NCBI GenBank assembly: GCA_051530055.1 | Contig: CM121341.1 | Span: forward strand, 992,001-1,056,000 | Length of the DNA: 64,000 nt | Reading direction: 5' to 3' | DNA from: Neoechinorhynchus agilis | Lineage: Eukaryota; Animalia; Acanthocephala | In this document: in pieces, positions 1 to 64,000 of the stretch | Numbering within the stretch: the first letter of the stretch is position 1 | Layout: each line of letters starts with the position of its first letter | The notes under the pieces: model-generated | The model's input: the letters and a program-made list of their open reading frames with translations, nothing else | Told to the model about the DNA's origin: nothing | Databases searched by the model: none | Position numbers and translations under genes: made by a program

Positions 1-182
1 ATTGATAATGGTCGGACTCAACAGATTCCGAACATGGTCTATGTAGATCACGATGAATGAACAATATAATTTTGATCGATTTGGTGGTGTAATTTAAGTG
101 TGCTTTTGTGTGTGTTTTTCTTTTTGAAATCTACCATTGATTCCCTGATCTTGTGGAGATCCACGGAAACCCGAACGCATTT

Positions 183-760
183 TTAATTCCCAATATAAGA
201 TGGCTTACTTGTTAGATAACAGTACAAATAAAATGCGGGTGCAACGACCGCAACTCCGAGCACAATACAAACGAGATGTAGAGTCTTGATGCCTCCACTA
301 GAATTGTTGTTGTTGTCATTGGACCTCAGTATGGCCGTTGGTGTTGTCTGGATTAGTTTCGAATTCGCCAATGTCTCATCAGCGCTTTTTAGCACACTTT
401 GAATTTGGTCGGCGTCGTTGGTTGATGGGTTTCTTCTATCTTCAGGAATTGTCTCGGCTTGTATTATGTTCCACAAAGGACCAAATGGAATAGCTGGGAT
501 CTTTATGGTCCGCAAAGCATGGAAATCCAAATCCGTTGTTATTCCATTCAAACGTCGAAGTTCAGTAATCTATCAAAAAAAGGGAGCTGAGATGAGCAAA
601 TAACGATATGTAAGACGTGAAAAAAACTCACCGGTACTCGGTATCGGATAGATATACTCTGCAATGAGTCATTCTGGTAAATGGGTCGCTCAATGTACTC
701 ACAATCAACCAACGGTATGCGATGAACTTGCTTCATTTCCATTTCCATTTTCCTACTCAT
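183..760 (-). CDS. LysM domain protein with C-terminal TM helix (LYSMD3/4-like); exons 760-632 and 569-183
   Basis: The spliced product reads ERPIYQNDSLQSISIRYRVP|ITELRRLNGITTDLDFHALRTIKIP, matching the LYSMD3/4 LysM pattern (GDTL..IAL.Y...V..IKR.NNL..D.DF.AL..IKIP). GTGAGT..TAG intron at 631-570; TM segment LVCIVLGVAVVAPAFYLYCYL. Confidence 0.85.
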
Positions 761-856
761 TCAGAAAAACTACACTGCAAACGCTTCCTACGATGTATCT
801 AAAATGCACCGATAAACCAATAATCGATTTTACGGCGAAAAATAAGCGGAAATCAT

Positions 857-895
857 CGATTGGCTCGCCTACGTAGATTAATCGTGCTGACGTCA
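857..895. promoter_or_regulatory. Candidate CCAAT box (ATTGG 859-863) and CRE/ATF site TGACGTCA (888-895) upstream of the LysM gene
   Basis: Exact motif matches 100-130 bp upstream of the ATG at 760; function is inferred. Confidence 0.4.
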
Positions 896-957
896 ATGTT
901 TCTGAAAGAATCAAGGAATCCAGGGTTTGGCGATCGACAAACTTGGGATTTATGCCA

Positions 958-1380
958 TTTCACACACACACAATATTTCCTAAGTTTCATCGGATTTCTT
1001 CGGATATGAAGAAATCCGACGAAACTTAGGAAATATTGTGTGTGCGAAAGGGAATTAATCTCTATTTTCTCAGTCATTAAACAAAAAAGAAATCCTACCT
1101 CCACCTTTTAACAGTTTGAAGAAATCCGACGAAACTTAAGAAATATTGTGTGTGCGAAAGGGAATTAATCTCTATTTTCGCAATTTTTTTTAACTTTTTT
1201 TATTTATTTAACCAAAAGCAAGCATACATAATTTATAGTTTCTTCGGCGCTCCTATTCGATAGGGAAAAATACAAACAAAAAAGAAATCCTACCTCCACC
1301 TTTTAACAGTTTGAAGAAATCCGACGAAACTTATGAAATATTGTGTGTGCGAAAGGGAATTAATCTCTATTTTTTCAATC
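958..1380. repeat. Hairpin of about 43 bp arms (958-1049) plus two further direct copies of its right arm
   Basis: GAAGAAATCCGACGAAACTTA.GAAATATTGTGTGTGCGAAAGGGAATTAATCTCTATTTT occurs at about 1008, 1118 and 1314; its reverse complement lies at 958-1001. Confidence 0.85.
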
Positions 1381-1845
1381 ATTAAACAAAAATCCTATAT
1401 TTTGGAAACACAATCCTGTGCTTTGATTAAGGTAGTTTACTTGTGACCGAAATATCGAACTCAAATTTTCCGCCATATAAAAACATCAAAACAATTGAAT
1501 CTTCAAACGATTCCTAAAATCAAATCTTTGTATCTTAGTTCCCGAGGTTTTGGACGCCCCAAAGTCGATTTGTCGTTGTGTGTACCAGAATCTGGTGCTT
1601 CGTATTGAACCAGCTTGTGAAAATTTTTAGGTTCGGTTCCTGCTGTTGCCTTACAAAAAGTACCCAATTTCACTTTAGGTTTCTATATTCAGTGTAATAG
1701 GTTTAATTTGAAACAAACAAAAAACGTGGCCGAAAATGTTTTGTAAAGATGTTATCCAAAGATTGTTTTTGGTCGGCCGAAGTGAAGAAAAATAATTCAA
1801 ATTTCGACATGCGAGGAGTAGGTACCGGGATATTTGATTAGAAAA

Positions 1846-2024
1846 TTATCGTTTAAAAGTTTTAACCTGAGAAATAATTTTTTGCACTAAAGACGTTTCG
1901 AACCTCGTCATGTTCATCATCCGTTTAAGTGTCTTAATTACTAACAAACTGATAATGAACCCGACGAGGTTCAAAAAGTCTTTAGTGCAAAAATTATTTC
2001 CCAGGTTAAAACTTCTAAACAATA
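1846..2024. mobile_element. MITE-like foldback
   Basis: TTTAACCTGAGAAATAATTTTTTGCACTAAAGAC..GAACCTCGTC pairs with GACGAGGTTC..GTCTTTAGTGCAAAAATTATTTCCCAGGTTAAA. Confidence 0.75.
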
Positions 2025-2101
2025 ATCAATATTTAATTATTTCGCCCTCTACGCGTTGAATTTCTTCAAAATCGTTTGTAATTATTGAAAATAAAGAAAT
2101 T

Positions 2102-2330
2102 TATTCTCAGTGGCGAATTGTCACACATTCGAGTTTTATTATTGAACTCTTTATTGCGAATTTTCAGGGTCTCAGCCTCCTTCTCAAACATCTAAAAATG
2201 GATGTGACGGAGGTAACTAAGTTGATAGCCTTGACTCGGGTGCTTGAGAAGGAGGCTGAGGCCTTGAAAATTCGCAATAAAGATTTCAATAATAAAAGCT
2301 CGAGTGTTTAACAATTCGCCATTGAGAATA
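2102..2330. mobile_element. MITE-like foldback with imperfect arms of about 90 bp
   Basis: TATTCTCAGTGGCGAATTG..TTATTGCGAATTTTCAGGGTCTCAGCCTCCTTCTCAA pairs with TTGAGAAGGAGGCTGAGGCCTTGAAAATTCGCAATAA..CAATTCGCCATTGAGAATA. Confidence 0.75.
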
Positions 2331-2989
2331 CACATCCACTCGAAGGAACAATTGGATAAAAAGAAATTTATGTAGCTTTTTCGCAAAACTAACGGTTTTT
2401 TTATTATCTTTCAATACTTAAATGTTTTTTACTGGCAGGCCAGTTCTACCGCTGAAGGAAAGAGGAAACTCACCGATAAGTCCCACCTTGGAGAAAGCTC
2501 TGAAAAACGCATAATCGTATGGCTGAGGGTATTAAGTAAATGCAAGAAATCGGCGTGGCTTCATGCCAAGAAGGAAAAAGCCGAGGAAGTGATGCTCTAA
2601 AATCAGAATTTTTCAATACTTCGACAATTCTGAAGAAATTTAACGTAAAGGACGAGATATTAAATCATTTTTCCTCATTTCGCCTGACCAAAATTTTTTT
2701 CTCGTGACGTAGTAATCCAAGATTTTGCTTTGATCTTTTTTATTTTTCTATTTTGGAAATCATTGACAGGGAAAATCATTCAGGATAGTCAAAGTATATA
2801 CTTTTGGTGAAAATAATCAACCGGTCATAACATATTTGATTTATTTGAAATGTTTCGGACAAATTAACCTCGTAACGAATACGTCACGAACTACCTGTAG
2901 TTGGTCTAAATGTACCCATAGAGGCTTCTCGGATTTTGAAGACTACGATTAATTTAATTTCATTCATTATTACTGTTGGGTGAAACGAG

Positions 2990-3183
2990 ATTTGTTTTGT
3001 GCGGACACCCAGACGTTTTTTATTATGCAAATTTTCGGAGAGCAAAGTCTCCCTCTTCAGGCTTTTGGTCATTGCTTGCAATTGAAAAAACTTGCAAACA
3101 ATGACCAAAAGCCTGAAGAGGGAGACTTTGCTCTCCGAAAATTTGCATAATAAAAAACGTCTGGGTGTCCGCACAAAACAAAT
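2990..3183. repeat. Perfect 85-bp inverted repeat with a 24-nt loop
   Basis: 2990-3074 is the exact reverse complement of 3099-3183, checked base by base. Confidence 0.95.
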
Positions 3184-3264
3184 TAATTTAATTAAACTCG
3201 TAGCTACAAAGCGCGTATTCAAAATTCTTTCCTTTTTATTACTGCATTTATTTTAGATTTAGAG

Positions 3265-4056
3265 ATGCTCACCCATCGTGGATTTTCAATTCTTCGTCCA
3301 ACTGCTCGATTAGCATTGATGAAGCGAAAATTAGCTGTCGCAACTGAAACTGTCGCAGCCACGCCTACCCCGTCTTCTTCTTCAAATGAACTTATTACGA
3401 CTTTTGCGACTCCAAGTGATGTGAGTATTTTCTAATATAGTTTCTGGAATCTGATTTCCGCACACACTCGTGTGTAGATCTTTTATAATCAATCAAATGA
3501 TGTCAAACAAGTCGATATTCCAACTATTGGATCGGGAGATATGGGTATTCTTGCACGTCATGTCCCAGCCATCGGTGTTCTAAAGACGGGAGTCCTTACA
3601 TTTTATGAGAAAGATGGAACCACAAAACGGTTTATTGGTTTGTTTTTGAGATTATCGATTTTGGTGCTTCCTTTAATTTGTGATTCAACATTAAATAACG
3701 ATTTTGGGATTCGTTGATTTTCTTTTTATTAGACAAAATTTAAAAGACACCATTCGCAGCATCTAGTGGAACCGCTGTGGTAAATAGTGATTCATCACTG
3801 CAGATATTGGCAGAAGAAGCATTTCCAATTGATAAGTTCGATTTAGAGGCAAGTAATACCCTGTCAAAGTTTAAATATAACCATCTACACATAGGCTTGC
3901 AAACAGCAGGTATCCGAGTGGCAGGCGAAATTGGACAGTGCAAAGACCGAGACCGAATCAACGGAGGCTAAAATCGGCCTTGAGTGTGCGGATATCGTTT
4001 TAAAAATCGTATCTAAAGAAACTCAAGGATTGTCATCGGCTCAAACTAAGCAATAG
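3265..4056 (+). CDS. ATP5F1D: Mitochondrial ATP synthase F1 delta subunit; exons 3265-3420, 3478-3637, 3760-3848, 3895-4056
   Basis: Spliced motifs TFATPSD|IFYN..VKQVDIPT..GDMGILARHVPAIGVLKTG and ASSGTAVVNSDSSLQILAEEAFPIDKFDLE; N-terminal transit peptide; third intron is GC-AG. Confidence 0.95.
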
Positions 4057-4759
4057 ATTGTCAGTTTTCTCGAAACAAAATAGAAATTCTACCATAATCT
4101 GTTAACATTATTCATTTCTGACCCACTAGCGTGGCTAATAAAGGTAGCTTTTCAAATGCAAACTCTCAACTTTTTTTCATCTGAGTTAAAGTAACGACAT
4201 TAAAGTGTAGAAATTTCATCCTGCTCGTTGAGCAGTTCTTGAGCTTTGTCCAAATGATGTCCAGAACTATCAGTCGCATTGTCCGTGAGAAACAACATTT
4301 TCTTTCCCTTCCAACGAATCATGCGGATCCAAAATAAAGTTGTATTTCACAAGATAATCCAAACTTTCTAAATGTTGTGGCATCATGGCTATCGTTGGTA
4401 GAATAGTTTTTTATCGGCTAGTTGATTTTGATTTATTTGATTTTGGTTGGTTAAGTTGTTAGTTGTTGGTTTCCGTTCTTTCCTCCGAATCAATTCGCAT
4501 TTGGAGGATTGAGCAGTGGGGAAGAAAGAGCAGCGGTAGAAATTTGTGTGGGGAAATGAAGGATGGAAAATGTTGGGGCGACGCGAGTGTTCTAAGTGTG
4601 AGTAAAAGGAGAAATGTGGGGTAGAAATTAAGGAAGAAGAGAAAGTGCTTTTGAAAGATTAGAAAAAGGTGTTTTTCTAAGGACAGGAGTTCGGAAGAGC
4701 ATATTAGATAGCACCTCTTGTGAAACGGTGTAATTTTTTTGAATAGTTTAGAAGAAAAA

Positions 4760-5000
4760 TTGCAGAATGTTGGATATGCACGTAGGCGAGCGTTGGTAGG
4801 ATGGCGATGTTATAAAAGTACTTAAGGTCTTTGGATGATAATCCGAGGAGTCGGAGGCGTTTAAGAAGACAGAGTTTAATGGACCCTTAATGCAACGAAA
4901 TTGATGTGTGCTTATCCCACTTCAGATTTTTCTGAAAATGAAGACCAAGTATACGAACAGAGGAGACACGATTGATAGGGAAAGGCAGAAGCGGCTATTC
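4760..5000 (-). mobile_element. Degenerate CR1/L2-like LINE, region C-terminal to the RT core
   Basis: The minus strand reads PINRVSSVRILGLHFQKNLKWDKH..*..LCLLKRLRLLGLSKDLKYFYNIAILPTLAY, matching the LINE V..LG..F..NLKW..H / LYFLKRL..G..FY..I.P.L.Y pattern, with an in-frame stop. Confidence 0.75.
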
Positions 5001-5598
5001 AGCAGGGCTATTTGAGATTGCGGGTAACGATTTCGAAGAACCGCTCTTTTCGCACCCATCCAAGGTTCTCACTAACTATCCTCTAATCCTCGCCGAAAAT
5101 TTGTTCTCATACAATGCCCAAAAATCAAAAGTCATTTTCCTCTCGGTCATACCGTATTGACTGGTATTATCTTTTTTCATTGCGATTGGCGACGGTCTTT
5201 GGTGTTCAAACCAAACTGCCTAGGTCCTTTAGTGCCTTGGGAAGGCAAAACTCAAAAGGCAACGCAATTCGTGATCCTGAAGATGTAATACCAATCTTTC
5301 TGTTTGAGAATTGTTTCGTACAGGATAAAAAGGTTTTCCATCACGCCGAACTGTATTTAAAGTTTTCTTTTATACATTCTAACTATCATCGTTGCATTTC
5401 CCCACATTTTTGCCAATGAGTAAGATTCTGAGAGAAAAAGCATTTTGAAAACTTTAAATTGCGTTGTTGATTTTCGGTCTTATATAATCACTGAAGTGTA
5501 TATATGAGGTTATACTCAAACCCTCCACAAGGTGGTGCTCTGCTGGGAGTGCCCCATTTTCGGTCAGTCCGATGATTCATAACCCACATCCACTTCCG

Positions 5599-5866
5599 GA
5601 TCCATCATTCACCTCGCCGGGTCTGTCATCCAATCCAATTGCTTATCTGTAATTCGTCCACTCCAAATTCCGACTCTGTCATCCACTCCATCTCTCCGGA
5701 TCCGTCATCCACTCCAATTCCCGATCAGTTATTCAATTCTTACTCCAGATCCATCATTCACCTCGCCGGGTCTGTCATCCAATCCAATTGCTTATCTGTA
5801 ATTCGTCCACTCCAAATTTCGACTCTGTCATTTACTCCATCTCTCCGGATCCGTCATCCACTCCAA
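5599..5866. repeat. Tandem duplication with a 149-bp period, rich in TCCA
   Basis: GATCCATCATTCACCTCGCCGGGTCTGTCATCCAATCC starts at 5599 and again at 5748. Confidence 0.9.
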
Positions 5867-6033
5867 AGTATTCAAGGGGACCCAGAGGTATACCTCGCTT
5901 ATTACTAAAAAGCATTTGCATGCCTTCCGGACGACTATGATTAAAAAGTGTTTGGAATTTTTGAAACTGTTAGATGGAATCATGAACACGTCATTAAATA
6001 CGGAAGAAATGTGACACAAAATATGTCGTCATT

Positions 6034-7651
6034 ATGAACGACAAAAATATTTGCGTGTCTCGTCATTACAAAATGTCCTCAAAATCACGTCCAACTCTGG
6101 ATACGTTACCTGATGAATTACTTTACAAGATATTAGACAAAGTGCCGCCTCACCATGTTTATAACAATCTTAGCAAAGTGAACAAAAGTATGTTTGAAAT
6201 TTTAAACAGTAATTCGAGTCCTTATTGGTGTCAGTGTATGCTAAATGACGACCGTCTACTTATTCCACGAAGAGACAAGAACGAATTGTTTCCTGTGAAA
6301 ACCTCAATGGCGGCGAAAACAGTCATAAACCAATACGATTTCGTCCAGCATCGACCGTTTCGTAATTCTCCAAAGGCAAATTGTGAATTTATGGCTGATG
6401 CTGACACAATACAAAAAAGTGTGGACAACTCTCTGTTTTTTCTTTCAACGTCCACAGAATGCATTCTCATTGGCTAGTTTGTAGCCAATCATATCCTAAT
6501 TAAAAAAAGAGGTTTTTGGTAATTAAAAGTGCATTATTTTTGTTTCTTTGATATTTTTTCGCATTTTTAACTCAAAAACACCGTTGGTTATTTTGGCGAC
6601 TACATCTCTTTAACTATATAAATTTTGGTAAATTTAAATTAGAAAAAAGGCGTATTGGATATAATAGGCGCTTGATGATTTATCCATACTTTAGTTAAAG
6701 CTGTATTCATCGTCATCATCATCATATGAACCAAGTGTATTTATTGGTCGACGTGATGGAGTGATTGAGCTTGTGACATCGCATGGCAATCAAGAAGAGC
6801 GTTTTTTGGGTAGGCAATGGATATGGTCCATCGGATGTAGACCTGATCGCCTATACGCCACTTGTCTTTCCGGGCACGTGAATGTATTTTCTTTGAGTGA
6901 AGAAGGAATTGGTCAGAGTGTTTTTGCTCGAAATCTAAAACAGACCGTATCGGTATCTTTGTGCCTCGTTGAGGACCACCAATTCGCGATTGGATCAAAC
7001 GATGGAACTGTTTATTTGATTGACGAACGAACGGATCATTATCCATGTGACATAATTATTAGGCCCCCGATGGGAAACATGAACCATATTAAGAATCTTC
7101 GGTACATTGGGTTCAATCAGCGTCTTGTTGGAATTTATAAGAACACCGTAGCAGAGGTTGATCTAAGAATGAACGAATTTGTTTTCCCACAATCTAGGAA
7201 TCGTCGTTCCGCCGTACACAGTAAGCTTACAACTTTATGTCCGTCCCCGTGGAATACGAGAGAGTATCCGGTGGCAATGTGTGGCGATATAGACGGACGT
7301 ATATTCGACGTGTTTACCAGTGGCCAAAGTGGCGGAGTTGAAATTGTGGCTGCCGTTAGTGAAGGGCAACGTGTACATTCACCAAAACACTATCTTCATT
7401 GGGTTTCAGCCGTGAGTTGGATGGAAGGAGTGAGAGTTGTCGCTGATAATCGTGGACGAGTGTGTCTATGGCCAAACAGTCCGAAAAATGAACGCGATTG
7501 TATGGAACTCTTGTTTTCTGAACTTGATGAATCTGAACTAACGAGCAAATCGTCTCCGTTTGCGTTCGCAGTTGATGCAGCTCAAGGATCGGTCGTTGCA
7601 ACTGGATGTTGTGGAATTATTTCAAAGTGGACTGGAGGAGAGCGACGGTGA
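6034..7651 (+). CDS. F-box plus WD40-like protein (two ORFs, 6034-6477 and about 6695-7651; splice junction unresolved)
   Basis: F-box motif LDTLPDELLYKILDKV..LSKVNK; WD-like repeats IGSNDGTVYLIDER and CGDIDGRIFDV. Confidence 0.7.
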
Positions 7652-7910
7652 GCGAACACACACACAGAACCGATATGAGAATGAGTTTGAACAAAATAGA
7701 TATACGATTTTGTTAACGAAAAAGATTAGAGGTGTATGTGTTATTTAGAAGTCTAACCTCGTCGAATTTATCATCATCAGTTCTAAAATATAAGTCGGAA
7801 TGATACGTCTTTATTAACTTCTATATAATCTGGTATACCTCACATACCGACATTTTAACGAGAAAGGCTTTCTTGTCAATCACCAGAATATTCCGTGAAG
7901 TGTTTGAAGA

Positions 7911-8044
7911 TTTTAAAATCCGATTGTTTTCGAAGGCACAATCTTGTGCCTTCTTTTTTATCAAAGTTGCTTTTCAAAACTTACAAGGAACCTTAATAAA
8001 CGCGTACAAGATTGTGCCTTCGAAAACAATCGGATTTTTAAAAA
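7911..8044. mobile_element. MITE-like foldback; related fragments at about 11897-11960, 13204-13240, 18513-18546 and 57030-57085
   Basis: AAAATCCGATTGTTTTCGAAGGCACAATCTTGT pairs with ACAAGATTGTGCCTTCGAAAACAATCGGATTTT; the ATTGTG..GAAATATCGGATTTAAT core recurs at the other loci. Confidence 0.7.
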
Positions 8045-8385
8045 TCATTTTAATTTTTCTACGCTATAAAACAACCATTTCGTGAAGTGCGTACGCTGTG
8101 ATTATGAAATAAAAAACTGATCTACAAGCCGTTGCAAAAAGATAAGTGAATTTCATCACTATTTTATAATTTTTGCATACTTTTCCAATTCGTTTTAACG
8201 AAATATTTTGTAAATTTTATACTAATTAAAAGCGTATCTTATAAAATGTGTAATGGTGACAGAAATGTTTCTTTCAAAACGGGTTACCATCAAGTATTTT
8301 TATGAGAGAACTAAAAAACCATTATTCCCTGTTTTACAAAATATTATCTGATTTGCGGTAATGAGGGGGGGGCAGCAACCGCAAC

Positions 8386-8494
8386 TATCATCATTTCGTT
8401 TAGAGTCGAGACGCTCGGGTCTTTTGGTACCGCGGCGCAGGACTTGGTCAATCAATCGTCTAAGAGAATGATACGAATCACTGGTGATCCGACA
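8386..8494 (+). mobile_element. CRE-like retrotransposon RLE fragment
   Basis: Translates as YHHFVRVETLGSFGTAAQDLVNQSSKRMIRITGDP. Confidence 0.65.
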
Positions 8495-8698
8495 TTATTA
8501 AAATGAATTGTGTGAAGCAATCATTTTAATTTCAGAATTGAATTGTTAATTGAAGAACAGTGAAATCATTTTAGGAAAAGAACACATTCGGTTCGATTGA
8601 AGATCAAATGCCGAAAGCTCAATGAGCATTCAAAGAATATCTAAACGTCCCTTATACCACCACATTTCCCCTTTATTTGTTATGCCATAGTCAATCGA

Positions 8699-10188
8699 TC
8701 AGATTTGAATCATTTGTTCGATGAGTATGTGAGTAACGAACGGTTCGATTGCGTATGTGGTTGTGAAATAAGTAATGATTCCGAGTGTTATAGATATTGG
8801 AAGTGCAGGAAGAGTTTTTTGAAAGAGTGCGAGTAGAATCATAGTTAAAATTAAACCGAAGAGGATAGATGAGATACAGACGAGAGTTGTCGACCAATTG
8901 GTTTCGTGCGAAGCTTTGGAGATTAGAACAGAATAGAATATAAAATCGCCTAATCCGAGCTTAACTCCTTGTTCAAAAGGTGTATAACGACTAGGGATCG
9001 ACGATGCATTCTGCTCTTCCGGTATTCCATTCTCAACAAAACCTGGATCATCAGTTCGTGCTTCATTGTCGTTGGTTTTAGTCATGATTGTGTACATACA
9101 AGTTGATGAATAAACGAGGGACGGGAAGAGTTGCTCGTTTCTTTCCTGAGCTGTCTTTACCAGAATCCGGAGTGGTCCAAATGGTGCAAGAACCGCAAAA
9201 AGATCCCATGCGCAGATGACCGCAAGAACGAACCAACTAGTCCAATCGGGCATGTATTTGTAGAAGACGAGAGCAACCAGCACACTGACTAGAATGAGGT
9301 ACATTTGACGGAGACGGAGAGGACCGTGCCAATGGATTGTCAGAATGCCAGTTATGGCTATGTTCCATATTCCAAACACAACTGAAATGATATCAATGTT
9401 TGCGTTTAAGGTAGCGCATAGATCTGCGAGGTATCCATGCTGCATGAATCTTTTGGTGGCGCTCATCTAGGATATTTCAATGAAAGAGGATTCTGGACTA
9501 CTTAAATGTCGTTATTTTAACTCTTTGTACATTCATGAAGTAGGGAAATAAAGATTTTTGTTTATCATTACAAAAGCCCAATTATCAATTAAAAGCAAAA
9601 CTTGATAGATTAGGGATCAATTGTGAGTTCTTTATCCGATAAAAACAATGAGATTACCTCGTAAGATACCTTTAAGAATTTTCTAAGGTTTCTATTTTTC
9701 CTTAGTTTGGATCATTAGAGTATTTCTGTAAAATATTCACGATGGAACACATCCAAGAGATTCATGCCTTAGAGAATAACGAAGAGCAAAAGGACGGTAG
9801 TGACAGCAAGCCACCCATGGATAATCACGTAGCATCGGAACCTATATAGTAAAATCAGGGCACAGGTCATTAAAGCGACGAATCCGATGAAGATAAGTGA
9901 GTTTGCGAGTGAGATTAAAATCTTACTTGTGGCTGAACCAACTTCAATGATTGGCGTATATATAAGCACCGGGAGTTCGAGTCCACCTTCGATTATTTCT
10001 GGATCGAATAATGACGTTTGATACCCGTGGATGTATCGAACACTAAGACTGGTCAGCAGCATGCAAACCGTTACCGGAATAAAGATTGTAACACCATGTT
10101 TAGGCGCAGTCCGGATCAGATTTGCAATCGCCGCGTGGTTGTTCCGGCTCGAAGATTCACGATTTTGATCGGCACTCTCATTTTGCAT
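8699..10188 (-). CDS. PSEN: Presenilin (gamma-secretase catalytic subunit); exons about 10188-9772 and 9439-8699
   Basis: Motifs IIHGWL, HWHGPLRLRQMYL, WDLFAVL (catalytic Asp), AQERNEQLFPSLVYSS, GVKLGLGDFIFYSVL (GxGD) and LPALPISI (PAL); single anomalous intron. Confidence 0.95.
9442..9767. mobile_element. MITE-like element with about 38-bp imperfect TIRs filling the presenilin intron
   Basis: GCATGAATCTTTTGG..CATCTAGGATATTT (from 9442) versus the reverse complement of the other end, GCATGAATCTCTTGG..CATCGTGAATATTT (from 9767). Confidence 0.65.
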
Positions 10189-10440
10189 AAATGGAATCCG
10201 TTCGTAACGAGCTGTGGAGGCCAGCTTCTATGATTGACTTAAGCGAAAAAGTCGAGATTCTCTTTAATTGAAATTCTTCCACTTGTTAAGACGGGAAGAA
10301 GCTTCATTTTGTGATCAATTGTTCGTCTCTCATTGGCCAAAGTCGCTTTTTTCCTCAAATAATATTAACCACTTCTCTGTTTTGTTTCTAGTCTTCGTTA
10401 ATCTATTAAAGGTTGATTTTTTTCCGATTAAATCATTTGT

Positions 10441-10737
10441 TTTTTAGACAATAATAAAGTACGGAACGTGCAATCACCACCGTCCGCAAAATCTTAGCTT
10501 CTCTCCTTCCTCGACCGTCGCCATCACGCTGGCAGCATTGCCCCGTTGTACTGCCAGCGAGATATTTTGTCGAAGAAATAAGCCTGCTCGTGCGTCGCCG
10601 GTCGTTTCTCTCAATTTCTTCGAGAGATCCTGGAGCAGAGTGCCGAGCTGCCAAGCGCTCCATACGTATCTACCCCAAAGGGGACAAAATAGTGAGCCCT
10701 TGCTTGTCCCCTTCGGGGTCGAGACGTATGGCGCGCT
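10441..10737 (-). mobile_element. 5'-truncated CRE-like non-LTR retrotransposon with a 15-bp TSD
   Basis: Encodes LRQNISLAVQRGNAASVMATVEEGEKLRFCGRW*; GATTAAATCATTTGT flanks it at 10426-10440 and 10738-10752. Confidence 0.9.
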
Positions 10738-10962
10738 GATTAAATCATTTGTCCCTTTTAAGAACGGTTTTTTATTTCTCACGATCTTTCATCCTTTTTA
10801 GACTTTATATTATCAGAACTAATTGTACTAAAAAACTATCAAATATTTCAAAAAATATCCTGGGTTCCGATGGGAACGAAGGAACATCTTTTAGAATTCA
10901 ACATTCCGTTTCTAAATCGTTAATTTTCTGATAAAAAATAGTTAGCGGCCCTGGGTTCAACC

Positions 10963-11533
10963 ATTTTTCAAACCAATTGTCTTAATGATAAGAGGTTTTT
11001 AAAAAGACATTTCTTCCCTTTTTGCCACTTCACCGGCTCCTGAAACTTTAAGGGACAAGATTCGGGAAGGTGAAGTCCAAAGGAGACTTCCTCTTTCCCA
11101 CGGAACTATTTAATCGTTTCCCGTCATCTTTACTGATATCGACCGACTCGAGCATAGATGAAATATCCGCCGTTGGCTAAACCCTTGCTGTGGCGATTGG
11201 GCTTAGCTATCGTGTTTGGAACAATGGAATCGGTGGGTTAACCGGTCCGACGGCACCAGTTGTCTTAACGATGAGAGATTTTTAAAATGCAAAGCGACTT
11301 ATCAAGGCATTTCTCCCCTTTTTGCCACTTCACCGGCTCCTGAAACTTTAAGGGACAAGATTCGGGAATGTGAAGTCCAAAGGAGACTTCCTCTTTCCCA
11401 CGGAACTATTTAATCGTTTCCCGTCATCTTTACTGATATCGACCGACTCGAGCATAGATGGAATATCCGCCGTTGCCTAAACCCTTGCTGTGGCGATTGG
11501 GCTTAGCTATCGTGTTTGGAACAATGGAATCGG
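10963..11533 (-). mobile_element. Tandemly duplicated (about 300-bp period) CRE RLE-domain relic
   Basis: Two near-identical copies; the minus strand gives ESVDISKDDGKR / VPWERGSLL / DFTFP; homologous to 37240-37470. Confidence 0.7.
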
Positions 11534-12426
11534 TTTGTTACTTTGCTATCCCCGTCTTGGCACCGCACTTGCTCGCAGGGATTGAACAATCCACGAATAA
11601 ATGTAATATTCAAGCGAGAACAAAAGAGCGGTCATTTATTTTAGTATCAATCGACGGGAATTCCACGTCAAAAAATGATCATTTAAATATATGTATTCAA
11701 GGAAAAACTAAATATTTTGAACTCTTTTGGTCTGCGAATAAGTCTTTTTGATTAAATGATCAAAGATTAATTCCTGATCGGATTTTACAATGTTTATTTC
11801 CCCTTTTCTGAGTTTATCTTTGCCGTTTTAATCTTTCTGTTTGAAGATTGAATTGTTCATGTTTTTATATGACGGAAAAATAAAAAGAATTTAACTTACA
11901 AGCAAACTTGATAAACGCGTACAATATTGTGCGCCGAAATATCGGAATCAATAAATTCTTTTAATTATTTCGAAATACGAAAACAAAATTACTTTCTCTT
12001 ACGTTTCCCCGGATTGGCAATTTACTTTGAGGAAAGAAAAAAGCCTGCTTATTTTTATTAATTTCATGGCGCGTTCAAAATTTCACTTTCGTTTAACTAA
12101 ATTTATATTTGCAACCTTTTTTATACCTCTATAAACAGATTTTATATTTCTCAGGGAGAGCCTCATATGGATTTAAGACAGTTTAATATCAGGAGAGAAT
12201 CTTTCTCTTCTGCTATCAGTGGTCGGCCGTTTTATTTCTTCATCTGAAAAAATGCGACAATGCACTTTGATTTCAATTACTTTATTCCATTTCGTACACG
12301 AAGTTTTGTGCTCTGTATGGGTAGAATTTGCACTTTATTTTCTATTGATCAAACGAATTTCTCATTCTTTTTCTTTTATTATTGCTTTGATTTCTGAAAC
12401 ATAATATTTTAGAATTTTAATTTTAC

Positions 12427-12606
12427 TTGACATTTGTACGACCCAGATATAGTTGATTTATTTGCCTAGCTTTCGCTGTTTTACGGCTTCAACTGGGCAA
12501 CACGATCTAACGTCGTAAACACTTGCAAATAATTGCCCAGTTGAAGCCTTAAAACGGCGAAAGCTAGGCAAATAAATCAACTATATCTGGGTCGTACAAA
12601 TGTCAA
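12427..12606. mobile_element. MITE-like foldback, 74-bp arms with 2 mismatches and a 32-nt loop
   Basis: TTGACATTTGTACGACCCAGATATAG..CTGGGCAA (12427-12500) pairs with 12533-12606. Confidence 0.85.
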
Positions 12607-12696
12607 ATTAAAATTAAGACATGCGCCTGGAAAATCAAGCAGCGATTCACGCTATTAGACACTGGAGAAGTTTTAATCCGTTTTAGAATCGCGCTT

Positions 12697-14650
12697 ATGG
12701 TATCGGCATCAAGCCGTGCCACAATAAAAGGAGTAAATAATCTGTTCGGCGGGATGATTCGAACGACCAAATTATTTACACTTTCCATTTCTGGTTGGAT
12801 GTTACTCTCGGTTGTGGACAAGTGAGTAAATCCTATAAAGGATTCTAAATTTCAAATGCAAATAGGACTCCTGAACGCTGTAACATGCATTAACGCTGAT
12901 AAGCTGCATTCAATTCTTAATTCGAGAACAACAAATCCTAAACCACTTATTACAGTATCCAACCATACGAGTTGCATGGATGATCCTTTTATATGGGGTT
13001 AGTCAAATTTGAGATTGTCAGGCACACCACAAAGTTCGATTAGGTGAGGCCACGATTAAAAATAAGCTTTTAAAAGTACTAAAAATGTCAATTGGTTTTC
13101 AATGTCTGCCTTATGTATTTGTGAGTCCGGTGCTTCGATTTGAAAACTCTAAAACAGCAGAGCCCAATCTTTTCGTATACAAAAGGGGTCGGCCTCCAGG
13201 CAAAAGATTGTGAGCAAATATCGGATTTAATAAAATTCCTTCAATTTTTCATCGTAATAAACAAACATGAATAGCTCAATCTTCCAACACAAATTTTAAT
13301 TCTTTCTTTTGGTAGTTTGGCCACCCCGGATTAAAATTCACTAATCTATATTTCCCCGATATTTCACCTCTCGGATAATTCCGACATTTCATCAAGGTTT
13401 GTCATTGCCAATCATTAAAAGACGTTAGCAAATCCTGATAATGTCGGAATTATCCGAGAGGTGAAATATCGGGGAAATATAGATTAGTGAATTTTAATCC
13501 GGGGTGGTTTAACTCAGGAAGCAAATTTTAATGCTTTTCAGCGCAAATCAAACTTCAAACACAAATTTTAAGGCAACTATTTTGAAATGGACGTGGTTAA
13601 TCTATAGCGTTAGAAAGCAAAACCGATAAAAATTAAACCGAGATTTTGCACTCACCATTCTATGAAGTCCGTGGATGTGTTCGGCTCATGGTAAGAGACA
13701 GCAATGAGAAGATCCATCAGGGAAGCGGTATAAGTAGAAGATTAATAAAATTTGTATCTCTTCTGGAAAATATTAAGAAGACAGGGACTCTAGCAACATT
13801 GCGCTACCTTCTCGTTTCCCCTTCGTTCGAACGAAATGCACCGCGGGCGTAGGTTAGGCGTTTATTGTTCTAAAAGATAAAAATGAGCATAAATTTCCTA
13901 ACGAATTGATTCGATTCCCAACTCAATCTTTGTGTCCACTTTAAGGAGCACTGCTTAATGTTTCTCATTTTTGGAAATGTGATATGATAAGATACGGCTT
14001 GGGAGCATCGGATATTCTATTCACTAATCCATTGTTTTCTCGTTTCTTTTCTCTTGGACGAGTGATGGCTGTCAAAAGAGGTGAAGGCTTGCAACAGAAA
14101 TCAATGATGCGGGCCTTGGAACTCCTTGGACGCTGCGAATGGCTTCACATGTTCCCGGAAGGTTAGTATTTCTCCTATAGTTCACTTAATAGTTCCAACT
14201 TATTTGCAAAGGGAAAGTTGTAAACGATAAAAAGATTGGAAGATTGAAATGGGGTTGGTTTTACTTGTCTTCTTTAATGATTTCATATTTATTGCCAAAT
14301 TGACAGGAGTAGCAAGTTTGGTGATTGATGCACAGCTCCGATACGGCCACAGTCCAATGGTTCTTCCAATAATGCATTGGGGATTTGAAAACATTCTGCC
14401 CGTGCATCACTACTTTCCACGGATTAATAAACAAATAGGGATTATCGTAGGAGAAGAATTGGATTTTAGTCATTTGATCGATCAAATCGCTCGTCGTCAT
14501 ACGTCGATGGATCCTATAATTCTCAAGCAAGTGACAATGATTAAAATCACCGAAATAATAAGGGCCAATATGATCAAATTGTACAATCAATTAAACATTA
14601 GAATGATCAGTATAAGTAGAACAAGAGACAACAACAATCTGATCGGTTAG
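12697..14650 (+). CDS. TAZ: Tafazzin (cardiolipin transacylase), multi-exon; 5' structure uncertain
   Basis: Exons give LVGCYSRLWT|RLLN, PLITVSNHTSCMDDPFIWG (12866-12997), GASDILFT..FFSLGRVMAVKRGEG, WLHMFPEG|KV..LKWG and PMVLPIMHWG..ILP..YFPRINKQI..VGE. Confidence 0.92.
13321..13507. mobile_element. MITE with about 68-bp perfect TIRs inside a tafazzin intron
   Basis: CCACCCCGGATTAAAATTCACTAATC..GGATAATTCCGACATT (13321-13388) is the reverse complement of 13440-13507. Confidence 0.85.
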
Positions 14651-14844
14651 GAGACTCCGTTGAAATGACTAAAATATACGTGATCTCGGTTTAAATTTTT
14701 TAAAAAGATATGTATTTTTAACAATTTCTTAGACGATCGCCCACTTATCCGTTTAATATTCAATGCTTCAGCAGAACGATCTTAGTTTCTATGGCAACTA
14801 GGCATTTAAAAGAAGGTATAGATGATTTGTGGTAATTTTGAAGC

Positions 14845-15606
14845 ATGTCAAGACGTGGTTGGTCGTTTGAAAGCAACGGGGCCAGTGATATCGAAGAGGA
14901 AGAAACGGATTCTGATGATAGTTCGTCCGATCATCGTCGCCTAATTCGTACAGGGAGGAACTTTTTGCCCCGAATGCGTATGGACGACTTTGGCGAAATG
15001 GAAGGCGACGACGAAAGTTCAACGGATGATGACGGATTTTTTCAACTTTCACAATCTCTGACTCCACCCGGTCGGGTGATTCCAGATCCGGCAACCGATG
15101 AATTTATGCACCCAACTGAACGAGCATTTCTACAAGATTTGCGACGAGTAATTGGAGGATTATACCAAGCTTTGAACCAAATTCGGAGTACGGGAGCTAT
15201 ACATCAACGGGAAGCCGGCGACTTTGACCAGCTAGCTAGAAATATTAGTGGGATGAATTTTATGGTTGAAAGAAACATTTTTGACCCCGTTAGTGTTGTG
15301 TTGATCCGAAGACATTTATTCGGAGCCATGATCGATCTTAACGAATTATCTGCTAGATATCCATGGATCGGACGGATACATACTCATGCCCTTCGTGTTG
15401 ACATTGTCCACGTCTTAAATCTAATTGACAATCGACTCCAAGGTACGGATGGAGTACAATTTCGACGCAACTTTCTGTTTCACCACACCAATAATAGAAA
15501 TGGACGGGCAAGGCCACATAATGACTTCGCTCACATGGGTCCACCGGATAACAATAATCCAATGAATTCGGATGACGATGATGATAGTGACTATTGGAGT
15601 TACTAA
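14845..15606 (+). CDS. Intronless 253-aa protein of unknown function with acidic, low-complexity termini
   Basis: Long uninterrupted ORF in AT-rich DNA with protein-like composition; no family recognised. Confidence 0.7.
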   Translation: MSRRGWSFESNGASDIEEEETDSDDSSSDHRRLIRTGRNFLPRMRMDDFGEMEGDDESSTDDDGFFQLSQSLTPPGRVIPDPATDEFMHPTERAFLQDLRRVIGGLYQALNQIRSTGAIHQREAGDFDQLARNISGMNFMVERNIFDPVSVVLIRRHLFGAMIDLNELSARYPWIGRIHTHALRVDIVHVLNLIDNRLQGTDGVQFRRNFLFHHTNNRNGRARPHNDFAHMGPPDNNNPMNSDDDDDSDYWSY

Positions 15607-15635
15607 TAAATGCCGATGATGTTTATCATTAAGAA

Positions 15636-15987
15636 TTAAATCATCTTTACTGAATTATAGGGTATTTAAAAAAATTGTTCTCAAAATATCTTTATGCATA
15701 TGATCGCATTATTCAAAAAGTCTGAGCTCATATTTATTTTTGACATTTAATCTAAACATAAAAATCGATGGCTGATAGAGGTTAAAAGTATTTTGTAGAG
15801 GAAACTCACCGCCATTTTTAGATTCAGTGTTCAATCGCTTCGATGCATTTGCCATGGCGTCCCGTTTTTCTCGGATAGGAGCTGCAATATAGTATCCCAT
15901 TCCAATGCCGACAACAACAATAAACGTGAGGTCAAACCATTGGACTGCGCCGCGCCGTGGAGATAGAAATCTAAGGAAATACGACAT
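15636..15987 (-). CDS. Small single-TM protein, PIGBOS1-like; probable exons 15987-15811 and 15649-15636
   Basis: FDLTFIVVVGIGMGYYIAAPIREKR resembles the PIGBOS1 pattern ([25 protein letters not shown], recalled from memory); GTGAGT donor and TTCAG acceptor. Confidence 0.55.
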
Positions 15988-17229
15988 CTACAGAGAGATT
16001 ATTAAGAAAAATAAAAGATTTTGTTGGATCTACGGGTAAAAATGGGCGAAATAATGCCGGAAGGAAACATAATCGATTTAGCGTTAGATTCTACAATGAT
16101 CTTCCATGAAGCGAAAAATCAACGATCATTGTAAAACCTTTCAAAGGAACATAATTTGAAAATGATAAATTCAAACGAGTTTCAAAGGTCATATGAAGAT
16201 CAATGGAGCTCGGCAATAAGCTATTAATCATTTTTGGATGCTCTAGAAAATTCCATAGTTTCAAAGGAAATTTCTTTCGAGAATTAAACACTTGATGGTA
16301 CGTCTCTCATCCCTACGACCACAATTTAATTCTTCCTTTTGCATGAGCACTTTACTCGTAATCCTAATTCGTTTCATCCTCTCTCGGCCTTCGCTTCTTT
16401 TTCCATACTGCTCAATCTTCTCGGATATCATCGTCCGAGATGAAACCAACGTCGCAAACTCTCCGGCAAACAATAACCGCCAATCCCTACCCGAACGGAC
16501 ATCTTCCGACCGGATTTACCCATCCGACTGAACCCGTAATTCACTCAAAAATCAACAACCGCATGTTTATGAGGACAAGCACAAATAATAAAACGTGTTA
16601 TTATTATATAACAACAACAATTGAGCCCCAAGCATCTAACTATTTTTATCAGAGAATCAGTTGCACGATTCCAAGAAAGAGAATGCTGGATCCTTGAGAA
16701 AGTGGAATTATGAAAGACCAATTAAAAAATATTCGATTTGTAATTTATTCCCAAGGATCGCATTTGGGATGTGAGATGCGTAAATTGGAACACAAAATGC
16801 AAGGTTTTTCGCTGATTTACTTAAAACATTCTCTCAATCTCGCAAACGATCGAAGATTCGAAAACGATCTCGATTGATTTTGAGGGTGGTGTTCGTGAGA
16901 TATAAGTTTTTTTACTGATTCGGAAAGCCGTTTATATCATATAAAAGTAGCTAATGTCGTTCTTAGTAAAATGTTTGACCGAAATGGTTAGAGCAATTGA
17001 GGCATTTCATTTGTGATTTGACTTTAGTTGGGTTTTTGTGATTCAAAGATTTTTCGCTCTAATTTCGCTGAATTCGGCATTGTATTTTCTGCTATACCCG
17101 ATTTCCCACATTAATTTTACTACGACCCTCGATGATGGCGTATATTTTTAAAGAATCTACTCCTTTTCTTGTACTTGGACAATTTTAATAGATTGTCTCA
17201 AGTAGAATACAAATCTAAGTTGTTTTTTT

Positions 17230-18262
17230 ACAACCAACATAATATATTTTTAATAATTCAAACAATCTGTTTGAAGCACACTCACCACCTCCCGCCAAAT
17301 TCCAGCTTTTGTCCTCCCTCGACCGTCGCCATCACGCTAGCAGCATTGCCTCGTTGTACTGCTAGCGCGATATTTTGTCGAAGGAATACGCCTGCTCTTG
17401 AGTCTCGGGTTGCCTGTCTCAATTTCTTCGAGAGATCCTGGAGCAGAGTGCCGAGCTGCCGAGCGCTCCATACGTCTCTACCCCAAAGGGGACAAAATAG
17501 TGAGCCCTCGATAACTGAATATATTTCCGTATTTTCCTCCCTTCCGCTGCTGCTGGCTGCGAGGGTGTCCGCACACGTGGCGTCCCAGAGAAGACATATG
17601 CCCTCCCGCCACGGGAAGACCGAAATTCCATCGGGCCTACGGTCGTCTAGTCGACAAAGATGGGCGGGGTTCCAAGATGTTGGGGAAGTTCGCCGTTCTC
17701 AACGCCCGAGAAATTACGCTGTTGATCTCAGAATGGCGTGAGAACCTTTCTCCTGACTTTCGGCAAACGAGACCGTGTCGCCCGAAAGCATAAACCAAAG
17801 ATCCACCTCAACAGCGATGGGGCGTGCATATCGGGAGACCAAGTCTTAAGAACACTGCGATCCTCGTTACCTCATCAGTGAGAAGAGTTCCCACAGATGC
17901 CAGAGGAACAGCTTCCAACTACGCCCCCGATTCTCGTGTCGAAACTGCCAACAATCTAGCCCGGACGACCTTATCGCGAGAACCTGAAAGTAGAGGGCTG
18001 TGAGCTCTCGCGACGAGAGGTCTGTTCCAGATCGTCTGTCTGAGGCCATTCACGGCAACATGGTTAGCGCCTGTCTGCTGGCACCATTCCTCAACCGCCA
18101 CCACGAAATCCTGGTCAAGACAGAACTTTTCCTTCAAAATTTTCTTCGATACTGGTAGGCTCCCCTCAAACGATCCAAGAAAGGCCGGCAAAGCAAGGTC
18201 CACTAGTGCCCGAATCCCCAATCCCCCAGATGACACAGGCAAAGAAGCTTGTTGCCACGCCT
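17230..18262 (-). mobile_element. Longest CRE-clade retrotransposon relic (RT thumb, zinc knuckle and RLE), with stops and frameshifts
   Basis: [99 protein letters not shown] and AVQRGNAASVMAT. Confidence 0.93.
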
Positions 18263-19066
18263 AATCCGAGAGCTGGAATTTAAAATACGCTCGAGGCAAG
18301 CCCTCACCTTATCGTCGAGCTTTTTTGTTTAAAGATTTAATTATTTATTGATGATTGTTTGATTGACAATCCGACTGAAAGAGAGTTTATTGAAACACCT
18401 AGCTTTCGCCGTCCAACGGCTTCTTCAGGGTGTAATCTACAATGCGAGTGAAGTGGAGTGGAAGTTCACATTATTCATGTTTTTTATGGCGGAAAAATTG
18501 AAGGAATTTGGGTTAAATCCGATATCTCAGCGCACAATCTTGTGCCTGTAACAAGGTTGTTTAAGTGTTTCGATTGTTTTTCGCGTTTCCGCCATAAAAA
18601 ACAAATTAAGGTTTACTTTTTTTCGATTCAGACTCTCCATTTCCTTGCCTCCTTGAAGACACTCTTAAGACTAATGGCGTAATTTGTCACAATCAAGCAA
18701 AAACCTAATTTCGGTTACGGATAAGCGGAAAATGCTATCAATCAGACTTAAGCACCGTTTAAATGACTTTTATATCCTTGGCCCGTAAACCGTTGCACAT
18801 TTTGATCGACTAACGAATTATTAAGGACTTTAAAAATGCTTCTGAACCCCCGGATATGTGGAAAGGTCACACAGATCGCTTTCAACAACCCCGCCAAGTA
18901 GTACTCGATCGAAGTGTTTAATGGTGGATTCGACACTCGTTTTGTATTGTTTGTGAGTCGATTAAAGTGTTCATTTGTGAAGGATTGTTATGCGTCGGTT
19001 ATGAGAGGGTGCGTTCTCATTCACTTGCGAGTTGGAGATTAACAAATGTAACAAATCATCCGAAGA

Positions 19067-21360
19067 TTATTGAGACGAGGCTATTTTGTCATCTTCATGT
19101 GTAAGGGTTCCATTTAAATTGAACTTGAGTTGCTCGTTCTCACATTCAAGTCGCTTCCGTTCAATCACTTCACGACCTAATTTCTCGTTTAATCTCGTAG
19201 CTCGGATTTGTGCGGATCGGTTCTTCTCTTGCTGGATTCGTATCATCGCCAACAGATTCTCCTTTTCGCGTTCACACTTATCCAATCGATCACGAAGACG
19301 GCTAGCTTCAGCAGCCTCCGTCTTCAATTGTTCGCATCTACATCTCATCTGATACAACTCATCCATCTTGAGATCAAGAATGGATCTAAGACTCGTTACC
19401 TCATGTTCCAACATTGACCGAGAAAACTCTTCCACGCACGGTGCAACCACCGATACTCTTCGCTGCTTCTCTTCAATCACTCCATTAGGTCGCATCTTTG
19501 AACGTAGCCTTTCTATTTGCCGATCGAACACATCAATACGATCGCATACACCTTTGATCAATTTCGTACAATTGTTTGTAATTGTGTCCTTCATTTCGTA
19601 AACAATAGGAAAATCACCGAGCTTGTCGTTAAGTTTATCTACCCTTTGCTCGATAATCGATGCTCGGTCACTAAACTCACGTGTCAAAAGTTCCATCCGT
19701 ACTCGCAAAAGCTTAAATCCATTCAATACTTTCTGCTCATTTAACATGCCAATACTGCATTGCATTGCTTTTGGACAAGCAGAAATATCGCCCCAATGGC
19801 ATTGAACACCACGTTCAAATTTCTCAGGACGTTGTTTCAAAGACAGTAAAGGAACTACGGCTTGCTCCAGGATATCAAGTCGCGCTTTTAATTCGTCCAC
19901 GGTTGGTTGAGGATCAGTTGGTGTGGTCGTCGAAGCTGCGGGTTTCAGTGTAAGCTTGGTTCCACAAGTAAGGTCCGGCGTATGGTGTTTTTCATTCACT
20001 CTAGAGTTTCTGTATTCGGGAAACTCTTTCTTTTCAACGATAAGAATTTTTAGAGCCCTATAAATATTGAAATCTGCCGAAAAAAAGAATTTGCCCCAAG
20101 TAAGGCCGAACACGTGCGCCGGACCTGGTCTTCGGTTGTCGCCTAGACCGATGTATACATCCGGAGCCTCCTATTCTAACAGACGCTGCTGGCTGAGAAA
20201 CCATAATTGTCACGGACCCGGCATTCAAGGCTGGATTCATCGGTTCTGTTTGTGTCTCAGCAGTCGTAGTTCTTGACTCTGCTAGAACTACTGTATCCGT
20301 CGAACGATCTTTTTTCACTGCTGGTAAGTTTTCGCATTGCTGCTCTTGCTGGTTAGGGTTTGGTACTAAATGGGAGCGGGAGATGGAGGAGTTACGCAAA
20401 TCGATTGTTTCCCCTTAAAAAAAGAGATGTATTTTCTCTCATGTGCCCAGTGGCACCTGTCACAAGATAGCCCATTAGATTCCTATTAGATTTATCAAAT
20501 GTTACTGACATCTTCGAGGCATTCATCGGAAATGAGACGACATACCCCATAATCCCTCAGGAGTAAATATCCACCATAGCCACCGTTGAATCACGCAGTA
20601 GACGGCCACAATCAGGCTGATCTGCTCCATCAGTCGACGACCTTTGTCTTCGTTCATAAGGAGTTTAAATGACTAATAAAGCAGAATATTCCCTTCTCTA
20701 TTGTGGGCAACTGAGTCACCTAGCTTCCTCCTCTCCGTTTCCCAACAACCCCTAGGATATTATACCTTGTTTAGGCTGGCGTGTCGAGTGCCCTCTAACA
20801 TTGTCGGTGGTAATCGATCCCATTTCGTCTTCCTCCTTCGACTTACTTTCCTTCTGAGTATCGCTAGTCTAAATTGACAAACGTGATAATTGTGATAAAT
20901 TCGTCCACAACACTAACCAATGAATCTTTTGTGCGTGGTGTCGTTTTTGGGATATGACTCGAAGATCGCAATGATACCGGCGCAGAGGGAACTGCAGTTG
21001 GGATATTAGTGGTACCGAGCGTTGGTGTCGCTCCTCCTTCATTCACAGACATGCTAGATCGCTTTTGAGACGGGCGTTTCCCAAACGCCTTCGCAGCCAC
21101 ATTCAGGTACTTGGGCATGGTTGAGTTTGTCGAAGGCGGGGTCACTTTTCCGGGCCGTATCATTCTGGGTAATCGAGTGGATGTAGTCAGATTCGGGGAC
21201 CGGTCATTGAGGGCTGTCGGTGACCCTTTTTGCTTCATAATGCAATCTGTCACTGGAGTCGGTTCCTGAAATGATTGATTCAACATTTCGTCGTTTGAGT
21301 AGTGGGTGAGGAAGGTGCACCACCATTGGGTGTTCATACGAGCGAAAATGACACCCATGT
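19067..21360 (-). CDS. Multi-exon protein with Ser/Pro/Thr-rich N-terminal region and long C-terminal coiled coil; unknown family
   Basis: ORFs 20864-21358, 20058-20399 and 19067-20113; a phase-2 GT-AG intron joins ..RQPKTR|ALKILI..; heptad-rich C-terminus. The join to the 5' ORF was not fully resolved. Confidence 0.6.
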
Positions 21361-23169
21361 GATGATTGCGACGTGAGTAACGAGAGTACGTTTACGAAGA
21401 TGTGTCGGCAAGGTCACCACCCAGTAAACCATGCTGTTTATTTAAACCAAACCAAGCTTGTCCTTTAGGTAAACAGAAAAGAAGATGCAGGATACACGAC
21501 GACCCAGTGGAAACTAAGCCAGGATTACAGCTAAGACGCCTTGAACACGGAAATCTTCCCGTTTGGGGGGAGGTTGCCCCACGCACACACACACATTAAG
21601 CAATCCAAAATATGCGAATTTTTAAGCTATATGTTTTTCTAATAGATTAGTCTACTGAAATCCGAGAACTGCATTTTTAAGCCAAACAGGTGAGAATCAC
21701 AGCTTTTGAGATAACTTCTACGAAATAATTGTGAGAGATTTTGGGCCTGAGCAAGTGGAAACCTTTAACTTTTCGGGCGTATCAGATTCTCGTTTTGAAG
21801 CGAAACCATTGAAGAATACCCGTATCGATAAGGAACCTTTTCACACTCATTATTTTGCCGTTTTCAAGAAAAAATATGGACTTTGGAATGCTTTAGTGCA
21901 CTTTTTATTTCTTTTAGTTAGCAGAAAAATTTAAAAACGTTAGATTTTCTGCACATGAGTCGAGATATCATCTTTCGAAATATTTTTAATAACAATAAAA
22001 ACCTTTAATCTGGGGATTATGCTCATTACCACCATTCAATATTTACCATTCCTAAAGATTTCCTTGATATGATAAATGAAAATTGTAAAGTTTTTGCATT
22101 AGCGATCTTCCACGACTGGGCTTTGGTTGCGTTAGAAACGTATTTAAACCACCTTGGAATTTCCTAGAAGACTTAAAAGTCCCTGAACTTCACGCAGATA
22201 TATAAGCCCCTGGTGCCATTTTCTGCATAGCTGTAATTCTTGGCTGCACGTGCCAGTTACACTTCCCACAATCTGGTACAAACGGGGTCACCAAATCAAC
22301 AATTTGGTATGCAGATTCAGGGTAAGTTCGAAAAACAAGTCTTAATTTCTTTAGTCCCGACGAATTGGGCTTGACGTACTGACACTTTTTATGTTGAGGC
22401 AAGAGAAAACTAATTCATGATGGTGAGATAATTGCGTTTGACGCAGCCGGTGGCAAAATTCCGTATCAAGTGGATAATGGGGAAAGGGGAAGAGAACATT
22501 GAATACATCTTAGACTCTTCGAATGTAGACGTCCTAATTAAATGACAGTTTTAACTTATGCTCAAGCATCTGTCTCTAAGATGGAAACACTAAGCAATGT
22601 TTACGAATTCGGAGGACCTTGAAAAATCACATCCTAATTTCGGACAACAAAAAACGAGTTTTAATAGAAAGTGGAAAACCCGAAGAAGGCGTTTTGGATT
22701 GCCTATTCCAATGCTTTTATCGTCGTGGAGGACGAGTAGCGCAATAATGCGCTGTTATGGATGCTTGACGGCTTTGATAGCAATGGTAAAAGATCTTTCG
22801 AGCAACGGATTACACCCTCGGGTGACAAATATACATTAAGGAGGACGCTGACGATAAAATCGTTGAACACTATAAAAATATTTACTCGGACTTTTCTATG
22901 TAATGGTGGGAAACCAGTCCACTTGCCCGAGTTGTAGGATGGTTGGCATAATTGTCGGGAGAAAATAAGAATAAACAAAGTATTAGACGCCCTTGTCTTT
23001 CCTAGAATAACGATATCTAAGGTGCACCTCTTTAGCCATCGTTATTAATCACTCCTAACCCACGACGTTTCCCAAATTTCTCATTCTGGGCGCTTTAAGG
23101 AGTTTGCGTAATAAAAAGCACTTTGTTCCTCAGAGAGTTGTGCACTTAGAAAGTAGACTCCAACAACAA

Positions 23170-24350
23170 GATGAGGAGGAATGATGCCATTAACAGCGTC
23201 TAATTTTTGATTTCAATGAATTTCATTAAACAAGAGTTCGATCATTTTTCCTTACAAAACTTTTGGGTAAAGCAATTTTTAAAGGTCTCGCTTTATTATA
23301 CGACGCTCATTTTACAAAACTTTTGGGCAAAGCAATTTTTTAAAGGTCTCGCTTTATGATACGACGCTCATTTTACAGAAAGTTGCACTCTTATAAAAAT
23401 TTCGGCGTGTTATTTTTATAAAACAAAAACCAACAGCCTTGTAGGTAACAAAATGAGGATGCACCATCTAATTTGTAATTTCAATGAATTTCATTAAACA
23501 AGAGTTCGATCATTTTTCCTTACAAAACTTTTGGCAAAGCAATTTTTAAAGGTCTCGCTTTATTATACGACGCTCATTTTACAGAAAGTTGCACTCTTAT
23601 AAAAATGTTTGAGTGTTATTTTTATAAAGCAAAAACAAACAGCCTCGTAGGTAACAAAATGAGGATGTCATTAGCACCGTCCAATTTTTGACTTCAATGA
23701 ATTTCATTAAACAAGAGATCGATTATTTTGTTTACAAAACCCTTGGGTAAAAGAAATTTAAAAAGTTGTACTCATATAAAAATGTTGGCGTGTTATTTTT
23801 ACAAAACAAAAACCAACAGCCTTTAAGGTAACAAAATGAGGATGCCATTAGCACCGTCTAATTTTTGATTTCAATGAATTTCATTAAACAAGAGTTCGAT
23901 CATTTTCTTTGTAAAACCCTTGGGTAAAAGAAATTTAAAAAGTTGCACTCATATAAAAATGTTTGAGTGTTATTTTTATAAAACAAAAACCAACAGCCTC
24001 GTAGGTAACAAAATGAGGATGCAGCGTCTAATTTGTAATTTTAATGAATTTCATTAAACAAGAGTTCGATCATTTTTCCTTACAAAACTTTTGGGCAAAG
24101 CAATTTTTAAAGGTCTCGCTTTATTATACGACGCTCATTTTACAGAAAGTTGCACTCTTATAAAAATGTTTGAGTGTTATTTTTATAAAGCAAAAACAAA
24201 CAGCCTCGTAGGTAACAAAATGAGGATGTCATTAGCACCGTCCAATTTTTGACTTCAATGAATTTCATTAAACAAGAGATCGATTATTTTGTTTACAAAA
24301 CCCTTGGGTAAAAGAAATTTTTAAAGGTATCGTTTAGTTATACGACGCTT
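23170..24350. repeat. Local satellite, about 6 units of roughly 175-270 bp with higher-order duplication
   Basis: AGGTAACAAAATGAGGATG recurs with its GT at 23445, 23651, 23828, 24005 and 24212; AATGAATTTCATTAAACAAGAG occurs six times. Confidence 0.95.
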
Positions 24351-27300
24351 TAAGGAAAGTTACATTCATGTATATTAGTTGGCGAGTTATTTTACAAAAA
24401 AAGGATGAATATATTGAAAAAACGTAAGAGACTTGTAGCTCCTCGACGATTAGAGATGATTTTTCTCTGTCAATTTTCTTGTTCTCTTGCATAATCATGC
24501 ATGCGCGGCACTCTGCTCCTTTCGCCATTTTGGTGCCTATGGGCGCATATGTTCTGTTGTTCCGAAGATGAGAATCAAGACGGTATCTCTCTCTTAACAC
24601 TGGTCATTTGATCAGACTACAATTTCCCCCTTTTCTAAATGGATCTCTAAAACCTTCGGGACCATCACATGCCACCGAAACCGTGTTATTTTTCTGGTTT
24701 TTTTATACGCACAAAAATGCGTGGCAGCAGCATCAGCGGCGGCGGTGGTAACCGTGGCACCTTCATACGATTCTTTTTCCCGCTGGAATGATAAGAAAAA
24801 ACAAATAAAATTGATTGCAACGTTTGTGTGTGTGTGAAAGACGTTGCCGTAATAGTCAAGGGATTTATCAAAGATGCTTGTGAGAAAAGACGAACTTTAG
24901 CGAATAGAAGTATTACCCTGTCTCAGATAGTGGATCTACATTGATTAACAAATCTTCATAAGCTGGCAATCCTCTATTTGCTATAAACAGAACGACAAAA
25001 TTCTCAGAATTTTTGTATTATTTAATATTTCGAAAAAAAAACACCTAATAAAGAGTGTTTCAAACTTTATAGTCTTTAAAATCTTCAACTGTGAATAGCC
25101 TTGAAATATAGATTGTTTTTTGTAGAACGTAGAAACATTTTTGTAGGCAAAGTCGAAACTCTTTAATCCTATTGGTTAATTCTTTTTCAAAATAAAAAGG
25201 GATCTTCTCATTTTCGATGTTATTTTTTCGCACATTTTTTCTCAAACGAATGTTCATTCATAAAAATTGGTATAGATGCGTAGATAAAAGGCACTTGGCA
25301 TAAAAACGTATAAATCGTTGGAAGTTCAGCGGAAAACACTCACCTCTTCCAATGAGTCGGATCGCTTCTTCTTTGAAGTCCTTTGGTTCCAGAACCGCTT
25401 GCACACACTGTAAGCGACGCTGGTCATCTATGAGTTAGTAAAGGGCGCTTTTTGTTGTAAGAATTGCGACGACATTTTTGGGAGTGAGATTCTAAGAGTT
25501 TTAAACGAAGTAAACGCGCAATGAAGATCGATTTTTCAGAAGAAGGTCCCTTGTATAAGTTGTGTTTCTTGTGCAAGGAGTGCAACAATGGTTCTGCTAA
25601 CACATACACGATCTCTGTTGTTGTATGGAGGTGGAACTATAAGCAACTACGATTAATCAGCTGTCCGGTGTACAGCAAACGCGAGGGAACGCAGATTAGC
25701 CGCACGTTTTGGGATAAATATCAGCGAAGGAGGCAGACTTGGGAGAGACCGCAATGGCTCTAATGAACATTAAGCATCTTGACTGACACTTTGTGTTTCC
25801 CGAAGCTATTCCCAAGACTTGTCAGAAAACAACATCATAAAAAAGACTAATGTGTTTTCATAATAAAAGTATCAAATGCAGTGGATGAACGCCATAAAGT
25901 TCAAAATGGCACGGATCATTGCTTTCAAAAAAGCCTTCAATGCTTTGCCCTTCATGTTCTGGATGTGGAATTGCCGTCTGACCCAAATGTTTGCAGACCA
26001 TGATGTGGCTGTCACCCTGGTCTGAGAAGACTAGACGGACATTTACAGCCGGGTGATTGTCCAGGTGTCGACAGTGCCGTCATCAAAGTTCCGCTATTCC
26101 CAGGTAAATTATAAATTCTTACTGGCGTCCAGAGCTCAGGGAAAGTCGACGGGCGAAGGCAAGTGCGGCTAAACACGATGATATTGGCCAGAATGGGCCT
26201 TAGTTACTGAAGTGATCGCTTTTGCACTTACCGTCGGATTTTATGGGATTTTGCCAAAAAAGGAAATCTAGACAACTCACCGAAATAACCTTGCACAATG
26301 AAATTGGAGCAATCTAAAACATACTGGAAAAATAGAGTTGGAAAACATTTCAATTTTCATCGATTAAACAAACCGTTAGAAAAATAAATTTCAAGCATAT
26401 TTGCCATGTCATTTCCAAAGGTGTCCACAAAAAGGGTTAATGTTTCAACTGGTCGTTTTTGTGTGTGCGTATAAAACACCAAACATTCTGAGAATCATTG
26501 AAGAAAACCGAATTATTTTGAAGCAATTTTTTCTCCAATAACTATTTCACCTTATTTGCATCCAAAGTGCTCGGACATCTATATTGTAAGGTGCTATACG
26601 AACAACAATAATAAAAAATTGATGAAGCAGAATTTAATGAGGCGGCGGCGTGAGAACTTAGAATGTCCCTGATTCCACAGCAAAGTACTATCATTAAGGT
26701 AATAACCGAAATGGCTTTCGTAGTGTTTATTGTTGAGCGAATGCACATTAGAACTACAAGCTATGCTGAGAAGTGGTTTCGTAATCCGTATTTAATTAAA
26801 ACAGAGAAACATTTGAAATTGTCGTAGCAGAGATTGAAAACTGAGATAAATTAGACAAACACACACACCGATGAGTAATTTCAATAGAATCTAGAAGCTT
26901 CTCTCAAGTTGAAATGGCAGATGCAGTGAAGAAGTGGGCGGCGGTCTATAAATGAAATTACAATAATTTTCAAATCTAAAGGAAATAAAGCGAGGAAAAT
27001 CCTCAAAGCAAATTTCTGATGATTTCTTTTATTAAAAACATTATAGTTTTGTCCTTGTGCACGTTTTATGAGGAAAATAGATATTAAAATATCAAAAGAG
27101 AAAATGGCAATTCAAGAAACCGGCAAAACATTAAAAATCGGAGACTGTGGATTTAAGAAACTTATCTCGAGTAGATCACAGTATTGTTGACATGTTCGTC
27201 CAAACGCGTGCGCGGCGAAAGGTAAGGGAGGATTATTTCTCACTAGAAATTGAGATTTATGTTTGGCGCAAATTTAAGACGTCAGAAGCAAAAAATTTAA

Positions 27301-28199
27301 TACATTCCAATTCCTCTTATTAAGATCTCAATTAATACATTTAACTGTCTTGTCTTTTACATTAAGTATCAACATTCATCAGGTTCTTAAACCAAAAATG
27401 AAATCATACATAGAAAAATGATTTACCGCGCATTTAGTTGCGAAGCACTGTCAGGTTAATGAACCATGCTGAAAACTGGGAGGGGCTTTAATTCGATTTT
27501 TCGGACAACCAAATAACTCTATCATAAATTACTCATAACAGAATCATTGACGATATTGGGAATAGAATTTGATTTGCTGATTTTTTAAAAACAATTGGTA
27601 CATCTGATGAATTGGAGAAATTTTCACTTAACATACAAATGATGAAAATGTTTTTTTTCAGCGGAGAACCAATAGAAAAATATTTCGTCTCATTTTACAT
27701 CGTTCGATATCAGCGTATCTCGTAATTTTTATAGCCTGTAGATAATTAGGACTTGCATAATGACTTGAGATACGCTAATTGTCAGATTTTGATAAGTACG
27801 CATTACATTTTGGTAAAGACGTTCAAGAAAAAGAGGTAAAAGGGTGAAATTGTTATTTTCGATTGAAGGCTTATAGAAATTCTGAAATTACACTTTAATA
27901 CCTTGATTTGTGCATTGCTCGGGGAGGTTGCAATGTCCGAAGAATCAGGTTAGAAGCCATTAGACGTGTAATAATCCTTTGTGCACCATTTCGTCTCCAC
28001 TAGATCATTAGTAGGTGTTGTTGATGAAGCAAATGAAGGCCGCCAGCGTGTTTGGATAAACCTATTGCTAACAAGAGAAAAAATATCACATGAAAAAGAT
28101 ATTTCTTAGACCGTGAGACAAAAAAGGGATTTTATACCCTCTGCTCTTAATCTCAAAGCCTTGTGAGGCACCATGTGTTGTCCCGAATTTTCCTCAGAG

Positions 28200-30700
28200 T
28201 TTTGTCAGGAAACAAACACATTTTTGTCTAAAATTTTAGAAGGTTACGAGAACAATCACACTCAGTCATTATCGGTCTTTTTAAGACATCTGAAGAATGG
28301 TGATCGCCGTCCATGACGTGCAACCTGTTGCTGGATGAACCATATCGGTTTCCCAACGCATAAATATTCATCTTCCTCACTACTACCGTCTTTCAGAAGG
28401 TCAACTGAAGGATCAAACATGCGATAGACTTGTTTGGCTGGAAATGCCATTCGTGGAAAGCGGAGCATACCTACGTAAATACGAGATTCTAAATCGTAAG
28501 GCAAGTAAACGACCTAACCCAATCTCTCTTGACCGCCATCATCAACGATATCAATAAAGAGCACATTGGCCCCATTGAACACAATGACTGAAATCCAAAT
28601 GCATATGATAAGCGATTTCATTTCTCAAGTTGGCAGGCTGAGGCTGCCTTTTCCTTATATATTAACAAAAATCGGTATGACTACTCACACTCAATTCTGA
28701 CTTTCAAGTGTGCCTAAGACCCTTCAAGACAACTTTTAAGGGGCCAATTTGGATAATGAGTGCTTTGCTCCTAGTCGTTTTCTCCCGTCAATTCCATAAT
28801 AGAAATAGAAAGCTATCTGTTTCCTAAAACGTGGTTGCAATTGATTGCAATTTCATTGTCAGTAACGCTCCAAAACCAGAATCAAGTCGACACTTCGAGT
28901 GGATGTGGCGTTTCAGCTAATCTAAATGCAAGTTCTGTTGAATTGCGATCATAAGAGGGTACAAGTTTTTTAACTTTAATTATTTCAATTCGAAAAATTA
29001 CTCGGTTCATCCCATTGAATACCGTTCTTTACGTGAAACTGTCAGATGATTTTTAGAAAATTGGTTTGCCTTACACTTTTAATTCCGGATTTTTATTCTA
29101 GTTATTCTTTGAAATCAGGTAAGAAATCTAGTTTTTATTTCTTTAAGAGCTTTTTTCGTAATTGATAATAGGATAGTGGTCCATGATATTGATAGGCCAA
29201 TCGTAAGAATGATTGCGGCTTTCTTCTCAAATTACGAAATTGCAATAGTGTTTAGATTTTTCAAGTGTAATAAACACAATACAGGACCAACGTAGTAGGA
29301 AACCTAAAAATATAAATAATAATACTGTGCACTATGGACAAACCAAAATAAGGACACAATCATACGAAAAAGCATAGCGGAGATTGATCATTAGAGTCTT
29401 TAGAGACGTTTAAGTGTAAAACGAGTGCGAAACGTAAACTGACTGCAAAAGTGATGGTGCATACATTCTATCAAGGACCCGTTTAATAAATTGTTTCTAT
29501 TGTCACAAAATGACAAAATCTTTAAAAGTATTCATATCAGAAAGCTGCCGTTTCTCAAACACTTATATACTCGCCTTGATTTTTATTAGAGTCATGAATA
29601 TTCGCTCATAAGGTACAATTATAGGTCAAAAGGAAAAATATGGTTGGAGGCTTTCAGATTTACGGGTAAACGGACTACAGGTGCCATTTGTTCTAATGAA
29701 AATCTATCCAGTGCATCCACGTCCATCAAAATAGGATTCGCGTTCGATTTTGATAATGAAGATTTCGTCTAAAGGTTACCACAAGTCCATTTTTTTAAGT
29801 GTTTAAACAAAGAGTTGCAAATGTTCTGTAATATTCATCCGAAAAGAAAGTTGGAGTTAAAAAAGGCAAAATAAAAAATAATTAGTGATCTAAAAAGATA
29901 CGATGTTGGTCGATCTTGGCCTAAGACTTTCGATCTTCCAATGCCTTTCCCTATAAATAAAAATTTGCGATTTAGGACACTCAATTGGGGGTTGCAACCT
30001 TGAAAATCAGATGATACCCGCCAAATGAAAATGCCATTTAGAATGTTCAAATGTGCGACTGTTTCATGTGCTTGATCCCCAAAGTTCACCTACAAACCTT
30101 CTGTACTTTTGGAGAGCCGCACATTGCAGTTAGAAAAATTAAGTGTTCGGAATCCGAGGAATGCCGCGCAACTTGTTCGCGACCGGAAAATCAAGGATTT
30201 ACTATGTTGTAATATCATACATCAATGTAAAGATTTGCTCGAAGATTGGAATCTAATGGTAAGGGTATCAACCTTTTGTGTGCATGATGGAATGTCTCGC
30301 CACTTGTCTATAATTTCCTTAATATTTATACCAGCTTAATTCGCATTGAACGGATTCTGTTGGCAATTAAAGAGTAGCTTATTATCAAACCTAGACAGTG
30401 TTCGTCAAGCCCCATTTCTTTTTCCATTTCTCGGTCTGATGACTTAAAATCCTACAGTGCTCTGCATTCCATATTCGAGAACGGGATCAAGCTTTAAAAT
30501 GTCGGCGATCCATGAAGACTGCATTAAAAAGTGAAATTTAGTTGAATTTCACTTTATGTGCGCCTATCGTCTCATTCATGCTGCTCTCGTCCGGCTGTCT
30601 CTTCCATAAAAGGTTATCAAATAGACAACTGAGTGTTGAAATTTTGCATCGAAAAGCGACTCGCATAATTGTTACGAAGCTTTATGGATCCTTTTAGCAC
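28200..30700 (-). mobile_element. Possible highly decayed LINE
   Basis: Weak, correctly ordered motifs AVFMD (about 30500), ETVAHLNILNGIFI..LFRSLI (about 29850-30080) and PAKQVYRM (about 28430). Low similarity. Confidence 0.3.
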
Positions 30701-32480
30701 CAGATAAGCTATTAAAAATGAACAACAAGCAATGGAAACATGATTTCTTTTAAGACGTCGACAGTGGAGACTTTTAACGAGTTTTATTTGAAAGGAAGGA
30801 TGCTACTCGGCTCGCGAATTCAATAGCTGTGTCTTGAAAATCGAAAGAGTAACTTAATTTGGTGCTTGTAAATGTTTTGACAATCATTCACTCCACGACT
30901 CTGGATCACTTAGCTGCCATCCTGGTGTAATGGTTTGTCGTTTTTCTAAATTATTTTTTATTTCATCTATCGCACATATATTTGTTTATTCTTCAATTCA
31001 TATCACACTATTGAGTGGTCTTTTAATCCGTTATAAGTCTAAGATATATATTAGGTACAACTTAAAGGAAAGAAGATGAATCCGAGTAGACTTCAATTAT
31101 TCCCCACCATTCATTTCCTTTCCAAATGAAAACTAACTTCTGATAATTACATTGATCGAAAGTTCCGACTTAGTTATTTCATAATACTTAGTAAAATATT
31201 AATCCTTTTATTCATAGATTTCAGATTTGACCTCTCAAGATCTCATTGACTTGGCTTTTGCGTCAAGTAAAATTAGGATAGACTAAAAGGAGTTCGTGGT
31301 TATATAAAATTAGTTCGGTTAATCGAAGAGAAAGAGAGTAAAACCAAACCTTGGATAAGATGCGGTTAATGGAATTGACATTCCCATGGATGTCCTAGCG
31401 AAAAACAATGCAAGCGTGCCATAAAAGTGAGCAATATTCTATTTATAATATTTTCCTTTAAGTCAAAACAAATTGATCGCTTAAGAATGTTATTTAATTT
31501 ACGGAGTACTCCACTAAGGGAATTATTATCAAAATTTGGATGATTGGCTGGTGGAAAGTCAACTCCTAAAATACGATTATGAATTTTTTGAATAAAAAAG
31601 CAGAAAATCTATTATGAGATAATAAGTCATTTCCTAAAAAGGAACGAAGGAGATAAGACTTAGTTAGGGATAAAATCATTGTTTTCTTTGGATTAATAAC
31701 TAAATTCGGATCTTTTAAACCACATTCTAGTATTGATAGAAGGCCCAGCTAAATGCTTTATTTAGGTCTAAGAGAACTAAAAAATTATTTACACGTGAGC
31801 GAGGATGGCTTTACGTCCAGAAATAAATCCATTAAAATATAAGAAAATTATTTTTTTGTAGATTTTATAAACCTTTCAAAGCACAAGATAATTGGGTCTT
31901 TTTTAGCAATATTCATTTAGATTGAATCATGAATACTAATTTTAACATAAAATTTTCTCGATATCGACTAAGTTACCGGCTGGCCAATCTTCATATAAAA
32001 TTTTCTAAAAAATAATATCTTATTCTAGTTGATGACAAGAGAGAAGATGGTCTTGGAGAAAATAAAAAAGTTTATTAACTTGGATGAATTGGATTTCCAT
32101 GTCTTGACTGCTTTGTATCTATGAGAAATGCAACAATCACTTTTTATCCTTTTTAATTGAATCACCATATAACGTGGAATTAAAGCAAAACATATGCAAA
32201 TTGCTATTCTCTTTTAAATTAGCATTAATTGATTTTTTATATTTGCTTCATTATGTGCCAATTAACGTTTAAAAGCAGTTTTAAATAGGGAGATATTAAA
32301 TTCTGCGCTGATGTTAAACTCATTGACGGATTTTTCATTGGGAAATTTCGTGAATTGGTTATGTGACTCAAAGTAAAGAAATCCCAGACGACAGAGCTAA
32401 TGAATGGTTTAAACCAGGTCCTTGGTAAAATAATAAATCTGTTGCAGAGCTGAAACAATTTTTGATGTGAAGGGAAAGAT

Positions 32481-32660
32481 AGGATCTCTCGAAGAAATTG
32501 AGAGAGGCAACCGGAGACTCAAGAGCAGGCTTATTTCTTCGACAAAATATCTCGCTGGCAGTACAACGGGGCAATGCTGCCAGCGTGATGGCGACGGTCG
32601 AGGAAGGACAAAAGCTTTAATTTGGTGGGAGGTGGTGAATGTAAAGAAAAGTAACCAAAT
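32481..32660 (+). mobile_element. CRE-like 3' end fragment
   Basis: QDLSKKLREATGDSRAGLFLRQNISLAVQRGNAASVMATVEEGQKL*FGGRW*. Confidence 0.85.
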
Positions 32661-33979
32661 AGAAAACAATACTGCCTAAAAAAATCTTCGTAAGGGAAAA
32701 AAAATTTACGCCTTCTATTACAAGTTGGTGAGAACCTATAAAATAATTTTTTGTAGGGAAAGATTAAGTTCTGGAATCGTTATAAGAATGGAGTTTCGTG
32801 AAAACCTTTGGAATAAGGTAGTCGATCTCCAATGGCTTCTTTTGCGATTTTGAAACTTGATGACTTTTGAATATAAGTGCACTGGAATATTCCAACTCTT
32901 TTTAAGACAAAAACAGACGAAGAAGGAATTTCTACACCCGTCTCATTAACATTTAACCGATATATTTCCAAATTCGTTCCGCGATCGTCGGAAATCCTAA
33001 TTTATTCACACATGTATACTGTTTGTTACATATCGCTTTATTCTTAAGCTGAGTTTGAGTGATCTCTTAACTCCTCAATAATAATACTTTCCTTCATTTT
33101 CCTAAGATTACCTCAAAGAACCAATAAAACATTTCCTTTTATTTTATTATAAAGTTCACCCGCAATTTTATTGTTTTTCTATGAAGTAAAGATTCTCTAA
33201 AAGAGGTGTTATGCGAATATAAAGAAATAAGATACGAGTTGTTTTGGTCCCTTAGGTACTTGGTGCGGGGCTTAAACCTTAGCTAAAAAAATCTATAAAA
33301 TGATGACATGAGTGTCGCGCAGATTTAATTAAATTGACGGAAAATCCTTTGTAATTTATTACTAAATTTATTATGCTATTTTTTGCGCCATATCCACTGT
33401 GTTATACATAGTAGATTCATTAGCGTTTTTTGACAAGGCCAGCACGTTTGACTCCATTAAATTACTACGCATTTAACATTTTGATCCGTGAGTATAAACC
33501 ATTTATAGTTCGGATTTTTTTGCTGCTGTAATTAATTTGCATCTCAATAAGTTAACTGAAAGAGGACATAATCTCTAGAATAAATTTATTATTTTAACAA
33601 TAGGATGCAAGGGGCAATCAATCAATTTTTCTTGATTAAAACCGGTGTCTCGAATCAATTTTTTAGTCGATCATGAACTTTTAGACGTATAAATTCTACG
33701 ATAAATATCAATTCGATGACAATGCGAGAGTACATTTAGGTTTCTTAAAAAACATTGAATTTTGTAAGGCCGGAAAAAGTTTTGAATGGAATAAAGAGGG
33801 CCACAACCTACCTTTATATTTTAAGAAGGGTAACGAAAGTTGATAGGAAACCATAAAGGAGGGAAGTGTGGGAAAGATAGAGATAACGAGAAGGAAATAA
33901 TGCAAATAAGCCCACGTTAGTATTTTAAAATGAATATTTAGATTTTGATGAAAGATGGAAAAGGGGAAATATTTTTGAA

Positions 33980-34720
33980 CGTTAGAAAGCAAGTAGCATA
34001 TCGTTCGTTCATTTTAAGATGAATATTTTCACCTTTGTCCAAGGCGAAAGGGGGAATGTTAAAAAAGTTTGTTTTATTTTTATATTTTACGAGTTTGGAC
34101 TTTAAGTAAAGGTGGAAAACATGTAAAATAACTTTTGTTGATCTTAATTTGAAAATTTTGATCTTTGTCGGAGTAGAGAGGTGGAATGCTCGAAAAGTTT
34201 GTATTATTTTTGTATTTTGCGAATTTGGACTATAATTGAAGGTGGAAAGAGTAGAAAACAAGTAAAATAACTTTTTTGCATTTTAGGATGAATCTTTTTA
34301 CCGTTGACGGAGGCGAAACGGGGAATGCTCAAAAAGTTCGTTTTATTTTTGTATTTTGCGAGTTTGGACTTTAATTGAAGTTGGAAAGAGTGGAAAACAA
34401 GTAAAATAACTTTTTTTGCATTTTAGGTTTAATATTTTGACCTTTGTCCAAGGCGAAAGGGGAAATGCTCCAAAAAGTTTCTTTTATTTTTGCATTTTAC
34501 GGATTTGAAGTTTAATTGAAGGTGGAAAGAGTAGAAAACAAGTAAAAGACCTTTTTTTGCATTTTAGGTTTAATATTTTTACCGTTGACGGAGGCGAAAC
34601 GGGGAAATGCTCCAAAAAGGTTGTTTTATTTTTGCATTTTACGGATTTGAAATTTAATTGAGTGTGGAAAGAGAAAAAACAAGTAAAATAACTTTTGTGC
34701 ATTTTAAGATTAATATTTTG
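33980..34720. repeat. Tandem array of about 140 bp units, 5-6 copies, upstream of DPH7
   Basis: GAAAACAAGTAAAATAAC..GGCGAAA.GGGG.AATGCTC repeated at about 34113, 34254, 34394, 34533 and 34675. Confidence 0.9.
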
Positions 34721-35049
34721 ACTTTTGTTAAGAACTGTATTAGGGAAAGATTTTGCATATTATGGAAAGTTCTTCAAAAAGCAATATTGTCAATTTTTCG
34801 TTCCTTGCTCTTTGACGCACACATAAAGACGTTCTTGCTCCGATCTTTGGTTTATGCAGTCGGCTCAAAAAAGGTGCAGCTACAAAAGCTCGATTCGTTA
34901 GTTGCATTGCGTCTTTTTCGAATTAAATACTTATCGTTTTTAGTATTATTTCTTTTAATGTGTGATTTGAATCGCTCACGTTGGTCGCTGCCTCGAACAT
35001 TACAACGCACTCTTGATAATTCAAAATTATTGCAGATTAATTTTAAGCC

Positions 35050-36396
35050 ATGACTGAGTTCAAAACCGACGGTGTTATCATAAAGTCAATTTCCTCAATA
35101 TGTAAAATGAGTATTGGATCCATGGAAGCGACTCCTCACGGAGGCCTACTCTGTGGTTGTTACGAGTATGTGGAGAAGAACAAAAAGCGGAATGGTTGCG
35201 CCTACATTCTAAGATTCGATGAAGAAAAGCGAGAACTGGAAATAAGCCATCACGAATCCGTCAACGGAGGAGTCATGGACATTAAACCATTTTCATGTTG
35301 TATGGCTTCTGTTGTTACTGGCGATGGTAGAGTTGGAATATTGCAAAATGGTTCAAGTACGTTCGTCCAGGTATATTCGGGGTTCGATCAATAGGTACAG
35401 GTTTACAATTGCCTTTTCACGATGGTTAAAATAGAGATATTTCTGCTTCCAATTGACTCGCATACTGACACTCATATTCGGATTTTAATTATTTAAGCCG
35501 AAAAATATTGAATTTCTGGTTCCAAGCGATTATAACCCTGATATCGGATTTCGAACAAGCAGAACCAAAGAAAGATTTATTGTTTGCGATACAGGCTTCT
35601 AATTTAAGTTTAGAAATTTCGCCCAGTAGAATCACCGTTTTCAGAAATGTAGGAAACCTATTTTGCGATCCCTAAAACGATTATATCGAATCCCGGTTTC
35701 GATGCGAACAAACGGCCACTTTTACAGCACGTTTGGATGCGGGATGACATATTCACAACTTCAATCGAAGGATCATTGTATAAATTAAATCGTGTTCAAG
35801 ATTGTGATATGAAGCTCGTACAAACAGTTGACGAAATCCATAAATACAGTCCTTGGGCTGTCTGTGCCATGACGAATAAATCACTGATAGTTACTGGAGG
35901 AGATGACAAAATGATAAAAGTTCATAGTGGTCAAGATCTTTCCATGGTAGCCTCTGTTCCAAGTGCACATGAAAACGGTTGCTGTTCGCTTATGGAAGTG
36001 ACCGATGATTTGTTTTGTTCAGGCGGATTTGAAGGGGAAATCCACGTTTGGGACATTAGGAAGATTACGGGTAAGACGGAAGGCATGGTGAGTACTCTTA
36101 AAACTCACATTACTGGAGCATGGAAGATGTCTTTGAATGGAGAAACGAGTAAAAGTTTACTTGTGTCTCATATTCATGATGGATTCAATCTATACAATGC
36201 AGATTTTATCTATAAATCGGGAGTCGTAGAATGCCAACCTCCATATAAGTGCATTTGGGATTATAAAAAGTACTCGTCGCATAAGGATCCTCTTTGTTAT
36301 GCATCCTGTTTCATTCATAGGCATTTCCAATCTACACTGATTGGATCAGCTACTTTCTATGACCGTCAACTTTGTATTTGGACTGATAATGGATGA
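35050..36396 (+). CDS. DPH7: Diphthamide biosynthesis protein 7 (WD40, WDR85); exons 35050-35370 and 35728-36396
   Basis: LLCGCYEY..RNG, GVMDIK, HKYSPWAV, VTGGDD, HENGCCSL, SGGFEGEIHVWDIRK, GAWK, HDGF, LCYAS and SATFYDRQLCIW match DPH7 in order. Confidence 0.88.
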
Positions 36397-37239
36397 ACTT
36401 TCGATTGATTTTTAAATTTGTTCGAGTTGGATTTTAACAAATGGTGTGGAATGAGATCCAATCCGTGAGGAATAGCGAAAGCATCAAAAACTCTTCTATT
36501 TTTGCCCTATTTTCATTTAATAAGAAGATTCCAAAGACTATCTATCGTAACCTAAACGACTAGTTTCTAAGTTAGTTGGAGGGATCGATTGCCAATCCCG
36601 AACGTTCAAAGTTCCGATGCAAACGGAGGAACATTTTATAAAAATAACGCGTTTATTGTTAAAAATACAAAGAATAGGAGGGCACATGTTCCTCTAAGTT
36701 TCGAGAATCCAGTATTCCCTATCTGAATCGCACAACTGATTCTCTGATAAAAATTGTTTTGATGCACCGAGATCTTTTATTGTTGCAAACAACCATTTTC
36801 CAATTAAGAAATTCTGCGGTGATTGAGGTTGAGGGTGGTACTGACAGGGTAAATGAACGGGGCTGCTGATTTTGGAGAGCCTCGTGGACCCGGTTGGGTG
36901 AGAAAGTATGTGGTCTTTGTAATGAAGTTTCTGAGGTTGAGGATTTCCTCAGGTTCGTTTAGAGTCCCGACATCCTAGAAAATTGGGTAGTATGGAAAAA
37001 GGAACGGAAGCTGAGGGAGATGGGAGTACTGACAGGGTAAATGAATGGAACTGTTGGTTTTTTGAAGTGGATAACGGGTCCGGTCGGGTGGGAAGGTTGG
37101 TAGTCAACTGTGAATCCTGTTTTCGTCCCACAAGATGATTCTAGGGACTGTCGTAACTTATATAGCGTTAAACGATTTATTAGTTAACATGTTTAAAAAA
37201 CTTGCAAATTAGCTTGCTTTGGCAACGGTAGTCATTTCA

Positions 37240-37470
37240 TATCGCTTCGAGCCGGTCGATCACAGCAGAGATGACGGGAAAATACCAAACAGTTCCGTGG
37301 GAAAGAGGAAGTCTCCTTGGGACTTCACCTTCCCGGATACGATTGCTAAGAGCAACTATCTCCTTTTGGTTTCAGAAGCCGGCGAATTTGCGAAAATTGC
37401 ACCGAAAAAGAGAAATACAAATGCCTCGATCCGTCACGTTTGTAAGCGATGGATACGAATATTTAGATGG
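37240..37470 (+). mobile_element. CRE RLE-domain relic
   Basis: FEPVDHSRDDGKIP / VPWERGSLL / WDFTFPDTIAKS..AGEFAKIA.KK. Confidence 0.75.
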
Positions 37471-38399
37471 TTGCTAAGTTTGTCTGTTCTACATTTGGTC
37501 AGGAAGCTATAGTTTAGATTGAACGTTTTCAGATATAAAAAACTTTTAAGGATAATTGAGTAATTCATGGATAAGCGGTTTCGACGCTTGTCAGCCTACA
37601 TTTAGTAATATCACGCAATTTCACTACGAGCGAGAGACGTTCGGATTTTTTTAAATTAAGAATCCTTACTGATACTAAGAAAAGTAGTTAATTTCTAAAT
37701 ACTAGTTCCTTCATTTCAATGATATAATAAATAATTAATGAGTCTTAAAACGACAAACTTAAACCTCAATATTATCTTTCTAAATGATTTAAATATATTT
37801 AATTTACAGGAGCTAAAAGGTGAAATGAAAGTAAGAATATCTTAGTTTAAAAGGATCAATCTTTCTTATTAGTCCTCTTAGAATTTTCCCCTTACAGTCA
37901 TAGCTTTATTTATTTTCTAATTTCTCGTCAAATTCTTTAGTTTAAGATGCTTTAATATTCGAAAATTCTTAAATTTAAAAATTTATATCCTAATAATCGA
38001 ACCAATAACTTAATGTAATTTTCTAGTAGAATTATGTAAATGAAAATTATGGCGAACCTTAATAACAATTTAATAGCGTGTCGCGAACGGCATAAAGCGT
38101 TTCCTTTGGGCTCTAAACTAATTCATCTTTCAACTTTACGCGCTGCTTCCGTTGACAGAGTTGGAGAAAAGTTGGAACGGTGCTGAATAAATTTTTATAC
38201 TAAAAGTTTGCATTTTCGTCACTACACATTTTCAGCGGTGGTTCAATGTATTAAATCGGATCAAATCCTGTTTATGAATCAAAATTCGTGGACCGATGGA
38301 TAAATTCCCCTTTCGTATAATTTTATCATATTTTGGTTATTTTTTCTTATTTTTTTATGAAGATTGGCCAGCCGGTAACTTATATCAATGTGTGGCCTT

Positions 38400-39100
38400 G
38401 TGGTGAAATAAATTATTAGTTTCATTTTGCCGATATTTCACGTCGGATAATTATGACATTATCAATTGTTTTTGGAAATCCTAGGAAAATATCGTAATTA
38501 TCCGACGTGAAATATCGGCAATAAACCAGTCAATGAAAATCCACAAGAAAATGTCGGAATTATCCGATGTGAAATACCTGAAATAAATGAGTTAGATTAA
38601 ATCCTGGGGTGTTAAAAGTACCAGAAGGTGGTATATTTTTCCCGAAGACAATAATCCAAGAAATAAATTATTAGTTTCATTTTGGTACTTATAACGCTCC
38701 CATGATTTAATCTGACTCATTTATTTCCGATATTTCTTCGGAAAATTCCGTCATTATCAATTGTTTATGAAAATCCATAAGAAAATGTCGGAATTATCCG
38801 ATGTGGAACACCTGAAATAAATGAGTTAAATTAAATCCTGGGGCGTTGAAAGTACCAGAAGGAAATATATTTTTCCTGAAGACAATAATCCAAGAAATAA
38901 ATTATTAGTTTCATTTTGGTACTTATAACGCCGCTCATTCCGTCATTATCAATTGTTTATGAAAATCCATAAAAAATGTCGGAATTATCCGATGTGAAAT
39001 ACCTGAAATAAATGAGTTAGATTAAATCCTGGGGCGTTGAAAGTACCAGAAGGAAATATATTTTTCCTGAAGACAATAATGAAAGAAATAAATTATTAGT
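38400..39100. repeat. Tandem array of palindromic MITE-like units (about 190-255 bp), same family as 13321-13507
   Basis: GAAATAAATTATTAGT at about 38405, 38660, 38894 and 39084; shares ATGTCGGAATTATCCGA..GTGAAATA..TTAAATCCTGGGG with the 13.3-kb MITE. Confidence 0.85.
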
Positions 39101-39669
39101 ATTCACTGCATCAATGACATGCGCCCAAGATTGTCAACGGAGCCATTTACTCACGTTGCTTTCGCTAAGAGCGCATATCGTCTCCCACGTGATGGATTCC
39201 TTATTTAGCATAATCTGACGATAAGATAATATCTGAGCGAGATTTTGTTGCTCGTAGATGCTAAAAAAATAAGAGTCCGGATCCGTCCCCTATAATCGAC
39301 TTGTATTGTGGATGTTTGTAATAGACGAAAAGTTTTAGTTTAAAAGTTCAAGAGTACTTAATTCATATGCCGTGCATCTTAGTTTTAATTTGTCTAACAT
39401 GCGCAAACGCTGTGTTTTTAGCATTATGTTCATTATTTTGCCCGTGAAATTTTAATATCTGATTTTTTTTAGAAGAACTTAGAATTAACTTTAGAAAGCG
39501 TCTTGACATCCTTAGATTTCACAAGAAAGTCTAATGCCGCGAACTTTTCGCCGGATTTTACTAAACAGAATAATTTTTTATTCTTTACGAACCCAGAATA
39601 ACCAATATTTAGATGTGTTACTTTTATTTCAACACTCAATTATTTTTTAGTTTTTTGTTGTTGTTTTTC

Positions 39670-39830
39670 ATTTATACACAAAACGTTTAAACAATCACCA
39701 CCGTCCACGAAGAGGAGGCATCGCTCTCCCCTCAGTGGTCACGACCACACTCACTGCGTTTCCTCTTTGGATCGCGAGACCAATGTTTTGGCGTGAGAAG
39801 GCACCAGCTCTTGTATTTCATGTCGTGGCT
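39670..39830 (-). mobile_element. Diverged CRE-like 3' end
   Basis: RAGAFSRQNIGLAIQRGNAVSVVVTTEG..RGRW*. Confidence 0.8.
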
Positions 39831-40536
39831 CATTTATTTTTTTTGTTGGCCCTTCCGATTTTTCCCGTCGAATCATTCCGACATTTCCTCAAGGTTTAGC
39901 CAACAAAAAAGTCTATAAACATTCCGCTTCATACGATCCCAGAAAAGCCGGTAGGGAAATATCTACTGAAATTTTTCTAGTCGTATAAGATTTAATTTTC
40001 AAATTTAAACTGTGCAGTCTGCTCTTTATGTTGTAGAAAAATTTCTGGCGAAAACGAATACTACATCATAATTTCTAAATAATTTTGCACCTAATCAGCA
40101 AGATATTTTTTTGAAAACTCGTACTTTTATTTGAAGTTTACGTTTGTGGACTATGCGACTAACTGGGGCATAACAAAGTGTATTTTACACCTAGCTGAAT
40201 CATTTCTTAAATACCGAACAAGCAATAAAAACGTGGGAGAAGAAGTTTCTCGGCGCCTAAATAATACCCGTCAATATACTTACAAATGAAAGCTTCTTCA
40301 ATTCATGATACTTCTTTAAATGAATGCCTTGAACCACGTTCGACTCATATAGATTTTATAAATAATAAAAAGTAAGTGCTTGCTCGGTATGCATTAGTAT
40401 CATTTGATTTTCCCTTTTAATTCGCTCATACTTAAAATATGAATAATGCTTTACGCAACTCACATCATCTTTCACAAATGTGCTTATTCATTCTTCGTAA
40501 CTTCAAACCCAACTTTTTAACTTCATTCTTCAAGAA

Positions 40537-43235
40537 ATGCTAACCTACAATTCAAAGCTTTTCCGAGTCCCGATTATTGTCCGACGAAGGTACCAACCTG
40601 ATAGTGCATTTTAGCTAATTTTAGAAGGAATAATACTTACATTTTTTAGCGCTTCATGCTGGGCTGGAGTGGTTCGTGGGCCTCCCGATCCTGTCTTTGG
40701 AGTTGCAGAAGCGTTCAAGAAGGATTCGAATCCAAAGCGAGTGAACTTGTCAGTAGGAGCGTATCGATCTGACGAGGGGAAGCCGTGGGTTTTAGGATCT
40801 GTTCGAAATGTAAGTGCTTAACAATTCAATAATGAAATTCCTTTTTTCTAGGCAGAGAAACTCGTTTGTGATGCAAAAATGAACAAGGAATATGCACCGA
40901 TGCTTGGAATCGATCAATTTCGGGATTTAGCAGCAAAGCTCGCTTTTGGCGAAGACTCTGAAGTGATAAAGGAGAAACGGGTAAGTCGGGCAACTAAACC
41001 CAAGCCTTTGAAATATCTGAACATTGATTCAAAATAACCGACCGTGTTCTATTGATACGTGAGTTCTTGGCTCCTGTAAATCGCATACCTCATAAACCTG
41101 TTGATTCAAAATTCACTTTAATCAGAGTAATTTGAATAAGCAACTCCATACCATATTTAAACTTTTCGAGAACGTGAAAGGCGAACATTGATATTTCGAA
41201 TTTTGTACCGGTTTTCCATGAACAACTAGAGACTCACATAACCCCAAAAACTTATTTATTCCAATTGGGCGCAAATTTTTATCCTTTAAACGATAACAAC
41301 AGTCAATACTATTTACTTCTCTGGCTGAAGTTAAAAAATCGCTTATTCTCATTTCCTTTATTTTTGTCATGGGAAAGCTAAAAATAAATTATATTTCTTT
41401 AAAAAAAGAATGCAACACTTCAATCATTAAGTGGAACAGGAGCACTACGCATTGGAGGAGAATTGATAGTAAGTAATTTTATTCAATCTCAAGGATTCTT
41501 TAAAATTTTACCTTTAAAAGAAACAATTTTACCCGGGCAAAAAGGTGATATACCTTCCCGATCCAACTTGGCCAAACCATCCGAACATTTTCAAGTATGC
41601 CTCGAATTTTGTCAAACCGCTAGTTCTCTCTTACCTATTAAAGGTCTGTCGATCTCGAAGTTCGAAAGTATAGGTACTATTACCCGAAAACCAGAGGATT
41701 GGACACTTCTGGTCTTCTGGATGACATCGAGGTTGATATCTACTTTGAATTAAATATAAATGATTATCCCTTTAAAAAAGAAAATGGAACCTGGCTCAGT
41801 TATTCTTCTACATGCTTGCGCACACAATCCAACCGGAGTTGATCCAAACGTTAGTATCTCTAAAAAATATAACAAGAAATCGATTTTTTTAGAAATCAGA
41901 GTGGAAGGCAATAGCTGAAAAGATAAAGGTTAATATAATTTTAATTCTAAATGCATATCTAACAGCTTGTTTTTTAGGGGAGAAAACTTCTCCCATTCTT
42001 TGATATGGCTTATCAAGGATTCGCGAGCGGATCACTCGCGTTTGATGCATACTCAGTCCGACATTTCGTCAATGACCAAAACATCCAAATTTTATTGGCT
42101 CAATCATTCGCTAAAAATATGGGACTTTATGGTATTTTCCTGGTTTTTCTGACTGATTTTATAAAATTGAACAGGTGAACGAGTTGGAGCATTCACTGCT
42201 GTCTGTTCCTCCAGCGAAGAAGCCACAAACGTGCTAAGTCACTTGAAGAGAGTTGTGCGATCGATTTACAGCAATCCACCCCTTCATGGTGCCAGAATCG
42301 CTCAGACTATCTTATCGGATCCAAAATTAACTGAACAATGGTAAGTTTCATTTGAGGTTATGAATGTTTTTTATTTGTAGTTTTTGAAAATGGTAAATGT
42401 AACATGAGAAAAAAAATCATCCTTTTCAAGGATCGTAGTGAATCCACGGAATCATAATCAAATCCGATTTTTAGTCACTTACAAAAATCGCTATTATGCT
42501 TTTACCTATTTTTAGCATTTTAATATTTTTCTAGTAAAATTCATCGGAAATCTCAAAGGATTTTTGTGAAAATCGAACTAAATCTTATTTGGAATTCCAG
42601 ATTAACTTTTAAACCGTCCACTGAACGTGTAATCAACAAATGAATTCACCATAACTGATACAGCTAATAAGATTGGGGTATTATCACTAAACAGTATTTT
42701 ATTTCATTTCTCGAATCAACTCTCAAACATTTGGCTCGGTGGCGGTTATCACTTTTATTTTGGTTCAATCTGAAGTTTGCATCATTTCAAAGGATATAAC
42801 AGCGGATTATCGGATAATATTTTTGCGTTCTATTAAATTTAGACTCGGCATTGCCGAAAAAAGATCGAGAAATTTTCATACATTTTTGCGACATCAACAT
42901 GAAGAGGTTCCAATAAAATACGTTTCACACCGTGATTATATTACTGATTTCGTTTTCTCAGGTACGGCGAAATGAAGACAATGTCAGGGCGTATTATAAA
43001 AATGCGAGAGTTACTGCTCAAAAACTTGAAAGATGCCGGGAGTACATTGAGTTGGAAGCATGTTGTGGATCAGATTGGAATGTTCTGCTACACCGGTCTT
43101 ACTCCTGAACAAGTCGAACGCATAACGAAGGAATATTCGATTTACATGACAAAAGATGGACGGATATCGATTGCTGGACTTAATGCCGGAAATAATGCTT
43201 ACGTTGCAAGGGCCATACATGAAGTTACCAAATAA
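40537..43235 (+). CDS. GOT2: Mitochondrial aspartate aminotransferase, about 11 exons
   Basis: [86 protein letters not shown] (PLP lysine), [21 protein letters not shown] and DGRISIAG; all introns GT-AG. Confidence 0.97.
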
Positions 43236-43547
43236 AACGAATGCAGTTTGAGTATTTACTTTAGAATTATCTTAATTGAGAAAGATATGAGGAGGAAACC
43301 TAGTCAAAGTGCATAATTCTCAGTATAGATCTGTTTGTCAACTTGAACTTTCAATACAAGACGATACTTCGCAATTGGCCAAACCACCTATAAAATAATT
43401 GCCATTCAGAGTAAAATTGAGCACAAAACGGTCAAAAACGTTTTTTTTATTGAGGCTGCTTATTCATTTTCTCCCACTCTCAAATAAAAGTACAACGAAC
43501 TTTACAAAGAGGCTCACTTGTTGTAAAATCAATAAGTGTTCATTTCC

Positions 43548-46500
43548 TTACATTCGACTGCTATCTGATACAAAAGGAGCTCTCTTCATATAATAATCCC
43601 CTCCTCCACTCGGGACATCGCTTTCAACATTGCCAAGCACCGCCTGAACAACATCTATCGGTTCAACACTGCATCTAGCATACTCGTCTTCTTCGTTACT
43701 AGTATCTTCTTCATCAACAGCACTCCCGTCACTCAAGTTTATTTTCGCCGATTCAGTGTTCTGCGAATCACCACGACCACCACTAGTCTTAGTGAAGGTC
43801 ACTGGTAGTGCAGGGACCAAATTATCCAATGTTCCTCCTAGTCCGGACTCAACGTTTTCGTCAAACATCCATGCGCTATAATTGACGACACTTTCGATAA
43901 TTCGGACCTTCTCAGGGTTATCCGTGAGATTTCCTTGAAGAGTTCGGTCTGGATGCCACAATAATGTCGGTCCAAAAATTATCGCTATATTGCGAACGTC
44001 TACTTTATTATACTCGACCATCGATGCTACGTTCGCAAAGTGTCGACTGATGAAATGAAGAGTGTGGATGGATTGCTGTGGCAGTCTTCGAATGAGCAGC
44101 TTAATGCTCTTTAACCTTAGATCATGCTCCGTGATTTTTCCTGCCTTTATAAGTTCCGAATATAGTGCTAAACATCACGGCCTATTGATATATTTTTTAC
44201 TGACCAAACAAATTTTATGTGAAGAATTTAGCGGATATTTTAAGCGAATACAGTTACGCAAATTGCTTTCTCGTTTGACCATCATGTGATATTGGCTATC
44301 TAGATTGCTACCGCGAAATCTTTCTTTTTCTCACTTTTAATGAAACCTGGAGCAAAATCAATTTTTTTAGGAAACCACTCCTAATCTTTGAATGTGCATA
44401 GAAATATTAAAGCTGTAGATTTGATAATGGGAAATGTGGGACGAACAACTCTCATTATAAATTTTGTCCCGGTAACGAGCTACTTAAACATTTTAAAGTA
44501 CGAACCTTTACTGAACAGACATTCCGGGAGTTTTGAGAAAAAACATTTGAGAGTACTAGCGATCGCTTTTGTATCATTCCATCTTGCATCTGAGAAATCG
44601 GCATTTCGAATTCCTTTATTTAACTGACCAACCATCCAAGAGGTTGTTTGCACAGATCCAGTTTGTCTATAAATTCCAACGTTTCGAATTCCACACGACT
44701 CAATAAGTTTTGAAAGAAGAACAACAACGGCTGGTACGCGTGGATTCATTGGAACGAACTCGCAATCTACGAGAGGAAGCCCAAAATTTTTGCTGGATTT
44801 AGTTTCATTGCTTCCGGCACTTTTTTTAACACTATTGACAATTGCCTTGCCCGCGGCTGTTAAGTGATTACTTGGATTCATTAGTCGGATAAGTTCAACG
44901 TTATTAACGGTGGCACTTCTGCGCAAACAAGCAGGAACGCCTCGTCTTAAGAAAATAGGACTCGAAGCGAGGCGCTTTCCACTGCTTCTGGTATTAGTAT
45001 CGCCACTTGAATTATCAATGTTTGGTGTAGAGGCTATTAAAAGATCCGGTTGTAATTCGGAGGAGCTGGATGTACCGTGAGAAGTGGGTTTGTTTTTACT
45101 CGATGAAGATGACGCTGAGGACGAGGAGGTAGATGTGGACGATGTTAGGCGAAATGTAGAGGTGTTAGGGACGATCGATGATGGAGATAAACTGCAACAA
45201 GTTATGCTTGAAGATAGTTGAGACTGTTGATCCGCTGAGCTGTCAATTGTGATTTCTGGATTTACAGGTGGAAGAAGATGACCTCCACAAGCTCTACGAA
45301 TTTCAAACAGCCATTCACACAAGTTTTGAGCGTCGGGTGCTTGAAGCAACAGCTCACAACCTTGATTTGTTATAAGGCGAAAAACTCGCTGACGCTTTTT
45401 ATAATCGGAAGCCAGCTGAACGTGGCATTGACTTCCTTTGCTGACGATTGGGAACGGTATTCCACTCATCGGATCGGTGTAACATTTGAGGATCACAACA
45501 ACAAGAAAACGGTAGGAAATCCAATTGCTAAATAAGGCTAAGTTGTAAATGAACAAGAAATCCAACAAGCTTTGCCGTTATTGAGATTCACACCTCCCAA
45601 AGGTCGCCGGTCTTTAAACGTGCAATTTTACGAATCGAAATCAAAACTAAACCACACCAATCTATGACTCAGGTGTACTTCAAATTATTGCATGGATCGA
45701 GTTTTAGGTGGAAAAAAGGTTCAACTTCATTTATTTCTACCAGGAGCCAAAAATTTCATTGTTCAAAAAGACACCTAGAGGTTTTAATTACAAGTTCAAG
45801 TAGATGCGACAATCCAATCTTTATAGTAAGAAAGCCAAAAATATTTAAAATCAATACTATGAGGAGTCTCATTTAAACAGATTGGCAGCATGATCCTGAG
45901 AGACGATCACGTGATTGTAAGCTCTTTACAACTTTGACAAGATTTTCGATCCTTGGTTGAATCTGCGGAATATTTGGAAAAAGCGTGTGAATAACAGATA
46001 ACGAAGATTATCGTCAACTTGAAGATGATGGAAGCTCGCTAAGCAGTCGATTGTAGAAAATTGTTGGGCACAGAGTACCCATCTTTTTTTAGGAATCTAA
46101 GCTTTTTAATAAAACTTCAACCACAAAGCATTTTGATTTTGTATGAAAGGGGGGAAATATTTAAAGAGAGTGGAAATTAGCAGATATGATGGATTTTTGT
46201 GAAGAGACATTGCTCTCAGAATAAAAAAATTTGAAACGCTTCGCAATTTTGACCTTGAAACGACAATCATTAGCAACAAAAGGAGCACAAATTTAAGATA
46301 CGATGAGTACAAGCGCCGTTGAACCGTTAGATCATTCATATTATCGGAACCCAAGTAAAAGATCCTTATAGCGTCAGATTGGGAAACGTATCCGAAAAGC
46401 AAACGGTTCCTGACACTTGCACGTGCCATGAGTTGACGAGAAATCCGTAGAGAACTGAATTTGAGCCTCGAAATCTTTGACTAGGATGCTATTGTCGGTC

Positions 46501-47666
46501 AGAAAAAGTCAAAGGGCACTTAAAATCCCGGAGACTACAAGCACGGCCTACTCAATATAGAAAATTTCAACGCACAAAGTTAATAAATCTTGAAGTGACA
46601 CACACAATTATGCTCAAGGGAGGCTGCTACTAGCAACAGTGAGTAGCCCAACTTCGGAATTTTAGAGCTGTTAAAACTCCGTAAAATGATTCCATTTGCG
46701 GATGTTTGACATTAATGTGTCCTGGCAAAATATTGAATCAATTTCTATCTATAAGAGAGGCCATATAGATTATAGAATAAGTATTTAGGTCTAGCTCTAT
46801 AAGATTTCCCTTTCTCCTAATAGATGATCCATCAAACTGAGTAAGTGGCAGTTGAAACTGAAGAAGGTTGTGGGACGGGTGGAGAATGTACAAGGTGCAG
46901 AGCGCTGGCTGAAGCGTGGTATATATAAAGACATCCGGTGTCACGTAGAATAACCCAGCCGTGTCGCCAAGATCGATCTGTGGCTCGTTTGTTTTGTATA
47001 ACAACCGATTTACAGCACAAGTGACCTTCTTTGAGAGTTGTTGCTTTAGATGGACTTGCGAATCGCCTTGTTGGAGTTTTCATTGACTGGTCGACCTGCA
47101 ACAATACACGAGCGGTTACTGATAGTCTAAAAAGTCTAACAGGCCAAGGACAATCGCTTTATACACGGACGGTTTGGTGCAAGTCCGCCACCCTCGGCTC
47201 CCCAAGATATGCAAATATCATCAGCATGTCTACGGGGGAAGGGAAGTTAGTGGCACTATCGTCAGAGTAACGCCAATAGTAAATGGTGCTGAGACGATGG
47301 CAATTCTAATGCCAAGGATTTTTGTGCTAGGCTAAGGAAATGTCTTACTTTAAAAGATGCCGAAGTTGCGGATGTGCTATTTGTCGCGATTAATTTCTTC
47401 AACTTGAGCACAAACGGATCGGATCTTCGGCGGGAATGCACTTTACAGTCGTCTATTGACCGATATGATGATGTAGAACTGGCTTCATGCTGGTGATCCC
47501 GTAAACGAGTAGTCAATGATTCGGTTGTTGCTCTTCGACTATACGATTTGCTGAAGTGCGTCCTTATATGCTTGATGTAGTCTAAATGTGGGAAGGGAGA
47601 AAATGATATGGGTTCTCCTCGAAGCAGGTGATGCGTGATACAAATCACTCCTACGCTCTTAATCAA
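43548..47666 (-). CDS. PH plus RhoGAP protein (ARHGAP21/23-like); probably extends upstream to about 52008
   Basis: PH domain EGHLCCK..RSWRHGWVILR..LYIY / KKRQRVFRL..ELLLQA..W; GAP domain FGLPL..VPAVV..GIYRQTG..AIASTLKCFFSKLPECLF..NKVDVRNIAIIFGPTL. An upstream exon reading LLRKQSYINAIN lies near 51590-51727. Confidence 0.85.
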
Positions 47667-50580
47667 TCAGCATAGTACACAAGACTCCACCCTGAGCCTA
47701 AGGTAATCCATAAAATAACCAATTTCTGTAGATGTCTGAAGAGGTGGATTTTGTCCACGAAATATTAAATAGCATGAATACTTCTACACGAACAAGAACT
47801 TTAGTTGAATTTCTTTTTATAGATCTCATGCGACTATATAAACGGAGGATAATAGTGGATTGGAAATTCGATTACCTAGGAAATTCATAGTGTCGAAACG
47901 CTACTATGACTACTCAGTGAGCCCGGCGTTGAATCATGGTTGCACCACAATGGCTTCGAATTCAACAACGAAGAATCTGTTCGCTTTTTAATGCAGTCAT
48001 TCATGAGGTTAAAATTTCGATTTAAAGCTTCTATAGGACAAATTATTCAACACACCACTCAAATAGTAGGCTTCATTAAATTAGGAAAGGAGGCGAGCAT
48101 ATCTCCTGTCTTATTCAATGACAAGTGATGCATATTATTCATCTTTTGCGCGTACTGGAGAAGTACCTTTACCAAGAGGAGACATAGGGAGTTTCAAATC
48201 AACGATGTGAGCCTTAGCGCAAAACGATTCAAAATCTAAAATAGTAACAAATCTTATTGTTGGTAGTATTAAAATTTATAAATTATTTACCTTAAAAGAG
48301 AGGGAGAATAGCCCGTTTTTATAAAAATCTTTTACAGAAAATACCAGTCTTTGAATTCGAGAAAAAAAACCGCAACGCAGACATTAAAAAAGAAAGGAAA
48401 CGAGAAATACATTTTTTATTTGCCCAATCTTTTATGCCAAATGCTCGTTAAGTAAAATAATATAGACATTAGAGAACAGCTTTATTTCTCACTTAGATCT
48501 TAAAGACATAAAGAATGCCATTGCGTGCCCTCGGTATCAGAATAATTCTAAAGCGTGGACCCAACGGAAATCTAGAGAATTTCATCTGAAGATCACGAAA
48601 ATGTTCAGCATTGTGCACTCTATCATGGATCCGATTATTTTCTCAGCTTCCAAAACTTAAAACTCGAATCAAGTCAGAGTAATTAAAGTAGAACGTTGTC
48701 GGGGAAAGATTAATCTTTTCAAACTTGAGGGCATATCTTTAAATATTAGATGCCATGTTTCTAAAGAACCAGAAAAAAAGCAATTATGTGCGAAGGGGTT
48801 TTTTGATTGGTCGAACGTTATCTTTGCCCTTATTTTTAATTGTTTTGCCGATTAACCTTGATTTCTAGTCTTTTAAGCCAACTAAATTCGGTTTCTGGTA
48901 ACGACGCACTTACGCTGACAAGTGGAGCAGAACGACATAAAGGTTTTCGATATAACGTTCGTTGCTCCTTGTAAATTATTACGGGACCTTCACACACCCT
49001 TTTCTAAAATGCATTTGTTGGGTTTGACTCCCGACACGTTAGTCAGTTGCACAACCAAACCATTTTATAGAAATGAGTGCAGTTGTGTACGGTCGTGGTG
49101 GTACGGCATCGAATTTAAAAAGGGTTTTTGTGGTTCGATTAAAAAAGTTGAGCGATGAGAATAACGTTGGTATTTTTTCAAAGCTCCTTGGAATACACTG
49201 AATCAGATTGGAGATTGTATCTACAACACCATTTATGAAATTCAGACTATTATGCTTTTTTTAAAGGATCTCATAAGCATAGACCGTGACTACTTTGTCT
49301 CGTGGAAAGGAAAACGCGATAGGCTTTTAGAGAAAAAGGAATCGAATTACGGAGATTTACAGATGCGCTCTGCATTCCATCAATAGTGCCTGTATGGCTT
49401 AAGTAATAGGACCGTTAAGGATATAAGCCGGGTGTGCTGAAAAGAAATGCTGAGATAACAAACGTTACTAGAAACACAGAAACGGGAAACGCTTGGGGTT
49501 TAATGCCGCTTGAAGTTGACATTTATAGACCTTGATAAAACTAATAAATCATATTTGGTAAGCTTATAAAAAATCCGCGATTTGGTAGAATGTTACCGAG
49601 AAAATATATGGGGCTTGGCAATCAAGGTAATAAATGTTTTGAGGACGGTAAAACGCATGTACAATAATTTAAACATTTAAATCTAGAACATTCGTTAGCT
49701 TCTTTTTTGCACGGATAAAATAGGTTCTCTTTCCGGTCGAAACGATTAAGACCGTTATTGGTTGCGCTAATTTTATTGAAGATCTGGCTCAATAACCAAC
49801 GAAACTTTTATATAATAAAGTAAGCAAAACAATGCAAATGTAGCAAGAAACAAAAAGGAATTGTCTAAACATGATCGTTTCACTAAAACCTTTTAGGAAT
49901 TCATCAACTTCATAAAGCTCTTAGAGATAACCGAAGGCGAACGCTGCTTGAGTTCATCATCATACAAAAAGATAAATTTCTAAAACCTTTTTACACTAAG
50001 CGAAGTTTAACCTATAATGCATTTTACGATTTTTACAAAATGAACCTAATATGCACCGCAACAATTTTTGATAATGACGAAAATGAGGCTGCTACAATAT
50101 GGCGGCTTCTGTTTAGCTTGGATAATACCCCTTGGACGAATCAAGACAGTCGGATATAAAATAAAAGCGATCTCTTATATTCTAAGCGTACCTATAGAGT
50201 CTCATCATCCACTCAATAGAAATTGGCACGGTGTGATGATAAAATCTACTTCATAAGAACAACGAAAAGTATGGTGACTATTATTGCATCCCAATTTTCA
50301 GATCTAGCAGAGGATTTTGTTAGATTAAACGGAATTCAGTATAGATTTCAATGGGAAATCGAACAAGGTCACTTGTCGTTTGTGTGTACAGATCTGATTC
50401 CATGCGACAGACTTTAATATCTCCGAGTATCAATGAGGTAAGCGGAATGAGAGATGTGAAGAATATGGAAACATCTGCAGAGTTATGCCAGATCCATTTA
50501 AAGGGTAGAATTACCGAACATTACCTTGAAAATAAACGAAGTGCCAATGTTCGCGTGTGAAAATGTTTGTCATTTAATTT

Positions 50581-51352
50581 TTTTAGCGATATTAAAACAA
50601 TTTTTTAAACAAAACTCCGAGAAAAGTCTAATGAACACCGTCATTTGAGAAAAATCTTTGTTTAATTATAAGACGCAGAACGGTTTAACTTAGTGGTTTC
50701 AGTCTTTTATCGAGAAACATAAAAATTTTTGATCCCATAAAATTATTACGGCGACAATAAAAAACCTGGCATTTATTCTTTTAGCGATATTAAAACAATT
50801 TTTTAAACAAAACTCCTAGAAAAGTCCAATGAATACTGTCATTTGAGAAAAATCTTTGTTTAATTACAAGACGCAGAACGGTTTAACTTAGTGATTTTAG
50901 TCTTTTATCGAGAAACACAAAATTTTTTGATCCCATAAAATTATTACGGCGACAATAAAAAAACCTGGCATTTATTCTTTTAGCGATATTAAAACAATTT
51001 TTAAACAAAACTCCGAGAAAGGTCCAATGAATACTGTCATTTGAGAAAAATCTTTGTTTAATTACAAGACGCAGAACGGTTTAACTTAGTGATTTTAGTC
51101 TTTTATCGAGAAACACAAAATTTTTTGATCCCATAAAATTATTACGACGACAATGAAAAACCTGGCATTTATTCTCTTAGCGATATTAAAACAATTTTTA
51201 AACAAAACTCCGAGAAAAGTCCAATTAATACTGTCATTTGAGAAAAATCTTTGTTTCATTATAAGACGCAGAACGGTTTACCTTAGTGATTTTAGTCTTT
51301 TATCGAGAAATATGAAGATTTTTGATCCCATAAAATTATTACTACGACAATA
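50581..51352. repeat. Tandem array of about 198-bp units, 4 copies
   Basis: TTAGCGATATTAAAACAATTTT..GACGCAGAACGGTTTA..GATCCCATAAAATTATTAC starts near 50581, 50779, 50978 and 51175. Confidence 0.95.
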
Positions 51353-53246
51353 ATTAAACCGACAATTATGGCAGTCGAAAAGTTTTGTTACAATTTTTGG
51401 AAAATACCCAAAAGTCGCTGTAAATTTCTTGAGTCGAAAAAATACAGGGACAGGCCATAATTCAATTTATCAAGCTACACAGTCGTTATCAAAGTGTAAA
51501 ATCAGTGAAGATTATAATTTTTTGACTTTATAGACGAAAATGTCCTCGTATCTTGATGTAAAGATAGAGGAAAAAGTCATACCTGAAGAACTTTGATCGA
51601 CGCCATTAATTGCATTAATATACGACTGTTTTCTTAATAGTTGTGGTTTTCGTTGCCCGGCGTCACTTGCTGTTCGTGGTAAGCTTGCATTTATAACGTT
51701 TGGAGCAAATCTCCGTTCAATACTAGCCTAAAATCTCCATAAACTCGATTATTGCATACTTCAAATTCGCTTGCCTGCACGTTTTGAGTCGGTTTTGGGT
51801 TCCAGCTCATGTGATAACTGGCAGTCATGTTGTTTTTTGAAATCATTTTAGCAATTTCCTTATTATCTCACATACATCGACGAATATCTGAAATGCTGTG
51901 GATAGCAATAGACACTTTATAGAGGCTTATCGAATCTCGACGACCACCACCACAACATATACACTTCTCTAATGCATTTGGTATATGTGCAAGCCGATCT
52001 CCAGACATTTCGGTGCTGGTGTTTTGGAGGAATTGTGTTTGCAAGGATGACCTATCTCAGAAGTTCCTCTCCGTCAGTATTCACCTTTATCCGTCCTTGC
52101 TAACTGTCAATTAAAGGACATGGATAGATTGAAGAAAAAAAAGAGTTTCGGCATTCTAACGAACGAAATTCTGAATATACATATAAAGAGAGCGAGAGAG
52201 AGCGAAAAGCCGATTGGCTGACGTTCTATTTTTCCGCGCATGTGAGCATATTCTGCACACTGAAGGCAGACTCACTTTCCGCGTTCATCGCACTTTTCTA
52301 CAAAGACTGTGCAGTCTAAAGCAACTGACTGGTCGGTCTACTCCTGGGCTGGGGTTGGGAGGTCATAGAACACAAAAGGAGAAGCGTTCAATTGTGTTTT
52401 CGAAATGCGTGTACGTGCTCGATGATAAGAACAAAAGGAAACGGGGATTTATATAGCAACGAAGGAGCGTTAACGAAGAAATGCGATGGAAATGTATAAA
52501 GAAGCTGACAGATTGTTGATTATAAATTTATCTTGAATCTACGCGTCCTATCTATTAATGAGGCAGCATTTGAAGGTCCGAGGAGACATTCCTCATGAAT
52601 ATTCTCAGTTCAAGCTCGGCTAAATCAACACATAAAACCCCAAGTGGCTTTTTAACGGATACACATTATGCGCTGTTTGGAACAGTCGCTGCTCGGGCTA
52701 ATGTATCCATAACCCGTTATGGCTTTTGTTTTTGGATATCACCACTTCTTGATCGTAATGGTGATAATCAGCTTCAACCTAAGTCGATGCGAGAAATCCC
52801 CTTTAGTTACAGGTGGCTTAAATCACATTTGCGACGTGAGTGAACGCAAAAATCACTGTTGTTTTTTCGTATACAATTGAGTTCATGTAGAGAAGTATGC
52901 GTTAAAAAGAATTTTTAAAGGACGAAAAACGTGCTTCAAAAGTTTCCACGATGTAGAGTCGCAAAAGGTTCTTAAAAACCAATTGAAACTTTCCAAAAGT
53001 CAAGAATCTCATGGGAAACATTGACTTCGAAACTAGCGTTAAATAAGTGCTTGTGGCCTAAAAACTAATAGAAACCATTAATCGATCTTGAGACAAGTTG
53101 AAGAAGATTTATGTAGGTTTAAAAGCAGTCAAGTGCTGCATGTAACTATCTTTTTAACTGAGAATACTTCTATTGCTCCATGGATACTTTTAAGGCATAG
53201 GGAGAAGCGCCCGCAAGATCTGTTTAAATAACCTGCGATTTAGTTT

Positions 53247-53340
53247 CGAGGCAATGCTGCTGGCGTGATAGCGACAGCCGAGGAAGGAGAGAAGCTAAGA
53301 TTTTGTGGACGGTGGTGATTGCACGTTTTGTACTTTAACA
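53247..53340 (+). mobile_element. CRE-like 3' end, same subfamily as 10441-10737
   Basis: RGNAAGVIATAEEGEKLRFCGRW* followed by the shared 3' UTR start TTGCACGTT. Confidence 0.85.
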
Positions 53341-54799
53341 AATAAAATTTAATAATTTCAAATTTGCGTCAGCTACTTTTAGGATTGGCTTTCCCAATAG
53401 GATACAAATAGCGCAAAAAGAGATAGATGCACTTTATATATATTTGAAGATCTTCGCCATTTACTAACAATGAAACGAGCTTTAGAATGGTTTTTAGGCC
53501 ATTTCAAAAATTAATATCGGAACGAACAGAAACCTTCACGTTTCACTTCGTCGACTTTGCCAAAATTCTAGCATTTGATTGGCGATGTTTTTGCGAAAAC
53601 CTAATATCGCTTTTATCAAAGCTGTTCTTTTGGCCAATTAGAATTAAAATGATAAAAAAGGTGTACATTAATCCATGGAAGTTCAATAGGCTAAATTCTT
53701 AAACAAAGTTATCTGAACTAAAATTCTTGAGCAATTAGTCTACAGAATGTTCGTAAATTGCCCGGGTGCACTTCTTTATTAAAATCATGTTTATCAATGT
53801 TGCAAGGGTTCTCTTTTTCGCTAAAATGATACGCAACAAGTTAGTCGATCAATAAAAAAACTCCAAATTGTCCAAAATTAAGATTTGCATTATGATCAGC
53901 TCACAGTAAATAGTCGAATTTATGCGGGTTCGACATGAGATCGTTAGCAAAATATTATCACACTGTAAAGGAATCTTTATTTAACGAGCGTCAAGGACTT
54001 CCCTTGGGAGAAATTACGATATCTTATTGCGGATTGTGAACAACCGCTGTTTTCACTTTTGATTCCAATCAGCATTTATCAGCATCTTTAGGCGTGATAA
54101 TAAGTTTGGCTACATGTCGAGATTCCATTCGGAAATTGTTTTTTAAGACGCAAAAAAACAAGCGGGTACAGAAAAATTTATACACTTATGAGAAAGTGTT
54201 AAAATTACTTACATGACACCGTGGCGATTGATTTAAGCGGCGAACTTTATCCGTTCCAAGGTTGAAGTTCACGCAAAAGCATTCTTCAGAAATCGGAATA
54301 ACGTTCGCGTTCACAATAAGTTGACTTTTCTTGTGTAATGCCCGGGATTAGGTTTATGAAAGATTTATAGTTTATATTTCATCCAAAGGGCGCTTTTAAA
54401 TTTAGTGCAAATCAGCAACGAAGAAAAGTAAACAAAGGATTGATGCAAACATTTTGAAAGCACTCTAGGTGAATCGTTTTTCATGTGAGTGCCTTATTGA
54501 ATTTTAATTGAAATATTTTATACCATAGTGATCTAAAATAATTTTAGGTCGCATGTTTTGCTTCCCTATCTAGTTTTCCATATTCTGGCTGCGACTTCAC
54601 GAAAAAAGAAACCTTTAAAAAATTTCCGACTCAATGTTATTTCGAATAAACTTTTTTATCCCAATTAAATAGGTTAGGTACCAACGAAAGTGCGACAAAA
54701 AATTGATTTTTATCATTTTGCCAAAATCTTGATTAGTCTTTTATACTTTAACCACACAAAATAAAAGCAATAACTTTAAAATAAAATTCAAATTATTGA

Positions 54800-55415
54800 T
54801 CACTCCGTGTTCGTATCATCGCTGCTGTACCACTTCTCGGCACTCGGTACCACACGAATCCTATCAACCTTAAGAACATTATGATAACGATTATCATTGC
54901 ATCCATGATTCAATTTATCGTCTGAATGGCACACCAGACGGCATTTACTGCAGCAATTACATTCTGATTGCGATGTGCCCGATTCCACCCTTTGCACAGT
55001 TGAGACGCCTACTTCGGACATTGGTTCAGTAGCCGAAACCAAGTCGGAGTTGTCCATTGTAGAGCTTTCATGGGACGCCAAGGTGTTCATCTGAGTTTTA
55101 AATTCATCTAAATCATTTTCAGCACTTTCTACAATTTTCCTTAAAGCAAGTTCTGGATTGCTTCGGTACGGATTTGGTCGAATAACGGAGATTGAACAAC
55201 CTGGCTGCGCAATGTCTTCATAGATGACATCTCCTATATCAACGGATATCTTCGGATTATTGGATCCCAACACTTTTCCGGTGACTGCTGATGAACATTC
55301 ACTATTCGGATCAAGCGCGTAGGTCAAACGGCTGATAAAGTTGTCAGGATATGAAGAATCTCGGACAGTAGTAGTTTTGATTGATTCACAGCGCTCATCC
55401 ATCAACGTTTTTAAT
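54800..55415 (-). CDS. Putative large exon (about 200 codons, Ser/Asp-rich) of an unidentified gene, possibly a 5' exon of the RhoGAP
   Basis: Long open frame in AT-rich DNA with an acceptor-like GTAG upstream; no family motif. Confidence 0.5.
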
Positions 55416-55657
55416 CTACCTCAAGAAGTGGAAACACCTACGGATAGAGCGTTGCCATGGTGAACACTTAAAAAAATTCTCAATATTCATTTCTAACAAA
55501 TTAAGTTCGTATAAGTAGAAAAACTATAAAACTAATAGGACATTAATTTTAGTTCATTTTACCTCTTTAATTGAACAAAATGTGAAATGAAAGTAAGTTT
55601 ATGCAATTGTAGGCTAAGTAAATTATAATTTTTCTGTTTTGGTGGCAATATCTAGTG

Positions 55658-55726
55658 CAGAACATATCCTTGGCTATCCAGCGAGGAAACGCAGCGAGTG
55701 TCTTGGGGACGGTGAAGGACAATTGA
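55658..55726 (+). mobile_element. Short CRE-like 3' end from a further subfamily
   Basis: QNISLAIQRGNAASVLGTVKDN*. Confidence 0.8.
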
Positions 55727-58700
55727 GAATAATATAAGTACATTAATTGATTGTATATTGTAATATTAAATGAGTTTCTAAGCTAAAAAATATTTATTAA
55801 ACACTTTAGAAGCGAAATTATTATACCGGTTTCAGTATATCATACATTCAAGCTTATCGCACAAAGAAGCGAGAATTGCCATACGTCTTAAAATGCCAAG
55901 CGTAAAAATGTATCTTACATGTAAGATAAAAAAACTACGATAAAAATCCTAAAAAAAACATTGAAAAATCATACCTGTGAGTTTTTGTTGCAACTAAAAA
56001 TCTTTGCTGATTTCATCTGTCATTAATGTCGCATTATATTCGCATTAGACGTGAAAGGTGAATCGTTTCTTCATAGCCACTACGTTATGGCTTATTTAGC
56101 GCTAAAATTTTAATCTCGATATGATAAATGTGTTTCATAATATTCTAAAAGATTGATTTTCAAGCAATAAATTCAGATGTGAAGTCGTTAAAGAGGTAGA
56201 CGTGTTAATAATAAACCAAAAGAGAATTCTATTTTTCAAATCTTTAAAAGGAATAAGCAAGACTTGCTTTAAATAGAACAAAATGAATTTAAGAATTTTA
56301 TATAGATAAAATTGTACGTTTAATGTTTATCAAATGTTGATTTCGAAATGCCTACATCGCGTATCTTGAATGAAAAATACAGTTTGATAGTCATTGGCTT
56401 CTTTACAACGTACTTTTGAGCATGCATCAATACTTGGAAAGATATTATATCGCTCATTGACACCAAAATAGCCACATCTCGGTTGAACCGCATCTGAGAT
56501 GTCTTTATACGTATAAAAATAACGAAGAAATATCTATTAAATCATTGTATATGAAAATCCAATGAATGGGTCTAGTTCTTTAATAGCGGATCAAACTATA
56601 ACCGAAAAACTATTAGTCGATTACTAATCAAAGAGCTCAAACAGAAACTTTATAATTAAAACTGAAGTATAGTTGGGTTAATACATCACGTAAATACAAA
56701 AGTTCATGCCTCCATCGAAAATGCATTGTTCTTTATTTCTGAAGAATGTAAATACATTCACAATAGCCAGCGAATCTGCGTACTCATGGCACCAAACATC
56801 AAATACTAAATTTTGTATTTGATGTTATCAACTTATTTTTTTATCAAATCTATGCTAATGAGGAATAAAGAACGCGAATGGATTGATTAAAATCCTGCTA
56901 TCAGATGAGCATTTGAACATTTTGCATTAACGCTTCTTAGAATATCGAAGATTTTGATGCTATACCTAAACTTTTCTACTGCGAAAAAAAGGCTTCATAA
57001 CTTTCCCTCTTATATCTAAACACTAAAACAACCTTAATAAAGGTACGAAATTGTGCCGAAATATCGGATTTAATCGAAATTCCTTAAATTTTTCCACCAT
57101 AAACAAGCATATACCCAAACTATTAAGGACCGAAAATTCTCGAGATGTAAAAATTGTACGATTCATAACATTGTAGCAATCAAAAAGGAGGAGAATACAC
57201 TAAATTTTCGCGGCCTGTTAGAAACTGGTATCGAATTCGTCCATGATTCTTTTTTTTGCAACCAAACTAACTATTGATTGGTATATTGGATGACATAAGA
57301 TAATGTACCATTTTATTACGATTTTTTTACACAAAATAAATTGAATCTGAAATACTAAATTCAGTAAATGTCGAGTTTTGCATTCAATCTTTTCTTTGTA
57401 CGGAAAATAAGACTAAATATCGACGAATTATCTCAACTACAACAGGTGAAGGCAGTGGCATTTTCTGTTTAAAATGTCTAAACCGATAACAAGTCCAAGA
57501 TATTTTATACTTGGCATTTGGACGCGCCGTTGATTTCTCGAGCAATGCACAATAAAGCGATTTTGTTTGATTGTGTCCAATATTTGATGATAAATCATAC
57601 TAAGTAATCATCGGTCACTTTTAAATTAAAAAAAAACAGCAATTTTGTTTCAGGAAACATTGATATCGTATTAACAGTGCGTTAAGAATACCTAAAAACG
57701 CTTCATAATAAAAACGTTGAGTTCCTCGTTGTTAAAATTGTTTTCACACATTGAAGCCATTTCAAAGTGCAACAACAATTCCGTTTAAAAGCCTGAAAAA
57801 ATTAACTGAGCAACACCTTTTTGGATGCGGCTGTTCCAGCATGATCACAAACTTTTTCAGAATGATTTCCATTTTTCTTGCATACAAACTTCATGAATCT
57901 ATCAATGATTAAAATTGACTTTATATTAAATCGTTTCTCTTAACGTCTGAACTATTTTTTACAATGAACGACTACATGAGTATTATCAGATGAATGGAAT
58001 CCAGGGTTGTGATTGAAAGAGGCTTCTAGTCTTCGACTACATGTTCATATCATTTTTCATGCGCCTTGTCCTCATTTATCAAGCCATAACGAAACATTGG
58101 ATATCACCAACAACAGTCAAAAAATACCAATTTGTATTTACTCGTCTTCAAAGGGAAAGCTAAGGCTAGCTACGCAATAGAATCAATCAAAGTCGTCTAT
58201 GAGCTGATTAGCAAAGGTTGAAGGTGTACATTATACAGGTTGGAAACGCCAAAGAAACTCAGTTTATCTCCATTCCTCGCCGTGTATTTTCGCCTTTACA
58301 AGATAGTCCCGTCGTGACTGGGAGTCTTACTATAAATAACAATCGATAAAACGCCTTCTACATCGCTTAAATCCACCTTCACATCAGCCATTCAAACAAT
58401 TGGTTTGTCTCTCAGTGCTCTTCGCACAGAATCCGCCAACGGATTTGAGACTCCCATTGTGGATTTTAGCTACTGACTAACGCAATCGCTTGATAGAAAA
58501 AATTCCTGTGCAACTAAGGTGAGTGGAAAGACTACAAAAGGACGTTCTCGGTCGCTCAATTATATGACTTGGCGACATAAGCCAGATACGTCCAACTCAT
58601 TGTTTATACATTCCCGAATGATTAACCGATTTTTTGTCGGCAAATCTATCCGAAGGATTACAAACCTCGAAAATTCTTGGATTATGAGAATGTAAATCGT

Positions 58701-61061
58701 TGAGTTTTACACAAATGCCTTTTGATCTAAAAAATCCAGAGAACCAATCATCAAAGAAGGATTTTTAAAGTGCGAAATATCGTTTAAATCATTGTAATAA
58801 AATCCATTCGGGGACGCCAAGAATTTAAAAATTGACCGCAATTTGGTTTTTGATAGAATATTCACCATTCTATGTTCAGCGATTTTTATATCCTTCGCGA
58901 ATTACTAAGAACATTTTGGAATACTTGATGGTATCCGGACTATTACTTTAATGATTTAAATCTTTATACTCACATGGGCGGCAACTTGCATCTGTCCAAG
59001 ATTTCCAACAATCTATAGATAGAATTTCCATAACTCAAGTTTTACTCAATTCAGTCGTCGATTATAGTTGTTGAACTCATAAAGTGCCTTTCAGAACTCA
59101 TTTTACTCACAATGCACTTTTCTAGAGCATTTCAAGTTGTCAAGTTCTATAAAATTTAAATCTCCTTCCGAAAACATCTAGTGCACTTTGTCTAAATTTT
59201 AATTTTCTGACACTTATATTTGCTGAAAGGGATTTTCTTGAAGTTCTTTTCGTTTAACTGCTATATATCATAATTTCGCAAGAGAGAATTGTTCATTCTG
59301 AACAGACTACCCTTAAAATCGCTTTTTCAAGAATTAACCAATCAGGAATGAATATTCGCCGGCTTAATTATATTGCGATTTTATTATCAAAATTTCGCTT
59401 TGATCTTCTTTCAATTTTCCGGTTATGCGTTCACTATACGGTTCACAATACTATTTTGATTTATTCTGTTCAAGAACCTTGACAAACTACTATCCGCTAC
59501 TTAAAGGTATGCGAAGATTTATGGGCTCAGAACTGCAAAACAACGAAGAAAAGGCACGTGGCTTATTGAAAATTCTCAATTGATTATAACGCCACGTTTT
59601 TAGATTTCAAAGCGTAATTTTTGAATATTAGAAAAAAAGAAAATACTTTTTGAAGAAAAACTTTTAATATTCGAAATATTAAAATTGCGCTTAAATCACA
59701 TGAAAAATATAGCAATAAAATAAGTTTAAACAAGGTCCGTAGTTTAATAAAATTATAATCACATTGAGATAGCCAATTTCATTAAAATTCAAAATTCCTC
59801 GATTTGAAGTTTGCTGATACATAACTACAATATTTGGAAGATAACAGAACAAGAAAAGAACTGAATGGGAGGCGCTCGTCCACATTATCCTAAGATAGAT
59901 TAAATATGAAGATAATTGAAAACAATGGTTCTATTTTGACTTCAAATTTTTGTAAAAAAATTATTTGCTTTCTTCTTACGAACAATCAAGAACATGGAAT
60001 GTTGAACTTTAATTACAAAATTATAAATAATCAGAGGAATATTAAAAAAAATGAGGAGAAGAAAGTATATCAAAAATTTATAACAAAATCAAAGGAAGTG
60101 AGCATATTTTTGTAGAATGTTTGCAGATAATGCAACAAACTAAAAAAAATATTCAAATATTATGTTGTGGGTTTACTATAAAGTTGATTGCACATATTTT
60201 GTAGAAAATTCTTTTAAATATTTTTCCCTGTCATAGGAATAGAACCGAAATTTAATTTTTCGCGTTCATATTTGTGGCCATTCTTTAAAAAAAAATCCAA
60301 GAAATTGTGAGGTCGTCCTGCCTTCAAGCCCTCCCATCAACACCCACCCTAATGGCTCATTGACACCATTGTGCCATTGAACGGCTCATAATGGCATTAA
60401 TTTTACAGCCCATATCCTCCTTCTTTCCTTCTTGCATCAAATCAATAAATTCGTTAATCGATTGAGTGTACGGCATTATCACACTTGCATCCCCAGTTAA
60501 TATAACCATTCCACGCACTTGGAAATAGCAATAAAATCCAGTTAAACGACTACTCGTCGAAGCACACCGTCTTTTCGTCCTTCAATACTATATAATGAGC
60601 GTTAGTTAATGGTAATATCGGCACCTGTTTTAAAGAGATGAGCTTCTTAGATAATTTCCTGTAGAAGCAGTCAATATTTGCGTTCGAGTACATTTCGGCG
60701 GACATCATCTGGGGCTCGTTTTTCTTGGTTCTGTTTACCATTTTTGTGCCATGTACACGCCCATAAAAACCGTTCTGCTAGTCTATCTAATCTGTTCGCC
60801 TTATCCTTAATCGAGCCATATATATCCCGATCTGTGTTTGGCTTTGATTATCGTTGTCTAAAGCGTATAAACCTCTTTGAATTAGTATTTTTTGTTCTAT
60901 ATGGGCACGCCCTCGATTGTGATTCGGCTCCTTAATCTTTTATAACGATCCGTAGCCTCGATCAGGTAACTAAGACCGGGTCATTTAGGTTTGTCAGATT
61001 TGGTCAATTTAGTTTACAAGATACGTGCATCTCTGTCGAATTTACACGCACACGCATACAA

Positions 61062-62491
61062 ATGGCACATCCTCTTTGCTTGGATCAGGATTTGTACGCA
61101 TTCGGAACAGCGGCAGCCACCCAATACCTCTGGAACTCACGACAACCTCAAACACTCCAGTCATCTCAAACTGTACCACATATCTTCTCAATGAACTTGA
61201 ATCCAGTGCACGACGCTTTCGGTACTATAAATCCGTGGAACATCTATCAACAACAACAACAACAACCTTACAACCATTCCGTCGTCCATTCATATCAACA
61301 ACCGGTTCCTTACTACCAAAAACCAATCGAGGACGAATATGAGCCAAGCACAAAACGATCAAGATTACCTATTGGACTTGTTGAACAGGAAATTCAAACT
61401 GTCATCGTCAGAAGACAATGTAAGTGATTTTAAAGAAGTTCACACAAAATTAATAGATTTTAAAATATCATCTAAAAAAGGCAACTTTCCAAACTTTAAC
61501 CTCGAATTTAATCGCTTCTTTTTTTATTAGCAACACTTTTTTGGGATACATTGAACTTTATCATGGTGGCGCCGACTCTATTCCATTCTCCACCTCATTT
61601 ACACGGAGATGAAGGGATATTTTGCCGCATGATTTCCTTGCACAATTCCTCATTTACGTTCCTGTACGCAAAATTGAGAATATATCAGCAAAATGTGTGG
61701 CTTAGGATTTTTACGAGAAAACGTAGATCCAGATTTATGTTGCCTAGTTCGGTCCATGCTAAAGATAAGATTTCGGCGATTTGGATAGGTACGACTAACA
61801 ATTAAAAATCATTAATAACAGAAAATTTGTGAAATGATTTCTGTATAAAAACATTAAATGTAAAGCGTTCTTGTAAATTATCCATTTTCTGCATTTAGGT
61901 ATAAGCAAAAAGAACGCTAAGCGCCTTAAACGTCTGAAGCACCTTCGAAACTTCTTTACTTCTTCATACCAACGTTCAGCAGTTGACCCTTCTTCATGGT
62001 GTTTTCATTTTTGGCTTGAGACTCTACGGGAGATCAAATTAAGTCAAAGTGGATTCGAAAGAGTAACAGCAAAACTAAGACATATTTCACAATTTATGAC
62101 CCAGGCCATACAGCAACTTTCCAATGAGTACTCCATTGACGTGTACATGCTTCTGGCTGCTGTTATATCGATTCCGTTCGTCGCTGAGACGGAACTGACC
62201 GTTGAACGATCGTTTGTCACATTTTGCGACCTTATTGAGGATATTCTAAAGATCAACGGAATCTTAGAGTCTGAATTAAACGAGAGACATCATCATGGTT
62301 TGGTACCAGATTTAAAGGCCAATATAAAACCGAAAAAAGCAAAGCTGTCCATTCTGGTAAATGCACTGTTCAATATCATCAATGAATTTGATCTAAATCA
62401 ACAACAGTCGTATAGCAATGTACTCTCGACACCAGGGCAGAACAGAGATCATTTACAGAGATCATACCTTTATCCTTATGGTTACGTTTAA
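61062..62491 (+). CDS. Two-exon orphan protein with a Gln-rich N-terminus; exons 61062-61419 and 61899-62491
   Basis: GTAAGT donor at 61420 and TTTAG acceptor at 61898 join in frame, giving an open product of about 316 aa. Confidence 0.7.
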
Positions 62492-63129
62492 GTTGGATTT
62501 TAAGCATTCTGTATACTCTTTCACTAATAAAGTTTTGTCGGCTCTTTTTTAGTTTATATAAATAGGCGATAACCAACCAGATCAGCCGAATTTTCTTTTG
62601 TTTAATGTCTGAGTGACTGTTTAAACAAGTTATCTATCTAATCGACTTGTGGATTTTTTTAACTACGATGATTTTAATTCTTTAGCTTTAAGAGCGAAGT
62701 GAATTCCTAAAAATTTATTTGATACATCTAGCAAATATGCAATCACTTATGAAATTACTATTCTTACTTTCTTTTTTAAGATTCCATGGTTTTCCCTTCC
62801 ATTTCTGGGTTTTTTTCCAAAAAATGAACAGATTAACGTAATTAGAAGAGAGATATGGCGTTCTGTTTACTGCTCCTTTCAATGTTGCATTTCTATTGGT
62901 CGGAACAGTAAACGTTGAATCAATTATCATTTCGCCATAATTCTGTTGAGATTTCAACTTCGAGAAAAGTTTAACTTGCGAGAAGAAATGAACGATTCAA
63001 ACTTTGATTATGAAACTTTGAGATTAAAAATCATACAAAGGAAAATGAAATCTGGGATTATAATTAATTTTACTTGGGTCATCAAATAACGTTCTTATAA
63101 AGTATTTCAAAAATGCTCAAGCAAAAAAA

Positions 63130-63980
63130 CGACAACTAGGAGGATTCTGCGAAGTGAAATGTATACCGGAAGGCACGTTGAACTGGATCATCATTTTCAC
63201 CCTCGAAGCGAGCTGATGAGTACATCGAGAGACATTTGCTCAATGTGCGGGAGGGTAATCGTTACAGGGATCAGAAGCTTAAATTTAACCTTAATCGAGC
63301 TGAACAAGACGCACTTCCACGAATAAAAAGGAGAGGAAGGGAAAAGTCGATTCATATTTCATTGAGTGACAAAGGCTTTGACCGAATTTCGATCGATAAA
63401 GGTGTAAAAGATGATCTTGCTACATTTATGACGGAATTGAAGCGCAGGAAGTTCAGCCGCAGGAGATTTTAAAGGAATGAGTGGCTTCATCCGTGGACCA
63501 TTACGGGTGTCCGTGGTGTTTAATGGTCAAAACAAAATGCCGATCGGCCCGATAACATTGACCACAGCGTCTTTGCTTAAAAGCAGACCAATTATTTCGG
63601 TAGTCAATGGACCCGCGTACCGATTTTCTCGCTTCCTAGTGATTAGCCCAATGCTTCAGTGTTATTTGCGGAATGTAGAGGGCTTAATTTTCTGAATGTG
63701 CGATGCAATGGTTTAAATGGTAGCCAGGTTATGTCCTTTGATTTTGTGGCAATGAGGGAACAGTACGAGGACTCGAAAAGCCGTTGAATGAGAACAAAGA
63801 AAACTTAAACGTTTTTCGGAATGCTGCCGACCGACGTGATTCGGCTCACTCGAATGGTTTTAGAGTACAACTTCATTCGATATAACGACCGAATCTATCT
63901 ACAAATCCGTGGATTGTCAATGGGAAACAGTCTTGCTTTCGAATTGGCAATCATTTTCGTCGATGATTTGGAAAAGTAGT
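63130..63980 (+). mobile_element. Degenerate Penelope-like element, RT region
   Basis: NLNRAEQDAL..IHISLSDKG, RPIISVVNGPAYRFSRFL and VLEYNFIRYNDRIYLQIRGLSMGNSLAFELAIIFVDDLEK; stops and deletions. Confidence 0.85.
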
Positions 63981-64000
63981 GTACCTTCCCACATTAAAGG

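Follow-up and report, generated by a model that had tools for sequence, protein, structure and literature searches.

Structure of the presenilin locus

The presenilin gene of the acanthocephalan fish parasite Neoechinorhynchus agilis consists of two open reading frames split by a single interruption. It lies on the minus strand at 8699-10188 of the window, that is, of the whole 64,000-nt stretch of DNA that was analyzed. Exon 1 (9772..10188) is an open reading frame of 139 codons (MQNESADQ...LLLFVIL) that extends from TM1 to the middle of TM3 and aligns with residues 76-178 of human PSEN1. Exon 2 (8699..9439) runs from HGYL through the stop codon and encodes both catalytic Asp motifs and PAL (WD at 9214-9191, GLGD at 8956-8942, and PAL at 8809-8798). 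The product belongs to the Pfam Presenilin family (PF01080), with a score of 378.3 bits against a cut-off of 34.3 and with the YD/WD, GLGD, and PAL motifs all located, and it matches human PSEN1 (PDB 5a63 chain B) with an E value of 2.9e-91. No further intron is found outside 9771..9440. The first-pass annotation had described the gene as otherwise intact and intronless, and this description is upheld. N. agilis proteins are strongly divergent, and the presenilin has ~40-44% identity to other presenilins. Searches of protein databases returned no N. agilis transcript product, no exon-1 protein, and no other acanthocephalan presenilin.

The interruption occupies 332 nt on the minus strand (9440..9771, TAAGGC...TGCAG) and appears to be a newly gained intron. 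Its GC content is 31%, compared to 42-45% in the exons, and it has many in-frame stops. Exon 1 ends with ...TTG CTC TTC GTT ATT CTC (9772), which is followed directly by TAA GGC ATG AAT CTC. At the other side the interruption reads ...GATTCATGCAG before exon 2, which starts with CAT GGA TAC CTC at 9439 and is preceded by ...GAT TCA TGC AG. The 3' end thus has the AG of a U2-type intron (...TTCATGCAG|CAT) and resembles the local acceptors.

The two ends of the interruption are inverted repeats of each other. The 5' arm (9723..9767, minus strand, GCATGAATCTCTTGG...) begins 4 nt within the interruption, and the 3' arm (9442..9485, minus strand, ...CCAAAAGATTCATGC) stops 2 nt short of exon 2, so that the CAG acceptor (9440..9442, minus strand) takes its C from the end of this arm. 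The tips of the arms, at 9442-9456 and 9753-9767, are complementary at 14 of 15 positions, with the outermost 10 nt perfectly matched (GCATGAATCT), and the match reaches ~45 nt (33/45) when one gap is allowed. Among 1721 further segments of 332 nt from the window only two scored as well, as did one of 5000 shuffles of the ends. In a predicted RNA fold the ends of the interruption pair as a long stem (z = -2.6), and no structured RNA or self-splicing intron was found in the window with Rfam. The interruption therefore has the terminal inverted repeats of a MITE or other non-autonomous DNA transposon. These repeats had been proposed from the sequence, with an arm starting 4 nt after the exon and another ending at the C of CAG within a 332-nt interruption; the coordinates and layout prove exact, and the repeats stand above both controls. 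The two arms differ at 27% of positions.

The splice join required by the protein

Only one of the joins tested preserves the length of the protein. Spacing was measured from the HxW motif before TM3 to the HW.GP motif after TM4 in the presenilin homologs returned with both motifs, and it is the same in 113 of 113. Joining CTC to CAT reproduces this invariant spacing exactly, and the resulting product is gapless against residues 166-306 of human PSEN1 (PDB 5a63 chain B). Since no other tested join keeps the spacing, a family-conserved mRNA needs an intron that begins with TAAGGC. The 5' boundary of such an intron is TA (9771-9770) and not the GT or GC of a U2-type donor.

All GT/GC...AG pairs around the site that keep an open frame were enumerated, and the pair 9780/9440 is the only one near family length. 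Its donor, GTTATT (9775..9780, minus strand), is the sole in-frame canonical donor nearby, and it would be used with the same acceptor at 9440. Acceptors at 9467 or 9450 put hydrophilic residues into TM3 or alter the spacing. When the GC with which the repeat begins is taken as donor, TAAG stays in the mRNA, which shifts the frame and introduces an in-frame TAA. The possibility that a frameshift in exon 1 compensates was also rejected, as the alternative frame makes the spacing longer and places Ser and Lys within TM3. By inspection, a junction of the bulge-helix-bulge (tRNA endonuclease) or IRE1 type does not fit either: the 4 nt beside the stem are unable to base-pair with exon 2, and the 5' site is without the G|C that such a junction requires.

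The GTTATT donor provides the most plausible of the alternative explanations, and it is still an unlikely one. According to this alternative the sequence is correct and the allele is fixed, the working intron is a GT-AG intron of 341 nt (9780..9440, TTC|GTTATT...TGCAG|CAT), TM3 is three residues shorter, and the TAAGG at the boundary is either left over from an earlier donor or coincidental. In its favor, no other in-frame GT-AG solution exists near the site, the flanks are of high sequence quality, and N. agilis proteins are strongly divergent. However, use of TTC|GTTATT removes V-I-L from TM3, which breaks the 113/113 spacing by three residues and lowers the Pfam score by 8.4 bits, to 369.9. 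The first-pass annotation had already stated that the join that keeps the spacing has no GT, that the GC after the AG gives a stop and a frameshift, and that the upstream donor deletes three transmembrane residues, and the enumeration agrees with it on each point. The expected mRNA sequences are GTTATTCTC+CATGGATAC for the family-length join and TTGCTCTTC+CATGGATAC for the join that uses the GTTATT donor, while retention of the interruption would take exon 1 into TAAGGCATGAATC.

Introns of neighboring genes

Splicing in the neighborhood is of the ordinary type. The gene for mitochondrial aspartate aminotransferase (GOT2; 40615..43235, plus strand) has nine GT-AG introns and served as a local control. 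Aligned with mouse mitochondrial AspAT (3hlm), its product matches from end to end over 401 residues, with one internal gap of one residue. The donors are GTAAGT in four introns and GTATGC, GTTGAT, GTTAGT, GTTAAT, and GTATTT in the others, so that GTT-type donors like the one upstream of the presenilin interruption are in use here, a point in favor of the 341-nt intron. The acceptors are A/T-rich sequences followed by AG. The introns are 42-52 nt long, apart from two of 428 and 621 nt. In a RhoGAP gene, an intron of 344 nt (GTAAAG...TTTAG) was positioned from the two halves of the Pfam domain. All ten homology-checked introns of neighboring genes (nine in GOT2 and one in the RhoGAP gene) are therefore GT-AG, and this neighborhood gives no sign of unusual splicing or of tolerance for non-GU donors. 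No terminal inverted repeats were found in the three long introns tested. The presenilin interruption stands out locally on two counts, its inverted repeats and its 5' end.

The GenBank gene model

The deposited model of this gene lacks its N-terminal part. Exon 2 is identical (100%) to the GenBank protein ACOME3_000156 (257 amino acids), which consists of exon 2 and a spurious MN start taken from within the interruption (the protein begins MN+MSATKR). This match assigns the window to chromosome CM121341.1 of the N. agilis assembly GCA_051530055.1. Exon 1 has no GenBank annotation, and no gene is called there. The part of ACOME3_000156 that lies inside the interruption (9467..9536, minus strand) comprises a 6-nt exon, ATGAAT at 9536..9531, and a 64-nt intron, GTACAA..CCTAG at 9530..9467. 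This exon structure is the unique GT-AG solution for the annotated range. For genes with several introns the GenBank range and protein length are ambiguous, and homology-checked junctions were used instead.

The model was built by BRAKER with RNA-seq from 74 worms (genome paper). A BRAKER model without exon 1 is what would be expected if the true junction looks noncanonical on the assembly and is filtered out. A canonical, RNA-supported GTTATT junction, on the other hand, should have given a full-length model, judging from the way such a pipeline works. On the same grounds the annotation pattern weakly favors an assembly error or non-GU splicing over the version with the cryptic donor. Some transcripts may retain the interruption, as the annotated 64-nt inner intron could indicate.

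Taken at face value, the model suggests that a promoter within the insertion drives an N-terminally truncated presenilin, the annotated product, and that exon 1 may or may not yield a polypeptide of its own. The annotated start does lie within the insertion, exon 1 ends in a stop, and there is an in-frame ATG (9466) 27 nt ahead of exon 2. This explanation is nevertheless extremely improbable. A split in the middle of TM3 would drop TM1-3, which are present in all known presenilins, there is no sign of a promoter, and a gene finder that avoids a noncanonical junction would give the identical model. The junction is the reason why the deposited presenilin lacks TM1-3, and with such a truncated model the gene would be misjudged in surveys of acanthocephalans that address gene content or the components of Notch and gamma-secretase.

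Loss of ancestral introns and age of the site

The distribution of introns in rotifer presenilins suggests that the interruption is a recent gain in a gene that had lost its older introns. Two bdelloid rotifer presenilins were mapped exactly onto their genomic loci (L002 1501-3699 and L004 1501-4505). Each has 12 introns, all GT-AG, and N. agilis shares none of the 12. No bdelloid intron is found at the N. agilis site: the interruption is in phase 0, and the nearest bdelloid intron is in phase 2, 14 nt downstream, where in both rotifers it forms one border of a 68-nt exon. The comparison with orthologs that had been proposed earlier, to look for an empty site, thus shows the position to be new and lineage-specific. 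The absence of all 12 rotifer introns together with an interruption at a new position argues that the gene was first stripped of its ancestral introns and gained its single interruption later. GOT2 has retained nine introns, so the loss of introns from presenilin is specific to the gene and retrogene-like. No obvious poly(A) remnant is present downstream of the presenilin stop codon.

The insertion seems to have been tolerated for some time. The exons and motifs are intact in spite of the 27% divergence between the repeat arms, which suggests that the insertion has been removed from the mRNA during this period.

Relationship to mobile elements and introners

No second copy of the element is found in the 64-kb window, whether by a pattern search with three mismatches, by blastn with a word size of 7, or by sensitive local alignment. 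The best other match is 24 nt at 4183-4206 and is not above the null expectation. A different dispersed repeat in the same window was readily detected in four copies. In JGI metagenomes, neither a scan for the paired inverted repeats nor a search for relatives returned anything.

The flanks of the interruption do not contain a target-site duplication of the type made by a transposon superfamily. An AG is directly outside each arm (9769-9768 and 9441-9440), as the first-pass annotation had observed, and this part of its description stands. Its interpretation of the two AGs as a 2-bp duplication does not, because the implied empty site has an in-frame stop; a match of 2 nt is also expected by chance in 1 of 16 cases. 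A Tc1/mariner-like TA duplication (9771-9770 and 9433-9432) would leave an in-frame empty site with two residues missing, and the repeats would then be nonterminal. For a duplication of the PIF/Harbinger type, a TAA is present on the left side only. The segment that has to be removed is TAAG (GTAAG without its G), the element, and AG, rather than the element and a duplication.

Introner families, which Gozashti and colleagues reportedly treated in 2022, are defined by many near-identical copies. The presenilin interruption has one copy in the 64-kb window, a sample of low power for this purpose, and removal of the element with one duplication does not restore the frame. The absence of a second copy in 64 kb and of a frame-restoring duplication leaves the term introner-like, under which the interruption had first been described, unsupported. 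The other introns are plain GT-AG, and the search for further introns with these repeats, covering the 64-kb window and the three long introns tested, was negative. With no second copy and no duplication that gives an intact empty site, the argument for a mobile-element origin is the inverted repeats themselves. An inverted-repeat insertion of mobile-element origin is accordingly a probable explanation of the interruption, short of a proven one.

The data on excision also bear on the possibility that the gene or allele is disrupted. Either the element was inserted into an intron-free gene or the donor G was lost, the transcript is misspliced, and the locus is a young pseudogene or a null allele. 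An in-frame TAA directly after exon 1, the lack of a GT at the required site, and the start of the GenBank model within the insertion, which hints at transcripts that retain it, are compatible with disruption, and 44.7% of metazoan BUSCO genes are missing from the N. agilis assembly (genome paper). Both exons are open, however, and every catalytic motif is intact. The diverged repeat arms suggest that the insertion is not recent, and no precise excision restores a frame of family length: a stop remains with the AG model, and with the TA model two residues are missing and the repeats are nonterminal. A disrupted gene is therefore decidedly unlikely.

Other repeats in the window

The window contains several kinds of repeats. 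The dispersed repeat mentioned above is ~160-230 nt long, and its four copies (10471-10700, 17279-17508, 32481-32642, and 53247-53321) have 80-92% identity. One of them, which holds a 34-nt hairpin (10654-10737), lies ~280 nt ahead of the start codon of presenilin. The open reading frames of this repeat have no Pfam match, and it could represent a SINE or a LINE tail. An open reading frame on the minus strand at 17922-18260 contains ...LPVSSGGLGIR... and also has no match in Pfam; we take it to resemble the region after the reverse transcriptase domain of non-LTR retrotransposons. On the plus strand at 5576-6011, just upstream of a WD40-like gene (6073-7651), there are overlapping open reading frames in several frames that derive from a short, coding-like repeated unit (...HLAGSVIQSNCLSVIRPLQI...).

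Many long, near-perfect palindromes or foldbacks occur between genes, at 2990-3183, 12416-12617, 13314-13514, 965-1349, 7911-8042, and 38427-39033, with arms of 37-92 nt that are 93-99% complementary. Inverted repeats are common in the N. agilis genome, but outside genes. Tandem arrays are found at 50571-51353 (198 nt, 4 units), 34108-34728 (139 nt, 4.4 units), 23585-24106 (177 nt, 3 units), and 38745-39105 (191 nt, 1.9 units).

The missing donor G

The 5' end of the interruption resembles a splice donor without its first base. The sequence TAAGG (9767..9771, minus strand) equals positions +2 to +6 of the local consensus GTAAGT/GTAAGG, and the chance of finding it at the exact spacing-preserving boundary is ~1 in 1000, a coincidence that the reading with the GTTATT donor would have to accept. 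The assembly has CTCTAAGG at the boundary, and with the donor G restored it would have CTCGTAAGG. The boundary is most simply read as a GTAAGG donor from which the first base is absent, and a G would thus be expected there. Either the consensus is in error at this base, or the deletion is a genuine allele in the worms that were sequenced.

The quality of the assembly around the site is high. The hybrid assembly was made with MaSuRCA from Illumina (17 Gbp) and R9.4 Nanopore data, partly from a pool of ~50 worms. No frameshifts were found in the flanking 1158 nt of exons, in the 1.2-kb GOT2 coding sequence, or in the RhoGAP control, and the missing G is not within a homopolymer. With deep Illumina data and with flanks and control free of frameshifts, a consensus error at one given base is improbable beforehand. 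If the deletion is real, as an allele or fixed, splicing would use the in-frame GTTATT 9 nt upstream, or it would fail.

U2-type splicing requires G1 of the 5' splice site. A spliceosome that cuts before UA conflicts with this requirement and with the canonical introns of the neighboring genes. Genuine non-GU splicing at CTC|UAAGG...CAG|CAU, in which the cut sites are set by a terminal stem that clamps the ends of the intron, is for this reason very improbable. The required join does have UA-AG ends, and a stem that is perfect over 10 bp and imperfect to ~45 nt extends from +5 to -3. Comparable systems exist elsewhere (PMC11282704), but the borders at this site fit neither the Fritillaria nor the euglenid pattern (PMC11282704). 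In addition, the ten neighboring introns have strong consensus donors and give no evidence of a relaxed spliceosome, presenilin is a single case, and nothing was found with Rfam.

The explanation that we prefer, and to which we would give about an even chance, is that the interruption is a newly gained ordinary U2-type intron, derived from an inverted-repeat insertion, with CTC|CAT as its true join and with a donor G that was lost from the assembly by a one-base deletion (an artifact or an allele). Judged from the sequence, the interruption would be spliced out of the mRNA. The missing donor G is not evidence for a special splicing mechanism. The first-pass annotation had named a shifted or noncanonical donor, a disrupted allele, and a 1-nt error as the possible outcomes, and this was the correct set.

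A newly gained U2-type intron of this kind could have arisen in the following way. The presenilin of the N. agilis lineage would first have lost all 12 ancestral introns. An AT-rich sequence of ~326 bp with terminal inverted repeats would then have landed in the coding region in the middle of TM3. It would have been removed between CTC and CAT through an ordinary ...TGCAG acceptor and a former GTAAGG donor, and in the RNA the inverted repeats may have folded into a stem that brought the donor to within a few nucleotides of the acceptor. In the assembly the donor would have lost its first G by a one-base deletion, whether through a consensus error or because of a real allele.

Comparison with known systems

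Single spliceosomal introns derived from transposons, in which a MITE or other DNA transposon is inserted into an exon and then spliced, are known in many eukaryotes (PMC11282704). The presenilin interruption is like them in its species-specific position in an otherwise intron-free gene, in being short, AT-rich, and non-coding with terminal inverted repeats, and in having splice signals at or beside the ends of the repeats, with the acceptor AG just outside. Unlike them, it has no frame-compatible target-site duplication and no other copy in the 64-kb window, and its donor is incomplete in the assembly. The site also recalls the classic loss of G at +1 with a cryptic donor nearby, as G1 is the only part of the donor consensus that is missing, and an in-frame GT is found 9 nt upstream. 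In contrast to that situation, the absence of the G in N. agilis may be in the animals or in the assembly only.

The IE1 introners of Micromonas pusilla take their 5' GT or GC from the element and co-opt the 3' AG from the duplication (PMC11282704). The N. agilis element similarly starts with GC and is followed by AG, and the element together with one AG would form a 328-nt GC-AG intron. However, removal of these 328 nt leaves TAAG, and with it an in-frame stop and a frameshift, and no further copies are found in the 64-kb window.

Introns with unusual borders are found in two other groups. Fritillaria borealis has MITE-derived introns with AG-AC or AG-AT borders that are common genome-wide, and the non-conventional introns of euglenids have pyrimidine|purine borders and a paired CAG/CTG at +4..+6 and -8..-6 (PMC11282704). 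The presenilin interruption shares with both a non-GT 5' border, inverted repeats at its ends, and a lineage-specific site. It belongs to neither group. In contrast to Fritillaria the borders are UA-AG, with 10/10 neighboring introns GT-AG, and in contrast to the euglenids they are C|U and G|C, with pairing that starts at +5 and ends at -3. Fritillaria and the euglenids have such introns throughout the genome, while the neighboring introns of N. agilis are all canonical.

A real intron here would be a clean and datable case of intron gain in an animal: a gene without the 12 ancestral introns has one new intron at a position that no relative uses. Since single cases of this kind are already known in other eukaryotes, its value would be illustrative rather than conceptual. 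If non-GU splicing were true, a non-tunicate animal would be removing a transposon-derived UA-AG intron, and this would be the first sign in Syndermata of a tolerance for mobile-element-derived introns like that of Fritillaria or Euglena. Only real non-GU splicing would bear on how spliceosomes come to tolerate introns from mobile elements.
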